From positions 476 to 64,475 of the forward strand of contig JACAFE010000034.1 of NCBI GenBank assembly GCA_013388435.1: 64,000 nt of DNA. The letters are read 5' to 3'. Shown here piece after piece: positions 1-64,000 of this stretch. Positions within the stretch are counted from its first letter, which is position 1. Each line of letters opens with the position of its first letter. Under the pieces are notes generated by a model. It worked only from the letters and a program-made list of their open reading frames with translations, was not told the DNA's origin and searched no databases. Source of the stretch: Nitrospirota bacterium (GTDB taxonomy: Bacteria; Nitrospirota; Thermodesulfovibrionia; Thermodesulfovibrionales; SM23-35). The translations under genes and the position numbers were made by a program.

Positions 1-248
1 CGATTTTAGAGCATTTGGTGAATTCGATTTTACAGAAGTTTGTTTTAAATCTTAACTATGGAATTTTAAAGGCCCGAACCTATGGAATTTACCTTGACTT
101 TGAGGCTGGCATCTTAACCATAACCGTTTATTGTTTTTCTTATACTTCAGCCCAGCCTTGTGTATATGCTTCAATAAAAACGAAAAATTTTCAAGGGGTA
201 AGGGTAAGTTCCAATATTAAACCAATTAACAAGAAAGGAAGGTTTATT

Positions 249-1970
249 ATGTTTGATTTTGAAAAAAAAATAAGCCGCCGAAAATTTCTTGAATACTCTG
301 CGGCTACATGCACTGCGGTCTGCCTTGGCTGGGATGAATGCCTGGCAAGAGGCAAAGTATATGCAGACCTCGTCTTGTTGAACGGAAAGATATTAACAAT
401 TAACAAAAAAGACCAGATTGCTCAGGCCGTAGCTGTAAAAGGCAATAAAATAATGAAAGTTGGAACAAATAAACAGATCAACTCCCTAATTAATTCTGAT
501 ACAAATGTTATTGATCTTGAAGGGAAAACTGTGACTCCAGGCATTGTTGATTCTCACGTACATGTAATGTATTATGGCCGCGCTGGTTGGGAGGGTTTTT
601 TAAATGTCAGATACCCTGCAGTTAAATCTCTGGATGACCTGCTAAAAGCTATTGAAGAAAAAGCTAAAACAACACCGAATGGGCAATGGATTTCTGGTAA
701 TCAAGGGTTTCGTTTTGATCATGACACACAAATTGACAGGTGGATTCTTGATACAGTTTCCCCTAACCATCCTGTATATCTAAGGGACTCCAGCGGACAA
801 TACTCGGTAGCCAATAGTCTGGCACTTGAAAAAGCAAATATTGATAAAAATACTAAAGACCCACTAAATGGAAAGATTATGCGAAATGAAAATGGTGAAC
901 CAAATGGCCTGCTTTTACACTATCCTGCTGAAAACCTTGTAATGACTATTGCTGACGGTTATTCAGGTCTTACTGATAAAGATTTAGAAGATGATGTTCT
1001 TCGCGCACAGGATACTCTATTAGCTGCTGGAATCACAAGTGGACAGGACGTCATTGTTGGCAATGTTAGAGACCTTAATGTTTATAAAAACCTTGCAGAT
1101 AGTAATAAGCTAAAAATGAGAATTTACACACTGTTATACGTTGAATCTGAAGAGGCTGCGCAAGATTATGCCAATACATTACATGGATATAAAACTGACT
1201 ATCTTACTTTTGCTGGATGGAAATTAGCCATTGACGGCGGGCCTTCAGCAGGTACGGTATTGATGTACAATAATCAGCTTTCTGCGTCAAGAAATTCTTA
1301 TTATTACTTTGATCCTCAAACTCTGAAAAGAATAGTCAGTTTGCTTCATAATACAGGCCTTCAAATCGCTTTTCATATTGTAGGCGACAAGGGAATAGAT
1401 GAAACGCTTGTTGCAATTGAATATGCGATGAAAGTCAAAAAAAGAAAAAACCATAGACACAGAATTGAGCATTGCATATTTGTAAATCCTAATTCTTTAA
1501 CCAAAATGAAAAAACTTGGAATAGTTGTATCAACTTCACCCCAATGGATATCATGGCACTCAGATTACTACTATGAAGCAACCGATGATGCCACTATGGA
1601 AAATATGATGCTTCTTTCTTCAATACTGAAAAATAAAATACCCTTAGCGTTTGGTTGTGATGTCCCTGCTTCCATCACCCATTATCCAAAATGGGCTTTA
1701 TATGGCGCAATAACAAGACAAAGCCTCAATACAGCGTACACTCCTCAGCCAAGTCAGTGTCTTAATATACATCAGGCTTTATATGCACATACAATGGGCT
1801 CAGCATATGCAGCATTTGAAGAAAAAATTAAAGGATCTATTGAAGTAAACAAACTTGCTGACATGGTTGTATGGTCCCACGATCTTTATTCTGTAAGCGC
1901 CGAAGATTTAAAAAATGTTGAGGCTCTTATGACTATTGTGGATGGAAAGATAGTTTATGAAAAAACATAA
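249..1970 (+). CDS. Exported metal-dependent amidohydrolase (amidohydrolase-3 / YtcJ-like TIM-barrel hydrolase)
   Basis: Lies within ORF 15..1970. The best start is ATG 249, just downstream of AAGGAAGG. The N-terminus MFDFEKKISRRKFLEYSAATCTAV looks like a twin-arginine leader. DSHVHV, HRIEHC and FGCDVP motifs are typical of the family. Confidence 0.8.
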   Translation: MFDFEKKISRRKFLEYSAATCTAVCLGWDECLARGKVYADLVLLNGKILTINKKDQIAQAVAVKGNKIMKVGTNKQINSLINSDTNVIDLEGKTVTPGIVDSHVHVMYYGRAGWEGFLNVRYPAVKSLDDLLKAIEEKAKTTPNGQWISGNQGFRFDHDTQIDRWILDTVSPNHPVYLRDSSGQYSVANSLALEKANIDKNTKDPLNGKIMRNENGEPNGLLLHYPAENLVMTIADGYSGLTDKDLEDDVLRAQDTLLAAGITSGQDVIVGNVRDLNVYKNLADSNKLKMRIYTLLYVESEEAAQDYANTLHGYKTDYLTFAGWKLAIDGGPSAGTVLMYNNQLSASRNSYYYFDPQTLKRIVSLLHNTGLQIAFHIVGDKGIDETLVAIEYAMKVKKRKNHRHRIEHCIFVNPNSLTKMKKLGIVVSTSPQWISWHSDYYYEATDDATMENMMLLSSILKNKIPLAFGCDVPASITHYPKWALYGAITRQSLNTAYTPQPSQCLNIHQALYAHTMGSAYAAFEEKIKGSIEVNKLADMVVWSHDLYSVSAEDLKNVEALMTIVDGKIVYEKT

Positions 1971-2014
1971 TTCAAATAGAAAAACTGGGAGATTTTGATT
2001 AAATCTGAAAGTTT

Positions 2015-2056
2015 AAAAGGCAGGAATGATATATAATCACGCCTGCCTTTTTTATT
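2015..2056. terminator. Bidirectional intrinsic terminator between convergent genes
   Basis: AAAAGGCAGG (stem 2019-2024), a loop, then CCTGCC (2042-2047) followed by TTTTTTATTT. An A-run upstream and a T-run downstream allow function on both strands. Confidence 0.6.
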
Positions 2057-2067
2057 TGAACAATTAA

Positions 2068-3498
2068 CTATATTTTAAACTGTATTTGCCATCTTAAGAA
2101 TTGACCGTTTTTAGCTTTGTCAGCATAGAAATCTCCGGGCACAAAGTATTCATACTGCAAGAAGGCATCAATATTCTTGTTAAATTTGTGTGTAAGGAAT
2201 ATCGTCGGCAGATGTCCTCTTTCATCTCCCTTGCCGAACATTGCAGCCCTTGATGGTATTGGCTGTGCCACCTCATTAGCCATCCAATACTGATATGAAA
2301 GAGACAGGCTTGTATCCGGAGTCAATGCCATCTTAACTTTTGCCATAAATAGCTGGGAATTCGACCAGTAAAAAGCAATCTTGGCAGCCTCGCGGATAAA
2401 CTCATTAATCATAACATAGCCAAGGAGCTCATTCCAGTAAGGTTGCCTCGAATAAAGCGGATCAAAATCCTCGTTCTTCGATGTATCAGGATCATCACCG
2501 GATAAGTAAACATAGCGAAGTTCGAGCTCGGGTTTAAATTTTACATCTGCAAATTTATATTTTCCGAATATATATCCACCATATCCTTTTCTATCTTGTC
2601 CAGCGTACTGACTCGTTCCTTTGTGTCCATCATATTCTCCGAACTGATAGGCAAATTCGCCGCCGAATGTCCACGGCGCTGATGTATATACTGCACGCGC
2701 TCCCACAGTGTTTAAAACAAGTTCAGGAATTACTGCTGGTGCAGAGTAGAGAGGAATCGCGCCTTCTTCTTCTTTCTTCCAGATATAATATGGCTCAAGG
2801 TCTAAATTATCAATAGGCTTGGTTCTTCCATATATTACAAAAGCCTGCGAGTCAGAAGTATCCAGATACTTCTTGCCATCATAATATGTTAAACCGTTTT
2901 CGATTTGAGTGCGCCATGTTGGAAGGTATTTGTCCTGAAACTGGTTTGAAATATAAACAAAATCAACCTTGTTCTTTTCATTGATATGCCATCTTATTCT
3001 TGCTGCATTAAAGTAAAATGTTCTCGAGCCATCCTGCGGAGTTCCGTCAGAAAACAAAAAACCCTCACCATACATGTCCTCACTCGAACCCCAAAAATCC
3101 TGTCTTCCAATCTTCAGGTCTACTGGTAATCCAAAAACTTTATTAGCTTTGATATACAGATTATCGATAACCCCTTCATTCTCATCAAGGCTTGTGGTCT
3201 CAGTACCACTGCTTTTTGGCTTAAGCGGACCAATCCATATGTAGGGTTCAGCGGTAAGCTTTAGAAACAGGCTTGTGTCCTTATTGTAGTTTGCACTGCC
3301 CCAGAGAGACAGCTTAAAACGTAAGAAGTTAATATCTGGAGTTACTGGATTTAGTGTTTTTAAATCAAGCAAATTATCCCATATCTCCTGCCTGACTCTC
3401 AGTGATGCGCCATAATCAAAGGTCACTTCAGCAAAACTATCGGATACAAAAAATAGACTGACAATTAATAATAAAGTAATAACGATACATTTTTTCAT
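2068..3498 (-). CDS. Outer-membrane beta-barrel protein (porin / alginate-export-like)
   Basis: 476 aa with signal peptide MKKCIVITLLLIVSLFFVSDSFA, a GGGAGGAA RBS, an alternating-hydrophobic strand pattern rich in Y/W/G, and a C-terminal ...LRWQIQFKI. It is the last gene of the minus-strand ACT-liv-paaK operon. Confidence 0.6.
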   Translation of the reverse strand: MKKCIVITLLLIVSLFFVSDSFAEVTFDYGASLRVRQEIWDNLLDLKTLNPVTPDINFLRFKLSLWGSANYNKDTSLFLKLTAEPYIWIGPLKPKSSGTETTSLDENEGVIDNLYIKANKVFGLPVDLKIGRQDFWGSSEDMYGEGFLFSDGTPQDGSRTFYFNAARIRWHINEKNKVDFVYISNQFQDKYLPTWRTQIENGLTYYDGKKYLDTSDSQAFVIYGRTKPIDNLDLEPYYIWKKEEEGAIPLYSAPAVIPELVLNTVGARAVYTSAPWTFGGEFAYQFGEYDGHKGTSQYAGQDRKGYGGYIFGKYKFADVKFKPELELRYVYLSGDDPDTSKNEDFDPLYSRQPYWNELLGYVMINEFIREAAKIAFYWSNSQLFMAKVKMALTPDTSLSLSYQYWMANEVAQPIPSRAAMFGKGDERGHLPTIFLTHKFNKNIDAFLQYEYFVPGDFYADKAKNGQFLRWQIQFKI

Positions 3499-3543
3499 CT
3501 AAATTCCTCCCGAAACCAAAGATAATTCTGATATGAATTAAAT

Positions 3544-4842
3544 TCACATCTTTCTTCTGTCAATAACTCTTCTAAATTTACCATGTTCAATTTCAAGAGT
3601 CTTTTTTTCAACAGGTTTAACTTCAACAGAAAAGCCGAGTTCAGCAATGAGTTTCGTCCTTATGCGTTCAATGAAATCTTTCTGTTTTCTGACCTGATCA
3701 AAAAAGATTGATTCAGAAACCCCGACAAGAACAGTTAATTCATCCATCACCCCCTTTCTTTCCACAATTATCTGGTAATGAGGCTCGGTTCCTTCAATTT
3801 CAAATAATACTGATTCAATCTGAGAGGGGAAAACAGTTATTCCCCTTATCTTGATCATATCATCTGTGCGCCCCATAACCTTGCTCATTCTATAGAATGT
3901 TCTTCCACATTTACACGGTTCGGATATAATGCTTGTCAAATCCCTTGTCCTGAAACGTATAACAGGGAAAGCTTCCTTAGTCAGTGTGGTAATAATAAGT
4001 TCTCCTGTTTCTCCTTCAGGCAATGGGGTAAGAGTTTCAGGGTCAACAATTTCAACTAAAAAATGGTCTTCATTAATATGTAATCCATTCCTTTCAAGAC
4101 ACTCGCCAGCAACTCCGGGCCCCATGACTTCGCTTAATCCATAATTATCAGTGGCAATTATTTTTAACTTTTCCTGGAGTTCATTCCTGATCGCCTCAGA
4201 CCATGGCTCTGCGCCAAAAAGACCATATTTTAAGGATAAGGAATTTACATTTATATCCATTTCCTTTATTGTTTCAGCAATTGATAATGCGTAACCAGGA
4301 GTACACATCAATGCAGTAGTTTTAAAATCCTGCATTATTTTTACCTGTCTTCGAGTGTTCACCGTGGATATTGGAATTACGGATGCACCGATTCTTTCTG
4401 CTCCATAATGAAAGCCGAGAGCTCCGCTGAAAAGTCCGTAATCAAAAGCAATCTGTACAATGTCATTTTGTGTAACACCTCCTGCAACAAGAATTCTTGC
4501 AGCAAGATTTGACCAGGTTTTAATATCATTCCTTGTATAACCAACTACTGTCGGCATCCCTGTTGTACCAGAAGAAGTCTGTATTCTCACCACTTCTCTC
4601 ATTGGAACTGCAAACATGCCGTATGGATAACTCAATCTCAGATCATCTTTTGTAGTAAGAGGAAGTTTTCTTAAGTCTTCAAGTGAGCGAAATGTGTCAG
4701 GATCTATACCGAGTTCGTCAAATTTTTTCCTGTAGAAAGGCACATTCATGTAAACTCTAACTAATGTTGCCTGAAGCCTTTCGAGCTGCAATTGCTGAAG
4801 AGCTTCTCTGCTGATACATTCTTTCTCAGGTTCCCAGTACAT
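3544..4842 (-). CDS. paaK: Phenylacetate-CoA ligase family aryl-CoA ligase (copy 1)
   Basis: 432 aa with a GGAGG RBS. It carries the N-terminal EALQQLQLERLQ motif, the AMP-binding motif TSSGTTGMPTVV, YGLSEVMGPGVA, and the C-terminal GKFRRVIDRRK. It is paralogous to the ORFs at 10756 and 12513. Confidence 0.85.
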   Translation of the reverse strand: MYWEPEKECISREALQQLQLERLQATLVRVYMNVPFYRKKFDELGIDPDTFRSLEDLRKLPLTTKDDLRLSYPYGMFAVPMREVVRIQTSSGTTGMPTVVGYTRNDIKTWSNLAARILVAGGVTQNDIVQIAFDYGLFSGALGFHYGAERIGASVIPISTVNTRRQVKIMQDFKTTALMCTPGYALSIAETIKEMDINVNSLSLKYGLFGAEPWSEAIRNELQEKLKIIATDNYGLSEVMGPGVAGECLERNGLHINEDHFLVEIVDPETLTPLPEGETGELIITTLTKEAFPVIRFRTRDLTSIISEPCKCGRTFYRMSKVMGRTDDMIKIRGITVFPSQIESVLFEIEGTEPHYQIIVERKGVMDELTVLVGVSESIFFDQVRKQKDFIERIRTKLIAELGFSVEVKPVEKKTLEIEHGKFRRVIDRRKM

Positions 4843-4876
4843 AAGCTTCCTCCACTTAATTTAAAATCAAATAAAA

Positions 4877-5611
4877 TCAAACCTTATAATCAACATCCCT
4901 GCCTAAATATGCTCTCTGCACATCTCTGTTTAAAAGCAAATCCTCTGCATTGCCCTGAAGTATTATTCTGCCTGTTTCAATTACATAACCTGTATTCGCT
5001 ATTTTCAAAGCACTTCTTGCATTTTGTTCAATAAGGAGAACTGTTAACCCAAATTTATCTCTTAGCTCAACTATATATCTAAAAATCTCCTTAATTATTA
5101 TCGGAGCAAGTCCCATACTCGGTTCATCGAGCAATAGCAATTTTGGTTTAGCCATTAAAGCTCTGCCGATTGCAAGCATCTGTTGCTCTCCTCCTGAAAG
5201 TGTTCCTGCAAGCTGCTTTCTTCTTTTTTTCAAAACAGGAAATATATTATAAATATCTTCCGCATCATTTTTTATTTCCGAGCGATTTTTAAAAGTATAA
5301 CGGTTGTATGAGCCGATTATTAAATTGTCTTCAACGCTTAGAGGACCGAATATTAGCCTCCCCTCCGGAACATGCGATATGCCTGCTCCGACAATTGTTT
5401 CTGGATTCATTTTTGAAATATCTTTTCCATCAAATGTTATGCTTCCATTAGAAAGACGATTGATTCCTGAGATTGTCCTTAATAATGTTGTTTTACCCGC
5501 TCCGTTTCCACCGATTAAAGCAACTATTTCTCCTTTGTTAACATGCAAAGAGACCCTTTTAATAACATGTAATTTACCGTAAAATATATCTACATTCTTA
5601 AGTATTAACAT
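4877..5611 (-). CDS. livF: Branched-chain/hydrophobic amino acid ABC transporter, ATP-binding protein LivF type
   Basis: Walker A GGNGAGKTT, signature LSGGEQQMLAIGRAL and Walker B LLLLDEPS. Start chosen at MLILKNVDIFYGK (ATG 5611), which overlaps the livG stop by 14 nt. Confidence 0.85.
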   Translation of the reverse strand: MLILKNVDIFYGKLHVIKRVSLHVNKGEIVALIGGNGAGKTTLLRTISGINRLSNGSITFDGKDISKMNPETIVGAGISHVPEGRLIFGPLSVEDNLIIGSYNRYTFKNRSEIKNDAEDIYNIFPVLKKRRKQLAGTLSGGEQQMLAIGRALMAKPKLLLLDEPSMGLAPIIIKEIFRYIVELRDKFGLTVLLIEQNARSALKIANTGYVIETGRIILQGNAEDLLLNRDVQRAYLGRDVDYKV

Positions 5612-6404
5612 TATATCCCGGCTGAACCTCTTCTTCTTCTCCAAGATATGCAACTATAACATCACGGTTTTTTTGCACTTCCATTGGTGTTCCATCAGCT
5701 ATAATTTCACCAAAATTCAGGACAGCAACTGAGTCACTTATATTCATGACAAGTTCCATATCATGTTCAACAAGAAGTATTGTTATACCCAATTCTTCCC
5801 TGATTCTTTTTATTATTTCGCCAAGCTCGCGTGTTTCTCTTATGTTTAACCCTGCTGCTGGTTCGTCAAGCAATATAAGTCCTGGTTCTGTAGCAAGCGC
5901 TCTTGCAATTTCAAGAATTCTCTGCTCACCAATTGGAAGATTTAAAGCAATTTCATTTATTTTGTGTCCGAGTTTTACATATTCAAGAAATTCCCTGCTT
6001 TTTTTATAAATTTTTTTTTCACTGTCAGTTATAAAAGAAAATTTAAATCCATCCATAAAAAAACTTGTTTTGTTTCTGGCATAAAATCCAACCATTATAT
6101 TTTCCAGAACAGTCATATTTCCAAAAAGTTCAACATGCTGAAAAGTTCTTGAAATACCTTTATTCGCAATCTTTGAAGGAGGCAGATTATTTATTTTTTC
6201 ATCTTTGAAAAGTATTTCTCCTTTATCAAGCCTGTGGATGCCACTTATGATATTAAGCAAAGTTGTTTTCCCGGCTCCATTTGGTCCTATGAGAGCTTTT
6301 ATTTCACCTTGCCTAACATTCAGATTAACATTCTGTAAAGCAGCAAGACCGCCAAAATTTTTAAAAACTCCCTTAATGCTTAGCAAATTTATAACCCCGT
6401 ACAT
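5598..6404 (-). CDS. livG: Branched-chain amino acid ABC transporter, ATP-binding protein LivG type
   Basis: Walker A GPNGAGKTT, Walker B LILLDEPAAG, and the C-terminal ...DVIVAYLGEEE typical of LivG. The start is ATG 6404 (MYGVINLLSIKG); an alternative TTG at 6386 is possible. Confidence 0.85.
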   Translation of the reverse strand: MYGVINLLSIKGVFKNFGGLAALQNVNLNVRQGEIKALIGPNGAGKTTLLNIISGIHRLDKGEILFKDEKINNLPPSKIANKGISRTFQHVELFGNMTVLENIMVGFYARNKTSFFMDGFKFSFITDSEKKIYKKSREFLEYVKLGHKINEIALNLPIGEQRILEIARALATEPGLILLDEPAAGLNIRETRELGEIIKRIREELGITILLVEHDMELVMNISDSVAVLNFGEIIADGTPMEVQKNRDVIVAYLGEEEEVQPGYNVNT

Positions 6405-7323
6405 TCTTGATTTTTTCCGATATAATAGGCACAAGACCTTTTCTGAAAAACATCAGGGTCAGTGTTAATATAAAACCATAAACCAGAATATCAAGCTCCT
6501 GAAATTTTCTTAATAATTCGGGCAGTACTGTTATAACAATTGCACCCGCAACAGCACCCCACAAATTTTTGCTTCCACCCACAATTACCATCATAAGAAT
6601 TAATATTGAATAAAACAGAGAAAAACTGCTTGGACTGATGAATGTGACATAATGAGAATAAAGGCTTCCTGCAAGTGATGCATATAGCGCACTAAGAATA
6701 AACACCTTAATTTTGAGTAAAGGAACATTTATTCCAATAGCTTCACAGGCTGTGTCACTGTCATGCATTGCCCTTAGAATTCTTCCTGTATTTGATTTAG
6801 TAAGGTTGATAGAATAAAGCATCACAATTGCAACTATTATCCATATAAAATAAAAACTTTCTTTTGTAGTTTGAATTGAATAACCTGCAATATTAAAATG
6901 AGGTATATCTCCAAATCCAGATGGGCCGCCCGGTCCCCATTCATTAAGAATTACATATATAATCTCTCCGAAACCGAGAGTTGCAACTGCAAGATAATGA
7001 CCTTTCAACCTCAGTGCAGGGACCGCCAATACTACCGCTGCAATCGCTGAAACTATCATTGCAGATAAAATGCCAAGGATAACAGGAAACCCGTAATAAA
7101 CACTGAGTATAGATGATACATATGCACCTATTCCATAAAATCCAGCCTGTCCCAAAGAAACCTGTCCAGCGTATCCCATCAAAATACACAACCCTATCGC
7201 AACAAGTGCGTTTATACCCGAAAAAATTCCAATTGTAAGTGCATAGTTGCTCTCTATAAACAAAGGCAGCAATCCAACGAATATGAAAAATACTATAAAG
7301 ACCATGAAATCTTCTTTTTTCAT
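6373..7323 (-). CDS. livM: Branched-chain amino acid ABC transporter permease LivM type
   Basis: 316-aa polytopic membrane protein. Its position and sequence (GQVSLGQAGFYGIGAY) are typical of LivM. Confidence 0.85.
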   Translation of the reverse strand: MKKEDFMVFIVFFIFVGLLPLFIESNYALTIGIFSGINALVAIGLCILMGYAGQVSLGQAGFYGIGAYVSSILSVYYGFPVILGILSAMIVSAIAAVVLAVPALRLKGHYLAVATLGFGEIIYVILNEWGPGGPSGFGDIPHFNIAGYSIQTTKESFYFIWIIVAIVMLYSINLTKSNTGRILRAMHDSDTACEAIGINVPLLKIKVFILSALYASLAGSLYSHYVTFISPSSFSLFYSILILMMVIVGGSKNLWGAVAGAIVITVLPELLRKFQELDILVYGFILTLTLMFFRKGLVPIISEKIKNVRGYKFAKH

Positions 7324-7325
7324 GT

Positions 7326-8213
7326 CTAAAACTTTCTTAATTGCGACATTGATTTAGTTATAAAGATTCCAGAAGGTTTGAAAAAAAGTATTAAAAGTAA
7401 AATAACAAGTGCAACTGCATCTTTAAGACCTGAATGAACATAACCTGCTGTCATTGATTCAAGAATACCAATTATGAATCCTCCGATTACCGCACCTCTG
7501 TTACTTCCAAGTCCTCCCATTATTGCGGCACAGAAGCCTTTAACAGAAAGCATAGGACCTTTGTCATACTCCATCAGTGAAATAGGAGTAATTGTCATTC
7601 CGCCTATGGCACCAACAATGGCGCTTAATATAAAAGAGAGCATAACCATTTTCGATACATTTACACCAGCAAGTTTTGCTGCGGTAGGATTAACAGCACA
7701 TGCAAGCATTGCCTTACCTGTAATAGTTCTTTTAAAAAACAAGAAAAGCAAAATTATACAAAAAAGCGTGATGCTGATTACCCATAATGTTTGTTGCTGG
7801 ATAATTGCTCCATAAATATTTATGGGCTCTCCTTCAGTGAAAGGCGGATATACATAAGGCTCTTTTCCGAAAAGAAACATCAAAACCCCCCGAAGAACAA
7901 TTGATACCGATATTGTAATCATTATCATTAGAAGCAGATCCGGATTCTTTAAAGGTTTGATGGTGAGTCTTTCGATTAATAATCCAACTAATCCTGAAGA
8001 AATCAGTGTGCATAAGACTGCGGCAAAAAAAGGAAGCTTAAGTGATTCAGAAAAAAACCACATTAAAAGTCCGCCTATTACAACAAATTCACCCTGGGCA
8101 AGATTTATGATTGAGGTTGAGTTATATATTATATTAAAACCAATACCAACCAGCGCATAAACAGCCCCGATAGTAAGACCGGAAAAGAGAAATTGCAGAA
8201 ATACAGTTAACAA
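7326..8213 (-). CDS. livH: Branched-chain amino acid ABC transporter permease LivH type
   Basis: 295-aa polytopic membrane protein with LFSGLTIGAVYALVGIGFNIIY and INLAQGEF motifs. There is a 2-nt gap to livM. Confidence 0.85.
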   Translation of the reverse strand: MLTVFLQFLFSGLTIGAVYALVGIGFNIIYNSTSIINLAQGEFVVIGGLLMWFFSESLKLPFFAAVLCTLISSGLVGLLIERLTIKPLKNPDLLLMIMITISVSIVLRGVLMFLFGKEPYVYPPFTEGEPINIYGAIIQQQTLWVISITLFCIILLFLFFKRTITGKAMLACAVNPTAAKLAGVNVSKMVMLSFILSAIVGAIGGMTITPISLMEYDKGPMLSVKGFCAAIMGGLGSNRGAVIGGFIIGILESMTAGYVHSGLKDAVALVILLLILFFKPSGIFITKSMSQLRKF

Positions 8214-8273
8214 ATCGTGCTATACCATGAAAAATGATTGAGGGGATTTTCTCCCCTCAATCATTCATTCACT

Positions 8274-9434
8274 CTATTTCAAAATTTCCCAATCGCCATT
8301 TTTTACAACAACCATTTCAAAGGCAGTTTTATCCAGCCCGCAATGGTCTTCAGGAGACATATTGAATATGCCGCCGGTTCCCGGCCATTTCTTTATTTTT
8401 GTCTCAATATAATCTCTGATTTTTTTCTTGTCAGGTCCTACTTTCTTCAAAGCTTCGACTATCATCATTATAGAATCATAGGCATGACCGCCGAATGTTC
8501 CGGGTTCGCCTTTGTATTTTGCTTCATAGTCTTGAGTGTATTTTTTCAATAAAGCCTTCTGAGGATGTTTATCAGGAAGCTTATCCCAAACAACAAGTCT
8601 GCCAAGGGGAGCAATAACGCCTTCTGCTGCTTTACCAGCAAGTTCTATATTTTTCTTACTGCCCCATCCATGACTTTGATATAAAGGAATACCCATTTTG
8701 AGTGCACTCCAGTTTTTTGTAACTATAACCTGACCCGGACCAACTGACCAGTTAATTACTGCCCGGGCACCTGAAGCTTTAATTTTTGTAAGCTGTGTTG
8801 TCATATCAGAATCTTTTGGTCCATATTTTTCATCTGCAGTAATTGTAATTCCATATTTTGGAGCCATATCATGCAAAGCTTTTCTTCCAGCGTCTCCAAA
8901 ACCTGTAGAAATTGTGATAATTCCAACCTTAGAAATGCCCTGCTTTTTCATATAACCATAAATTGCTTCTACTGCGCTTGTATCATACTGGGGAGTTTTA
9001 AAAATCCAGTATCTTTCTTTAACAGGCATTGTAATTGGAGCGCCTGCTGCGCATGATATTAAAGGTGTCTTAGCATTATTCATGATTGGAACCAATGCCA
9101 TTGATTCGCCAGTTGTGGAAGGACCGATAATAGCAAGAACTTTGTCATTCTCAAGGAGCTTTTTTGCTGATAAAACTGCCTGGGTTTCGTCACTTTTTGT
9201 ATCCTCAATTATTATTTCCAGTGGATGACCGTTAATACCGCCTGCTTTATTGATCTGTTCTTGCAACATCAAAGCGGTATTTTTTTCAGGTTCACCAAGA
9301 AAAGATGCAGGTCCTGTAACAGCAAAGACCGCTCCTATTTTGTAAGGTTCTTTTGCCTCAGCATTCTGCAAAAACAGAAAAACAGATGCTAACCCTAATA
9401 CAATCAATACAAAAACAGCTCCTGCCTTTTTCAT
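8274..9434 (-). CDS. livK: Periplasmic amino-acid-binding protein (LivK/LivJ family, type 1 PBP)
   Basis: 386 aa with a signal peptide (MKKAGAVFVLIVLGLASVFLFLQNAEA), then YKIGAVFAVTGPASFLGEPE, which is typical of Leu/Ile/Val-binding proteins. Confidence 0.85.
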   Translation of the reverse strand: MKKAGAVFVLIVLGLASVFLFLQNAEAKEPYKIGAVFAVTGPASFLGEPEKNTALMLQEQINKAGGINGHPLEIIIEDTKSDETQAVLSAKKLLENDKVLAIIGPSTTGESMALVPIMNNAKTPLISCAAGAPITMPVKERYWIFKTPQYDTSAVEAIYGYMKKQGISKVGIITISTGFGDAGRKALHDMAPKYGITITADEKYGPKDSDMTTQLTKIKASGARAVINWSVGPGQVIVTKNWSALKMGIPLYQSHGWGSKKNIELAGKAAEGVIAPLGRLVVWDKLPDKHPQKALLKKYTQDYEAKYKGEPGTFGGHAYDSIMMIVEALKKVGPDKKKIRDYIETKIKKWPGTGGIFNMSPEDHCGLDKTAFEMVVVKNGDWEILK

Positions 9435-9526
9435 AAAAAACCTCCTTAAAAGAAAATTTCAGGGATTTTAAAATAATCATTCCCTGTTTATATGATTTTA
9501 AAATAGATTGTTCTTTTATTTTATTT

Positions 9527-9958
9527 TTACAGGGAAGAAATCTCTTCACCTTGAATTATTTTAACGCCTGATTTTTTTAGGACATTGACCGCTTTTTCAG
9601 TATCATCGAAGCGAAAAATCACAATAGCGTTTTCCCCGCTTTTCTCTACAAAAGCATACATATATTCAACATTTATCCCTTCATCTTTGATAATATTGAG
9701 TATACCGGATAATCCACCCGGTCTGTCAGGAACTTCTATCGCAACCACTTTTGTTTTTTCAACAGTAAAGCCATTAAATCTTAAAACATTTTTTGCTTTC
9801 TCTGTATCATTAACAATTAATCTTAAAATCCCGAAATCAGCGGTATCGGCAAGATATAACGCTCTTATATTTATACCTGCATTGGAAAGGATACCTGTTA
9901 CTTCTGCGAGTCTTCCAGATTTGTTTTCAATAAAAATCGATAATTGCTCTACATCCAT
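9527..9958 (-). CDS. Stand-alone tandem-ACT domain protein (copy 1)
   Basis: 143 aa: [44 protein letters not shown] plus a second ACT repeat. It is paralogous to the ORFs at 12058 and 13823 and is the first gene of the minus-strand liv operon. Confidence 0.8.
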
Positions 9959-10166
9959 TATTTACACTTCCTGAAAATATGGTTATAAAGATTATCATAT
10001 CTATAACTAATATTACAACTACTGTCTGTTCTTAATTCTTTTACTTTTTTGCGATTTGCTATTTCAGATTGAAGTAAACTTAAAATATATGATAAATTAA
10101 TAGAATTTTTAAATATAAAATGAAATCTATGGTTGCTTACAACCTGCACAAAACAAAGAGAGGAAT

Positions 10167-10754
10167 ATGGATATTACAAATGTATTGTTTTCAGGAGTGG
10201 GGGGGCAGGGAATTATTCTTGCAAGCAAAATATTAACCAGATGCGCATTCATCTCTGGTTATTCTGTAAAAGAAAGCGAACTTCATGGCATGGCTCAAAG
10301 GGGTGGAAGTGTAATAAGTCATGTAAGGTTTGGAGATGAAGTTTACTCTCCTTTAATTCCAAAAGGTAAAGCAGATTTTCTTGTTGCTCTCGAAGAACTC
10401 GAAGGCTTAAGATATGCATATTATCTTAAACCTTATGGCAATGTGATATTGAATCATAGAAAAGTTATACCTTTCACTGTTAATCCTGCTTCAAATCCCT
10501 ATCCCGAAGATGTTAAATCAAAACTTATATCAATGGGCTTTCATGTTGATAGTGTTAATGCTATGGAAATTGCAAATGAAATGGGAAATTCTAAGTTAGA
10601 AAACATTATTATTCTGGGGATTCTCTCAAGATATATGCCTTTTATCATTTCAGCGTGGGAAAAAACAATAAGAGAATCAGTTCCGCCAAAAACAATTGAA
10701 ATTAACATTGAAGCATTCAAAAAAGGAAGAGAATTATTGGAGGGGAAAATCTAA
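10167..10754 (+). CDS. iorB: Indolepyruvate:ferredoxin oxidoreductase, beta subunit
   Basis: 195 aa. The N-terminal VLFSGVGGQGIILASKIL ... ELHGMAQRGGSV motif is typical of the IorB / 2-oxoacid:Fd oxidoreductase gamma-like domain. Its stop lies 1 nt before the paaK start. Confidence 0.8.
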   Translation: MDITNVLFSGVGGQGIILASKILTRCAFISGYSVKESELHGMAQRGGSVISHVRFGDEVYSPLIPKGKADFLVALEELEGLRYAYYLKPYGNVILNHRKVIPFTVNPASNPYPEDVKSKLISMGFHVDSVNAMEIANEMGNSKLENIIILGILSRYMPFIISAWEKTIRESVPPKTIEINIEAFKKGRELLEGKI

Positions 10755-10755
10755 C

Positions 10756-12045
10756 ATGTTCTGGCAAAAAGATATAGAGACTATTGATCGCAAAGAGCTT
10801 GAAAAACTACAACTAAAAAGGCTGCAAAATACTATATCAAGAGCTTCAAAAAATATACCTTTCTACAAAGATATTTTTGCAAAATCAGATATTAAGCCAA
10901 AAGATATTACTTCATTGAGAGATATTGAAAAATTACCTTTTACGAAAACCGAAGATCTTCGAGCAAATTATCCTTTTGGTATGCTTGCTGTGCCTAAAGA
11001 AAAAGTTGTCAGACTTCACACATCGAGCGGAACAACAGGGAAACCAAAGGCAATATTTTTCTCAAAGAAAGATGTTAACCAGGCAGCAGAACTTATTGCT
11101 CGTTGCCTTATAATGACAGGTGTAAAAAAGGATGATGTGCTTCAGAATATGATGACATATGGTTTATTTACCGGCGCTCTGGTAATGCATTATGGAGCTG
11201 AAAAAGTCGGTGTTCTCGTAATTCCTGCAGGTCCGGGAAACACAAAAAAACAGATTTCATTGATGCAGGATTTTAAGACAACCACATTGCATATTACTCC
11301 AAGCTATGCTCTTTATCTTTCAAGCGTAATGAGTAATGAAGGGCTTAACCCTTCTGACTTTTCTTTAAGAAGAGCATATCTGGGTTCTGAACCATATTCT
11401 GAAGAGACAAGAAAAAAAATCGAGTCTTTTTTCAATATTGATGTTTATAATTCTTATGGTTTATCTGAGATGAACGGTCCCGGAGTTGCGTTTGAATGTA
11501 CTGAAAAAAATGGAATGCATTTATGGGAAGACAATTTCATTATGGAAATAATCAATCCCGAAACTGGCAAGACTCTTCCTGATGGCGAAAAAGGCGAACT
11601 CGTTCTAACAACTCTATGCCGTGAAGCAATGCCGATCATAAGATACAGAACAAGGGATATTACGATGATAATACCTGAAAAATGTAGATGCGGCAGAACC
11701 CATCGCAGAATTTCACGTATCATTGGAAGAAGCGATGATATGTTTATTGTCAAAGGTGTCAACATATTCCCTCAACAGATTGAGAGGGTGCTTATGGGTA
11801 TCAAGGCAGTTGCACAGAACTATCAAATTGTTCTTGAATCATATGACCGGATGATTGTCAGGGTAGAAATATCAAGAGAACTTTTTGATGGCAGAGTCGA
11901 GCATCTGGTTAATCTCAAAAATGAAATAGTTGAAAAACTAAGAGCTGAAGTACTGGTAAGACCAGATGTTGAATTGCTCGAACCAGGCACTTTACCCGTA
12001 ACTGAAGGGAAAGCTGTAAGAGTAATAGATAAAAGAACATTATAA
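10756..12045 (+). CDS. paaK: Phenylacetate-CoA ligase family aryl-CoA ligase (copy 2)
   Basis: Start reset to ATG 10756 (MFWQKDIETIDRKELEKLQLKRLQ), right after the iorB stop. Motifs include [25 protein letters not shown] and the C-terminal GKAVRVIDKR. Confidence 0.85.
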   Translation: MFWQKDIETIDRKELEKLQLKRLQNTISRASKNIPFYKDIFAKSDIKPKDITSLRDIEKLPFTKTEDLRANYPFGMLAVPKEKVVRLHTSSGTTGKPKAIFFSKKDVNQAAELIARCLIMTGVKKDDVLQNMMTYGLFTGALVMHYGAEKVGVLVIPAGPGNTKKQISLMQDFKTTTLHITPSYALYLSSVMSNEGLNPSDFSLRRAYLGSEPYSEETRKKIESFFNIDVYNSYGLSEMNGPGVAFECTEKNGMHLWEDNFIMEIINPETGKTLPDGEKGELVLTTLCREAMPIIRYRTRDITMIIPEKCRCGRTHRRISRIIGRSDDMFIVKGVNIFPQQIERVLMGIKAVAQNYQIVLESYDRMIVRVEISRELFDGRVEHLVNLKNEIVEKLRAEVLVRPDVELLEPGTLPVTEGKAVRVIDKRTL

Positions 12046-12057
12046 GAGGAGCACAAA

Positions 12058-12516
12058 ATGGAACAATTAAAACAAGTGTCTATTTTCTCCGAGAACAAAC
12101 CGGGAAAGCTTACAAAAATCACAAAAGTTCTTGCTGATGCTGGAGTCAATATTCTTGCAATAAGCATCGCGAGTTCAAATGGTTTTGGAGTATTAAAGTT
12201 CATTGTGGATGACTGCGACCTTGCATATCAGAAACTTAAACAAAAAGGTTTTACTGTTTCCTTGAATGAAGTCCTTGCAATTGAAATGATAGACAGACCC
12301 GGCGGGCTATATGAGGTTGCATCTGTTTTATCAAAGAAAAAAATCAATGTTGAAAACGCATATGTACTAATTCTTGAATCAAGGAAAAAAGCTTACCTTG
12401 TAGTTGATATAAAAGATATTGAAAAGGCAAAAAAGCTTTTGAAAAATTCCAAATTGAGTTTTTTAAAATTATCAAAAAATTCTTTACTTAGAAAATCGGG
12501 AGGGAATAAAAAATGA
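12058..12516 (+). CDS. Stand-alone tandem-ACT domain protein (copy 2)
   Basis: 152 aa, [44 protein letters not shown]. Its stop overlaps the next paaK start (ATGA at 12513-12516). Confidence 0.8.
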
Positions 12517-13811
12517 TCTGGGATAAGCAAGCAGAATGTATGCGGATTAAAGAACGGCAAGCTTTACAGCTTGAAAGGCTGAAAGCAATTGTTAGAAGGG
12601 CATATAAAAACGTTCCTTACTACAAGAAAAGATTTGATGAATTGAAAATTAAACCTTCGGACATAAAAAACCTCTCTGATATAAGAAAACTTCCTTTTAC
12701 CACCAAAACCGACCTGAGAGAAGGTTATCCTTTCGGATTGTTTGCTGTTCCGAGAAAAGAAATTGTTGAAGTCCATACATCTTCTGGAACTACAGGAAAG
12801 CCAACTGTATCAGGATATACGAGAAAAGATATTGAAATTTGGGGAGAAGTTGTTGCCCGGGCATTAACAATGTGCGGAGCAACAAAAGACGATATAATAC
12901 AGAATGGTTATGGATATGGTTTATTTACAGGCGGACTCGGAATTCACTATGGAGCTCAAAGAATAGGTGCAACTGTTGTGCCTGTATCCGCAGGCCAGAC
13001 AAAAAGGCATCTTGATATAATGCAGGATTTTGGCTCTACAATCCTTACATGCACACCTTCTTATGCTTTGTACCTCACAGAAGCTGTTGCAGAGGCCGGG
13101 ATAAATATAAAGAAACTTAAACTAAAAGCAGGGTGTTTTGGCGCTGAGATGTGGACAGACAGGATGAGAGATGAAATTGAAAAAAGATTTCATCTTCTCG
13201 CATTGAATATATACGGACTTACTGAAATAATAGGACCCGGAGTAGCTCAGGAATGTGAACAAAAGAACGGGCTTCATATTTTCGAGGATCATTTTTATCC
13301 TGAAGTTGTTTCACCCGATACACTTGAACCATTACCAGATGGCGAAAAAGGTGAACTTGTACTAACAACATTAACACGTGACGGAATGCCGATGATAAGA
13401 TTCAGGACAAGAGACATTACCGCATTAAGAAGGGAACCTTGTAAATGTGGCAGGACTCTTGTGAGAATGGACAGGATTACAGGCCGTACTGATGATATGC
13501 TCAAAATAAGAGGAGTTTTAATCTTTCCATATCAGATTGAAAAAGCTCTGCTTGAGGTTAAAGGTGTAGAGCCTCATTATCAAATAATAGTAACAAGGCC
13601 TCAACATCTTGATGAAATTGAAGTTCAGGTCGAGACATCCAAGAAGCTGTTCTCCGATGAAATAAAAGGACTCGAAGAGATAAGAAAAAAGATCGAGAAA
13701 CATATCGAAAATTCAATCGGTCTAAGAGTAAAAGTTACCCTGGTTGAACCAAAAACTCTCCCGAGAAGCGAAGGAAAAGCCAAGAGAGTAATCGATAAAC
13801 GTCAATTATAA
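12513..13811 (+). CDS. paaK: Phenylacetate-CoA ligase family aryl-CoA ligase (copy 3)
   Basis: 432 aa with [24 protein letters not shown] and the C-terminal [11 protein letters not shown]. Confidence 0.85.
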
Positions 13812-13822
13812 AGGAGCGTAAA

Positions 13823-14254
13823 ATGGAAGTTAAACAAATATCATTATTTCTGGAAAATAAAAAAGGCAGGTTATGGGAAGCATTGAATGTTCTTGCAAAA
13901 GCAAAAATAAATATAAGAGCCTTATCAATCGCAGATACATCTGATTTTGGAATTTTACGCCTGATAGTGCCTGAACCTGAAAAAGCAAAAAAAGCTCTCG
14001 AAAAAAATAATTTTACTGTAAGAGAAAATGATGTTATTGCTGTTGGTGTTTCAGATAAACCAGGCGGGCTGGCAGAAATTCTAAAAATTTTGACTGATGC
14101 TGATATAAATGTTGAGTATATGTACGCCTTTGTTGAAAAAAGCGGTCAAAAAGCAATAGTTGTCCTTCGTACAGACAGCATAAGCAAGGGCAAAAAAGCT
14201 CTTAAACAAGCTGGTGTTACGGTGCTTTCTGCTCAGCAGGTTTACAGCTTATAG
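13823..14254 (+). CDS. Stand-alone tandem-ACT domain protein (copy 3)
   Basis: 143 aa, [44 protein letters not shown]. By eye it is closely similar to copy 1. Confidence 0.8.
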
Positions 14255-15845
14255 ATTTCTGTTTTAATTTTGCAAGACGTCTTGTTACAAACACACATGG
14301 CCTGCGGGATATCACTATATTAACTCCGGGAGAATCGAGTTTTTCTCTGAGCAGAGTTTCTGTTTTATTTACTTCATAAGGGTCTATAACTTCTATTGAA
14401 GTTGCCCCGCATGCTTTACAGATTTCTTCAAGCGATACTTTTCCGCCCTCCCGACCTTTTGCTGTTATACCGGTCAAAGGAGTGGGCTGGTGTCCTGTCA
14501 TTGCAGTGGAAGAATTATCAAGAATCAACACAAGGATATTGGCTTTATTGTAAACAGCATTAATAAGAGCCGGTATTCCTGAATGAATAAATGTAGAATC
14601 TCCGATAACCGCAGCCACTCTTTTTACGCCCTGTTTGGCAATTCCAGCAGCCTTGCTAATTCCTGCGCCCATACATAGACATGTGTCAACTATCTGATAA
14701 GGAGGGCTTGCTCCGAGCGTATAACAACCAATATCGCCGGCTGTGAATGTTGGATTTGCTGATTTCAGAGCTTCATAAAGCTTACTATGAGGGCAACCCG
14801 GACAGAGTGCGGGTGGACGTTTCAGCAATGTTCCTGTATCAAGGGTTGTGTTTTCAGGTATTTTCCATCCGCAGACATATTTAGACAAAACATCGGGGCC
14901 AAGTTCGCCTATCATACTTATTTCGCCTGATATTTTACCTTTAACTTTATTTGAATATTTTCTCGCAATCTCTTCAATAATCGGCTCTCCTTCTTCAAGA
15001 ACCCATACCTCATCCATTTTCTTTACAAATTTCTTAATCAATGCTTCGTCAACAGGATAGTAAGAAATCTTAAGAATATCAAAATTATCACCGTATTCCT
15101 TTGCATAAGCATAACCTATTCCACAGGCTATAATTCCTTTTTTTCTTCCGCTACTGTTAATTTTATTCAGCCCTGAATTTTGTCCCCATTTGATCAGTAA
15201 TTCCTGCTTTTTAATTAATTTTTCGTGGCATCTTAAGACATTGCTCGGGACTGCTATCATATTAGCTGGATCTTTTTCGAGCTTAAGAGGATTCTGTTCC
15301 CTGATTCTCCCCAATTTTACAGGTGATTCAGCATGAGAAACTCTCGTAACTGTCCTCAACATTACAGGCAGCCCTGTTTCCTCTGACAGATCAAACGCAG
15401 CAATTGTCATATCTTTTGCTTCCTGTGAATCGCATGGTTCAAAACACGGAATTTTTGCAAATTTTGCATAGAAACGTGAATCCTGCTCATTCTGCGAAGA
15501 ATAAGCACCCGGGTCATCTGCAACTGCAAGAACAAGTCCTCCTTTAATCCCGAGATATGCAATAGTCATCAATGCATCAGATGCTACATTCAGACCAACA
15601 TGTTTCATTGAACATATTGCTCTTTTCCCTGCATATGAAGCACCAATTGCGGTCTCTAAAGCAACTTTTTCGTTTACTGACCATTCTGCATCGCCTTCAA
15701 AATGTTTTGCTATATAGGTAAGTATTTCAGTAGCAGGAGTTCCGGGATAGCTTGTAGCTATAGATATTCCTGCTTCAATTGCTCCCCTTCCAATTGCATA
15801 ATCTCCTAAAAGTAAAACTTCATTGTTATCTTGATTTTCTCTCAC
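14217..15845 (-). CDS. iorA: Indolepyruvate:ferredoxin oxidoreductase, alpha subunit (short form without a ferredoxin-type domain)
   Basis: 542 aa with a GTG start. It has YPGTPATEI, the TPP-domain CPGCPH and GDIGCYTLG motifs. It ends right after ...ISRRPCVF without any CxxCxxCxxxCP motif, and its 3' end overlaps the convergent ACT gene by 38 nt. Confidence 0.8.
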
Positions 15846-16082
15846 GGTCTATTACCTCATTAATGGTTAAATTAAAGCTATTGTTTTTGCTTTACATTAT
15901 TTTCAGTTTTTTCTTCAGGGCTTGAAAGCCTGTCAGCCCATAAACTTTTAAGCTTTTTCAATATTTTTATAATTAATTCGTAATTATACCACTAATAATC
16001 TTGAATTTGGGAAGAAAAATAATCCTGAATCAAATCCTGATACTTTCATTTCAGTCATTAACAATTGTAAAATATTCATGCT

Positions 16083-16877
16083 ATGGAAGGAATTATAGAT
16101 TTTCATACTCATGCTTTTCCTGACGAACTTTCAGAAAGAGTAATGAAGTTGCTTGAGGATGAGGGAGGCATTAAAGCATGTCTTGACGGAAAGATTTCTT
16201 CCTTGCTGTCATCAATGAATAGTTGCGATATTGAAAAAAGCATAATTTGCAATATCGCGACCAAACCTTCCCAATTTGACTCAATCTTAAAATGGAGCAA
16301 AGAGATAAAAACAGACAGGATAATACCATTTCCTTCCATTCACCCTTATGATCCTGAAGCTATCGAAAAAATTCATATTATAAAAAAGGAAGGATTTAAA
16401 GGAATAAAATTTCATCCTTACTACCAGAATTTTATTATAGATGAAGAAAAACTCTTCCCTGTATATAAAAAAATTTGCGATGAAAATTTAATACTTGTAA
16501 TGCATACGGGGTTTGATTTTGCTTTTCCAAGAATCAGGATAGCTGATCCTGAAAAAATCATAAATATTCTGAAAAAAATTCCCGGATTAAAACTTATAAC
16601 AACCCATCTCGGAGCATGGGAAGATTGGGAAGAAGTAAGCAAACATATTCTCGGCAAACCAATCTATATGGAAATCTCCTTTTCTCTCGAATTCTTAAAT
16701 GATACTGTAAAAAAAATATTCTTTAATCATCCTCCAGAATATATACTTTTTGGCACAGATTCTCCATGGACAGATCAAAGAAACACTCTTTCTTTGTTTA
16801 AAGCACTTAATCTCGGTGAGGAGAAAGAAAAACTCATACTCCGTGAAAATGCTGTCAGACTATTAAACTCAGTCTGA
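16083..16877 (+). CDS. Amidohydrolase-2 family metal-dependent hydrolase (TIM barrel)
   Basis: 264 aa with the N-terminal IDFHTHAFP, then GIKFHPYYQ, VMHTG, THLGAW and FGTDSPW motifs. Confidence 0.7.
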   Translation: MEGIIDFHTHAFPDELSERVMKLLEDEGGIKACLDGKISSLLSSMNSCDIEKSIICNIATKPSQFDSILKWSKEIKTDRIIPFPSIHPYDPEAIEKIHIIKKEGFKGIKFHPYYQNFIIDEEKLFPVYKKICDENLILVMHTGFDFAFPRIRIADPEKIINILKKIPGLKLITTHLGAWEDWEEVSKHILGKPIYMEISFSLEFLNDTVKKIFFNHPPEYILFGTDSPWTDQRNTLSLFKALNLGEEKEKLILRENAVRLLNSV

Positions 16878-16888
16878 AATATTTTTAA

Positions 16889-17611
16889 ATGATTTTAAAT
16901 TCAGGCAAATTTACTGAAAAAAAACTTAGCTTAATCATTAAAAAGGCTTCAGAGAAAAAAGATATTCAACAAAAAATATGCTTTATTTCGCGCAATTTTC
17001 TCGGCACACCTTATAAAAGTTCAACCCTTATTGGCGATAAAAACTCTAAAGAGATATTTGTAATAAACCTTGAAGGCATTGACTGTTTCACCTTTATTGA
17101 TTATGTAGAAGCAATGAGAATCTCTTCTTCATTCGATGAATTCCTTATAAATGTAAAAAAAATCAGATATAAATCAGGCAAAGTAAGTTTTAAGAACCGC
17201 AATCATTTTTTCACTGACTGGAAATATTCAAATAAAAAGTTTATTGATGATGTTACTTTATCTGTTTCGGATAACAAAGCAATATGTATTGAAAAAATAT
17301 TGAACCTGAAAGAAGATGGTTCAAAAATATTAGAAGATATCCCGGTAAAAAAACGAAAGATATTTTATATCCCTTCAAATACTATAAATAAAAGAATTAT
17401 TAATAACTTAAAGACAGGTGATTATATCGGGATCTATTCTGAAATGCAGGGACTCGATGTATCTCATACCGGAATTATAATAAAGAAAAGCAAAAATATT
17501 TTTTTACGACACGCTTCATCACAAAAAAAATTTCGGAAAGTTATAGATAGCGAATTCACAAGTTATATTAAAAAAAAGCCAGGCATCATTGTCTTCCGTC
17601 CAAAAGAATGA
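16889..17611 (+). CDS. DUF1460-like (amidase-like) protein
   Basis: 240 aa. The GIDCFTFIDYVEAMR motif and overall size recall the DUF1460 / N-acetylmuramoyl-L-alanine-amidase-like family. This is recognised from memory only. Confidence 0.4.
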   Translation: MILNSGKFTEKKLSLIIKKASEKKDIQQKICFISRNFLGTPYKSSTLIGDKNSKEIFVINLEGIDCFTFIDYVEAMRISSSFDEFLINVKKIRYKSGKVSFKNRNHFFTDWKYSNKKFIDDVTLSVSDNKAICIEKILNLKEDGSKILEDIPVKKRKIFYIPSNTINKRIINNLKTGDYIGIYSEMQGLDVSHTGIIIKKSKNIFLRHASSQKKFRKVIDSEFTSYIKKKPGIIVFRPKE

Positions 17612-17785
17612 TCGTAAATACTTATCTTCTGGAAATAATGAGTAATAACAACATCATTACTCCTTTGACAAATGTCTGATTGGTTATAGGGAAATAAACT
17701 TTCTTGAATAAGTGAATGAAATTTAAATAATAACTTGAATAAATTGTTCTATTTTATTATTATTAATATAAAAATTGGAGGATAT

Positions 17786-18007
17786 ATGAATAGGGAAGAA
17801 GTTGAAAAAGCACTTGAAGTAGTAAGGCAAGGGCTCAGGCGTGATGGAGGAGATATAGAGCTTGTAGAGATTAAGGATAAAATTGTTTATGTAAGGCTTA
17901 AAGGTGCTTGTGGTGGATGTCCTATGTCAACATTGACTCTGAAAAACTGGGTTGAAGCTTATTTAAAAAGGGAAATTCCAGAGGTAAGTTCAGTACAGGC
18001 TGTATAA
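17786..18007 (+). CDS. NifU C-terminal-domain-like Fe-S cluster protein
   Basis: Start reset to ATG 17786 behind a GGAGGA RBS. The 73-aa product carries RRDGGDIELVEI...LKGACGGCPMS, the NifU-like CxxC motif. Confidence 0.75.
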   Translation: MNREEVEKALEVVRQGLRRDGGDIELVEIKDKIVYVRLKGACGGCPMSTLTLKNWVEAYLKREIPEVSSVQAV

Positions 18008-18038
18008 TCTATTCATACAGGAGGGTTAAGAATCAGAA

Positions 18039-19214
18039 ATGTTTTATAACCTCTCTCTTAAAAGAACATTTATAGTCCTGTCATCTTTATTTATTTCTAT
18101 AATTCTCTGTATTCCCGGAAGAGCAAATTCAGATGTTAAAGTTCAAAATATCAAACATTTTTCATCTCAAGATTACACAAGGGTGGTGATTGAACTTTCA
18201 GGACAGGTAGAATTCAATAAGTGCAAAATCAGCAACCCTGAACGTATATTTTTCGATCTGAAAAATTCATACATAACAAAGGAAATAAAAACTGTTCTTC
18301 CTGTTGGTGATGGAATTTTAAAATCTGTGCGTGCAAGTCAGTACAATAGTGAAACTGTTAGAGTTGTGCTTGATATCGAAGAAATTTCTGACTGGAATTA
18401 TTTTATAATCGAAAATCCGGCGAGATTGATTATAGATTTAAAAGGCAAAAACAAAAAAAGTAACTCTTCAGTATTTCTCGCTAAAAGAAGAATAGTTATA
18501 GACCCGGGACACGGTGGTCATGACCCAGGTGCTGTCGGGCCTAAAAAATTATATGAGAAAAATGTTGTTCTTGATATAGCTCTAAAACTCCGGAAAATTC
18601 TTCAAAAGAATCCCATGAATGAAGTTTTTCTGACAAGGGAATCAGATATATATCTACCTCTCGAAGAAAGAACAGCGATAGCCAACAAGAAGAATGCAGA
18701 TTTATTTATATCAATACACGCTAACGCAAGTCCTAACAGAGAAGCAAGAGGCGTTGAGACTTATCTCTTAAACTGGACAGATGATGAGGAAGCCATGAAG
18801 GTCGCAGCAAGAGAAAACAAAATATCATTGAGAAAAATGAGGGCGATGAAAAAGCAATTCGATATTCTCGAAACAATAAAGACTGATTTAATGAGAGAAA
18901 ACAAAAGAGATGAATCTGTAAAACTCGCAAATTATATTCAAAGATCCATTATTTCCGGTGTTAACGAAAAATATAAAAACATAATAGATCATGGGGTAAA
19001 ACAGGCAATGTTCTATGTTCTTCTTGGAGCCAATATGCCATCTATTCTTGCAGAAGTCTCTTTTATAAGCAATCCTCAGGAAGAAAATCTTCTTTCAAAT
19101 GAAACATACCGTGAGGAAATCGCAAAAGCCCTGGCAGAAGGAATTGATACTTATTTCAAATCATCGCCAGCTATTCAAAAAGTTGCGGAGCTTACTTTCC
19201 ACGGTTTACAATGA
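18039..19214 (+). CDS. amiC: N-acetylmuramoyl-L-alanine amidase with N-terminal AMIN domain
   Basis: Signal peptide, then an AMIN-like region (TRVVIELSGQVEF...PERIFFDL...RLIIDL), then the amidase_3 core IVIDPGHGGHDPGA...SIHANA...GVETY. Confidence 0.85.
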   Translation: MFYNLSLKRTFIVLSSLFISIILCIPGRANSDVKVQNIKHFSSQDYTRVVIELSGQVEFNKCKISNPERIFFDLKNSYITKEIKTVLPVGDGILKSVRASQYNSETVRVVLDIEEISDWNYFIIENPARLIIDLKGKNKKSNSSVFLAKRRIVIDPGHGGHDPGAVGPKKLYEKNVVLDIALKLRKILQKNPMNEVFLTRESDIYLPLEERTAIANKKNADLFISIHANASPNREARGVETYLLNWTDDEEAMKVAARENKISLRKMRAMKKQFDILETIKTDLMRENKRDESVKLANYIQRSIISGVNEKYKNIIDHGVKQAMFYVLLGANMPSILAEVSFISNPQEENLLSNETYREEIAKALAEGIDTYFKSSPAIQKVAELTFHGLQ

Positions 19215-19224
19215 AAGAAATAAT

Positions 19225-19833
19225 TTGCCCCCGGAAATAAGAATTATACTTTATTTGTTATTTGTAGTTTCATTGTTTATCATAAATAATCTGAAAATAT
19301 ATTTTTATGTATTACTTCTGATTGCTGTAGTAGTGCTTTTTATACCTTTCAAACATTTAAAAAAAGGATGGATTTTTATATGTTTTCTGCTTTTTTTTGC
19401 TTTTGTCAGCAATTTATTTTTTCAGAACGGAAGAATAATTTACAAAACAGGCTATTTCTATATCACTGAAGAAGGACTAAACAATGCTTTAATCAGAACA
19501 TTGAGAATATTATTTATGATTGCCGGTGTAAAAATTTTAACTGCCTCAACAGAAATAACTTATCTTATTAAAGCGGTCGAAAGACTTTTAAGTCCTCTTG
19601 AAAAAATTGGCGTGCCTGTAAAAAGTTTTTTCCAGATAACTGTTTTGACATATAAATCACTTCCCGTGATTAAAGACAACATATATTCTTTATACAAAGA
19701 GTCAAAAAAAACAGAAGTGGGATCAAACATCTATAACAAGATTCAAAATCTTGCTGTAATTTTACTGAATTTTTTTATAAACAGCATCAAATCCCCTGAA
19801 AAATTCTTTAAAAAATACAATGGAAATAAGTAA
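19225..19833 (+). CDS. CbiQ/EcfT-like transmembrane protein (orphan; start uncertain)
   Basis: Lies within ORF 19099..19833. That ATG start would overlap amiC by 116 nt, so TTG 19225 is proposed. It is a hydrophobic protein with an EcfT-like segment (RTLRILFMIAGVKILTASTEITYLIKAVERLLSPLEKIGVP). No ECF ATPase is nearby. Confidence 0.45.
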   Translation: MPPEIRIILYLLFVVSLFIINNLKIYFYVLLLIAVVVLFIPFKHLKKGWIFICFLLFFAFVSNLFFQNGRIIYKTGYFYITEEGLNNALIRTLRILFMIAGVKILTASTEITYLIKAVERLLSPLEKIGVPVKSFFQITVLTYKSLPVIKDNIYSLYKESKKTEVGSNIYNKIQNLAVILLNFFINSIKSPEKFFKKYNGNK

Positions 19834-19838
19834 AAAAT

Positions 19839-21473
19839 ATGAAACATATTGATATATTTATAGCAAATGGATTGATCATTGACGGCTCTTTATCTGAACC
19901 TTTTGAGGGATGCATAGCTATTTCAGGAGATAAGATTTCTTTTATTATAAAGAAAAATTCCGCAAAAAATATTTTTAATGCAGATAATTTTATAGATGCA
20001 GAAGGAATGGTTATTTCTCCGGGATTTATTGATACCCACGCGCATTCTGAATTTACTCTCCTTGCAGATCCACGCGCAGAAGCCAAAGTCTGCCAGGGAA
20101 TAACCACAGAAATTAATGGAAATTGTGGGCTCTCAGCAGCTCCCCTGTATGGTGAAGCCTTTGAACATAGAGAATCTGATCTCAAAGAATATTGTATCAA
20201 AGAGAGATGGCATGATTTTAACGAATATTTTATGTTGCTCAAAAATAGAGAACCTGCTTTGAATTTTTTATCTCTAACAGGTCACGGAAATATAAGAGCA
20301 TCTGTTATCGGGTATAAAAATAAAAAACCGGATAGTCTGGAAATGAAAAAAATGCAGGAGCTTCTAAGAAAAAGCTTCACTGAAGGTTCCGCAGGTCTTT
20401 CTACGGGTTTGATTTATCCACCGGGAGTCTATTCGGATACTGAAGAGCTAATAGACTTATTAAATAATTCAGACGTTAATTCAAGCAAAACTGGCATATA
20501 TACTTCTCATATCAGAAGCGAAGGTGACCATCTTATTGAAGCTGTTGAAGAGTTGATCAGAATAGGTGAAAAAACAGGTGTGCCCGTGCATATATCCCAT
20601 ATAAAAACAAATGGTAAGGAAAATTGGCACAAAATTGATGATGTAATCTCTCTGATTGAAAATGCACGTAACAATAAAATTAAGATAACCGGCGACCGTT
20701 ATCCTTATATAGCTTCTTCAACAGACCTTGATACTATTTTACCTTCATGGGCTTATGAAGGAGGGGCTAAAGAAGAATTAAAAAGATTGAAAGACAGTAA
20801 GATTGTCAAGGTCTTAAAGCAGCAAATTATTGACAGACATCCTGAACCGGAATACTGGGAAAATATTACTGTATCATCAGTAGTTAGTGAAAAGAACAAA
20901 TGGATGGAAGGAAAAACAATTTCGCATATCGCAAACAGTAGAAAATTAAATCCCTTAGATGCATTAATAGAATTACTCGTTGAAGAGAAAATAAGGGTTG
21001 GAGCGATTTTTACAGCCATGAATGAAGATAATCTTAAACGCTTTCTTTCATTACCTTATATAATGATCGGGACCGACAGTTCAGCACGTAGTTTTAGTGG
21101 AATTACATTCAGGGGTAATCCTCACCCGAGAGGATTCGGGAGTTTTCCAAAATTCGTGGGCAAGTATGTTAGAGACAAATCAATAATGGAATTAAAAGAA
21201 GCCATATTTAAGATTACCTCGCTTCCTTCGGAAACATTCGGACTGCAAAATAGAGGACTTATTAAAGAAGGATTTTATGCGGATATAGTTATTTTTGATT
21301 ATAAAAAAATTCATGATAATGCAACCTTTGAAAAACCTTTTCTGAAACCATCAGGCATTCAATATGTATTTATAAACGGAAAACCTGTTTTATATGAGGG
21401 CAAAATTACTGGTATCAGACCGGGAAGAATTTTAAAACCCATACCAAAAAGGCTTGAAAATAAAAATAATTAA
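19839..21473 (+). CDS. D-aminoacylase-type amidohydrolase (N-acyl-D-amino-acid deacylase family)
   Basis: 544 aa with SPGFIDTHAHSE, a central HISHIK and a C-terminal ADIVIFD motif, the typical architecture of the family. Confidence 0.75.
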   Translation: MKHIDIFIANGLIIDGSLSEPFEGCIAISGDKISFIIKKNSAKNIFNADNFIDAEGMVISPGFIDTHAHSEFTLLADPRAEAKVCQGITTEINGNCGLSAAPLYGEAFEHRESDLKEYCIKERWHDFNEYFMLLKNREPALNFLSLTGHGNIRASVIGYKNKKPDSLEMKKMQELLRKSFTEGSAGLSTGLIYPPGVYSDTEELIDLLNNSDVNSSKTGIYTSHIRSEGDHLIEAVEELIRIGEKTGVPVHISHIKTNGKENWHKIDDVISLIENARNNKIKITGDRYPYIASSTDLDTILPSWAYEGGAKEELKRLKDSKIVKVLKQQIIDRHPEPEYWENITVSSVVSEKNKWMEGKTISHIANSRKLNPLDALIELLVEEKIRVGAIFTAMNEDNLKRFLSLPYIMIGTDSSARSFSGITFRGNPHPRGFGSFPKFVGKYVRDKSIMELKEAIFKITSLPSETFGLQNRGLIKEGFYADIVIFDYKKIHDNATFEKPFLKPSGIQYVFINGKPVLYEGKITGIRPGRILKPIPKRLENKNN

Positions 21474-21489
21474 GCCAAAAAAAGCAGTC

Positions 21490-21862
21490 GAAATAATGCA
21501 GATGTTGCGAAATTGAAAAATGCTGAAGGCTGAAGTATGAACTAATTTCTATTTTGTTAAGGGGTATTAGGGGTCGTATATTACTTTGTAATTTTGTTGT
21601 TTACTTATACTTCAGCCTTCGGCCTTCTTTTTGTGCGCATTTCGCTTTGCAGTTTTAATTAAACGCTTAACACGATGAACGCAAAAAACGCAACAAACGC
21701 TATAACGCTATAAACGCTATAACGCAATAAACACTATAACGCAATAACGCTATAAACGCTATAAACGCAACAAACGCTTTTTGCCTTCAGCATTAGATAG
21801 TTTATTTTGTTTCATAATTTTAATCATTAACATTTTATAATGTTATTATTGGGGTTATAGTC
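21490..21862. repeat. Mosaic intergenic repeat element, copy A (inverted relative to copy B)
   Basis: Terminus GAAATAATGCAGATGTTG (21490-21507). Inverted pair GCTGAAGGCTGAAGTAT (21522-21538) and ATACTTCAGCCTTCGGC (21607-21623). It also holds a CCCCTTAACAA-type module, TGCAGTTTTAATTAAACGC, a tandem array, GCTTTTTGCCTTCAGC and a TAGTTTATTTTGTTTCATAA module. Confidence 0.85.
21661..21778. repeat. Tandem 8-9 nt array (complement of GCGTT(T)AT(T/A)), about 12-14 units
   Basis: Read directly: ...ATGAACGC AAAAAACGC AACAAACGC TATAACGC TATAAACGC TATAACGC AATAAACAC TATAACGC AATAACGC TATAAACGC TATAAACGC AACAAACGC. Confidence 0.9.
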
Positions 21863-21934
21863 TTTTTAGTGACATGATAAACGGGTTAGAACAGACAGAT
21901 TTCTGGTATAAATATAAAATCTATATGGGATATT

Positions 21935-22597
21935 ATGAAGCCGATAATAGGGATAACATTGGATTATAAAGAACAATACTACAGAATTAAACGCTATTAT
22001 TCTGATGCTGTAAGTATGTATGGAGGAGTGCCTTTTTTTATGTCTTACGATGATCCTCAAAGCTATGTAAAAATAATAGATGGGTTAATCATCTCTGGCG
22101 GGGATGATGTGCCTCCTTTATACTATAATGAAAGAAAATTATTATGCACTAAGAATGTATCCCGTAAGAGAGCTGATTTTGAACTTTCTTTAATAAAATT
22201 GACTGTAAAGGAAAAAAAGCCGATACTCGGAATATGCTATGGCATGCAGTTACTTAATGTTTTTTTTGGTGGAACATTATATCAGGACTTAAGCCTCATT
22301 AAAGATATAGAAATTAATCATCAAAAAAGTTATCATAATATTGTGATAACAGAAAACAGGTTTTTTAAAAAAGGCAGGTTTTCTGTAAATAGCACCCATC
22401 ACCAGGCTTTAAAAAGTCTCGGAAAAGGTTTATCTGTCTTAGCCATTTCTAAAGATAAAATAATTGAGGCATTTTACAGAGAAAAATATCCTTTTCTAAT
22501 TGGAGTTCAATGGCATCCTGAACGTCAAATTAACAGTTTTTTATCTAAAACCCTGTTCACATCTTTTATTAGAGCCGCTGGTTTAGTATTAGAATAA
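21935..22597 (+). CDS. Class-I glutamine amidotransferase-like / peptidase C26 (gamma-glutamyl hydrolase, PuuD-like)
   Basis: 220 aa with MKPIIGITLDY..., the nucleophile elbow GICYGMQLLN, then HHQA and VQWHPE motifs. Confidence 0.75.
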   Translation: MKPIIGITLDYKEQYYRIKRYYSDAVSMYGGVPFFMSYDDPQSYVKIIDGLIISGGDDVPPLYYNERKLLCTKNVSRKRADFELSLIKLTVKEKKPILGICYGMQLLNVFFGGTLYQDLSLIKDIEINHQKSYHNIVITENRFFKKGRFSVNSTHHQALKSLGKGLSVLAISKDKIIEAFYREKYPFLIGVQWHPERQINSFLSKTLFTSFIRAAGLVLE

Positions 22598-22632
22598 TTG
22601 TTGCAAACGACAAAAACTGAGAGGAGGAGAAA

Positions 22633-23754
22633 ATGATAAGCAGAGAAGAACTTAAGGAAATAGCAAAAATAAGAGGTAATGATGCATATTTTGTTAGCCT
22701 TTATCTTAATGTGAATCCAGTCACAAATGTTAAGGACAATTATGTAATACATGTTAAGAACATGCTCAAGCAAAACGTAGAAAAACTTGATAAAGTGATA
22801 ATGAAAAGCATAAGCCGTGACTTTGAAAAAATTGAATCATATATTCTCACAAATAAAAAGGTATTTAAAAAAGGCCTTGCGATAATCAGTTGTGATAAGA
22901 AAAATTTCTGGAAAGAATTCCATCTTTCAATTCCTGTCAGGAACGATATAATAATTGATACAACACCATATATTAAACCATTACTGGATATTTTAGACAA
23001 TTATCAGAGATACGCTATATTACTTGTTGGCAGGGAATACGCAAGATTATTCATGATTCATCTCGGAGAAATTGAAGAATATATTGAAATATATACAGAA
23101 GGAGTTCCGGGAAGGCATAAAAAAGGCGGCTGGTTTTCTTTGTCGGAAAAAAGTTATGAAAGACACATAGATTATCATGTTGAAAGACACTTGAAGGATG
23201 TCCTTAAACAGCTTGATACAATAATGTCAAAAGAATATGTTGGCAGGTTAATAATAGGTGGTTCCGAAGATGCTGTTTCAAGGGTAAGAACAATGTTGCC
23301 TCATACTATATCTGAAAAGATAATAGGCACTTTTCATGCAGATATGAATGCTACTGGCAAAGAAATACTTGAAAAAACAGAACCGATATTCAGAGCTTAT
23401 GAAAATATGAAGGAATCGGAAACCATCGAAGAAATATTAACAAAAGCCATGAAAAATGAGAATGCAGTAATAGGAATTGAAGATGTTATGAACGCTATTC
23501 AGGAAGGACGTGTTATGAAACTTGTCTTGCTAAAAGATTTTAGCATTGAAGGACTTTTATGTAAAAATTGCGGACATCTTACAATACAGAACATAACATC
23601 CTGTCCTTATTGCAAAGGAGAGGTAGAAAAAGCAAACTATGTAACTGACCTTATTGCCCAGAGAGCTATTGAACAGGGTGCTTTTGTTGATATTGTTTAT
23701 GACAACCCGAAACTCAAGGAAACAGGTGGCATAGGAGCTATTTTAAGATTTTAA
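22633..23754 (+). CDS. Bacterial eRF1/Pelota-like protein (baeRF-type), GGQ replaced by GGW, with an inserted CxxC..CxxC zinc ribbon
   Basis: 373 aa. By eye it aligns with the eRF1 middle and C domains: [33 protein letters not shown] versus eRF1 [42 protein letters not shown] versus [28 protein letters not shown]; and the C-terminal GGIGAILRF versus GGIGGILRY. The zinc ribbon is [20 protein letters not shown]. Confidence 0.65.
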   Translation: [373 protein letters not shown]

Positions 23755-23819
23755 GAGTCAATATTACGATTTTTATTATTTTAATTTCCCTTCTGTTCGG
23801 TTGCACATCCAGAAACCGT

Positions 23820-25316
23820 ATGGAAGGATATTTGCATTACAGACTCAATACAAATCCAACAACACTTGACCCCGCACTTATAGTTGATGTAACAGGCGGT
23901 TTAATTGCTGCAAAGATATTTAATGGTCTTGTTAAAATCGGGGATGATCTTCAGATAATCCCCGATATAGCAGAGAAATGGGAAATTACACCAGATGGGC
24001 TTACCTATGTATTTAAACTCAGACATGGTATTAAGTTTTCAAATGGCAGAGAAGTAAAAGCACAGGATTTTAAATATTCATTTGAAAGGCTGCTTAATCC
24101 TTCAACCAAATCCCCAAACACATGGGTTCTCGAAAAGATTTCAGGGGCAAGAGCTTTTATTGAAGGCAAATCGCCAGAAATCACAGGATTACGTGTAATT
24201 GATGACTATACATTACAAATCAGCCTTGAAAAATCCTTTTTTCCGTTTCTTAAATTACTTTCAATGACTGCTGCATATGTGATACCCAAGGAGGAAGTTG
24301 AAAAGTTAGGTCCTGATTTTTCTTCGCATCCAGTAGGAACAGGACTTTATGTTTTAAAAAACTGGACACCGCAAACAGAGATTATTCTTGAACGAAGAGC
24401 AGATTATTTTGAAAAAGATGCAGGAGTTAAAGGAATAATTTACAGAATAATACCTGAAGATCTTACCGCGGTATCTGAATTTGAACTTGGCAATATTGAT
24501 ATTCTTACAATACCTTCATCAGAATATACACGTTTTACAGGAGATCCTTCTAAAAAAGATATGATTTCTTCAATTGAAGGACTAAATACTTATTATTTGG
24601 GCTTCAATTGTTCAAAGCCTCCGTTTAATAATACAAATGCAAGAAAAGCTATCGTATATGCTATTGACAAAGAAAAGATATTTAAAACTATTTATGAAAA
24701 AAGAGGAAGAATCGCTTACGGACCCATTCCTGATAAACTTAGAAAATGGCATATTCAGAATAAATACGAATATAATCCTGAACTCGCAAAAAAAATTATT
24801 AAAGAGATTGGATTAAATGGTAAAACTATAAATTTTTATATCACTGCAGATCAGGAAATTATTGATATTGCAGAAGTAATTCAATCCTACATAGAGGCTG
24901 CTGGTATTAATGTGAAAATAAAACAACTCGAATGGAGTGCTTATAAGAAAGCCGTAAATGAAGGGGAAGCGGAAATATTTTATTTAAGCTGGTGGGCTGA
25001 CTATCCAGACCCTGAGAATTTTCTGTTTCCTCTTTTTCATTCATCAAATCATGGGGCAGCTGGAAATAGAACAAGATACACCAATCACTTAGTTGATAAA
25101 CTGATAGAGAAAGCACAATTTGCATATGATGAAAAAGAAAGAATATCACTTTACAGCGAAGCTGAAAAACTTATAATTCAAGAAGTGCCATGGTTATGCC
25201 TCTGGCATAAAACAGAATATACAATAAGACAACCATGGGTGAAAAATTACAAAACATACCCAATTTACAGCATGGATAAAGGGACTGATATATTTATTGA
25301 TGGACTACAAAAATAA
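23820..25316 (+). CDS. ABC-transporter substrate-binding protein, family 5 (peptide/nickel, OppA/DppA-like); 5' end problematic
   Basis: The 498-aa ORF starts LHYRLNTNPTTLDPA..., typical of mature SBP_bac_5 proteins, and contains WWADYPDPENF. A lipoprotein signal is encoded in frame upstream but has no ATG/GTG/TTG start (see findings). No permease or ATPase genes are adjacent. Confidence 0.7.
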   Translation: MEGYLHYRLNTNPTTLDPALIVDVTGGLIAAKIFNGLVKIGDDLQIIPDIAEKWEITPDGLTYVFKLRHGIKFSNGREVKAQDFKYSFERLLNPSTKSPNTWVLEKISGARAFIEGKSPEITGLRVIDDYTLQISLEKSFFPFLKLLSMTAAYVIPKEEVEKLGPDFSSHPVGTGLYVLKNWTPQTEIILERRADYFEKDAGVKGIIYRIIPEDLTAVSEFELGNIDILTIPSSEYTRFTGDPSKKDMISSIEGLNTYYLGFNCSKPPFNNTNARKAIVYAIDKEKIFKTIYEKRGRIAYGPIPDKLRKWHIQNKYEYNPELAKKIIKEIGLNGKTINFYITADQEIIDIAEVIQSYIEAAGINVKIKQLEWSAYKKAVNEGEAEIFYLSWWADYPDPENFLFPLFHSSNHGAAGNRTRYTNHLVDKLIEKAQFAYDEKERISLYSEAEKLIIQEVPWLCLWHKTEYTIRQPWVKNYKTYPIYSMDKGTDIFIDGLQK

Positions 25317-25345
25317 CTCTGTATAAGTAAGCTATAACTTTAATC

Positions 25346-25708
25346 TGAATAATGCAGACATAGTTCATAGCTCATAACAAGGCTAAAGGCAAAAAGCGTT
25401 TATTGCGTTATAGCGTTTATTGCGTTTATAGCGTTATTGCGTTATAGCGTTTGTTGCGTTTTTTGCGTTATTGTGTTTAATTAAAACTGCACGGAGCACG
25501 GCGCAACAACAAAGGCAAATAACAACCCCCTAACCCCCTTAACAAAGGGGAAATCTGGCAAATAGCTAAGAGCAAAGAGCGAATAAAAAAGGCTGAAGCC
25601 AAATAGATAAGAGAAAATAACTTTTTACTTATGAGCGAAGCTCATACTTCAGCCTTCAGCCTAAAGCCTTCAGCCTTTTATGAGAAATGTCTGCATTATT
25701 TGGGTTAA
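25346..25708. repeat. Mosaic intergenic repeat element, copy B (complete, with terminal inverted repeats)
   Basis: Left end AATAATGCAGACAT..CTCATAACAAGGCTAAAGGC (from 25348). The right end GCCTTCAGCCTTTTATGAGAAATGTCTGCATTATT (25666-25700) is its reverse complement and is followed by TGGGTTAA. Confidence 0.85.
25396..25472. repeat. Tandem 8-9 nt array GCGTT(T)AT(T/A), 9 units
   Basis: GCGTTTATT GCGTTATA GCGTTTATT GCGTTTATA GCGTTATT GCGTTATA GCGTTTGTT GCGTTTTTT GCGTTATT, followed by GTGTTTAATTAAAACTGCA. Confidence 0.9.
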
Positions 25709-25829
25709 TTCATATTTTATTCATATAATAAATATGCATTGAAATGCGCTGGTATTGTAAAAATAAGTTTATAGAAATATAATATAAAATTACTGTTTCT
25801 TTATTTTATAAAAAAGGGAGATTAATATT

Positions 25830-27284
25830 ATGAATTTAAGAATAAACAGCTATTTTTTCAGATTATTTGTTTTGGTTATTTCCGTATTTTTAGTTGATTT
25901 TGCATTTAATAAAAGTTGTCACGCAGATGAAAGCAAAATTTCAAAGGAAACCATTGAAATTTTAAGCAAAGTCGGTCAGGCTACAGCAGAGATAGTCGAT
26001 GCTGTGAAGCCTGCTGTTGTAAATATTTCTACTACAAGGACAATTAAAACTCAGGGCGGTTTTGACCCTTTTTTTGATGACCCATTTTTCAGAAGATTTT
26101 TCGGAGATCGCTTTAAAGCCCCAAAAGAAAGAAAATCCTCGGGTCTCGGTTCAGGCGTAATTGTTGACTCAAACGGTTATATACTGACTGCCAACCATGT
26201 TATTCAAGGTTCTGAAGAAATTAAAGTTACTTTATCTGACAAAAGAGAATTTATGGGAAAGATTGTAGGAAGTGATGCGATGTCCGATATAGCTGTAATA
26301 AAAATAGAAGCGAAAGATTTACCTGTAGTTAAGATGGGAAATTCAAGCAAGTTAAGAGTTGGTGAGACTGTGCTTGCTATAGGCAGTCCATATGGATTGA
26401 GTCAGACTGTAACAATGGGTATTGTTAGTGCGGTGGGAAGAGCAAATGTTGGCATCGCTGATTATGAAGACTTTATTCAGACAGATGCTGCAATAAATCC
26501 TGGTAATTCGGGGGGCGCACTTGTTAATGTCAGAGGAGAACTTGTTGGTATTAATACCGCTATTTTTAGTACAAGCGGTGGTTATCAGGGAATCGGTTTT
26601 GCTGTTCCAACAAGTATGGCAAAAGCGGTCATGGACAGTTTAATTAACAAAGGCAAAGTTGTAAGAGGATGGATAGGAGTGGCAATACAAAACCTTACAC
26701 CCGAACTTGCAAAACAGTTTAATTTAAGTGAAGATAAAGGTGTTCTTATCGGCGATGTTGTTGAAGATGGTCCGGCTGATAAAGCAGGATTACAGAGAGG
26801 AGATGTGATAATAGAGTTTGATGGCAAAAAAATAGAAGATCCAAATCAACTCAGGAACAAAGTTGCGGTAACAGAACCCGGACAGGAGATCGAAGTAAAG
26901 ATTATAAGAGAAGGCAAAAATCTTATAAAAAAGATTATTGTCGGGGAATTACCTTCAGAAATACATAAACTCTCAAAAGGTGAATACAATAATTCTTTAA
27001 GCGGCATCGCAGTTCAAAACATAACATCTGAGTTAATTGAAAGATTGGGGCTTCCATCGAAAATATATGGGGTGATAATAGAAGACATTGATGAAGAAAG
27101 CCCTGCTTTTGGTATATTGAAGGAAGGTGATGTAATTCTGGAAATCAACAGGCAAAAAATTACAAATATGAAAGATTATGATAAGGTGGTATCAAAAATT
27201 AAGTCAGATAAAGAAATTCTCCTGCTAATTTACAGGGAAAGAGCAACAATATACATTACATTGCCTGGCAAAAAGTCAGAATAA
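25830..27284 (+). CDS. degP: Periplasmic serine endoprotease DegP/DegQ/HtrA with two PDZ domains
   Basis: 484 aa with a signal peptide. Catalytic motifs are TANHV (His), DIAVIKI (Asp) and GNSGGALVN (Ser). Two PDZ-like regions carry GLQRGDVII and LKEGDVIL. Confidence 0.9.
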   Translation: MNLRINSYFFRLFVLVISVFLVDFAFNKSCHADESKISKETIEILSKVGQATAEIVDAVKPAVVNISTTRTIKTQGGFDPFFDDPFFRRFFGDRFKAPKERKSSGLGSGVIVDSNGYILTANHVIQGSEEIKVTLSDKREFMGKIVGSDAMSDIAVIKIEAKDLPVVKMGNSSKLRVGETVLAIGSPYGLSQTVTMGIVSAVGRANVGIADYEDFIQTDAAINPGNSGGALVNVRGELVGINTAIFSTSGGYQGIGFAVPTSMAKAVMDSLINKGKVVRGWIGVAIQNLTPELAKQFNLSEDKGVLIGDVVEDGPADKAGLQRGDVIIEFDGKKIEDPNQLRNKVAVTEPGQEIEVKIIREGKNLIKKIIVGELPSEIHKLSKGEYNNSLSGIAVQNITSELIERLGLPSKIYGVIIEDIDEESPAFGILKEGDVILEINRQKITNMKDYDKVVSKIKSDKEILLLIYRERATIYITLPGKKSE

Positions 27285-27337
27285 TATAAGGATTGTTTGT
27301 TTAACCCAAAAAATGCAATTAATATTATAGTCTTTTT

Positions 27338-28105
27338 ATGACAATAGAAAAAAACGAAGTTCATGTTTGGGAGATTAATCTTGGCTCTGATTTAAGTAAA
27401 GTAGAAAAGTATTTACCCATATTATCAGATGAAGAAAAAAAGAAAGCTTCTGCTTTCCGCTTTTCTGATGACCGGGAAAGATATATAATTTCACATGCAG
27501 TTTTAAGATTATTGCTCTCAAAATATTCAGGGGAAAAGCCTGAAGAAATAGTCTTCTATAATAATAATTATGGCAAACCTTATATTATGCTTAATCCCGA
27601 TTTGCCAAAAATTTTTTTTAATATTTCACACTCCCATAAAATGGCTGTAATCGCCATCTCAAATGGATATGAAATAGGCATTGATATTGAATATTTATTA
27701 AGAAAAATAAACTTTGAAGATATAGCAAGAAGATTCTTTTCAAACATTGAAAATAAAAAGCTGAATAGTCTTTCCGGGAATTTACGGAAAGAAGCATTTT
27801 TCAGATGCTGGACAAGAAAAGAAGCATATTTAAAAGCAAAAGGAGTCGGTATCTCAGGATCATTTAAAAGTTTTGAGGTCTCAATTTTTCCTGAAGAAAA
27901 TCCTGAAATTATTGCAATAGACGGGCAGCATTCTGATGAAGATAACTGGAGTTTGTTTGATATAATTCACATTCATAATTATATCGGAGCAATTGCTGTC
28001 AAAGGAAATTGTCAAACCGTAAAATTTTTCAAGTTTCAATTTACTCAGCCCGAAGAATGTAATTTATGTGTTACACGGTGTACACCGTGTATCCGGGTTA
28101 CATAG
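27338..28105 (+). CDS. Sfp-type 4'-phosphopantetheinyl transferase
   Basis: 255 aa. It starts EVHVWEINL and carries FNISHSHKMAVIAIS, GIDIE and WTRKEAYLKAKG motifs. The last roughly 20 codons run through an 18-bp palindrome and may not be genuine. Confidence 0.8.
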   Translation: MTIEKNEVHVWEINLGSDLSKVEKYLPILSDEEKKKASAFRFSDDRERYIISHAVLRLLLSKYSGEKPEEIVFYNNNYGKPYIMLNPDLPKIFFNISHSHKMAVIAISNGYEIGIDIEYLLRKINFEDIARRFFSNIENKKLNSLSGNLRKEAFFRCWTRKEAYLKAKGVGISGSFKSFEVSIFPEENPEIIAIDGQHSDEDNWSLFDIIHIHNYIGAIAVKGNCQTVKFFKFQFTQPEECNLCVTRCTPCIRVT

Positions 28106-28159
28106 TATATGTCTTTCATTATATAGTATTTTATATTCACACCTTATGCTTTGTACTTT

Positions 28160-28317
28160 ACCCGAAAATGCATTTGAAACAATGCAGACATTGCTCATAA
28201 AAAGGCTGAGGGCTTTAGGCTGAAGTAGCAAATAGCGAAGAGCGAAGAGCTTATAGATAATGACTCTATGCTCTTTGCTATTGGCTATTGCCCGTGTCTG
28301 ATTTATTCTGGGTTAAC
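28160..28317. repeat. Mosaic intergenic repeat element, short copy
   Basis: ACCCGAAAATGCATTTGAAACAATGCAGACATTGCTCATAAAAAGGCTGAGGGCTTTAGGCTGAAGTAGCAAATAGCGAAGAGCGAAGAGC ... GCTCTTTGCTATTGG ... GGGTTAA. It shares modules with copies B and C, and its right end touches the stop codon of the pilT-like gene. Confidence 0.8.
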
Positions 28318-29881
28318 TTGTTTTAGTAAGGTCATTAAAGAACTGTTTGTTTTCAGCATATAGAAGACCATCTTCAAGCGTTATAAGCCCTGATTTGTAT
28401 AGCTTTGCAAGAGATATTTCCAGAGGTGTGAAATCTTCTGTGCCAATGCTTGTTTTTTGAGATCTTATCTGATGTGTTTTGCCCTCGCGTATTAGATTTT
28501 TAATTCCCGTGCTATTGATAATAGACTCATAGGCAAGGATTCTTCCTTCGCCTGATTTTAGAGGAATTAATTTTTGTGAAAATATAAAAATAAGATTGTC
28601 AGCAAGTCTTGTTCTTATAAATACCTGTTGATGTGGCGGGAACATATTTACTATTCTTTCAATTGTTGTTAATGAATTGCTTGCATGTACTGATGCAATA
28701 ACAAGGTGTCCTGTGTCAGCAGCCTGCAAGGTAAGATTAAAACTTTCAGCATCCCTGAGGTCTCCGATTACAATAACGTCAGGGTCCTGTCTGTAAACAT
28801 GCTTCATCCCTTCAATAAAAGATTGCGTATCAGTTCCAATTTCCCGCTGATTTACATTGCTCTTTTTATGTTTATGAAGATATTCAATCGGCTCTTCAAA
28901 AGTGATAATATTGCATCTTCTTGTAGAATTGATAATATCAACGATCGTATTTAAAGTTGTAGTTTTCCCATGCCCTGCAGGTCCGGATACAAGGATAAGT
29001 CCTTGAGGCGCCAATACATATTCTTTAATCCATTCAGGAAGATTAAGCTCTTCCATTGAAGGAAGTATGTCTTTTATATATCTCATGGTGATTGAAATTG
29101 AATTGCGTTGTTTATATAAGTTTATTCTGAAACGTCCGATCTCGGGATAAGTTTTTGCAATATCAAAATCGCCTTTTTCCTGAAAAATCTCCCAGTTCTT
29201 TTCATTAAGGATTTCCTTTGCATATCTTATGCAATCATCAGGAGTTAAAGCATTCATAGCAGCTCTTTTTACATCATTGCCAAATTTTATTGACGGAGGC
29301 ACTCCTGCAGTAAGCATAAGATCAGAAGCAGGTGAAGATGAAAGATATTTAAGAAGATTAATAAGAGAAGGAGCTTTTCTTAAATCAGTTTTAATGCCAA
29401 TTTTACTCAGGTTTGAACCAGAAATTCCATCTCCAGGGTGCTCTGACAGAGTTTTTATAACCATTTCCATTTGTGAAGCTAAGACAACAACAGGATTGAC
29501 TTTTTTGCCCAATGAAAATTCTATATCCCTTATTGCAATCATATCTTTTGGGTTAACCATTGCAAGAGTAATAGAATTTTCATTTACTGTAATTGGAAGT
29601 ATTTTCATTGCTTTTATTTTTTCAAGAGGCATTATTTTAAGAACTTCTGGAAGTATATCAATCTTAGATAAATTTACAGAAGGTATGCCGACCTGTTTAC
29701 TGAGGAATGATAGCATGGTGTCAATATCAACAAAACCCAATTCAACAAGAATTGATCCCAGATGGCCGCCAACCTGTGCCTGTCTTTTTAAAGCGTCTTT
29801 TAATTGATTTGTATTTATTAAGCCCTGCTCAACAAAAAGTTCGCCAATTCGTTGCTTTTTCTTTCCTAATAGAGACATCAT
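28313..29881 (-). CDS. PilT-type AAA+ secretion/twitching ATPase fused to an N-terminal MshEN (T2SSE_N) c-di-GMP-binding domain
   Basis: 522 aa. The N-terminus has both 24-residue MshEN half-motifs (RIGELFVEQGLINTNQLKDALKRQ and HLGSILVELGFVDIDTMLSFLSKQ). The C-terminal part is PilT-like: Walker A GPAGHGKTTT, DPDVIVIGDLRD and GHLVIASVHA. Confidence 0.8.
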   Translation of the reverse strand: MMSLLGKKKQRIGELFVEQGLINTNQLKDALKRQAQVGGHLGSILVELGFVDIDTMLSFLSKQVGIPSVNLSKIDILPEVLKIMPLEKIKAMKILPITVNENSITLAMVNPKDMIAIRDIEFSLGKKVNPVVVLASQMEMVIKTLSEHPGDGISGSNLSKIGIKTDLRKAPSLINLLKYLSSSPASDLMLTAGVPPSIKFGNDVKRAAMNALTPDDCIRYAKEILNEKNWEIFQEKGDFDIAKTYPEIGRFRINLYKQRNSISITMRYIKDILPSMEELNLPEWIKEYVLAPQGLILVSGPAGHGKTTTLNTIVDIINSTRRCNIITFEEPIEYLHKHKKSNVNQREIGTDTQSFIEGMKHVYRQDPDVIVIGDLRDAESFNLTLQAADTGHLVIASVHASNSLTTIERIVNMFPPHQQVFIRTRLADNLIFIFSQKLIPLKSGEGRILAYESIINSTGIKNLIREGKTHQIRSQKTSIGTEDFTPLEISLAKLYKSGLITLEDGLLYAENKQFFNDLTKTS

Positions 29882-30038
29882 TCTTTTCTAACATGTTTCC
29901 TTAAATTTGTCAAACTTTATCTTTTTTATTGTTACGTAAATATCATTTCAAGTTTTACTATATAATTTTCAAGGTGTAACAGCGTACAAACTGCATCTGG
30001 AAATGAAGATGTGTTTATGGTTATGTTATTATTAATTT

Positions 30039-30641
30039 ATGTTTTCACCCGGTGAAGTAAAAGCATGGGAAATACTTGAAAAAATTGAACCGTCAATTGT
30101 ATGCAGGAATGCTTTAGCAGAATATGATGAAAAGGAAAATCATTATATCATAAGGTCTCTCAATTCAGATGTCTTTATATCACCCGGGAAAAGAAATATC
30201 AAGAGCTATTCAACTGAAGGTAAAAACCTCATTAAACGTTACGGATATTTTTTTGTTCATTCCTGCCTATGGTATCTTATAAACTCTAAAAATATACCTT
30301 TAACAGAAAAACTTATTAGACCTTCTGACATCAAAGATGGTGCATCTTTTTTCAGGGGAAGTCATTTGCTCCCTCTATCGAGACTTGCCGAAAAATATGG
30401 TGAGCACAAAGATGCTTTCCTAAATGATTCAAAAAAATTTGGAGCAACATTGCAAAATTTTGGTGATGTATCTGTTAGACTTTTTCCAATGCCAAGAATT
30501 CCCGTTACGATAATTTTATGGTTAAAAGATGAAGAATTCCCGGCAAGGGCTGATTTGCTCTTTGATTCATCCTGTGAATTTCATTTGCCAGTCGAAATTC
30601 TCTGGTCAATAGCAATGTTCAGCATTCTAATTTTGTTATGA
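30039..30641 (+). CDS. DUF3786-like protein
   Basis: 200 aa. The C-terminal IILWLKDEEFPARADLLFDSSCEFHLPVEIL matches my recollection of the DUF3786 signature (DEEFP...LFD). Its stop overlaps the next start (ATGA at 30638-30641). Confidence 0.5.
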   Translation: MFSPGEVKAWEILEKIEPSIVCRNALAEYDEKENHYIIRSLNSDVFISPGKRNIKSYSTEGKNLIKRYGYFFVHSCLWYLINSKNIPLTEKLIRPSDIKDGASFFRGSHLLPLSRLAEKYGEHKDAFLNDSKKFGATLQNFGDVSVRLFPMPRIPVTIILWLKDEEFPARADLLFDSSCEFHLPVEILWSIAMFSILILL

Positions 30642-32299
30642 GCTGGAAGCTTAAAGAAAAAACCGATTTATTGTTATCGAGAGAACAAGGAACGATATTT
30701 AAAGACCCGGGCGGAAAAATCAATATCGCACTTGTTTATCCAAATACTTATCATCTGGGAATGTCAAATCTCGGCTTTCAGGGCATATATGGTCTTTTAA
30801 ACAGCATAAATGATGTTGTATGTGAGAGAGTTTTTCTGCCAGATGAGAAAGATATTGAAGAATTCTTTAGAACCGGTACGGAACTCTTTTCGATTGAATC
30901 AAAAAGACCTCTCCACAATTTTGATATTATCGCTTTTTCGACTTCTTTCGAGAATGATTATCCGAATATCCTAAGAATATTAAGTCTTGCGGGAATACCT
31001 TTTTTCAGCTCAGAAAGAACAGAAAAACATCCTTTAATAATTATGGGCGGTGTATGCGCTTTTTTAAATCCCGAACCTGTTGCGGATTTTTTTGATATAG
31101 TTTTTATCGGAGAGGCAGATGAAATGTTACCCGAATTTATAAATATATGCAGAGGTTCTTCAGGGAAAACAGATATTTTGAATAAATCTCTTTTGATTGA
31201 AGGATGTTATATACCTTCTTTTTACAGTATATCTTTTACATCTAAAGGAACCATAAAATCAAGAAAGGCATTAAATGAAGCACCTGACATAATAAGAAGG
31301 CGTTTTTTCAACGATATTTCAAAATCAAAAATTTACACATCTATACTCACTAAAGAAACAGAATTCTCAGAAATGTCTCTGGTTGAGGCTATGAGAGGCT
31401 GTCCGTGGAATTGCAGGTTCTGCGCTGTTGGTAAGATATACAATCCACCGAGAAAAAAAGATTTAACTGTTATTAAAGGAGAAATACAAAATGCACTTGA
31501 AAAAACAAAAAGAGTCGGATTGATAGGACCTTCTCTTTCAGATTATCCTTTTATAAAAGAGACCCTTCAGATTTCAGGGGTAGATTTTTCAATCACTTCC
31601 TTAAGAGCAGGAACAAGAAGCGCTGAACTTATAAAATTCATGAAAGGTCATAAGAGTGTTTCAATCGCTCCTGAAGCAGGCACTGATAGATTGCGTAGAG
31701 TCATTAATAAAAAAATCACAGAAGAAGATATACTTTTTACTTCGGAACAGCTTTTTCTTGAAGGGATAGAAACCTTACGGCTCTATTTTATGATTGGACT
31801 TCCTACTGAGACAGATGATGATATTGATGGTATAGTAAACCTTGTTAAAAAAATCAGGTCAATTTCTGCCAGAGGGTTTATAACATTAAGCATAAGCACA
31901 TTTGTGCCAAAACCTTTTACACCATTTCAGTGGCATCCTATGGAGAAAGAAATTATAATCAAAAAACGTCTTACTCATATTAAGAAGAGCATTCTTCAGA
32001 TTAAGGGTGCTAAAGTATTCCATGATGTCCCGAAATATGCTTATATGCAGGGACTTTTCTCGCAAGGCAACAGAAAGATTTCTCAAGTCCTTGCAGCAAT
32101 GATAAAACAAAATGATTGGATAAAAGCAACTGAAGAGTCAGGCGTTGATAAAGATTTCTTTATTTTCAGAAAAAAAGATTTCCTTGAAATTCTGCCATGG
32201 GATTTCATTGACAATGGAATTCCTAAAATCAATCTCTGGAAAGAATATCAGGAAGCCATTTCCTCTCAAAATAATAAAGACATAGCTTATTGCGATTGA
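30638..32299 (+). CDS. Radical SAM protein with N-terminal B12-binding-like domain (TIGR03960-like, function unknown)
   Basis: 553 aa. The N-terminal IALVYPNTYHLGMSNLGFQGIYGLLN is characteristic of this rSAM family. The CxxxCxxC motif is RGCPWNCRFCAVG. Confidence 0.8.
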   Translation: MSWKLKEKTDLLLSREQGTIFKDPGGKINIALVYPNTYHLGMSNLGFQGIYGLLNSINDVVCERVFLPDEKDIEEFFRTGTELFSIESKRPLHNFDIIAFSTSFENDYPNILRILSLAGIPFFSSERTEKHPLIIMGGVCAFLNPEPVADFFDIVFIGEADEMLPEFINICRGSSGKTDILNKSLLIEGCYIPSFYSISFTSKGTIKSRKALNEAPDIIRRRFFNDISKSKIYTSILTKETEFSEMSLVEAMRGCPWNCRFCAVGKIYNPPRKKDLTVIKGEIQNALEKTKRVGLIGPSLSDYPFIKETLQISGVDFSITSLRAGTRSAELIKFMKGHKSVSIAPEAGTDRLRRVINKKITEEDILFTSEQLFLEGIETLRLYFMIGLPTETDDDIDGIVNLVKKIRSISARGFITLSISTFVPKPFTPFQWHPMEKEIIIKKRLTHIKKSILQIKGAKVFHDVPKYAYMQGLFSQGNRKISQVLAAMIKQNDWIKATEESGVDKDFFIFRKKDFLEILPWDFIDNGIPKINLWKEYQEAISSQNNKDIAYCD

Positions 32300-32324
32300 A
32301 ATAATTTATATGTTGCAAAATATT

Positions 32325-33635
32325 TTATTCTGTTTTTTTATTTTTGTCGGTAATTATTTCTAACTTAACTTTTGATATTCTTTTGCCGACCATTTCAGAG
32401 ACTGTAAGCTTTTTGTTATCTATCTCGATAAAATCACCCGCAACAGGTATTTTCTGAAATTCTGACAGGAGAAACCCACTCAATGTCTCATAATCAGGAG
32501 ATTCAGGAAGTTCAATTGAGTAATCTTCTTTTAAATCTCTGATACTTATAGAAGCATCTATTAAGTAAACATTTTCACCTAAATTAATAACCGGACTTTC
32601 AACATCGTATTCATCTCTTATTTCACCAACTATCTCTTCAAGAAGGTCTTCCATTGTGACAAGTCCTGAAACTCCACCATATTCATCAATCACCAGAGCC
32701 ATATGCACCCTTTTTTTCTGCATATCTTTTAGAAGTTTGCTTATTTTCATTGTCTCAGGGATAAAGAAAGGAGGTTTTATAAGTTTTCTTATATCAGAAA
32801 TGCCTTTTGGTAAAGCATTCAGGAAATCTTTTGCATAGAGTATTCCTCTAATGTCGTTTATATCTTTACCAATAACAGGATATCGAGAAAATTGTTCTTC
32901 GCTTATGATTTGCTGTATCTCATTTATAGGCATATTTATTCCGATTGTAACCATTTGTGTTGCAGGTGACATAACTTCTTTTGCCGACATATCGGTAAAT
33001 TCAAATACGCTGTGAATTAGCTCCTGTTCTGCGGGCTCAAAAACACCCTGCTCTCCTCCCTCTATAATAAGCATCTTTACCTCTTCTTCTGATATAAAAG
33101 CCCTGTCAGAATATCTTTTTCCTCCAAAAGGCTTAAGAATAATATTTGTGCTTGCTGTAAGAACTTTTACAAATATCACGGCAATCTTTGAGAAAGCATC
33201 AACAATCGGAGCGGTTCTAAGTCCTATCCAATCAGGATTATTCAGGGCAAGAGACTTTGGTACAAGTTCACCAAAAATAAGGGTGAAATAAGTGATGCTG
33301 ATAGTAACAATTCCTATTGCTATTGCTTCGCTCGAAGCAGAAATTAATGGTACAGGCACCTGTTTTATGGCAGGCTTTATAATTTCAATAGCTGCTGCGC
33401 CGCCGAGTGCAGCTGCAAGAACACCAACAAATGTAATAGCTATCTGTATAGTTGCAAGAAATTTATCAGGATTTTCCTTGAATTTTTTCAGAATTTCAGC
33501 GGTTTTGTTGCCTTCTTCGATAAGTTGTTTTATGCGGCTTTTTCTTATTGTTACAACAGCTATTTCAGCAGCAGCAAAAAAGCCGTTCAAAAATATAAAA
33601 ACAGTTATAAGTGCTATATCAGACCACATATTCAA
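32325..33635 (-). CDS. CNNM/TlyC/CorC-family transporter (DUF21 + CBS pair + CorC_HlyC)
   Basis: 436 aa. It has the N-terminal membrane DUF21 region (LNGFFAAAEIAVVTIRKSR), a CBS pair region, and a C-terminal CorC_HlyC-like part (ETLSGFLLSEFQKIPVAGDFI). Confidence 0.85.
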   Translation of the reverse strand: MNMWSDIALITVFIFLNGFFAAAEIAVVTIRKSRIKQLIEEGNKTAEILKKFKENPDKFLATIQIAITFVGVLAAALGGAAAIEIIKPAIKQVPVPLISASSEAIAIGIVTISITYFTLIFGELVPKSLALNNPDWIGLRTAPIVDAFSKIAVIFVKVLTASTNIILKPFGGKRYSDRAFISEEEVKMLIIEGGEQGVFEPAEQELIHSVFEFTDMSAKEVMSPATQMVTIGINMPINEIQQIISEEQFSRYPVIGKDINDIRGILYAKDFLNALPKGISDIRKLIKPPFFIPETMKISKLLKDMQKKRVHMALVIDEYGGVSGLVTMEDLLEEIVGEIRDEYDVESPVINLGENVYLIDASISIRDLKEDYSIELPESPDYETLSGFLLSEFQKIPVAGDFIEIDNKKLTVSEMVGKRISKVKLEIITDKNKKTE

Positions 33636-33741
33636 GCACCTTCAGAATTTCAGGTTTCATTGATTTTTAATTGTTTTTCAGCTTGAATTTGCAGCCTGTA
33701 TATATCTTCTTTTTCTTTTGTACTTCCAATCTCCATATAAA

Positions 33742-34818
33742 TTATTTCATACTTTTTATAATCGCATCAGCAAATTGTAATGTTCCGACAGCAGCAGGAT
33801 CATCAGGATAAGGTTTAAGATCATATGTTACATTTTTGCCTTCTGCTATGACATCTGAAATAGCTTTTTCAAGCCTTTCTGCAGCGGTTATTTCTCCAAT
33901 ATGCCTCAGCATCATAACTCCTGACAATATCATAGCAAGGGGATTAACTTTGTTCAAGCCCTTGTATTTTGGAGCACTTCCATGAACAGGCTCAAAAACA
34001 GCATATTCTTCCCCGAGATTAGCGCCTGGAGCAATGCCCAGTCCGCCAATAAGTCCTGCAGCGAGATCGGATACAATATCTCCGTAAAGATTTGGCAGAA
34101 CAAGCACATCATAAAGTTCAGGTTTCTGGACGAGTTGCATACACATGTTATCAACTATTCTGTCTTCAAATTCTATATCAGGATAATTCGAAGCTACATT
34201 ACGGGCTGTCTCAAGGAAAAGTCCGTCTGAATATTTCATAATATTTGCCTTGTGTACAGCAGTAACTTTTTTCCTTTTATTCTTTCTTGCATATTCAAAT
34301 GCAAACCTTACAATTCTCTCTGTTCCGAATACTGAAATCGGTTTTATACTAATTCCTGAATCGCTTCTGATAGTTTTACCTGTTAATTCTCTTATTAACT
34401 CAATCACCTGCTTTGAGCCATCAGAGCCCTTCTCGAATTCTATCCCTGCATATAAGTCTTCAGTATTTTCCCTGACTATTACAATATCAACATTTTCATA
34501 TCTTGTTCTTACGCCTTTGAAAATTCTTGAAGGTCTCAGATTGCAATAGAGATCGAGCGTTTGTCTAAGTGTAACATTTACACTTCTGAATCCTGTGCCA
34601 ACAGGTGTTGTAACAGGTCCTTTAAGAGCAATTTTATTTTTCTTGATTGAATCAATCACCCTTTGTGGTAACGGAGTTCCCTCTTTTTCATATACATCTA
34701 TTCCTGCTTCCTGAATATCCCATTTTATAGTCACCCCCGTAGCTTCTAAAACTTTTTTTGTAGCCTCTGTTATTTCCGGTCCGGTTCCATCTCCTGGAAT
34801 TAAAGTGATATTGTACAT
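33742..34818 (-). CDS. Isocitrate/homoisocitrate dehydrogenase (NAD-IDH-like beta-decarboxylating dehydrogenase)
   Basis: 358 aa with [53 protein letters not shown] and [19 protein letters not shown] motifs. Confidence 0.75.
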
Positions 34819-34862
34819 GGTCTCTCCAATCGTCTAAAAATAATTTTTGGAATTTATCTTAT

Positions 34863-36098
34863 TTAAGGATTAACTGTAAGTATTTTCTGCACCTGTTCAG
34901 GAAAAGTCGCTATAAGCTTTAATTCATCGTCTGTTAAAGGTTTCTGGGTATGCAGATTAGCATACTGAACAAGTTCGAGAACTCTCCTTGCTTCATTGTC
35001 ATTGGTGAAATGTATGCCGAGTTTATCATATACATGTCTGAAGCCTTTAATGCCGCCATATTCTCCTGTTGTTATTATTCTGCCGGTTTCAGAAAGTTCA
35101 GGCTCGCCCCTGCCAACATCTTCGGGGTCATAAAGTTCATAATTTCTTCTGTCTTTTAAAGCGCCATCAGCATGTATTCCCGATTCATGTGCAAAAGCAT
35201 TTGCACCTATGCCCGGCTGATTTATCGGTATGGGTATATTAAAAGCATATGAAGCATACTTCCCGATTTTCCATGCTTTTTTTAAGTCAACATTTTCATC
35301 AAGAGGAAGCTTGTTTTTGAGCCCCTGTGAAAATTTAAGGGCTAATATAGTTGACACAAGGTCGCAGTTACCGCAACGTTCTCCATAACCATTGATTGTA
35401 GTATTTATATATGCATCAACACCTGCTTCAACAGAACCCTGAGCACCTGCAATCGAAACAGCTTCTGCCATGCCAAGATCATTATGACAGTGCATCTCGA
35501 TAGGGAATTTTGTTGCAAGGGCAAGAGCTTTTGTTCTTTCATAAATTGTTATAGGATCATCTGTCCCAAGTGTATCGCAATATCTGAAACGATCAGCTCC
35601 AGCTTCTTTCCCTGCAAGTATAAATTCAATTAATCTGTCAAGCTCTGTTCTCGAAGCATCTTCTGCATTTATGCCTATTGTTTGAGCGCCGAGTTCTTTT
35701 GCGGTTTTAACTGCTTCTGAAAGGGATTTCACTATATCTTTAAATGTTTTTCTTCCCTGAAATTTACCCTGTATCATAATCTCAGAAGTGGAAATAGAAA
35801 TATTTATATGTTTCAAATCCGGACAGTTTTTGAAACTTAATTTAACATCCTCGGGAATCGCCCTGCACCAGCCTTCAAGATGAATCCTTTTGAATACACC
35901 TAATTTAAAGAGTTCGAGGTTTGCATTGATATAATTAATCTCATGTTTCAGGGTCGGGAAACCAATTTCTGACTGGAATATTCCCATCTCATCAAGATAA
36001 ATGTTAAGCATTGTTTTTGAAAGTTTGGGCAAAAGTATTCTCGAAGTTTGAACTCCGTCTCTGTTTGTCACATCAACTAAATAAACTTTGGCTTTCAT
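34863..36098 (-). CDS. DRE-TIM (HMGL-like) 2-oxoacid:acetyl-CoA condensing enzyme; homocitrate synthase / Re-citrate synthase family
   Basis: 411 aa with DVTNRDGVQ near the N-terminus, HCHNDLGMA and HESGIH motifs. It has no LeuA-type C-terminal regulatory domain. It lies immediately upstream of the IDH-like gene on the same strand. Confidence 0.7.
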   Translation of the reverse strand: MKAKVYLVDVTNRDGVQTSRILLPKLSKTMLNIYLDEMGIFQSEIGFPTLKHEINYINANLELFKLGVFKRIHLEGWCRAIPEDVKLSFKNCPDLKHINISISTSEIMIQGKFQGRKTFKDIVKSLSEAVKTAKELGAQTIGINAEDASRTELDRLIEFILAGKEAGADRFRYCDTLGTDDPITIYERTKALALATKFPIEMHCHNDLGMAEAVSIAGAQGSVEAGVDAYINTTINGYGERCGNCDLVSTILALKFSQGLKNKLPLDENVDLKKAWKIGKYASYAFNIPIPINQPGIGANAFAHESGIHADGALKDRRNYELYDPEDVGRGEPELSETGRIITTGEYGGIKGFRHVYDKLGIHFTNDNEARRVLELVQYANLHTQKPLTDDELKLIATFPEQVQKILTVNP

Positions 36099-36442
36099 TT
36101 TATTTTCCTTTTAACAAAAATTATAACCTGTAAAAATACAGGCAGATAAACTGAAATGTTGTTATTTCTTTGATTGCCATAACATTAAATGCTTTTTATC
36201 AGTAACACAAATTATTTTCACAGAACATTCGGATAAAATTCAATCTGATATGACTAATCAAAATTTAGCATTTATGAGGATTTTTAATTTGCATTTTCAA
36301 GCTCAACCTCAACATAATATTAATAACATAAATTCTCTAATATTACAATAAATTAATTTTATTAGTTTGATATTCAAGCAAATAAAGACTGGAAAAGACT
36401 AAAGCAGTTTGTTAAAATTAAAACCAGTTTTACGGAGGTATT

Positions 36443-37186
36443 ATGATGAATTTTAAAAGTCAGGTAGCTGTTATAACAGGCGGGACTCGTGGAATTGGAA
36501 AATCTATTGCCGAACATTTCGCAAGGAATGGAGCTGATATTATTGTTTGCGGAAGGAATCCACAGGCTGCAAACGAAGCAGCAGATTCTCTGTCATCTTT
36601 TGGTGTTAAGGCTGTCGGTTTGAGGCTTGATGTGTCAAACTCTCATGAAGTAAAAGAAACCTTTGAGAAGATTATCTCAGAATTTAAAAAAATAGATATA
36701 CTTGTTAATAACGCCGGGATTACCAAAGATGGACTTCTGATGCGGATGAGTGAAGATGCATGGGATGCGGTGCTTGACATAAATCTCAAAGGTTGTTTTT
36801 TATGCACTAAGGCTGTAATACCTGAAATGGCTCGCCAGAGATACGGAAGAATTATAAATATTACATCCGTTGCAGGCTTTATGGGAAATCCGGGACAGGC
36901 AAATTATAGTGCTTCAAAAGCCGGCATTGTAGGATTTACAAAAACCGTTGCAAGAGAGTATGCTTCAAGGGGAATAACAGTAAATGCTGTGGCTCCCGGT
37001 TTTATAGAAACCGCTATGACCGATGTGCTTAACGAAAAAATCAAAGAGGAAATGAAAAAACTCATTCCTATAGGAAGATTTGGCAAGGTTGAAGATATTG
37101 CAAATGCAGTATTATTTCTTGCATCACCTGAATCCGGATATATAACTGGACAGACTATCCATGTAAATGGCGGTATGTATATGTAA
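36443..37186 (+). CDS. fabG: 3-oxoacyl-[ACP] reductase
   Basis: 247 aa with VAVITGGTRGIGKSIA, NNAGIT, YSASKAG and a C-terminal GQTIHVNGGMYM. GGAGG RBS; the second ATG at 36446 is an alternative start. Confidence 0.9.
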   Translation: MMNFKSQVAVITGGTRGIGKSIAEHFARNGADIIVCGRNPQAANEAADSLSSFGVKAVGLRLDVSNSHEVKETFEKIISEFKKIDILVNNAGITKDGLLMRMSEDAWDAVLDINLKGCFLCTKAVIPEMARQRYGRIINITSVAGFMGNPGQANYSASKAGIVGFTKTVAREYASRGITVNAVAPGFIETAMTDVLNEKIKEEMKKLIPIGRFGKVEDIANAVLFLASPESGYITGQTIHVNGGMYM

Positions 37187-37328
37187 ACAAAATTAATGAA
37201 AAATTTAAATCATAAAAGTTATAATTTAAGTTCATAAGTCTGGCATAAACTGACATTGTTAATTTATGCTTTCACTTTTATGATGTTTTTTGAATTTTGA
37301 AATTTATTTTAATTTTGGAGGTGTCTTA

Positions 37329-37562
37329 ATGGTAGAAGAAAAGGTTAAAGAAATCATTTCTAAACAGCTTGGGGTGAATCCCTCAGAGGTTGTGCCTGAA
37401 GCCTCATTCGTTGAGGATCTTGGAGCAGATTCTCTCGATACTGTAGAACTTGTTATGGCATTTGAAGAAGCATTTGGTATCGAAATACCCGATGAGGATG
37501 CAGAGAAAATTTCAAAGGTTAAAGACGCGATCGACTACATTAACAATAAAAAAGCGGCTTAA
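37329..37562 (+). CDS. acpP: Acyl carrier protein
   Basis: Start reset to ATG 37329 behind GGAGG. The 77-aa product carries the [17 protein letters not shown] phosphopantetheine-attachment motif. Confidence 0.95.
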
Positions 37563-37567
37563 TATTT

Positions 37568-38812
37568 ATGGATAAGAGAAGGGTTGTAGTAACCGGGCTT
37601 GGGATGATAACCCCGCTCGGGATAGGTGTAAAGAAAAGCTGGGAAAATCTAATTGCTGGAAAGTCAGGTATCAGAAGGATTACCCAGTTTGATGCTTCAT
37701 CTTTTCCAACTCAGATTGCAGGTGAAGTAGAAGGATTTAATCCTGAAGACTACATCGAACCTAAAGAAATAAAGAAAATGGACCGTTTTATCCATTTTGC
37801 TATTGCAGCAGCTCAAATGGCTATGGATGATTCAGGTTTAAAGATAACCGAAGCAAATGCTGAAAGGACAGGTGTAATTGTAGGTTCTGGGATAGGAGGA
37901 TTAAATTCAATTGAATATTACCATAATGTCTATCTTCAAAAAGGACCCAGACGTATAACACCTTTTTTTATCCCGATGCTTGTAGTTAATCTCGCTTCAG
38001 GACAAATTTCCATCAGATTCGGAGCCAAAGGGCCAAATTCTGCTGTTGTCACAGCATGTGCTACAGGGAGCCATGCAATAGGTGATGCTTTTAAGATAAT
38101 CCAGAGAGGTGATGCGGATATTATGATTGCAGGAGGTTCTGAATCAGTAATAACACCTCTGGCTATAGGTGGTTTTAATGCTATGAAAGCATTATCAACA
38201 AGAAACAATGAACCTGAAAAAGCAAGCAGACCATTTGATATTGACAGGGATGGATTTGTGATGGGAGAAGGCTCGGGAATAGTTATTCTTGAAAGCCTCG
38301 AATACGCTCTTAACAGAGGAGCAAATATCTATGCAGAAATAGCAGGTTATGGCATGTCATCAGATGCTTATCATATAACAGCGCCATCACCGAATGGTGA
38401 AGGCGCTGTAAGATGTATGAGAATGGCTATTAAAGATGCTGGTGTTGAGCCTTCTGAAGTTAATTATATAAATGCTCATGGAACATCAACAAAATATGGT
38501 GATGAAATCGAGACAAATGCTATAAAAACACTTTTTGGAGAACATGCATATAAAATACCTATAAGTTCAACAAAATCAATGACAGGTCATTTGCTCGGAG
38601 CTGCTGGAGGTGTGGAATCAGTAATATCAATACTTTGTATTAAAAAAGGTATAATTCCTCCAACTATCAATCTAACAAATCCTGATCCAGAGTGCGATCT
38701 TGATTATGTTCCTAACACCGCAAGAAAAGCTGATGTATCCTGCTGTCTTTCTAATTCTTTTGGTTTTGGCGGAACAAACGCATGTCTTCTTTTTAAGAAA
38801 TATATCTCTTAA
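37568..38812 (+). CDS. fabF: 3-oxoacyl-[ACP] synthase II
   Basis: 414 aa with RRVVVTGLG, active-site [17 protein letters not shown] and GHLLGAAG motifs. Confidence 0.95.
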
Positions 38813-38822
38813 ATTTCAAATT

Positions 38823-39512
38823 ATGCATTGTGAAGACCTAAAAGAACTCGAAAATAATCTCGGCTATACTTTTAAAAACAAGGAAATTCTTAAAGAAGCC
38901 CTAACACACAGATCATATTTTCATGAGTATCCTAAGAATTCAACTGGATATAATGAAAGGCTTGAATTTCTCGGTGATTCAGTTCTCGGTTTTATAATCG
39001 TTGAGTATCTTTTTTCTCTTCCTGAAAAATTTCTCGAATCAACAATGGCTAAAACTAAATCATATGTCGCAAAGGAAGCTGTTTTATTTGAAATAGCTAA
39101 TACCATATCACTCGGCAAATTTCTAAGGCTCGGCAAAGGCGAAGAACTAACCGGCGGAAGAACAAAAAAATCCCTTCTCGCAGATGCTTTTGAGGCTCTT
39201 CTTGGAGCCATTTATTTAGACGGAGGCATAAATCCTGCAAAAGATATTGTGATGAAATTATTCAAAGAAAAGATTGACAAAATCATAACATCCGGTAATT
39301 TTCATGATGCTAAAACAGATTTACAAGAAAAATCCCAGATGCTATTTAATACAATTCCTGAATATAGACTAATCAAACAGGAAGGAGAAGAGCATAGTAA
39401 AGTATTTACTGTTGAAGTTTATATTAACGGAGAAAAGTCAGGATACGGCGTAGGGAAAAGCAAGAAAGAGGCAGAAACTAACGCAGCTAAAGAAGCATTA
39501 AAGAAATTCTAA
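38823..39512 (+). CDS. rnc: Ribonuclease III
   Basis: Start reset to ATG 38823. It has the RNase III signature ERLEFLGDSVL, then DAFEALLGAIYLDGG, and a C-terminal dsRBD (GKSKKEAETNAAKEAL). Confidence 0.9.
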   Translation: MHCEDLKELENNLGYTFKNKEILKEALTHRSYFHEYPKNSTGYNERLEFLGDSVLGFIIVEYLFSLPEKFLESTMAKTKSYVAKEAVLFEIANTISLGKFLRLGKGEELTGGRTKKSLLADAFEALLGAIYLDGGINPAKDIVMKLFKEKIDKIITSGNFHDAKTDLQEKSQMLFNTIPEYRLIKQEGEEHSKVFTVEVYINGEKSGYGVGKSKKEAETNAAKEALKKF

Positions 39513-39592
39513 TAAATTATTTGTAGTTTATCTTTCTTTTTGCTATACTTTAACTAAATATAATAATTTAACCCGAAAAAATGGAGGATAAT

Positions 39593-40021
39593 ATGAAAAA
39601 ATTAATAGTAGCTTTTATTATTGTTTTAGTATTCAGTCTTACAGCTTTTGCACAGACAGGAATGATGGGTCAGGGCATGCAAATGGGTAATACTCAGCAG
39701 ATGCCCATGATGCAATGTCCAAAAATGCAAATGATGCATGGCCAGGGAATGATGCAGGGCCAACAAATACAGGCAACTCATTGTCAGGAAATGATGCAGA
39801 TTATTACTAATTTAATTTCTATGCAAGAAAAAATTGTTTCAGGAGTAAAACCCGAAGAAAAAGACAAAATGTTACAGGAAATAAAAGAAATGAAAGACAG
39901 GGTTCAAAATATGGCTAATATTTGCAAATGCATGATGCAAATGCAACCATCCGCTCCCCAGTCTCCTGCAACTGACGTCCCTGGCACACAGACACCCTCA
40001 CCTTCAGAGCACAAACATTAG
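39593..40021 (+). CDS. Exported Met/Gln-rich protein, putative periplasmic Cu(I)-binding protein
   Basis: Start ATG 39593 behind GGAGGA, with signal peptide MKKLIVAFIIVLVFSLTAFA. The mature part is packed with M, Q, H and C (GMMGQGMQMGNTQQMPMMQCPKMQMMHGQGMMQG...CKCMMQMQ). It lies upstream of copA. Confidence 0.6.
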   Translation: MKKLIVAFIIVLVFSLTAFAQTGMMGQGMQMGNTQQMPMMQCPKMQMMHGQGMMQGQQIQATHCQEMMQIITNLISMQEKIVSGVKPEEKDKMLQEIKEMKDRVQNMANICKCMMQMQPSAPQSPATDVPGTQTPSPSEHKH

Positions 40022-40027
40022 AATATT

Positions 40028-40066
40028 AGAAGATTATTAATAATCTTCTTGATTATTTTGTTTATT
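40028..40066 (+). terminator. Intrinsic terminator after the Met-rich gene
   Basis: Hairpin AGAAGATTA-TTAA-TAATCTTCT (40028-40049) followed by the T-rich TGATTATTTTGTTTATTT. Confidence 0.6.
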
Positions 40067-40134
40067 TAACTCATACAGGGTAACCCAAAAATACAGACAT
40101 TGCTCATAGCTCATAAAAAGGCTGAAGGCAAAAA

Positions 40135-40274
40135 GCGTTTATTGCGTTTATTGCGTTTATTGCGTTTATTGCGTTAATGCGTTTATTGCGTTATTGCGTT
40201 TATTGCGTTATTGCGTTTGTTGCGTTTATAGCGTTTATAGCGTTTATAGCGTTATTGCGTTTATTGCGTTCATC
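40135..40274. repeat. Tandem 8-9 nt array GCGTT(T)AT(T/A), 16 units
   Basis: 4x GCGTTTATT, GCGTTAAT, GCGTTTATT, GCGTTATT, GCGTTTATT, GCGTTATT, GCGTTTGTT, 3x GCGTTTATA, GCGTTATT, GCGTTTATT, GCGTTCATC. The array resumes at 40384-40407 after the hairpin insert. Confidence 0.9.
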
Positions 40275-40280
40275 AAATTT

Positions 40281-40375
40281 AATGCTTCGCATTGGAAGTG
40301 AGACCCGCTTTGCGGGTCTGGAATTGAGTGCCGAAAAACGGCACTGGAAGTTAGTCGCTCTGGCGACTGGAATTT
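40281..40375. other. Array of four unrelated stem-loops, each followed by GGAA(G/T)T (candidate structured RNA or protein-binding module)
   Basis: AATGC-TTC-GCATT GGAAGT; AGACCCGC-TTT-GCGGGTCT GGAATT; AGTGCCG-AAAAA-CGGCACT GGAAGT; AGTCGC-TCTG-GCGACT GGAATT. All stems are perfect Watson-Crick. Confidence 0.5.
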
Positions 40376-40634
40376 GTCAAACTGTTTATTGCGTTTATTA
40401 CGTTTATCAAATAGCAAAGAGCAAATAGCGAATAAAAAAAGGCTGAAGCCTAAAGCCTTCAGCCTATGATAGTTTATTTTGTTTCATAAATTGAGTTATT
40501 GCAAGTAAACAACTATCTAATCTCCATGACAAAGGAGGAGCAAAAGGGAATTGTTATCGGAAAATAAATTTACAACATCTGCACTATTTCAATTGTATGT
40601 TTATGGTTAACCCAATTTATTTAAAAGGAATATT

Positions 40635-43292
40635 ATGCAAGTAATAGATCCTGTATGCAAAATGATGATTGAGGATTCGGAAGCAGCTGGTAATACTGTT
40701 TATAACGGTAAGACTTATTATTTTTGCAATCCTGTATGTAAAGAAAAATTTGATAAAAATCCCGGGCTTTATCTAAAAGCAGAAGATTCGGATCAAAAAA
40801 AGCTTAAGGTTTTCACACCAATTTTAAAGATCAAGAGCTCTTCAGATACCATTAATAAAGAGGAAACAAGCGTTAAAAAAGAGCGTGACTATGTTTGCGG
40901 CATGACAGTTGATATTAATACTGATCTCAAGTATGAATATAAAGGAAATACTTATTATTTCTGCTCATCATACTGCCTTGATAAGTTTAAAAAAGAACCG
41001 GAAAAATATTCAGGAGACAGAGGTAGAAAAATTTCCGATATACCAGAGGATAGACTTACATGTCAAGGCTATACATGTCCAATGCATCCTGAAGTAAAAA
41101 AAGAAAAAATGGGTTCATGTCCTGAATGTGGGATGGCATTGGAACCCATTTTGTCTTCTACTGAGCTAACAAAAACTGAATGGATATGCCCAATGGACCC
41201 TGAAGTTGTCAGTGACCGACCAGGGAGTTGTCCGAAATGTGGTATGGCGCTTGAGCCGAGAGTTGTAACTCTGGAAGAAAAAGAAAATCCTGAACTCATA
41301 GATATGAGTAAAAGGTTCAAAATCAGCACAATATTAACAATTCCCATCATTTTTATTGCAATGCATCATATGATACCCGGGGTTTCACTTGAACATATAA
41401 TTGATATTGACTTATTAAGAATGCTTGAACTCGTATTTGCTACCCCTGTTGTCCTCTGGTGCGGGTTACCTTTCTTTATACGTGCATGGAATTCAATTCT
41501 AAACCGCAGTCCGAATATGTTTACACTTATCGGACTGGGTGTTGCGGTAGCTTATATTTACAGCCTGGTTGCTGTTTTATTTCCCACGATATTCCCCGAA
41601 TCTTTCATAGAATCCAATGGAAAGATTGGAGTTTATTTTGAAGCTTCGGCAGTAATAATTACTCTTGTTCTCCTTGGCCAGGTGCTTGAACTTAAAGCAA
41701 GAGGGAAAACAGGCGCTGCTATCAGAGCTTTACTCGGGCTTGCTCCCAGAACAGCACGAAGAATTAATAATGATGGCTCAGAAGAAGATGTACAAATAGA
41801 GATAGTTAAACCAGGAGATATATTACGCATCAGGCCAGGTGAAAAAATTCCTGTTGACGGGATTGTCACTGAAGGAACGAGTTTAGTAGATGAATCGATG
41901 ATCACAGGTGAACCTGTTCCAGCAGAAAAACAACCGGGTGATAAGGTTGTTGGAGCTACTATAAATACTACAGGCACACTGGTTATAAAAGCTGAAAAAG
42001 TAGGAGCCGACACTCTTCTTTCTCAAATTGTTAATATGGTTGCCGAAGCTCAGAGAAGTCGTGCACCAATACAAAAGCTTGCAGATATTGTTGCAAAATA
42101 TTTTGTATATATTGTAATTTCAGTTGCTTTCGTTACTTTTATAATCTGGTCTGTATGGGGTCCGGAGCCGCGTTATGCTTATGCGATTATTAACTCAGTC
42201 GCTGTTTTGATAATAGCATGCCCATGCGCTCTTGGATTAGCAACTCCAATGTCAATAATGGTTGCAATGGGCAAAGGTGCAACAGCAGGTGTTCTTTTTA
42301 AAAATGCAGAGTCTATAGAAATAATGAGAAAAGTTAATGTCTTAGTTACCGATAAAACAGGTACTATTACAGTCGGGAAACCCGAGCTTGTTAGAATAAT
42401 TCCTGTTCATGGATGGGATGAAAATAAAGTGCTTTATTATTCAGCAAGTCTTGCAAAAGGCAGTGAACATCCCTTGTCAAATGCAATTGTTATTGAAGCC
42501 GAAAAAAGACAGATTAAACTAACGAAATCCGAATCATTTAATTCTATCACAGGCAAAGGAATAACAGGCCAGATTGAAGGACATGAAATCGCTCTCGGCA
42601 ATCTGGGCTTGTTGGATGAACTCGGAATCAATGTTAGGGAATATTTAGAAATAGCAGAACAAATGAGATCAGAAGGCATAACGGTTATATTTCTTGTGTG
42701 CGATGGTAGCATCACAGGAATTATCGGGACTTCTGACAAATTAAAACAAACTTCTGCATCAGCGATTGAACAACTTCACAGAGAAGGGATTAAAATTATA
42801 ATGCTTACAGGAGACAGCCGCACTACTGCTGAAGCTGTTGCAAAGAAACTCGATATAGATGAAGTTATTGCAGAAGTTCTACCCGAACAGAAAGTTATGG
42901 AAATAAAAAAATTACAGGATAAAGGATTTATTGTTGCGATGGCTGGGGATGGCATAAATGACGCTCCTGCTCTTGCCCAGGCACATGTTGGGATTGCAAT
43001 GGGAACAGGAACAGATGTGGCTATGGAAAGTTCTCATATAACACTTGTAAAAGGAGAGCTGACCGGTATTGTCAGGGCAAGAATTCTAAGTAGAGAAACC
43101 ATGAAAAACATCAAACAAAACCTTTTCTGGGCGTTTGTTTATAATACAATAGGAGTCCCGGTTGCAGCAGGAATTCTTTATCCATTTCTGGGAATTCTCC
43201 TAAGTCCAATGATTGCTGCTGCTGCAATGAGTTTTAGTTCTGTCTCAGTAATAGGCAATGCTTTGCGTTTACGAAGGATAAAATTAAAATAA
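40635..43292 (+). CDS. copA: Copper-exporting P1B-type ATPase with 2 TRASH/YHS and 2 CPxHP..CPxCGM N-terminal metal-binding domains
   Basis: 885 aa. TRASH-like DPVCKMMI...[12 protein letters not shown] and DYVCGMTV...[12 protein letters not shown]. Then [21 protein letters not shown] and [21 protein letters not shown]. Transmembrane CPC ([12 protein letters not shown]), phosphorylation site VTDKTGTIT, and hinge [10 protein letters not shown]. Confidence 0.9.
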
Positions 43293-43303
43293 CAATATAA
43301 AAA

Positions 43304-43759
43304 CTATTTGTGTTCAAAAAGAGTCTTTACTTCGTTCATCAGTTCATTTATATCTTTGAAGGAACGGTAAACAGAGGCAAATCTTACATATGCCACTTTG
43401 TCAAGTTCTTTAAGGGATGACATTACTTCTTCACCTATCCATGAACTCTGTATTTCTTTTACCCCAAGTCCGATAAGTTTTTTTTCAATTGAATCTGTAA
43501 TATCCTCGAGAGTTTCCATTCCTATCGGTCTCTTTTCGCAAGCTTTTTTAAGGCCTGTTAAAACTTTATCCCTGTCAAATGGTTCCCTGCGTCCATCCTT
43601 TTTAACAACCATAGGAATAATATCTTCAACACGTTCGTATGAGGTAAATCGTTTTCTGCACTTAAGACATTCCCTTCTCCGTCTTATAGCGCTCCCTTCC
43701 CTGCTTGTACGGGAATCGATTACTTTATCCTCAAGATTACCACAGAATGGACATTTCAT
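43304..43759 (-). CDS. nrdR: Transcriptional repressor NrdR
   Basis: 151 aa with the N-terminal zinc ribbon MKCPFCG...CLKCRKRFTSYE, followed by an ATP-cone. Confidence 0.95.
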   Translation of the reverse strand: MKCPFCGNLEDKVIDSRTSREGSAIRRRRECLKCRKRFTSYERVEDIIPMVVKKDGRREPFDRDKVLTGLKKACEKRPIGMETLEDITDSIEKKLIGLGVKEIQSSWIGEEVMSSLKELDKVAYVRFASVYRSFKDINELMNEVKTLFEHK

Positions 43760-43770
43760 AAAAGTTCTTC

Positions 43771-43807
43771 AACCCAAAAAATGCATTTGAAATAATGCAG
43801 ATGTTGA
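43771..43807. repeat. Solo terminal module of the repeat family
   Basis: AACCCAAAAAATGCATTTGAAATAATGCAGATGTTG fills the 51-nt gap between glyA and nrdR. Confidence 0.8.
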
Positions 43808-43810
43808 ATT

Positions 43811-45049
43811 TTAGTATATAGGGAATCTCTCGCAGAGAGATTCAACCCTGAATCTGAGAGAATTTATTGCAGACTCATTTTTACTATTGTGAATTACTGA
43901 TGAAATAATATCAGCAATTTCGACCATTTCAGACTCGCCCATTCCTCTGGTTGTAACACAGGGCGTGCCGAGTCTTATTCCGCTTGTTATAGTAGCTGAC
44001 CTTTGATCATATGGGATTACATTCTTATTTACAGTAATTCTTGCTATGCTCAAAGCTTCTTCAGCTTCTTTACCTGTAACATTTTTATTGTTCAGGTCTA
44101 TAAGCATAAGATGATTATCCGTTCCACCGGAAATAATGTTAAACCCATTTTTTATAAGTTCCTCTGCAAGTTTTTTTGCATTTTTGACAACCATTGATTG
44201 ATAATTCTTAAATTCCGGTGTCATAGCTTCTTTTAAAGCAACAGCCTTTGCAGCAATTACATGAACAAGAGGTCCACCCTGTATTCCGGGGAAAATCGTT
44301 TTATCTATAATCTTTGCGAAATCACTCTTGCATAAAATCATCCCTCCTCTCGGTCCTCTGAGAGTTTTGTGGGTTGTTGTTGTAATAAAATCAGCATAAG
44401 GAACAGGAGATGGATGCAGACCTGCTGCAACAAGTCCCGCGATATGTGCTATATCAGCCATTAAATAAGCTCCGACTTCTCTGGCTATACTGGAGAAAAT
44501 CTCAAAATTAATTATTCTTGAATATGCACTTGCACCAACAAGTATTATTTTTGGTTTATTTTCAATAGCCAGACGTCTGACTTCATCATAATCTATCATT
44601 CCGGTTTCTTTATTGACACCATAGAAGACTGTTTTATAAAAAATACCGGAAAAGTTTACAGATGCTCCATGTGAAAGATGGCCTCCATGACTGAGGCTCA
44701 TGCTCAAAATAGTATCCCCCGGCTTTAACATAGCAAAAAATATAGCCATATTAGCCTGAGACCCTGAATGAGGCTGAACATTGACATGTTCTGCGCTAAA
44801 AAGCTGTTTTGCTCTTTCTTTTGCAAGGTTCTCTACTACATCAGCATATTCACAGCCACCATAATATCTTTTACCCGGATAGCCTTCAGCATACTTATTC
44901 GTAAAAACCGAACCCTGCACCTCCATAACAGATTTACTCGCATAATTCTCAGAAGCAATAAGTACAATATTTTTTCTTTCCCTTTCAATTTCTTTCTGGA
45001 TCGCTTCATAAACATCAGGGTCTGTTGATTTTAAGTTTTCAAATATCAT
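43811..45049 (-). CDS. glyA: Serine hydroxymethyltransferase
   Basis: 412 aa with LIASENYAS, the PLP-lysine motif [14 protein letters not shown], and the overall family pattern. Confidence 0.95.
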
Positions 45050-45506
45050 TTTTTGCTAATCTTTCCTCTATTTTTTGAATTTTTTCAAGACGTCTGCAGT
45101 GCCTGTCTCCTTCAAAAGGAGTGCTTACCCAGGTTCTAACGATTTCTTTTGCAAGATCTTTACCTATTATCCTGCCACCCATTACGAGAATATTTGCGTC
45201 ATTATGCAATCTGCTCATTTTTGCAGTAAAGAGATCATTACATAACGACGCTCTTACACCTGGAAATTTATTTGCTACGATAGACATGCCAATACCTGTA
45301 CCACATATCAATATGCCTTTCTCAATTTTTCCAGAGGATATTGCATCTGATACTTTTTCACCGAAATCAGGATAATCAACTGAAGCACTGGTATCGGTTC
45401 CAAAATCAATATATTTTATCCGGAGCTCATTCAATAGTGAGAGAATCTCTTTTTTGAGTTCTATCCCAGCATGGTCACAACCAATAGCAATAGTCATTTT
45501 TTTCAT
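45039..45506 (-). CDS. rpiB: Ribose-5-phosphate isomerase B
   Basis: 155 aa with [25 protein letters not shown] and LVMGGR motifs. Confidence 0.9.
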
Positions 45507-45567
45507 CCGAAAATTAGAATACCTTAATATTATCTGACAGGTTCTTTTGAAGTCAAGAACACATATC

Positions 45568-47124
45568 TTAAATTTTCTTTTTTACGTCTATGCGTGGGAA
45601 AAGAGCAGGACCCTTTAAGACTTTTTGCCCCGGGTTAAGCATTCCCCAGCTTGCGTGTTTATTAAAATCTATTTTTGAAATATCATCATCTAAAGAAAGC
45701 TGCTTATAAATTTTTTGAGCTGTGTCAGGCATAAAAGGGAAAAGAACTATAGCTATTAAACGAATTGATTCAGCAAGAGTATATAGTATATTAGAAAGTG
45801 TATCCTGATCTTTTTCCTTCCAGGGCGCAGCATTCTGGATATATTCATTTATATCATTTATTACCGACCATATTAAACCAAGAATATTATGAAATTCAAG
45901 ATATTTGAAATGTTCCTCAATTCTTGTAAATAGATTTTCTTCTGAATCTTTAAACCATGATTTAACTTTCTTTTCTAACCCTTCCCTGTCCATATTTTCA
46001 ACTGGAGGCGGGATTATTCCTTCTCTATATTTCTCAATCATTGTCAAAGAACGGCTCAGAAGATTTCCGAGATCATTGGCAAGATCAGTATTAAATCTTT
46101 GCGTAATAGCATGTTCGGAAAAATCACCATCAAGGCCAAAAGTAACCTCTCTGAAAAGAAAATATCTGAATGCATCAGCGCCGAATCTCTCTGTTATATC
46201 ATGCGGATCAATAACATTACCGAGAGACTTTGACATTTTCCTGCCTTCAATAGTCCACCAGCCATGAGCAAAAATATTGCCCGGCAGGGGAAGATCGAGC
46301 GCCATAAGCATTGCAGACCAGTATATTGCATGGGTTGTTAGTATATCTTTACCAATCAAATGGTGGTTGGCAGGCCACCATATCTCTGCGCCCGGGGCAA
46401 GATATTTTGTGGCTGAATAATAATTAGTCAGCGCATCAAACCAGACATAAGTTACAAAATTGTCATCAAAAGGTAATGGCACACCCCATGAAAGTCGGTG
46501 CTTTGGTCTTGATATACAAAGATCACCCAGAACATTATTTTTCAAAAAACCAAGAACTTCATTGCGTCTCGTATCCGGCAGTATATAGTATGCATTATCT
46601 TCTATATATTTAATCAGCCTTTCCTGATATTTTGACATCAAAAAGAAATAATTCTCTTCTGTAATTTTTTCGACAGGTCTTTTACAATCAGGACACTTAC
46701 CTTCATCTACTTCTTTTTCTGTCCAGAAACGTTCATCAGGAACACAATACCAACCTGAATATAATCTTTTTTCAATTTCACCTTTATCGTATAATTCCTG
46801 AAGTATCTGTCTTACAATCTCTTTATGTTCAATGTCAGTTGTACGTATAAAAGCATCATACTTTATATTTAGTTTTACCCAGAGTTTCTTGAAATTTTCG
46901 ACCATCACATCTGCATGTTCTTTTGGAGAAAGACCTTTGTCTTTAGCTGCTTTTTCTACCTTTTGACCATGCTCATCAGTGCCAGTAAGGAAAAAAACTT
47001 TTCTGCCTTTCAATCTGTTATATCTTGCAAGTATATCAGCAGCAACTGTTGTATAGACATGACCGATATGAGGAACATCATTTACATAATATATAGGTGT
47101 TGTTACATAAAATTTATTTTCCAT
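45568..47124 (-). CDS. metG: Methionyl-tRNA synthetase, short form (no C-terminal tRNA-binding domain)
   Basis: Start chosen at MENKFYVTTPIYYVNDVPHIGH (HIGH motif). It has a CPDCKRP knuckle and KMSKS and ends after the anticodon-binding domain. The longer ORF start (47205) would overlap the upstream gene by 92 nt. Confidence 0.9.
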   Translation of the reverse strand: MENKFYVTTPIYYVNDVPHIGHVYTTVAADILARYNRLKGRKVFFLTGTDEHGQKVEKAAKDKGLSPKEHADVMVENFKKLWVKLNIKYDAFIRTTDIEHKEIVRQILQELYDKGEIEKRLYSGWYCVPDERFWTEKEVDEGKCPDCKRPVEKITEENYFFLMSKYQERLIKYIEDNAYYILPDTRRNEVLGFLKNNVLGDLCISRPKHRLSWGVPLPFDDNFVTYVWFDALTNYYSATKYLAPGAEIWWPANHHLIGKDILTTHAIYWSAMLMALDLPLPGNIFAHGWWTIEGRKMSKSLGNVIDPHDITERFGADAFRYFLFREVTFGLDGDFSEHAITQRFNTDLANDLGNLLSRSLTMIEKYREGIIPPPVENMDREGLEKKVKSWFKDSEENLFTRIEEHFKYLEFHNILGLIWSVINDINEYIQNAAPWKEKDQDTLSNILYTLAESIRLIAIVLFPFMPDTAQKIYKQLSLDDDISKIDFNKHASWGMLNPGQKVLKGPALFPRIDVKKKI

Positions 47125-48016
47125 TTTGTTGTGTGTCCTTTTTTCTATGAAATCTTCTTTTTTTTCTTTTTGGATGCCATCTTCTGTATTGTTCTCTTTG
47201 CTCATCAGTTTTGTGCTCTGAGTCAGTGTTAATTTCCTGTTTGTTACTTATCAAAGGTTCCTCATTTGTTTCAGATTCATAAATCTGCTCGCTCGATACT
47301 ACAATCACTTCTTCATTATCATTTTCTTCAATCAAAGATATTTCTTCCTCAGAGGTTCCAGTTTTTGCAGAAACATCTTCTGTATAATTTTCTGAATATT
47401 CATATCCAAGACAGCACATTAACCTTCCACATACACCGGATAATTTTCCGGTATTAAGTACAAGTTCCTGTTTTTTTGCCATTTTAATTGAAATAGGCTC
47501 AAAATTTATCAGGAATTTTTTACAACATAATTCTCTTCCGCATATTCCGAGACTCCCGATAATTCTTGCTCCATCCCTGACCCCTATCTGTCTCATTTCT
47601 ATCCTTGTCTTGAATCTCGAAGCAAGGTCCTTAACAAGTTCTCTGAAGTCTATTCTCTTCTCAGCTGTGAAATAGAAGATTATTCTTTTTCTGTCGAGTG
47701 TAGATTCTGTAGCAATAAGCTTCATCGGAAGTCCTCTTGCCATTATCCTCTCAAGGCAGAACAATTTTGCTTCTGCTTCAAGATTCTTGTTTTCTTCCTG
47801 CTGGGCAAGGTCTTCTTCGGTTACCTTCCTTATTATTTTCTTAAGACTTTGTTCCGATTCCTCAATTGTTCGTCTTTCAGTCACAACATTACCTATATTA
47901 ATGCCGAGTTCAGACTCCACAACCACAAGATCCCCCTTACTAATTTCAACCCCATTTACCTCAAAATCATATATTTTGCCGCATGGTTTAAATCTAACAC
48001 CAATAACATCAGGCAT
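47114..48016 (-). CDS. PSP1 domain protein (YaaT/RicT-like)
   Basis: 300 aa with VIGVRFKPCGKIYDFE, then the Cys-rich PSP1 core (GICGRELCCKKFL...GVCGRLMCCLGYE). It shows the conserved tmk-holB-PSP1 synteny and has a charged C-terminal tail. Confidence 0.8.
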   Translation of the reverse strand: MPDVIGVRFKPCGKIYDFEVNGVEISKGDLVVVESELGINIGNVVTERRTIEESEQSLKKIIRKVTEEDLAQQEENKNLEAEAKLFCLERIMARGLPMKLIATESTLDRKRIIFYFTAEKRIDFRELVKDLASRFKTRIEMRQIGVRDGARIIGSLGICGRELCCKKFLINFEPISIKMAKKQELVLNTGKLSGVCGRLMCCLGYEYSENYTEDVSAKTGTSEEEISLIEENDNEEVIVVSSEQIYESETNEEPLISNKQEINTDSEHKTDEQREQYRRWHPKRKKRRFHRKKDTQQNGK

Positions 48017-49061
48017 TGTTAATATCCATCCTTGTTCTTAAAAGAGAACCCGTAAAGTTCCACGTAAGAGATTTGTTAAGATTATAACGCAAATATCCTT
48101 TAAGTCTGCTCATTTGCTCATAGATTTCTATTATAACCTTTAAGCTCATAGTTCTGCTCAATTTTTCTATATATTCCTTCAAATCAATATTAATCATATA
48201 ATTTCCGTCTTCTTTAACCTTTAAAAGAGCCATATCTCTGAGTAATACTAACAGGAGTTCAAACCATCTTTCCATCTCTTCACGGGAACTCCATCCATCT
48301 TTTTCAGCGTTCATCATATCTTCCAATAAATCAATAAACCATTTACGTTCTTCAATAAGATTAACTGTTACCGCATAACCCGGTTTTCCCATGGAAAGCT
48401 TCGAAATTATCTCCAATATATCAATTTCATGCAATCTGCTATATGCATTTTTTGTTCTGGAAGTTTTTGAAAATATCTTCTTAGAATTATATTTATTCCC
48501 TATAACATTTTTAATCACTTTTAAACATTCATCAGATGATAATGGAGCAAAGTTGACTTTGCAGCATCTTGATCTTATAGTATCAGGCAGCAACTCAGAC
48601 ATAGATGACACAAGTATTATAAGGCTGTTTTCAGGTGGTTCCTCAAGTGTTTTTAAAAAGGCATTTGCTGCTGACTGGTTCATATTTTCCGCATTATCAA
48701 TTATTACAATTTTATATTGACCTTCGTAAGCTTTTAGAGATAATTTTTCTTCAATAGCCCTTATTTCCTCGATTTTAATCTGATTTCCTTCTGATTCAAT
48801 CATAAGAAAATCGGGATGTACACCTTTTTCTATTTTTTGACATGAAGGACATTCATCACAGGCATCATAAAAAAGGTTGTAATTATTTGTTCTTTTTTCA
48901 GAAATGCAATTCAAAGCTTTTGCAAAATTCAAGGCAGTAAACTTTTTGCCTATACCTGACTCTCCTGAAAAAAGATATGCTGATGGAATTTTGCCTTTTT
49001 CTATAGTTCTTAAGAGTATGTTTATAGCCTTATCATGTCCAATTACATCTTTTAATGCCAT
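48009..49061 (-). CDS. holB: DNA polymerase III delta' subunit
   Basis: 350 aa with AYLFSGESGIGK (P-loop-like), a zinc module CDECPSCQKIEKGVHPD, and SRC (TIRSRC). Confidence 0.85.
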   Translation of the reverse strand: MALKDVIGHDKAINILLRTIEKGKIPSAYLFSGESGIGKKFTALNFAKALNCISEKRTNNYNLFYDACDECPSCQKIEKGVHPDFLMIESEGNQIKIEEIRAIEEKLSLKAYEGQYKIVIIDNAENMNQSAANAFLKTLEEPPENSLIILVSSMSELLPDTIRSRCCKVNFAPLSSDECLKVIKNVIGNKYNSKKIFSKTSRTKNAYSRLHEIDILEIISKLSMGKPGYAVTVNLIEERKWFIDLLEDMMNAEKDGWSSREEMERWFELLLVLLRDMALLKVKEDGNYMINIDLKEYIEKLSRTMSLKVIIEIYEQMSRLKGYLRYNLNKSLTWNFTGSLLRTRMDINNA

Positions 49062-49079
49062 ATTTTCTCCTGTCCATAT

Positions 49080-49712
49080 TTATAGATCCAGATGAGAGAT
49101 AAAATTTGCGATTATAGAAATAACTTTTTTATAAACTATATTATATTCCATGGATGCGTCAACAATCTTTATTCTATCAGGTTCTTTTTCAGCAAGCGCA
49201 AGATACCCGGCTCGAACCTTTTTATGAAACTCTATATCCTCAAGTTCGAGTCTGTCGATTTTATTTATACCTTTATTTCTCATGAGCCCTGTTTCTACAT
49301 CAAGGTCAAGGAGAAACGTAAGGTCAGGCCTTAAGTTATTTGTAGCTATTAAATCAATTTTATCAAGCAAATTAAGGCTTATACCTCTTCCATATCCCTG
49401 ATAAGCATAGGTTGAATCAGTGAATCTGTCCGTAATAACAAAAGCACCACGATTTAATGCTGGCATGATTAGTTCATGAATATGCTGAACTCTCGCTGCA
49501 TTGTATAGCAGAAGTTCTGTCATATAAGTCATATTTTTATTATCTATGGAAAGAAGAATTTCACGTATTTTCTGGCTTATAGGAGTTCCGCCAGGCTCTG
49601 CTGTAAGCACAGTTTCATATCCTTTTTCAGACAAATATTTAGAGAGTAAAGAAGCCTGGGTTGATTTACCCGAGCCTTCGATTCCCTCAAAAGATATAAA
49701 GATTCCTTTCAA
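49080..49712 (-). CDS. tmk: Thymidylate kinase
   Basis: 210 aa with FISFEGIEGSGKSTQ, the DRF motif (ITDRFTDSTYAYQG), and a lid region. Confidence 0.9.
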   Translation of the reverse strand: MKGIFISFEGIEGSGKSTQASLLSKYLSEKGYETVLTAEPGGTPISQKIREILLSIDNKNMTYMTELLLYNAARVQHIHELIMPALNRGAFVITDRFTDSTYAYQGYGRGISLNLLDKIDLIATNNLRPDLTFLLDLDVETGLMRNKGINKIDRLELEDIEFHKKVRAGYLALAEKEPDRIKIVDASMEYNIVYKKVISIIANFISHLDL

Positions 49713-49862
49713 TTATTATCCTTTCTTAATTATTTTTGAAAATTATTCATGAAAAGTGAATTAATTTAAACATGTTACATTAATCCGATTTTGAGCAAAT
49801 ATTTTCTTTATCAAAACATAGTTGCACAAATAAACTGTAAAATGTTATTTTATTTACTCTAT

Positions 49863-49937
49863 AGGCGCGTAGCTCAGTGGGAGAGCGCTTCCTTGACGCG
49901 GAAGAGGCCAAGGGTTCAATCCCCTTCGCGCCTACCA
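49863..49937 (+). tRNA. tRNA-Val (anticodon GAC)
   Basis: Folded by hand. Acceptor AGGCGCG/CGCGCCT; D arm GCTC-AGTGGGA-GAGC; anticodon arm CTTCC-TTGACGC-GGAAG (anticodon GAC); variable AGGCC; T arm AAGGG-TTCAATC-CCCTT; discriminator A and an encoded CCA. Confidence 0.9.
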
Positions 49938-50620
49938 TTAATTTCCTTAAGATTATTTAAGAATTTTTCAATTGTCTTTGAATCTTCAATACTCATATCT
50001 ATAAATTTTATTCCATAAGAATTAAAATTCTCATCAATTTTTTTCTCAATAACCCTGACTATTTCAGCATTGACAGAAAAATTTTTTAAGCCCGGTATAT
50101 TAAAATTGCATAGAATCGTATCTCCTTCAGAAAGTAAAAGATTTGTGTTTATTTGCATTCCAGAAGCGCTGATATTTTCTGAATATGCTTTGTAAGCTTT
50201 TTTCTTTGCAGTTCCTTCAATTATTATTTTAAGCGGTATTCTGATTGATTTTCTTTGAGCAATATTTAGAAGTTGATACATCTCCTGAAGCAGGACAGCA
50301 TTATTTACCGGATGCGCTATGAATGTATTTGCCTGACATTTTAAGCAACGCTGATAATGCGATTTGGTGTTATGGCATAAAATAATAATAGATACTTTAT
50401 TTAATTCTTTATCATTTCGTATGATGGAGCAGAGCGTTTCTCCATTCATACCTTTGGAATCGAGGTTTGCAACTATGAGATCTGCTTTTTCTGCTTTGTG
50501 TAATAATAATGCATGTTTGTTCGATATGGATGTAAATTTTATTATATCTTCCCTGTTAAGAAAACTTTGCTCTCTTTCGAGTTCTTTATTTATTTTCCTG
50601 TCAAGAATAACTTTTTTCAT
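49916..50620 (-). CDS. Pseudo-receiver (degenerate REC) + PilZ domain protein
   Basis: 234 aa with a REC-like N-terminal half lacking the canonical phospho-acceptor (DLIVANLDSKGMNG). The PilZ motifs are RKSIR (RxxxR) and NISASG ((D/N)xSxxG). The last 7 codons overlap the tRNA-Val 3' end on the other strand. Confidence 0.7.
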   Translation of the reverse strand: MKKVILDRKINKELEREQSFLNREDIIKFTSISNKHALLLHKAEKADLIVANLDSKGMNGETLCSIIRNDKELNKVSIIILCHNTKSHYQRCLKCQANTFIAHPVNNAVLLQEMYQLLNIAQRKSIRIPLKIIIEGTAKKKAYKAYSENISASGMQINTNLLLSEGDTILCNFNIPGLKNFSVNAEIVRVIEKKIDENFNSYGIKFIDMSIEDSKTIEKFLNNLKEINGRREGD

Positions 50621-50737
50621 ATGGCTTTCATATCAGTATATAAAATCATACATTAAGAGTAAAGCACCAGATTTTTAGTTGATATAAATAATAAATTAAT
50701 TATATTATAAAATAATTAATAATTTGAAAGGATTTCT

Positions 50738-51970
50738 ATGAGAAAGCATTCTTATGTTGATACTGAAGTAATAAATGAAAAATCTTTAATCGCGGTAGAA
50801 TTCACACTTAAATGGAAAAGTTTATACGCTTCACATGTTGACTGTTTTTATACAAGAAAACTCAATTTATGGAGAGATTTACTTCCTGAAAATATTTATG
50901 AAACATTAATCGGAAAACATTCTGAAAAATCTCTTAATTTTAAGTGCAAGGAATTTTTTTCATCCTGTGAATATGACAATGATTCTTTATTCGAAATAAA
51001 CCAGAAACAATTTGACAGGTTTTGCTTTTTCCCTCTTGAGATTTTCCCTCAGTCCGGAAGATTTTATCCTAAAGGTGTTCTTAAAGGTTTGCCGGATATA
51101 TTCAAAGGAAATCAGGAACCTTTTAGATGTGCTGTTTCCAATGAAACCAATATAATAGTTGACTTCAATCATCCGCTTTCAGGTAAAGAGCCTGCTCTTA
51201 CAATATTCATTCATGAAATCAGAAAAAAATCAGGGGAAACAGGAGGAGAATGTACAGATTGGATTGATACAGTGATTAAAGGACCCGGAATGCAGGCACG
51301 CTGGAATAACATTCCAACAGATTTTTTTAAAGATAATCCTTTTTCAAGGGCTGATGAAAATAATGATATATTGTTTTACGAAAATCCACGTTTTGTCTCT
51401 CATGTCGATAAAATGGCGCGAACAATAATTTCCGGGATATATGGAAATATTCTCAAAGATGGAATGAAGGTTCTTGACCTTATGAGTAGCTGGCAGTCCC
51501 ATATGCCGGGGCATGTTAATCTCGATTCTCTTACGGGAATAGGATTAAATAAAGAGGAGATGGAATTGAATTTCCAGCTTAATGAACATATTGTCCATAA
51601 TTTAAACCTAAACCCTGTTCTGCCTTTTAACAACAATGAATTTGATGCTGTCGTCTGCTCATTATCAATTGAATATTTAATAAAACCATTTGAAGTTTTT
51701 GAAGAAGTAGCAAGGGTTCTTAAGCCTGATGGATATTTTGTAATAACTTTCTCTAACCGCTGGTTTCCTCCAAAAGTTATAAGAATCTGGACAGAAATTT
51801 ATGAATTTGAACGTATGGGACTTGTCCTTGAATATTTCATAAACTGCAACAAATTTAAAGATCTTCATACATATTCAATGAGAGGGTTGCCAAGACCATT
51901 TGATGATAAATATTTCCCTGAATTCCCGTTTTCAGATCCCGTATATTCTGTATGGGGTAAAAAACTCTAA
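50738..51970 (+). CDS. SlyD-like FKBP-fold domain fused to class-I SAM-dependent methyltransferase
   Basis: 410 aa. The N-terminal roughly 165 aa end with IIVDFNHPLSGKEPALTIFIHEIR (compare the SlyD/archaeal FKBP VDFNHPLAGK). The C-terminal half has VLDLMSSWQSHMP and FDAVVCSLSIEYL...LKPDGYFVITF (methyltransf_11-like). Confidence 0.6.
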   Translation: MRKHSYVDTEVINEKSLIAVEFTLKWKSLYASHVDCFYTRKLNLWRDLLPENIYETLIGKHSEKSLNFKCKEFFSSCEYDNDSLFEINQKQFDRFCFFPLEIFPQSGRFYPKGVLKGLPDIFKGNQEPFRCAVSNETNIIVDFNHPLSGKEPALTIFIHEIRKKSGETGGECTDWIDTVIKGPGMQARWNNIPTDFFKDNPFSRADENNDILFYENPRFVSHVDKMARTIISGIYGNILKDGMKVLDLMSSWQSHMPGHVNLDSLTGIGLNKEEMELNFQLNEHIVHNLNLNPVLPFNNNEFDAVVCSLSIEYLIKPFEVFEEVARVLKPDGYFVITFSNRWFPPKVIRIWTEIYEFERMGLVLEYFINCNKFKDLHTYSMRGLPRPFDDKYFPEFPFSDPVYSVWGKKL

Positions 51971-51989
51971 TATGGATAGGGTTTTACTG

Positions 51990-52715
51990 CTATTCAATCT
52001 TTACAAGCTTTTCTTTTGAAATCATCTGAATAAGGCTTGCGGAGGCAGCTTCAAGGCTTATATTATCAAGAGACTCCATGGTCACCATAACAGAATATTC
52101 AGCATTATCAAGCACAGGATAAGAACCTATTTTAACGGTTTTAAACCTTTTTACAATATCATTAAGCAATGGAGCAACTTCGGATTCTGATTCATTAAGA
52201 AAAATTTTTTTTAAAAATACCACCGGTTCATTGAAAAGTTTTTCAATCGCAAAAAATTTTTTTCTTAGAAGCTGAGGGATTCCCGGCAGAATATAGACAT
52301 TTAAAAACTTAATCAAAGGAAAAGAAAGGCTGTTGTCATTTATCAATTCAGCTCCTTCAGGGACTTCCGCCATTTTTAATTGTTCCGGAGACAATTTCCC
52401 AAGTTTTATTTCAAGAAAAGCTTTTAAAGTAGGGTCTATTACTGTCCTTACATTGAAAGCTTTTGAAATGCCCTCTATTGTTACATCATCATGAGTAGGA
52501 CCAATACCACCTGAAGTAAAAACAAAATCGTAATTTTTTGAGAATTTTCTTACCTCGTTTGCAATTTCATCTATATTATCCGGAATTATAGAAATACGGC
52601 TTAGTTGAATACCGTGAGCCCATAATTCCTGAGCCATGAAAAAAGAATTATAGTCCTGAACTTTCCCTGTAAGTATCTCATCTCCGATTATTATTATGCC
52701 TGCTGTTTTACCCAT
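51990..52715 (-). CDS. CinA-N / MoCF-biosynthesis-domain protein (molybdopterin-binding fold)
   Basis: 241 aa with AGIIIIGDEILTGKVQDYNS and FTSGGIGPTHDDVT motifs. Confidence 0.7.
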   Translation of the reverse strand: MGKTAGIIIIGDEILTGKVQDYNSFFMAQELWAHGIQLSRISIIPDNIDEIANEVRKFSKNYDFVFTSGGIGPTHDDVTIEGISKAFNVRTVIDPTLKAFLEIKLGKLSPEQLKMAEVPEGAELINDNSLSFPLIKFLNVYILPGIPQLLRKKFFAIEKLFNEPVVFLKKIFLNESESEVAPLLNDIVKRFKTVKIGSYPVLDNAEYSVMVTMESLDNISLEAASASLIQMISKEKLVKIE

Positions 52716-52789
52716 CTTATATGTAATTATCCATTATTTTAAAAAGGAGTTCAACCCTAATAAAGCGTTTTATGGTTAATGTTATAACG

Positions 52790-55768
52790 TTAAAGTGTTG
52801 TGGTAAGTTCTAATAATTGATAGCCTGACAAAAATTTTTTTCTTTTTGCTTTAATCTTTACAGTATCACCGTCTTTTTTATCAAACATAAATATTTTTAT
52901 ATCATTTATATCTTCTATATTCCAGTCATCAAGTGCAAGAATTACATCCCCTTTTTTAAGCCCGGAATTTTTAACTCTGCTTCCAGGAATTATATCTTCT
53001 ATTCTAACGCCTGTTTCTGTCTCTTTTAAAATCAATCCGAGTTTTAGTGTTGAAGGCGCGGGAAGTTGTTCGGGAAAAAGAATATAATCGGCAATCTTTT
53101 TATCCGTGTTTTCAGAAACTGGTATCAGAGTTACATAATCTTTTCCGTTTATTCTTTTCAATCTGTTTGGTATTCCCGAGCCATACATAATATGACCGAC
53201 TCCCGCAAGTATTACCATCTGGTAATCTGGATTCTTTGCCATAAATTCTGCCGCTGTATGAGCCATTGTTTCATCCCATAAAATTTGTGATTGCATAAAA
53301 TACTCAAAATTCCTGCTCTCATGATTTCTGTGTGATGAAAAAACCTCTTTTAGTATGGATTTATAATTTTCATCTGACATATCCATATTTTCCGGTATTT
53401 CTCTTTTTTCAATAAAATCGAGTCCGTCAATTCCTTCACGTGAAACTTTCTTGATTATTTCTGTCCACTGATTAAGAGCTATTACAGGAATTTTTTTTGC
53501 TCTGGCATATTCTATGATTTCCCTGTAAAGATTATAATCAAACTGCCATCTTTTATAATATTCAGTAGATTTTAGAAATTGTTTTTCGTTTATAGTTCCT
53601 GAAAGATAGTCATTCAATGCTTTCTGGAATGGTCTCTGGAACATCTCCATGCCTATAGCTATTTTTCTACCTTTTTCATAAAGCCCCATAATCACTTTTA
53701 ATTGTATTTTATGGTCTTCGTAATTTTCATGCCTTTCGCCAACATATATTACATGTTTTAATTTTATTTGCTCAATAATTTCATCTATGTTTAGAGTCTT
53801 CTCAGGTTTTATGCCTTTTATTGAAATATCAAGCTGAAACCTCATTCCGCGAGACGTATCTGTAATGTCTTTCTGAATATTTCTGCCATCTTCAAATTTT
53901 ATAAAAGAATATTTACCGTAATGCATTATCTTCCTTGACACAGAATCCGCTTCTTGTTCTGTATCTGCGTATGCTATTGCAATAACTTTCTCAGAATTCA
54001 GTGGATTTTTCTTTACTTCGAGAGAAAAGCCTCTGTCATATTTTTTTATACTGCCAAATAATCTTTTTATGACTCTTCCTTCATCTGCAAATACCAGTAC
54101 CGATGATGTTCTTAAATCTTCGTCATTCACATCTATTTCATCTTTTACAGAAAAATTTTGTTCTTTAAATATTTCTGCAAGTTTTTTATATTTTTCCTTT
54201 CCCTCATCGGGCAGAATAATTAATTTTTTACTATCTCCGATAAGCCTTGAAATTAATGGCGGGAATTCATCCTCAGAAAATTTTCTGAATATATCATAGT
54301 CAGGATCAATGACAAGCTCGGATGGATTTCCTTCAACTTCTATATTGATATTTTCCCTCGCTTTTTCGATGTGCAAGTTTTTTCTGAAACGGCCGTCTTT
54401 AGTTATAATTTCAACAGGCATATCAATCATATAAGGTTCATCTTTTTGCAGAATGTTAAAAATAACAGTCTGCTTTCCCTTGAGTATTTTCACCGATAAA
54501 TCACTTATTTCAAACAAAGGCAAACCTTTTCTATCAAGCCACTGAGAAAAAAAACTATCAAGATTTCTTCCGGAAGATTTTTCAAATAAAGATTTAATGT
54601 CATCCCATGAAACATTCTGAAAAGATTTTTCATTAAAAATAACCTTTAATGTATTAATAAAAATATCTTCACCAACCAGATTTTTAAGCATGTGAAATAC
54701 CATTGATGCCTTTCCATAGCCTATTGCTTTTGTCGCAAAATCAGTTCTTGATTTAAATTCTCTCAGGGTAATTTCTTTTTTCGGGTCCACATAACTAAGA
54801 TAACTGGATATTATATTCTTTCTGTATCGCCACCCTTCCCCTTTTTGCTCTTCATATAAATGATCTGAAAGATAGGCGGTTAATCCTTCAGCCCAGTTCC
54901 CTTTTTTATAATCAATATATACATAATTTCCGAACCACTGATGCAATATTTCATGACCTAAAGCAGTTTCTGCGATAAAAGGTAGCCGGACGACATCCTG
55001 ACCGAGCAATGTAAATGCAGGCATTGAATATCCTGTAGATTGAAAATTTTCTACAACAGAAAAGCGCTTATATGGATATTTTCCTAACAAATTGTTATAC
55101 ATCTGAATGAATTTCTTTGAATAATCAAGGTAAATTTTTGCAAGACTTTCATCTTCAGGGAAAAAATAAGCATAAAGCTGGATGCCGTCTATATTTTCTT
55201 TAAACTCTTTATATTTTGCAGCAGCAAATGTTATTTCATTAAGCGGATGTGGAAAGTAAAAAGAATATTCTGTGTTATCGCCGGTATTTTTAACTTCTAT
55301 ATCTTCAGCTTCTGATATAGCGCTGAACCCCACGGGCACTGTAGCCTTTAAATTAAAATAAGCCATGCCATCAAAAACAGGATACCACATACGTGTAAGA
55401 GATATGCCTTTTTTGCTAATAATGTTATTGATGGCAACTCCTGAATTCTGCAAATCCGGGATTTCCTGATAATCAGGGAAATAAGAGTCATAAAGAATTT
55501 CAATGGTACTTTTTCCCTTCAGGGTTATTGCTTTGAGGTTCATATAATCAGGAAGCGTCTGCCCGTCAATTTTTAACGAAATTATTTTGAGGTTACCAAA
55601 AGAAACAAGCAGATCTTTTTCATCCTGCGATGTGATTATAGCCCTGCCATTGATAGTAGATTTATCGAGATCGAATGATACAGAGAGATTATATACAGGG
55701 ATTTTTTCTTCAGCAAAGCATATTGAAGAAGATAAAGCAAGAATCAGAGACAGAATAAAATATACCAC
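52790..55768 (-). CDS. Exported three-module protein: M1-family gluzincin peptidase + ChaN/Tiki-superfamily domain + C-terminal PDZ
   Basis: 992 aa with a signal peptide. The M1 motif is GHEILHQWFGNYV...WAEGLT. The ChaN-like segment is VIYVGERHENYEDHKIQLKVIMGLYEKGRKIAIGMEMF...KKIPVIALN. The PDZ-like region is GLKKGDVILALDD. Confidence 0.7.
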   Translation of the reverse strand: MVYFILSLILALSSSICFAEEKIPVYNLSVSFDLDKSTINGRAIITSQDEKDLLVSFGNLKIISLKIDGQTLPDYMNLKAITLKGKSTIEILYDSYFPDYQEIPDLQNSGVAINNIISKKGISLTRMWYPVFDGMAYFNLKATVPVGFSAISEAEDIEVKNTGDNTEYSFYFPHPLNEITFAAAKYKEFKENIDGIQLYAYFFPEDESLAKIYLDYSKKFIQMYNNLLGKYPYKRFSVVENFQSTGYSMPAFTLLGQDVVRLPFIAETALGHEILHQWFGNYVYIDYKKGNWAEGLTAYLSDHLYEEQKGEGWRYRKNIISSYLSYVDPKKEITLREFKSRTDFATKAIGYGKASMVFHMLKNLVGEDIFINTLKVIFNEKSFQNVSWDDIKSLFEKSSGRNLDSFFSQWLDRKGLPLFEISDLSVKILKGKQTVIFNILQKDEPYMIDMPVEIITKDGRFRKNLHIEKARENINIEVEGNPSELVIDPDYDIFRKFSEDEFPPLISRLIGDSKKLIILPDEGKEKYKKLAEIFKEQNFSVKDEIDVNDEDLRTSSVLVFADEGRVIKRLFGSIKKYDRGFSLEVKKNPLNSEKVIAIAYADTEQEADSVSRKIMHYGKYSFIKFEDGRNIQKDITDTSRGMRFQLDISIKGIKPEKTLNIDEIIEQIKLKHVIYVGERHENYEDHKIQLKVIMGLYEKGRKIAIGMEMFQRPFQKALNDYLSGTINEKQFLKSTEYYKRWQFDYNLYREIIEYARAKKIPVIALNQWTEIIKKVSREGIDGLDFIEKREIPENMDMSDENYKSILKEVFSSHRNHESRNFEYFMQSQILWDETMAHTAAEFMAKNPDYQMVILAGVGHIMYGSGIPNRLKRINGKDYVTLIPVSENTDKKIADYILFPEQLPAPSTLKLGLILKETETGVRIEDIIPGSRVKNSGLKKGDVILALDDWNIEDINDIKIFMFDKKDGDTVKIKAKRKKFLSGYQLLELTTTL

Positions 55769-56704
55769 TCATTTCCCCGACTTTTCTGGTTCCAAATTCA
55801 TTAATATCTCAATTTTTGCCTTTGATTTGAGCTCTGCAATCCATTTCTCTTTTGCTTCCCTTGCTTTTTTATCTTCAAGTTCTTTTTTCAGTTTTACCTT
55901 GATTTCATCAAAAGCAACAGTGTGTTCAGGTTTCTTATCTTCGAGCTTTATAATATAAAACATTCCTTGAACTTTGAGTATATCACTTATTTCACCGATT
56001 TTCATTTTTGAAGCTGTATCTTCAAGTTCGGGGTGCATTCTTCCTTTGTGTATATATCCTGTATCACCGCCTTTTACGCGATATGCATCTTCAGACATTG
56101 TTGTCGCAAGCTGTTCTATATCTTCACCCTGTTTCAGTTTTTCGAGAATATCCTGAGCCTTTTTCTCTTCCTTAACAGAAATAAGTCTCAGCCTATAACT
56201 TTCAGGTTGTTTGAATTTCCCAATATTATCATTGTAATATTTCTTAAGTTCATCATCATTTATTTTTGAAGGCTCTGTAATTATTTTTGTAGATATAAGC
56301 TGTATAAGCATATCCTTTTCAAACTGCTTCTTAACCATATCTTCCGAGAGTTTTCTTTTTTCGAGGAATGCCGTGTATTCCTTTTCTGTTATAAATCTTT
56401 TCTTAAATTGTTCTGCCTGTGCGTCTATTTTCTGTTGATCTGCTTTTATTCCTTTTGTAAGAGCATCCTGATATTGCAGTTCACGGTTTACCATTTCTTC
56501 AATAGCTTTTTTATAATAGTTCTTCCGTTTCTCTTCAGTAACATTACGATGGAAAGACATACGAGGTATAATCCTATCAACTTCGACTTCAAGATCTGCA
56601 CGGGTAAGAACTGTCCCGTTAACCTTAGCAACTACATCTTCATCAGCATAAGCTGTTAATGAAAATGTTATCAATGTAAACAGAACAAAAATAACCTTTA
56701 GCAT
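55769..56704 (-). CDS. Periplasmic peptidyl-prolyl isomerase, SurA/PrsA (parvulin) type
   Basis: 311 aa with a signal peptide and a SurA_N-like chaperone region. The parvulin-like core runs from YRLRLISVKEEKKA through MSEDAYRVKGGDTGYIHKGRMHPEL to GMFYIIKLEDK. It abuts the next gene with no gap. Confidence 0.8.
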   Translation of the reverse strand: MLKVIFVLFTLITFSLTAYADEDVVAKVNGTVLTRADLEVEVDRIIPRMSFHRNVTEEKRKNYYKKAIEEMVNRELQYQDALTKGIKADQQKIDAQAEQFKKRFITEKEYTAFLEKRKLSEDMVKKQFEKDMLIQLISTKIITEPSKINDDELKKYYNDNIGKFKQPESYRLRLISVKEEKKAQDILEKLKQGEDIEQLATTMSEDAYRVKGGDTGYIHKGRMHPELEDTASKMKIGEISDILKVQGMFYIIKLEDKKPEHTVAFDEIKVKLKKELEDKKAREAKEKWIAELKSKAKIEILMNLEPEKSGK

Positions 56705-56777
56705 ATAAAACCCCTTTTTATTTTATAATGACGGATTACAACAATAAGATGCAACATAATATTTTAAACTAATATAT

Positions 56778-56886
56778 CTGAAGCGTAAGACTCAGAGATA
56801 AAATAGGCAACTATATTTATGATACAAGATAAAGCTATATTCCTTTATTGAGGTAGTTTATTTTGGTTCATAAATTGAGTTATTGC
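56778..56886. repeat. Second repeat family (hairpin + TAGTTTATTTTGKTTCATAAATTGAGTTATTGC module), copy 1
   Basis: CTGAAGCGTAAGACTCAGAGATAAAATAGGCAA...TAGTTTATTTTGGTTCATAAATTGAGTTATTGC (56854-56886). It is collinear with 61995-62114. Confidence 0.8.
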
Positions 56887-56950
56887 CAGATGTGCTATTT
56901 TCATAAAACAAAATTATTAATTTTTATCTTAATTTTCAGTATAACCGTGG

Positions 56951-57271
56951 CTAACGGACTATGCTTCCGGGTGCTACTTCTTTGTCGGGATGAAGCAAAA
57001 TAGGTTTGCCATCAACATCCACTGCAATAATCATTCCCTGACTTTCTATCCCGCGTATTTTTCTCGGTTCGAGGTTTGTAAGAACAGGAATTTCCTTTCC
57101 AACTATTTGTTCCGGGGAATAGACCTCTGCAATTCCGGCAACTATCTGCCTTTTTTCAGCGCCAAAATCAACTTCCAGTTTTAACAGCTTATCGGCACCA
57201 GCAATTTTTTCAGAAGAAATTACTCTGCCTATTCTTATATCAAGCTTTTTAAAATCTTCAAAAGTAATCAT
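56951..57271 (-). CDS. Stand-alone tRNA-binding (EMAP/Trbp111/CsaA-like OB-fold) protein
   Basis: Homology starts at MITFEDFKKLDIRIGRVISSEKIAGADKLLKLEVDFG...IVAGIA...LEPRKIRGIESQGMI, which resembles the C-terminal domain of long MetRS. The ORF could extend to a TTG at 57307. Confidence 0.8.
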   Translation of the reverse strand: MITFEDFKKLDIRIGRVISSEKIAGADKLLKLEVDFGAEKRQIVAGIAEVYSPEQIVGKEIPVLTNLEPRKIRGIESQGMIIAVDVDGKPILLHPDKEVAPGSIVR

Positions 57272-57343
57272 TTGATTATTATTACAACTCGAGCGATTTT
57301 TTTTCAAGGTTTACTTACTTATCCCTGTATGATAATATTTTAA

Positions 57344-57853
57344 ATGAGTAAAGTTTTACTAATATTAATTTCCCTTTTGCTAATAAGCAGCCTTTTTCTT
57401 GCTTTTAAAACAGGAAAGGATAATATTGGGGATATCCGTACAAAAAGTTCTTCATCCATTGAAGATCTAAAAATAATACAGAAAAAAAATGGCAATACTC
57501 TATGGATGCTTACAGCAAAAAATGCGGATATTATAGAAAAAGAAAACATCGCAGAATTAAAAGATATAACACTTGTCCTGAGTCAGCAGGATGTTTCTAT
57601 TATTGCAAGTAAAGGCGTTTACGATTTTAAAGATAAGAGTTTTACTACAGATAAAGCGGTCAAAGCCGTGGGTAAGAACTATAAAATACTTGCGGATTCA
57701 ATTGAATATGAAATTAAATCAGGAGATATGAAAACAGATGGAGAAATCAGAGTCGAAGGCAAAGGCTTTAGCATCGAAGGTAAAGGTTTACAGACTGAAG
57801 CAAATCAAAAGGTCAGGGTCTTAAAAGATGTCAAAGCAACTTTTCAAAAATAG
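57344..57853 (+). CDS. lptC: LPS export protein LptC-like
   Basis: 169 aa with a single N-terminal TM anchor and a beta-jellyroll-sized body. It sits immediately upstream of lptA-lptB-rpoN. Confidence 0.65.
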   Translation: MSKVLLILISLLLISSLFLAFKTGKDNIGDIRTKSSSSIEDLKIIQKKNGNTLWMLTAKNADIIEKENIAELKDITLVLSQQDVSIIASKGVYDFKDKSFTTDKAVKAVGKNYKILADSIEYEIKSGDMKTDGEIRVEGKGFSIEGKGLQTEANQKVRVLKDVKATFQK

Positions 57854-58304
57854 TATTTTCGTTATTCTGCTTATTTTATTCGCAGCTGGAATAGGATATT
57901 CAGAGCAGGCAAAAAAAATAAAAGGGCCTATTGTAATAACATCCGAAAAACTTACGGCTGATAAAAAAACAAATACCGCACTTTTTGAACATTCTGTTAT
58001 TGCAAGAACTTCGAACATGACTATTTTTGCGGACAAAATGCTTGTTTATTCCGATAAAAATTCCGGAGACGTCAAACGTATAGATGCATCCGGGAATGTC
58101 AGATTAATCAAGGACACGAGAATTATAACTTCAAGAGAAGCCACCTATTTTGCTGATTCAGAAACCGTTATATTTACCGGAACTCCAAAAGCTGTTGAAG
58201 ACAATAATGTTATTTCAGGCGAAAAAATGACATATTTAATTAATGAAGACCGCTTTTTAATTGATAATAGTAAGGTTTTTCTACAAAATAAAGTTTCACC
58301 CTGA
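57828..58304 (+). CDS. lptA: LPS export periplasmic protein LptA (OstA_N fold)
   Basis: 158 aa with a signal peptide and ITSEKLTADKKTNTALFEHSV...ADKMLVY..., typical of LptA. Confidence 0.75.
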   Translation: MSKQLFKNSIFVILLILFAAGIGYSEQAKKIKGPIVITSEKLTADKKTNTALFEHSVIARTSNMTIFADKMLVYSDKNSGDVKRIDASGNVRLIKDTRIITSREATYFADSETVIFTGTPKAVEDNNVISGEKMTYLINEDRFLIDNSKVFLQNKVSP

Positions 58305-58313
58305 AGGAATATT

Positions 58314-59036
58314 ATGCATATTCTTAATGCCAAAGGGCTTTCAAAATTTTACGGGAAAAGAGAAGTTGTAAAAGGTCTCAATCTTTACTTAAGTTCCGGT
58401 GAAATAGTCGGGCTTCTCGGTCCAAATGGCGCGGGGAAAACAACCACCTTCTATATGATGGTAGGTCTTGTAAGACCCGATGGAGGCTCTATTTTTTTCG
58501 ACGATATAGATATAACTTTCCTGCCAATGTATAAAAGATCTATCATGGGAATCAGTTATCTTCCACAGGAGCCATCTATTTTTAGAAAATTAACTGTTGA
58601 AGAAAATATCAAAGCAGTTCTTGAAATAAGGGGATTGAATAGAAATGAAATAAATTCAGAGACAGAATATATTCTTAATGAATTCAATCTGATGTCTCTT
58701 GCACACAAAGAGGGATATAAACTTTCTGGCGGAGAAAGAAGAAAGACAGAGATTGCGAGAACTCTTGCTATTAAACCCGGCTTTATTCTATTTGATGAGC
58801 CCTTTGCAGGAATTGATCCTATTGCTATAATTGAATTAAAGAAGATGTTTAAACATCTCAAAACAAAAAATATAGGGATACTTATCACAGACCATAATGT
58901 TAGGGATACCCTTTCAATTACAGATAGAGCTTATATTATAAATAATGGAGAGATACTCGAAGAAGGAACGCCTGAACAACTTATAGTTAATCCAAGTGTC
59001 AGGCAAACTTTTCTTGGTGAGGAGTTTAGACTATAA
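58314..59036 (+). CDS. lptB: LPS export ABC ATPase LptB
   Basis: 240 aa with Walker A GPNGAGKTT, signature LSGGERRKTEIAR, and Walker B ILFDEPFAGIDP. Confidence 0.9.
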   Translation: MHILNAKGLSKFYGKREVVKGLNLYLSSGEIVGLLGPNGAGKTTTFYMMVGLVRPDGGSIFFDDIDITFLPMYKRSIMGISYLPQEPSIFRKLTVEENIKAVLEIRGLNRNEINSETEYILNEFNLMSLAHKEGYKLSGGERRKTEIARTLAIKPGFILFDEPFAGIDPIAIIELKKMFKHLKTKNIGILITDHNVRDTLSITDRAYIINNGEILEEGTPEQLIVNPSVRQTFLGEEFRL

Positions 59037-60478
59037 TGGCGCTCGAAAACAGACTTGAACTTAAATTATCCCAGAAACTCATATTAACTCCGCAATTGCA
59101 GCAGGCTATTAAACTGTTGCAGCTTCCTCATCTTGAACTCTCGGAATTCCTGTCACAGGAACTTCTCGAAAATCCATTTCTTGAAGAGAGTCTTGAAGAA
59201 ACATCTATTGAAGAACTCTCAAATGAAGAAAGAGATACAATCGAATATGAGAATGAAACAGAAGACTTAGATGCACCTCTTGAAAAATTGCTTAATTTTA
59301 CTTCAGAGGATTATTTTGAAGAGAGAAGTTCAGATGGTCGTGACATGGGTTACTTTAATCCGGGGACTGTTACAACACCTTCTTTTGAACAATTTATCTC
59401 AAAAAAACCTGACCTTTCTGAACATCTCATCTGGCAATTAAGACTTTCAAATGCACCTGAAAATATTAAAAGGGTAGCAGAAATAATTATCGGAGATATT
59501 GACGAAAATGGATATTTAACATCCACCCTTGAAGAAATACAAAATTCAGCAGAAACAGACATAGAAACCACTATGAAAGCTCTCAAATTAGTTCAGGGAT
59601 TTGATCCGCCAGGCGTGGCAGCAAGAAACATACAGGAATGCCTTCTTCTTCAACTCAAAAATTTGAACCTTACTGAAACAGTAGTCGAAAAAATTATTTT
59701 GCAGAACATGGAAGAACTTGAGAAGAAAAAATATTCTGTTATCGCACAGCAACATGGCGTGACTGTTGAAGATGTGATGGCAGCTGTTAAAATTATCGAA
59801 GGACTTGAACCAAAACCAGGCAGAACATTCTCGGATGTAAGTACAAATTACATAACTCCCGATGTCTTTATAATAAAAACAGAGGATGGTTATCAAATAA
59901 TTCTTAATGACGAAGGAATTCCAAAATTAAGAATAAGCAATTATTATCGCCAATTAATTATGCAGGAAAATGACCTCCCAAAAGAAGAAAGACAATTTTT
60001 GCTCGACAGAATGCGTTCAGCCACTGGATTGCTTAAGAGTTTAGATCAGCGAAACAGAACAATATACAGGGTCACAGAAATACTCCTTGAGTTACAAAAA
60101 GACTTTTTTGAAAAAGGTTCAGATTATATGAAACCTCTAACTTTAAGAGATGTTGCCGCAAACTTAAATTTGCACGAAAGTACAGTCAGCAGAGTTACTT
60201 CAAATAAATACTTATCCTGTCCGCATGGTGTTTTTCCTTTCAGATTCCTTTTTAGCAGCGCTTTACATAGCGGTACAGGCAGTGTTTCATCGACATCAGT
60301 AAAAAATAGCATTAAAAAATTTATCTCTGATGAAAACCCCAAAAAACCACACAGCGACCAAGAGATCTCTGAAATGCTCAAAAAAAGTGGTATAGTGATT
60401 GCAAGAAGAACAGTTGCCAAATACAGGGAAGAACTCGGGATTCCGCCACAAAGCCAAAGAAGGAAAAAAAATAATTAA
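59036..60478 (+). CDS. rpoN: RNA polymerase sigma-54 factor
   Basis: 480 aa with the N-terminal region I LKLSQKLILTPQLQQAIKLLQL and the C-terminal RpoN box ARRTVAKYRE. Confidence 0.95.
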   Translation: MALENRLELKLSQKLILTPQLQQAIKLLQLPHLELSEFLSQELLENPFLEESLEETSIEELSNEERDTIEYENETEDLDAPLEKLLNFTSEDYFEERSSDGRDMGYFNPGTVTTPSFEQFISKKPDLSEHLIWQLRLSNAPENIKRVAEIIIGDIDENGYLTSTLEEIQNSAETDIETTMKALKLVQGFDPPGVAARNIQECLLLQLKNLNLTETVVEKIILQNMEELEKKKYSVIAQQHGVTVEDVMAAVKIIEGLEPKPGRTFSDVSTNYITPDVFIIKTEDGYQIILNDEGIPKLRISNYYRQLIMQENDLPKEERQFLLDRMRSATGLLKSLDQRNRTIYRVTEILLELQKDFFEKGSDYMKPLTLRDVAANLNLHESTVSRVTSNKYLSCPHGVFPFRFLFSSALHSGTGSVSSTSVKNSIKKFISDENPKKPHSDQEISEMLKKSGIVIARRTVAKYREELGIPPQSQRRKKNN

Positions 60479-60492
60479 AAGGAGGAGGTTAT

Positions 60493-61014
60493 ATGAACAT
60501 TATAGTTAACGGAAGACATCTTGAAGTTACACCGGCATTAAGAAGTTATGTTGAAAAAAAGATTTCAAGGTTTGACAGATATTTGTCCAGTATATCGGAA
60601 GCTATTGTAACTTTACAGGTTGAGAAATATCGTCATAAAGCAGAGGTTTTATTGAAAGTAAACGGAATTCTTATTCAGGCAGAGGGGATTACAGGAGATG
60701 TTTATTCTTCTATAGACGAAGTTACAGAAAAACTTGACAGGCAGATCAAGAAATACAAAGAAAAGCTTGTATCCCACAGAAAATCCGAAGGCAAAGCAGA
60801 AACATCTGCTGAAGTAAAACCTCCTGCGGAAACAGGAAGGATTATAAAAAATAAACGTTTTGAGTTAAAGCCAATGAGCCCTGATGAAGCCGCAATGCAG
60901 ATGGAACTTCTTGACAAAGATTTCTTTGTTTTTACAAATGACAGCAACGGAGAAATAAACGTAATTTACAGGAGGAAAGACGGCAATTTCGGACTTATTG
61001 AGCCGGTTAAATAA
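60493..61014 (+). CDS. hpf: Ribosome hibernation promoting factor, long form
   Basis: 173 aa with the N-terminal S30AE domain (GRHLEVTPALRSYVEKKI) and a C-terminal dimerisation domain (KRFELKPMSPDEAAMQMELLDKDFFVF). Confidence 0.9.
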   Translation: MNIIVNGRHLEVTPALRSYVEKKISRFDRYLSSISEAIVTLQVEKYRHKAEVLLKVNGILIQAEGITGDVYSSIDEVTEKLDRQIKKYKEKLVSHRKSEGKAETSAEVKPPAETGRIIKNKRFELKPMSPDEAAMQMELLDKDFFVFTNDSNGEINVIYRRKDGNFGLIEPVK

Positions 61015-61019
61015 ATGAA

Positions 61020-61874
61020 TTGAAAAAGTTTCCTTTTATTGTTATAGTAACTGGGCTTTCGGGCTCTGGCAAGACCGTAGCGCTTAGAGCCCTTGAAGAT
61101 TCAGGTTTTTTCTGTGTTGATAATCTGCCGATTGCATTAATAGAGGCTTTTGTTACTGAAGTTTCCTCAAGCTCTGAAATACGCGACATAGGGATAGGTA
61201 TAGATATAAGGGAAAAAGGGTTTTTGACTGATGTTGAAAATGTTATAAAAGCCCTGAAAAACCAATTCAATACAGAAGTACTTTTTCTCGAAGCCGAGCA
61301 GGATGTTTTACTAAGACGTTTTAAAGAGACTCGAAGGCCGCATCCTTTGCAGGGAAATATTGAAGATGCCATAAAAATAGAAAAAGAAAGGCTTCTGGTC
61401 TTAAGAGAAATCGCTGATAGAATCATAGATACTTCTTCATTTACACCACATCAGCTAAGAAGATTAATTACATGCCAGTTTAATCTTGCCCAGGATAAAG
61501 ATTTTATGACAGTTGTGTTAATTTCTTTTGGATTCAAATTTGGTGCGCCCCAGAACCTTGACCTGCTTTTTGATGTGCGCTTCCTGCCGAACCCGCATTT
61601 TATTCCTGAATTAAAAAATTTAAAAGGAACTGACAAAAAAGTGGCTGATTTCGTGCTAAAAAATAATTTAGCAAATGTTTATATAAAAAAAATCAAAAAT
61701 CTTATAGATTTTTTGATTCCGAATTATATAAAAGAAGGGAAAACCTACCTTACAATAGGAATCGGCTGCACAGGCGGGAATCACCGCTCCCCTGCAATTG
61801 TAGAAAAACTTGCTAAAATCATTAAAAAACATCCTGTAAAATTAAATATTGTTCACCGAGACATAACTGTTTAA
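61020..61874 (+). CDS. rapZ: RNase adapter protein RapZ (YvcJ/YhbJ family P-loop protein)
   Basis: 284 aa with a TTG start. It has the P-loop TGLSGSGKT, then FCVDNLP, DVRFLPNPH and IGCTGGNHRS motifs. Confidence 0.9.
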   Translation: MKKFPFIVIVTGLSGSGKTVALRALEDSGFFCVDNLPIALIEAFVTEVSSSSEIRDIGIGIDIREKGFLTDVENVIKALKNQFNTEVLFLEAEQDVLLRRFKETRRPHPLQGNIEDAIKIEKERLLVLREIADRIIDTSSFTPHQLRRLITCQFNLAQDKDFMTVVLISFGFKFGAPQNLDLLFDVRFLPNPHFIPELKNLKGTDKKVADFVLKNNLANVYIKKIKNLIDFLIPNYIKEGKTYLTIGIGCTGGNHRSPAIVEKLAKIIKKHPVKLNIVHRDITV

Positions 61875-62114
61875 TCCAAAAAATGCATTTCACTAAAAAA
61901 TGCGTTGCCATGAATATTTCTATACATAATAAACATGATTCTATAATGCTGGCAATAATTCAATTTATGAAACAAAATCACGGGTCTTTTTATACTGAGG
62001 CTGAAGTCTAAGCGTAAGCCTCAGAGATAAAATATGCAATCACATCAAAATATAAAATAAAGCCATGTTCCCATATTAAGGTAGTTTATTTTGTTTCATA
62101 AATTGAGTTATTGC
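61871..62114. repeat. Composite intergenic repeat: terminal module plus inverted pair of the TTTCATAAATTGA module flanking a hairpin
   Basis: TTAATCCAAAAAATGCATTT (61871-61890). GCAATAATTCAATTTATGAAACAAAAT (61952-61978) is the reverse complement of ATTTTGTTTCATAAATTGAGTTATTGC (within 62082-62114). Between them lies the hairpin CTGAGGCT..AGCCTCAG (61995-62024). Confidence 0.85.
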
Positions 62115-62286
62115 CTGATATGCTATTTTTATAAATCCGAATAATGCTATATCGCCATAAAATTTAAGCATAAGCTATTTAGAATATAAATATTTATGCT
62201 ACAATATAATCAAAGATAATTTTAATTTGTATCTTATCAATCGTTATTTATAATCATTTTTTTGACAACTTTATATTGGGGAAAAG

Positions 62287-64000
62287 ATGCAGAAATGTCA
62301 TGATTTTTTAAATTGTAATAAAACTGATTGTCCTGCCTACAAATCCGAAATTATTACTTGCTGGCTTATTTCGGATACATATTGTCATAACAGTATCCAG
62401 AAGAATTCAATAGACAAGCTTGAAATATGCCCTGATTGTGAATTTTTCGAGTTTGCTGCAGATAAATCTGAAATTAATAAATTTCTAAAAGTTGTTAGCA
62501 GACAACTAAAGGATTTTAAAAATGAAATCAAACAAAGAGACCTGGAACTTGAAGATTTAGGTCTTGAATTATCTATAAGCCTTTCAGAAGTATTTGAAGC
62601 TCTTAAAAAGATTGCATCAGGAGACCCTGATGTTAATATTAATGAAGATTCTAAGATAGAGTTGATAGGCAAGCTCAAACATCTTGTGAATCTCACCGCT
62701 GCCGAGGTTGCAAAAGGAGTGGACCAGTGTCACGAATTTGCTATTTGTCTGGCAGAGTATTTTGATGTATTTCAAAAAGTAACCAGCGGAGACCTTACAG
62801 CCCGGGTCGACGGAGAATCAGAGACCGAATTACTTGAATCTCTAAAAAGAAAAATAAATAATACAATTGAAAGTATTTCGAGAGAAATAAATGTCCGTAA
62901 AAAAGCTGAAGAAGCCCTTCGGATTTCAGAAGAAAAATATAGAACAATTTTTGAAAACACTGGAACCCCGATTGTAATTCTTGAAGAAGATTTATCAATA
63001 TCCCTTTCAAATTCAGAATTTAAAAATTTTTCCGGAAGTAATAATAAAAATATCTCAGAAAAAATATCTCTACTTGATTTTGTAATGCAGGAAGATACTA
63101 ATAAAATAAAGAATTTTATAAATCAGACATTTTCCGGCTTTAATCTTAAGCAAAACACAACAGAGTTCAGGTTTATAAATAAAAATGGACAAGTAAAGGA
63201 TATTATTGCAGTTGCTTCAAATATTCCTGGCACAAAAAAAACCGTAGTTTCATTTCTTGAAATGACCGCGAGAAAGCAAATGGAAATGGAAGCAATAATA
63301 GAGATGAGTGCAGCCTTGCGTTCAGCTCCAGGAAGGTCAGATATGATGCCCATTGTTCTTGATCGTCTGATAAACATACTTAAAGGGGATGCAGCAGCAC
63401 TTGCATTAACAGTTCCTTTTAATAAAGAAATAGTATTTGAATTATCAAGAGGCATGTGGGGTGATTGGGCAGGAAAGAGTTTGCATTTTGGAGAAGGAAT
63501 TACAGGTTATGTGATAGAAACAGGACAGACATATCTTAGTAATAACTTAATATCTGATCCAAAGCTTTCATTAAACGAAAAAATAGGAGATATTCGCTCC
63601 GCTGCATGTGTTCCCTTAATAGCGCACGGACAGACAATTGGAGCAATCTGGATTGGCCGAAAATCAGGAATATACGAAAATGAAATCAGACTTATCACCG
63701 CAATTGGTGAAATCGCGGCGAATGCAATACATAGAGCCACCCTTTATGAACAGACAGAACAGAGATTTCAGAGACTTTCAGCTTTACACGGGATAGATAT
63801 GGCTATAACATCAAGCCTCGATCTCAGGGTTACCCTCAATGTGCTCTTAGACCATGTTACATCTCAGTTAAAAACCGATGCAGCAACCGTCTTGCTTTTC
63901 AATCCATATTCACAGACTCTTGAATATGCAGCAAGCAGAGGATTCAGGTCAAAGGCAATACAAGATACCAGATTAAGAATCGGAGAAGGACACGCAGGTC
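62287..64000 (+). CDS. Multidomain cytoplasmic sensor protein (Cys-rich N-terminal module, HAMP-like x2, PAS, GAF x2), 3'-partial
   Basis: Not in the ORF track because it has no stop inside the window. By hand translation it is open from ATG 62287 (after GGGGA) to the window edge: MQKCHDFLNCNKTDCPAYKSEIITCWLISDTYCHNSI...ICPDCEFF; ...VTSGDLTARVDGESETELLESLKRKIN (HAMP-like); EEKYRTIFENTGTPIVIL (PAS); GEGITGYVIETGQ...ACVPLIAHGQTIGAIWIG (GAF). Confidence 0.75.
   Translation, partial: MQKCHDFLNCNKTDCPAYKSEIITCWLISDTYCHNSIQKNSIDKLEICPDCEFFEFAADKSEINKFLKVVSRQLKDFKNEIKQRDLELEDLGLELSISLSEVFEALKKIASGDPDVNINEDSKIELIGKLKHLVNLTAAEVAKGVDQCHEFAICLAEYFDVFQKVTSGDLTARVDGESETELLESLKRKINNTIESISREINVRKKAEEALRISEEKYRTIFENTGTPIVILEEDLSISLSNSEFKNFSGSNNKNISEKISLLDFVMQEDTNKIKNFINQTFSGFNLKQNTTEFRFINKNGQVKDIIAVASNIPGTKKTVVSFLEMTARKQMEMEAIIEMSAALRSAPGRSDMMPIVLDRLINILKGDAAALALTVPFNKEIVFELSRGMWGDWAGKSLHFGEGITGYVIETGQTYLSNNLISDPKLSLNEKIGDIRSAACVPLIAHGQTIGAIWIGRKSGIYENEIRLITAIGEIAANAIHRATLYEQTEQRFQRLSALHGIDMAITSSLDLRVTLNVLLDHVTSQLKTDAATVLLFNPYSQTLEYAASRGFRSKAIQDTRLRIGEGHAG

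Follow-up and report, generated by a model that had tools for sequence, protein, structure and literature searches.

The window, i.e., the complete stretch of 64,000 nt of Nitrospirota DNA analysed here, has a GC content of 31-39% and carries housekeeping genes: those for branched-chain amino-acid transport, amidases, DegQ, lptB-rpoN-hpf-rapZ, glyA, nrdR, metG and a copper ATPase. The closest named homologues of its proteins occur in Thermodesulfovibrionales/Nitrospirota MAGs. One unusual gene (22633-23754), located between the GATase and solute-binding protein genes, specifies a 373-aa protein with a Pfam baeRF_family10/3 domain (bacterial/archaeal eRF1-like). No Pfam match was obtained for the 146-aa ORF at 39581-40021. 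Nearly all genes in the window are housekeeping genes by Pfam, and none of them encodes a transposase, integrase or RAYT, in agreement with the original prediction made from this DNA.

Repeats in the intergenic DNA of the window

Four large elements (named A to D) and four end stubs (E to H) share the same two termini: a long end, TTAA-CCCAAAAAATGCATTTGAAATAATGCAGATGTTGC, and a short end, TTAA-CCCAAATAATGCAGACATTGC (Table 1). The four stubs are solo long-end remnants, while the large copies measure 160-531 nt. Together, the repeats make up ~35% of the intergenic DNA of the window and explain its four largest gaps. Self-BLAST and repeat finding show modules common to the copies near 21.5, 25.5, 28.2 and 40.3 kb, in both orientations, as had been proposed, and all the sequences quoted in the original prediction were found where it had placed them. 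TRF detects arrays of 8, 9 and 17 nt as well as 7-nt units.

The 22-mer AATGCATTTGAAAYAATGCAGA of the long end has three matches in the window at no more than three mismatches, where 0.02 are expected, and a count of three was reached in none of 100 shuffles. Using nhmmer profiles of the ends, trained solely on elements of other genomes and applied to the window with a cut-off of E < 0.02, we recovered eight termini: five long ends (43771-43806, 21470-21512, 40554-40609 on the minus strand, 28161-28195 and 61871-61909) and three short ends (25677-25708 on the minus strand, 25341-25368 and 40081-40107). Intergenic DNA amounts to 8.0% of the window, and all eight fall within it. The shuffles and the other-genome profiles rule out chance or low-complexity matches, and a purely local duplication is ruled out by the same ends occurring in other genomes and metagenomes; the original prediction had named both as outcomes that would speak against it. 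CRISPR-like arrays were likewise discarded (the 8-9-nt units run head to tail without spacers according to TRF), as were integron attC sites, on context, the neighbours being housekeeping genes in conserved synteny.

Table 1. Repeat elements and end stubs in the window, with their parts from left to right and the evidence for each.
Feature	Coordinates	Strand	Composition	Evidence
Element A	21470-21858	+	Long end 21470-21512; GCTGAAGG hairpin 21522-21623; 8/9-nt array 21660-21778; half second-family repeat 21798-21817; degenerate short end GGGGTTAT	Profile, long end E = 1.4e-8
Element B	25340-25708		Short-type ends on both sides; start TTAATCTGAATAATGCAGAC; array 25395-25479; CCCCCTTAACAAAGGGG hairpin; CAAATAGC/AAGAGC units; GGCTGAA units 25647-25677; terminus GTCTGCATTATTTGGGTTAA	Ends, E = 8e-8 and 1e-3
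Element C	28157-28316	+	Long end TTTACCCGAAAATGCATTTGAAACAATGCAGACATTGC; degenerate short end ...TTCTGGGTTAA	Profile and 22-mer
Element D	40080-40610	-	Inverted: short end at left; GGCTGAAGGC; 9-nt array 40135-40270; four GC hairpins 40283-40382; terminator-like hairpin 40440-40465 (minus strand); half second-family repeat 40470-40502; long end at right	Profile
Stub E	43769-43806	+	Solo long end TCAACCCAAAAAATGCATTTGAAATAATGCAGATGTTG, nrdR-glyA gap	E = 2.6e-11
Stub F	27301-27319	+	TTAACCCAAAAAATGCAAT, between degQ and the phosphopantetheinyl-transferase gene	Alone weak, E = 0.14
Stub G	39568-39583	+	TTAACCCGAAAAAATG	Weakest member; profile not significant
Stub H	61871-61909	+	TTAATCCAAAAAATGCATTTCACTAAAAAATGCGTTGCC; TTAA contains the rapZ stop codon	E = 0.014
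Second inverted-repeat element	61949-62117		28-30-nt TIR GGCAATAAYTCAATTTATGAAACAAAAT around a 109-nt core	Repeat finding (96%), self-BLAST

Closer inspection of the individual copies amends the original prediction in several details. The copy on which it centred, element B, is real and starts at 25340 (TTAATCTGAATAATGCAGAC) rather than at 25346. The inverted pair of 17 nt in element A exists but matches at 16 of its 17 positions. At 39568, only TTAACCCGAAAAAATG (39568-39583) is left, which is not significant by itself and for which the support comes solely from the relatives; it stands 10 nt upstream of the ATG at 39594 in the annotated ORF 39581-40021. The long end of element D occurs 24 nt upstream of the ATG of the copper-ATPase gene. 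The copies had been described as strictly intergenic. This holds in general, but three of them share a stop codon of 3 nt with their terminus: the long-end TTAA of element A contains the TAA of the upstream amidohydrolase gene (21471-73), TTA in the short end of element C serves as stop codon for the minus-strand T2SSE gene (28313-15), and the third (61872-74) belongs to stub H. In relatives, two further stop codons fall within a terminal TTAA.

The four GC hairpins of element D (40283-40382) have different stems, the last three each being followed by CTGGAA and the first carrying GGAA in its loop. The cluster is strongly structured (z = -4.7 on one strand and -5.2 on the other) and was seen only in element D among all sequences compared.

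The modules listed in the original prediction did not set apart GGCAATAAYTCAATTTATGAAACAAAAT, which is part of a second inverted-repeat element. Modules of this second family occur in elements A and D and at 56829-56907, and a complete copy is present at 61949-62117, with 89% identity over 166 nt to a stretch in another metagenome (L032, 14436-14601). Its flanks show no clear duplication. ORFs in the repeat region at 61.9-62.2 kb do not exceed ~42 aa; a small ORF, MKQNKL, in reverse orientation to the second-family repeat was dropped, its reading frame not being conserved.

The canonical unit and its copies in other genomes

Further copies, which the original prediction had suggested looking for, are extant: the same termini occur in other genomes. 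A scan with the 22-mer through 185,579 species genomes gave real matches in three Nitrospirota MAGs, eight stretches in all, six of them on different contigs of DYFC01, mostly at contig ends. The same scan in the JGI metagenomes yielded 17 real stretches, with a GC content of 33-47%. Four of the 29 matches (L011, L021, L028 and L033) were excluded as apparently unrelated sequences with no other features of the element.

DYFC01 (loci L005-L013, L039 and L042) is a Tomsk MAG ("Tomsk_35_41", GCA_020725385.1), and loci L040 and L041 are from FWPV and FWPU, respectively. Although DYFC01 is labelled "Nitrospira japonica", the label looks wrong in view of the 35% GC implied by its name, its synteny with the window and a protein identity of ~90%; its homologues carry Thermodesulfovibrionales names. 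A third, unrelated MITE-like repeat also occurs in this MAG (L039, ~9340-9550 and ~4740-4900), with ends GAGCAATTCAYGG...; in the metG-rpiB gap, it has the direct repeat CAAGAATACAT on its flanks, and the window has a clean empty site there (45507-45567).

In the Thermodesulfovibrionales/Nitrospirota genomes and the metagenomes, the canonical unit of the family measures ~185 nt (individual copies 80-330 nt), with a long end on one side of a variable core (60-100 nt) and a short end on the other. The ends are conserved across copies, and the conservation of the 60-nt long end is very high over the whole range of 33-47% GC, while the core differs from copy to copy. The arms pair over ~42 bp in nine diverse copies, with the second AATGCA box that the long end carries protruding as a 14-nt bulge, which bears out the predicted dispersed, non-coding family bounded by inverted repeats. 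Covariation in the arms is almost nil (covariation term 0.04; a single pair changed on both sides in more than one copy, i.e., in four of nine), so that this extensive pairing fits terminal inverted repeats (TIRs) recognised by a protein better than a selected RNA structure.

In DYFC01, copies are located at at least five unrelated loci with different flanks and are 93-100% identical, including the core, which indicates a recent amplification. The mosaic copies of the window appear to derive from this simple ~185-nt element common in related genomes. Other modules of the window (the arrays, the GGCTGAAGG units, the CCCCC hairpin and the second-family repeat) are present in the relatives L031, L032 and L040-44 too. 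Moreover, for the species of the window itself, short-read assemblies with 99.8-99.98% identity stop at the arrays, at stub E (43800) and at the second-family repeat (56876, 40473 and 61979-61980); three of them break at 61979-61980, inside the second-family repeat and ~70 nt downstream of stub H. These ends at the modules imply that the modules are multi-copy in the window's own genome as well. Locus L031 (1657-3002) includes a tandem pair of paralogous ORFs (~220 aa each, with 55% identity over 95 aa), and either ORF adjoins a mosaic element whose long end has diverged (TTAACCCGAAAAATGCAGTTGAAATAACGTGGATGCTGCG); the arrangement seems to be a segmental duplication that took in the element.

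Strain L046 is 99.3-99.8% identical to the window, depending on the segment. The flanks of the elements are identical in the two and the indels occur solely within A, B and C: the array in A is 34 nt shorter, B is 98 nt longer and includes a duplicated module, and C is 7 nt longer by one more GGCTGAA unit. Similarly, the number of hairpin units differs between two assemblies of another species. These differences between strains in their arrays are read from short-read metagenome assemblies, which are prone to misassembly of tandem repeats.

Target site, empty sites and nesting

Most copies read TTAA|CCC...GGG|TTAA, so that the recurrent motif TTAACCC is composed of TTAA and the terminal CCC of the element. 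Exact TTAA flanks some 30 of the 42 distinct termini, the remainder being one base off. Every junction is equally consistent with a duplication of TA and with one of TTAA, yet the outer T and A of TTAA show a conservation far above that expected from base composition, which implies a target preference of at least TTAA. As evidence for target-site duplication, the flanks have to be read with the reservation that TTAA may belong to the inverted repeat; the sole exact duplication is around a palindrome of 15 nt rather than around a full element. A canonical copy in locus L015 reads GAG-TTAA-CCCGCCTCAGGCGGG-TTAA-ATAAA, where the sister copy in L031 reads GAG-TTAA-ATAAA at the same place, and we interpret this difference as an insertion nested in the L015 copy, with TTAA duplicated (or as a 17-nt insert with a duplicated TA). 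A similar unit occurs beside a long end in L013. Such minimal palindromes between two TTAA (L015, 1296-1318; L013, 6103-6125, CCCTCCTTAGGCGGG) may represent the shortest sequences on which this insertion mechanism can act. One stem of the 40283-40382 cluster in element D (CCCGCTTTGCGGG) resembles them.

A comparison of empty and filled orthologous sites had been proposed as a check, and the syntenic loci compared, with ~90% protein identity to the window, do include sites at which one genome carries an insert and another lacks it. The gap that holds element D, 613 nt in the window, is 15 nt in DYFC01 (L039) and carries a different mosaic of 211 nt in FWPU (L041). The gap of element C is filled in the window, while in DYFC01 (L042) the convergent genes overlap at CAATTAACCGG, where the single TTAA of the empty site aligns with the TTAA at the right end of the window element; in FWPV/FWPU, the gap carries a different mosaic of ~580-610 nt. 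L042 and L043 provide a further pair of empty and filled sites. The empty sites are found in genomes diverged by ~10% at the protein level, a distance at which deletion and independent gain are not separable, and no clean presence/absence of a full-length element with identical flanks was seen within a species among the strains compared.

Orthologous gaps also differ in the remnants they carry. In the nrdR-glyA gap, the window has only a long end and FWPV/FWPU (L040/L041) only a short end, while DYFC01 (L039) has neither, a pattern that fits the decay of one ancestral insertion. In the gap between degQ and the phosphopantetheinyl-transferase gene (stub F), a stub of the short end, ATAACCCAAATAATA, occurs in the Tomsk MAG. 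Between rnc and the gene of 141-146 aa, the relatives (L039, 14846-15454; L041, 5662-6253) harbour an extra gene for a 55-aa YHS-domain protein together with elements; at the corresponding place in the window (39513-39580), the YHS gene is absent and stub G is all that remains, which suggests that the gene was lost by a deletion ending at the element terminus.

Nature and origin of the family

The window repeats are copies, decayed and nested, of a small non-coding element of the mobile type that recurs across a group of sulfate-reducing Nitrospirota. We hold it probable (roughly 0.7) that they represent a MITE-like family of transposable elements of Thermodesulfovibrionales (Nitrospirota). 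In kind, the family is a bacterial MITE like Correia/NEMIS of Neisseria, RUP of Streptococcus pneumoniae, ERIC/IRU and Nezha of cyanobacteria, with a modularity like that of BOX and BIMEs. It shares with the former group a length of ~100-200 nt, the lack of coding capacity, long TIRs, the folding of the whole unit into a hairpin, an intergenic location that is often at gene ends, many copies per genome, a short AT target and the lack of a transposase of its own. The target flank of Correia, RUP and Nezha is TA. The Nitrospirota family differs from these elements in its phylum, in its TTAA rather than plain TA flanks, in its asymmetric ends (with the extra AATGCA box) and in its heavily nested and mosaic copies. 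BOX of S. pneumoniae and the BIMEs of E. coli are likewise modular, mosaic intergenic repeats in which the number of internal units varies by copy or strain, but they are not bounded by TIRs of 40-55 nt with TTAA flanks. We found no sequence similarity to known bacterial MITEs (plasmid and phage BLAST, Rfam, literature strings), and literature searches returned no account of MITEs in Nitrospirae or Thermodesulfovibrio, no text with the sequence strings of the family and nothing relevant on bacterial TTAA MITEs.

Three other origins were weighed against a transposable element. The GC-rich palindromes (GGCTGAAGGC/GCCTTCAGCC, CCCCCTTAACAAAGGGG) are clustered, in both orientations and in variable number, and the mosaic make-up resembles that of BIMEs; the palindromes could then be the active units of a REP/BIME system, served by a single-copy RAYT (a Y1 transposase), and the long ends would be incidental. 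The feature conserved across genomes, however, is the TIR of 40-55 nt flanked by TTAA, while the palindromes are limited to some lineages and, as judged from their sequence, lack a conserved GTAG-like head. BIMEs consist of REP palindromes tied to RAYT, neither of which is seen here; the window and those related loci that are annotated contain no Y1/RAYT gene. The family thus appears to fall outside the REP/BIME definition, and we consider such a system very improbable. Of the "BIME/MITE-like" label given in the original prediction, the second half is retained and the first is not: REP-type palindromes are not what the units consist of, and TTAA-flanked TIRs of ~40-55 nt form the ends. Module shuffling, the duplicated module in the L046 copy of B, changes in unit number and the different mosaics in the same gap of different species are all products expected of recombination or slippage, and homologous or illegitimate recombination, together with slippage, might have spread and shuffled the repeats within a small set of ancestral intergenic sequences, without any transposition. 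This is an unlikely account of near-identical 185-nt copies with defined ends at unrelated loci of one genome, of TTAA at the flanks of most termini, of a nested insertion with a duplicated TTAA and of the same ends in genomes of very different GC content.

Nor do we give much credit to a functional role of the elements as structured RNAs or as regulatory DNA that selection maintains at gene ends, for example as terminators, mRNA-stabilising hairpins or small RNAs. The high conservation of the 60-nt long end between 33 and 47% GC would be in line with it, and so would the terminator-like hairpin at 40440-40465, the structured hairpins at 40283-40382 and two U.G/G.U positions that pair on the top strand only; however, the wobble positions are common to all copies, which reduces them to one inherited event, the core is variable and the arms hardly covary. 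Long ends adjoin gene 3' ends in 16 of 23 cases, but the elements occur in both orientations, and the raw counts (16 against 7 for the long end, 12 against 10 for the short end) are weakly skewed and not clearly uneven. Against a conserved function, presence varies between close relatives at housekeeping loci. Rfam returned only tRNA at the gathering score and nothing relevant even at E <= 1, and promoter-like and terminator-like sites do not exceed their counts in shuffles. The missing Rfam match, the lack of promoter or terminator enrichment, the weak orientation skew and the variable presence at housekeeping loci lead us to favour selfish DNA with incidental effects, e.g., the parting of the 146-aa gene from the copper ATPase gene.

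If the repeats are MITE-like transposable elements, the ancestral unit of ~185 nt would have had the long end TTAA|CCCAAAAAATGCATTTGAAATAATGCAGATGTTGCGAAAAAATTTATTTTTCGAT and the short end ATCGAGTTAAATAAATTTTTGAGCAATGTCTGCATTATTTGGG|TTAA, separated by a variable core of 60-100 nt. A transposase encoded elsewhere would bind the AATGCAGA boxes and insert the element at TTAA, duplicating TTAA or its central TA, as the comparison of loci supports. Where a T precedes a TAA stop codon, the two form TTAA and the duplication would regenerate the stop, which could explain the surviving copies at gene ends. The TTAA sites of the elements themselves would then receive nested insertions (as in the one case in L015); hairpin units and repeats of 7-9 nt would grow and shrink by slippage or recombination, as seen between strains with the reservation made for their assemblies; and deletions would leave solo ends, as in the orthologous nrdR-glyA gap. 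Nesting, repeat slippage and end-leaving deletions in combination may have produced the mosaic copies of this window.

The search for an autonomous partner covered several sets of sequences. Neither the window nor ~200 kb of related loci yielded an autonomous element or a transposase with such ends, and there was none among the nine genome and 20 metagenome stretches carrying the long-end 22-mer. Similar DNA is absent from the plasmid and phage collections (BLAST) and from the viral contigs (scan). A PHROG screen of 94 neighbouring ORFs taken from the related loci gave nothing obvious among the matches listed (25 of 129 families), and an all-against-all comparison of these ORFs yielded no transposase-like paralogues. 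Since no partner transposase was found, mobilisation in trans is something we infer.

The termini offer one lead. TTAA flanks with CCC...GGG termini are the hallmark end structure of piggyBac elements, and the eukaryotic piggyBac superfamily and its MITEs share the TTAA flanks, the CCC start and the GGG end with the Nitrospirota family. IS1380-family ends begin with CC and come with duplications of 4-5 bp. The likeness to piggyBac/IS1380 does not extend beyond seven bases at the terminus and the target. IS1380-like prokaryotic transposases have been paired with piggyBac (PMC5718144; PMC10813416). There is a small chance that the ends reflect a piggyBac-like, TTAA-specific bacterial transposase, IS1380-like or unclassified, encoded in Thermodesulfovibrionales and possibly capable of seamless excision; the empty L042 site with its intact TTAA would then be the product of precise excision and not a site that was never filled. 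No piggyBac or IS1380 transposase occurs in the window or in the related sequences examined. A MITE of the IS630/Tc1-mariner type, with a TA duplication and the element read as ACCC...GGGT, is consistent with every junction here. The piggyBac link is a lead and not a classification, because IS630-like TA duplication fits all junctions equally well and no transposase was identified.

The family is ordinary in kind and opens no new class of system. It nevertheless occupies about one third of the intergenic DNA of the window, and short-read assemblies of the lineage break at its repeats. It parts genes that are adjacent or overlapping in relatives, i.e., the 146-aa gene and the copper ATPase gene, and the phosphopantetheinyl-transferase (PPTase) and T2SSE genes. 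As repeat numbers differ between near-identical strains, they may serve as a strain marker and may be a source of regulatory variation. Finally, ends of the TTAA/CCC...GGG type in a bacterium point to a transposase worth seeking.

Follow-up and report, generated by a model that had tools for sequence, protein, structure and literature searches.

Within the 64,000-nucleotide stretch of Nitrospirota DNA analysed here (the window), the intergenic region between a gene for a Met/Gln-rich exported protein and copA is occupied by a mosaic repeat element, placed by read depth at ~40090-40520. The upstream ORF (39581-40021) encodes a 146-aa product for which neither a Pfam search nor an exact-protein look-up gave a match; it is represented in two hot-spring metatranscriptome contig sets at a depth of ~10 and is therefore expressed in situ. 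On the other side, copA (40635-43292) codes for a CopA-type P-type ATPase whose N-terminus carries two YHS and two HMBD domains and no classical HMA domains. Depth was read from public hot-spring metagenome runs that contain the window, and in one of them, run X2 (1.5 Mb of contigs in total, with flanks identical to the window, and so probably the data set of origin), it climbs from 18 to 100-830 precisely over 40089-40520.

The element is built of several modules. Its left part is a plus-strand (GCGTTTATT)n minisatellite of 15.6 units (40135-40270; TRF score 209) that serves as the host array of a structured module of four hairpins and, in agreement with the initial annotation of this locus, is interrupted by these hairpins and continues on their far side (40384-40407, plus strand, by TRF). 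Another module is a terminator-like hairpin followed by a T-run, found by consensus scan on the minus strand (40440-40465). The module to the right of it (tagtttattttgtttcataa..., 40467-40520) is, at ~45-fold, the most deeply covered part of the element in X2 and therefore spreads partly independently of the four-hairpin block. Homologous blocks of the mosaic element lie elsewhere in the window at 21520-21820 and 25360-25680; the other two window arrays (21660-21777, reversed, and 25395-25479) lack the four-hairpin block, as had been noted, the covariance model described below having its single window match in the third.

The read-out of the four-hairpin block given originally is matched to the letter: at 40281-40375, four perfect hairpins with stems of 5, 8, 7 and 6 bp are each followed by GGAAKT, and the linkers alternate between GGAAGT (at 40294 and 40346) and GGAATT (at 40320 and 40369). 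On the plus strand, hairpin 1 (AATGC-TTC-GCATT, 40281-40293) leads into joint 1 (GGAAGTg, 40294-40300), whose GGAA and following AG are invariant or almost so; hairpin 2 (AGACCCGC-TTT-GCGGGTCT, 40301-40319) leads into joint 2 (GGAATTg, 40320-40326), hairpin 3 (AGTGCCG-AAAAA-CGGCACT, 40327-40345) into joint 3 (GGAAGTt, 40346-40352), and hairpin 4 (AGTCGC-TCTG-GCGACT, 40353-40368) into joint 4 (GGAATT, 40369-40374). Three of the four stems start with AG and end with CT, as can be read directly in the window. We retain the orientation in which the module was first described; it is probably the minus strand that folds, and there hairpin 1 becomes AATGC-GAA-GCATT (AATGCGAAGCATT) and contains GCGAAGC. 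The complete module, by the limits of covariance model R1, extends over 40270-40384 on the plus strand (143.5 bits, E = 4e-47, the sole match in the window).

The block stands out from its surroundings in several respects. Of the 65 plus-strand GGAAKT sites in the window (35% GC), only five directly follow a perfect hairpin of at least 5 bp; four of these five are the block, whose four GGA motifs are spaced 23-26 nt apart between the hairpins. Compared with dinucleotide shuffles, the MFE of the 115-nt stretch has a z-score of -5.0 on the plus strand and -5.3 on the minus strand, and 0 of 200 shuffles folded as well. The MFE fold also includes a closing helix, CAAATTT/GAATTTG, which was dropped: both of its sides are constant A/T words and its pairing is missing in distant relatives. 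In one subfamily of copies the module is bordered on both sides by TTTATCAAA, which could be a target duplication or merely a variant array unit; in the window the left border reads ATCAAA and the right one GTCAAA (40264-40279 and 40375-40387), and a second subfamily is without the TTTATCAAA borders. The four-hairpin module was found to have no terminal inverted repeats, and runs X1 and X2 yielded no empty-site or excision polymorphism of the block, read joints changing only the length of the 9-mer array.

Read depth and homology searches establish that the module is repeated many times. In X2 the single-copy flanks have a depth of 18 and the block one of 381-389 (~21-fold), with a 59-nt contig identical to 40280-40338 at 160; in X1 the flanks are at 10.2 and a 71-nt contig identical to 40288-40358 is at 422. 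From the ratio of block to flank depth, the source organism therefore has ~20 copies of the block (~21 by X2). A degenerate pattern in which only the linkers were fixed gave 121 matches in 100 metagenome loci. Model R1, built from six copies (one seed, L045mod, was padded by 1 base for loop length in alignment A2, which leaves the real sequences that were scored unaffected), then recovered the further (hairpin)-GGAAKT arrays for which the initial annotation had proposed to look: related contigs from hot springs and sediments (0.71 Mb) contain 143 copies, and the window contains exactly one. Nearly every copy sits inside (GCGTTTATW)n arrays of the same orientation, and 3 of 124 fall inside a long ORF call.

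The genomic contexts of the copies are unrelated, since 113 neighbouring proteins form 100 clusters, and the block is not locus-specific, because a 74%-identical homologue of the upstream Met-rich gene at another locus (L122) is not followed by the repeat. The block is a copy of a dispersed repeat module and not a conserved gene at a fixed locus. What had been taken for an insertion peculiar to one of the three arrays of the window is instead a standard optional module, present in the same position within 9-mer arrays at >100 other places. With high confidence, then, the block can be described as one copy of a ~115-nt structured module belonging to a family of dispersed intergenic repeats, non-coding and mosaic in build, found in hot-spring and sediment bacteria. 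Within the main family, the upstream gene lies on the opposite strand in 44 copies versus 18 and the downstream gene on the same strand in 37 versus 14; flanking genes tend to point away from the module, and convergent-gene spacers account for 0 of 31 copies. Copies located tens of kb apart on one contig of 38-270 kb mostly share an orientation (4 of 4 on Ga0315298_1000048 and on _1000073, 3 of 3 on _1000149 and on _1001817, 3 of 4 on _1000225, and 2 of 3 on _1000028; minority 3 of 23, simulated P = 0.02, on the assumption that fetched loci retain the orientation of their contig), which hints at a replichore-scale strand bias; array orientation showed no relation to the local coding strand or to GC skew. 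At L047 (4689-5083), the module together with about four 9-mer units forms a higher-order tandem, repeated three times with a period of 140 nt.

Selection for structure and not for sequence, suggested initially from the four stems of the window, now holds across the 143 copies and extends to distant relatives with unrelated stems. Perfect hairpins make up 53 of the 76 distinct segments between linkers, against ~0.7 expected from shuffles, and 94% of stem positions in these segments are Watson-Crick paired, versus 44% in shuffles. The 143-sequence alignment was fitted to the R1 structure, which favours that structure in pair counts; 98.2% of its pair cells are standard pairs and both sides vary in 22 of 26 pairs, values attained by 0 of 500 column shuffles. 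As a control, sliding the 3' partner lowers pairing to 23-41%. All five pairs of hairpin 1 covary across copies. Hairpin 2 exists in subfamilies with AGACCCGC/GCGGGTCT or AGACCTGC/GCAGGTCT stems, one pair being U-A in 64 copies and C-G in 39; hairpin 3 exists as AGTGCCG/CGGCACT, AGTACCGC/GCGGTACT or AGTAACGC/GCGTTACT, with one pair that is G-C in 50 copies, A-U in 48, C-G in 6 and U-A in 6. Intermediates with a single stem mismatch occur only as singletons, in contrast to the abundant compensated forms. Loops are free to drift, and at hairpin 4 at least 11 loop forms sit on a stem that is kept; the TTC loop of hairpin 1 is kept in distant relatives.

Covariation is absent from the linker and from the A-U and G-C pairs that open helices 2-4 at their foot, so the conserved unit is an 11-nt joint, CT-GGAAKTK-AG, carrying replaceable hairpin cores. 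This sequence-invariant joint consists of the last two and the first two stem bases plus a 7-nt single-stranded linker. Distant loci preserve the same architecture with wholly different stems, one in a reference genome (L015) and others in metagenomes (L040, L042, L057, L083, L094 and L115). The pattern scan of reference genomes returned mostly simple satellites, e.g. (GGAAGTTAGAAGCT)n, with L015 as the only true analogue and the window's own genome not among the matches.

Of the designations available, the REP-like hairpin cluster that the initial annotation had held in reserve is the closest, given the ~21-fold depth, the 143 copies in related contigs and the conserved hairpin potential. Taken as a whole, the block is best explained as a REP/BIME-like structured module of a mosaic dispersed repeat, a call that, together with the mechanism suggested below, we judge to be evenly balanced. 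REP, BIME and REPIN elements, with their RAYT transposases, are known from Enterobacteria and Pseudomonas (PMC3116915, which also mentions the small dispersed repeats, or SDRs, of cyanobacteria). Like the module, they are short, GC-rich extragenic hairpins that occur in tens to hundreds of copies, grouped into mosaics whose linkers are conserved, and their stems retain the ability to form hairpins, as predicted for ssDNA or mRNA; their clusters adjoin a particular single gene, the same logic as in the link to PF05635 genes considered below. There are also differences. A REP family has one shared stem sequence, inverted pairs and a 5' GTAG-type tetranucleotide, whereas the module has four unrelated stems in direct tandem and a conserved CTGGAAKTKAG. 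The gene partner of REPs is a Y1/HUH transposase (RAYT), whereas the recurrent linked gene here belongs to the four-helix-bundle family PF05635, and no RAYT (Y1 transposase) gene was noticed among the loci. Also unlike REP/BIME elements, the module is embedded in 9-mer minisatellites and avoids convergent 3' spacers.

A strand-specific signature bears on the level at which such a module might act. Among 120 distinct perfect hairpins, the tip reads SCGNAGS in 18 cases on the minus strand versus 2 on the plus strand, and relatives carry CCGAAGG tips on the minus strand. GCGAAGC and CCGAAGG are hyperstable DNA mini-hairpins contained in single-strand initiation signals, namely phage G4-type origins and ssiA of RSF1010 (PMC13037366). 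The module resembles these signals in presenting a row of short hairpins on one strand, with tips that are exactly GCGAAGC (window, minus strand) or CCGAAGG (relatives), and the function of the signals depends on the folded single strand. They are, however, unique sites at phage or plasmid replication origins, whereas the module is chromosomal and multi-copy. The array minus strand is the operon sense strand in PF05635 loci. Mismatch counts (G-T versus A-C, 6 versus 11 and 5 versus 11 in two counts) separate neither the two strands nor RNA from DNA. Taken together, tip signature, gene orientation, absence of RNA and copy orientation lean towards a DNA-level fold of the minus strand; hairpins located between genes or where genes end might equally well act in RNA.

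The mechanism that we favour, tentatively and by analogy with REPIN-RAYT systems (PMC3116915), is that the module works in single-stranded DNA as a protein platform. The module would fold as a single strand, most likely as minus-strand ssDNA exposed during replication or transfer; the minus-strand tips would form mini-hairpins of the C-GNA-G type known from single-strand initiation signals; a putative protein may read the repeated joints as its recognition word; and the repeat element would thus have in the module a cis-acting platform that supports its spread or maintenance. A CsrA sponge has no place in this scheme.

A role at the RNA level, also of REP/BIME type, is an unlikely competitor: hairpins in UTRs and spacers would act as barriers to 3'-5' exonucleases, cause pausing or partial termination of transcription, or insulate genes, and the joints would bind an RNA-binding protein. 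Arrays at L142, L144 and L015 start a few nt from the stop codon of a co-transcribed gene, inside operons, which is the classic site of mRNA-stabilising stem-loops; both strands form stable hairpins, and a terminator-like hairpin is also part of the mosaic element. Against this, the initial annotation had proposed looking for a transcript across the block, and no contig of at least 85% identity exists in four very small metatranscriptomes of the same study, two of which cover the adjacent Met-rich ORF of the same organism at a depth of ~10; a search of RNA runs for block words or a PF05635-linked copy likewise gave none. Moreover, G-U does not outnumber A-C on either strand, the C-GNA-G triloops of the tips are of DNA type, unlike UUCG or GNRA tetraloops, and main-family copies avoid convergent 3'-3' spacers, their flanking genes pointing away.

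The distant relatives introduce a protein family into this picture. At most of their loci the array adjoins a small ORF of the opposite strand, at its 3' end; the ORF matches PF05635 (23S_rRNA_IVP; E = 1e-28), with a weak bAvd match. When loci were picked by protein homology alone, an array was again present on the opposite strand, at the stop codon or overlapping the 3' end of the gene, in 6 of 6 distinct loci (L139/L140, L141, L142, L143, L144 and L145-L147), with R1 E-values of 1e-10 to 1e-16; this association covers one PF05635 clade, of 65-95% identity. Such loci often have further arrays upstream of the gene, as well as nearby 9-mer minisatellites of related type (GGTTTSTTT, GAGTTTATT), and the PF05635 genes are inserted co-directionally within operons. 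In L142, for example, the start of the PF05635 gene overlaps the stop of an upstream epimerase gene within a polysaccharide operon, and the array that follows the gene (2399-2750) comprises three to four head-to-tail copies with a period of ~117 nt. In L141, L143 and L145, PF05635 genes and arrays lie among small genes of the same strand (PIN, DUF2283, UPF0150/HicB-like), a layout reminiscent of a cassette array. The window has no PF05635 gene, and most main-family copies have none nearby.

A general link between satellites and PF05635 found no support: among 38 satellite loci, only L023 and L029, which carry the same gene, have PF05635 nearby. At these two loci, from Bacteroidota MAGs, a hairpin-less (CTGGAAGTTAGAAG)n satellite (1803-2277 in L023 and 14-481 in L029) lies 30-60 nt upstream of the PF05635 gene on the same strand, and the 11-mer of this satellite recurs exactly as the joint that separates hairpins 3 and 4 in the window.

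Avd, a relative of PF05635, binds nucleic acid and reverse transcriptase. These observations admit another explanation, which overlaps the REP/BIME-like reading and which we consider improbable: the arrays would border small mobile cassettes that carry PF05635 and sometimes toxin-antitoxin genes, and would be bound or processed by an Avd-like protein or a recombinase, the ~20 gene-less copies being non-autonomous. At L113 and L139, a PF05635 gene has arrays in direct orientation to either side, and the array-gene junction is conserved between very different organisms. The PF05635 family, called functionally uncharacterised in the literature, inserts promiscuously, being scattered within operons, in insertions of rRNA genes and in cas loci (PMC3936711 for cas loci). 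Most copies of the module, however, are without a PF05635 gene nearby, the loci revealed no recombinase or integrase, the association is confined to the one clade, and rows of mini-hairpins differ from the single long imperfect palindrome of an integron attC. A bolder and comparably doubtful formulation makes partners of PF05635 proteins and the hairpin-joint arrays, the arrays being the cis-acting nucleic acid; the protein, or an enzyme recruited by it, would then read the CT-GGAANNN-AG joints on folded ssDNA or RNA and thereby mobilise or maintain cassettes and their gene-less derivatives.

It is very unlikely that the module lacks function altogether, its hairpins being a by-product of repeat generation (e.g. 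fold-back synthesis or gene conversion among copies) and passively carried. Recent spread could explain much of the apparent conservation, given that copies from the same community share >90% identity, and the module is tandemly duplicated in L047 and L142; yet perfect hairpins and the same joints persist in lineages with completely different stems, forms with a single mismatch are rare singletons against abundant compensated ones, and loops diverge freely while stems do not.

The reading preferred in the initial annotation, in which the block is a transcribed CsrA/RsmA-titrating sRNA whose four inter-hairpin GGA motifs sequester CsrA dimers, can be set aside as extremely improbable: it accounts for the conserved structure and for four GGA motifs that alternate with stable hairpins every 23-26 nt, but not for ~20 dispersed copies per genome in unrelated intergenic regions, embedded in minisatellites, nor for a conserved word that is the 11-mer CUGGAAKUKAG, stem bases included, and not a CsrA-type loop motif. 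CsrB, RsmY and RsmZ do share repeated GGA motifs interspersed with hairpins; these, however, lie mostly in hairpin loops and belong to single-locus, highly expressed sRNA genes, whereas here GGA forms part of the invariant inter-hairpin joint of a dispersed repeat. In the window all GGA motifs are in linkers and the loops are TTC, TTT, AAAAA and TCTG; across the family, 1 of 120 distinct hairpins has a GGA loop. The four small metatranscriptomes contain no RNA contig over the block, the tip signature is specific to the opposite strand, and read-through RNA of PF05635 loci would carry UUCC and not GGAA, because the array is antisense to the adjacent gene. By tblastn with approximate E. coli and B. 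subtilis queries, CsrA had no match in the window and 1 Mb of related contigs. Rfam 15 gave nothing at the gathering threshold and no CsrB/Rsm model at E up to 10, the best match being DUF2693 at noise level (27 bits against a cut-off of 81).

Returning to the view of the block as a REP/BIME-like module, other families of bacterial repeats provide partial precedents. The STRR heptamer arrays of cyanobacteria are intergenic short tandem arrays with nested small structured repeats in which compensatory changes have been reported. The nesting of very small structured repeats in short tandem intergenic arrays is common to STRRs, SDRs and the present family, whereas the phylum differs and the unit sequences are unrelated; to our knowledge, no four-hairpin architecture with constant joints and no link to PF05635 has been described for STRRs or SDRs. 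BOX elements of Streptococcus pneumoniae and Correia/NEMIS elements of Neisseria are modular, MITE-like repeats bounded by terminal inverted repeats with target duplications. They too are mosaics of optional modules, non-coding and dispersed in intergenic DNA, but neither type of boundary was found for the four-hairpin module. Integron attC sites are like the module in that it lies downstream of small ORFs in some loci; they differ in being a single long imperfect palindrome with RYYYAAC/GTTRRRY cores, whereas the module consists of four separate mini-hairpins without such cores. Tandem hairpins with constant GGAA joints and a PF05635 link correspond to no Rfam 15 family and are not described in the literature searched (on four-helix-bundle/IVS repeats and on Thermodesulfovibrio repeats and CsrA).

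By itself, the block would be one more bacterial intergenic repeat, and three features lift it above the routine. The first is its clean architecture of constant 11-nt joints and freely replaceable cores, which points to recognition of shape plus a short word and makes the module family a ready-made natural experiment in compensatory evolution. The second is that hyperstable DNA mini-hairpins form a strand-specific signature, and this in a thermophile. The third is the reproducible physical link to genes of PF05635, a family without known function. For annotation, the dispersed nature of the module carries a warning that a single hairpin-rich intergenic region in these genomes is poor ground for calling an sRNA gene. 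For the protein family, the link between arrays and genes supplies a concrete candidate ligand for homologues of the DGR accessory protein Avd; if the proposed partnership is true, it would represent the first function for the widespread and promiscuously inserting PF05635 proteins outside diversity-generating retroelements, and a new kind of bacterial mobile cassette.
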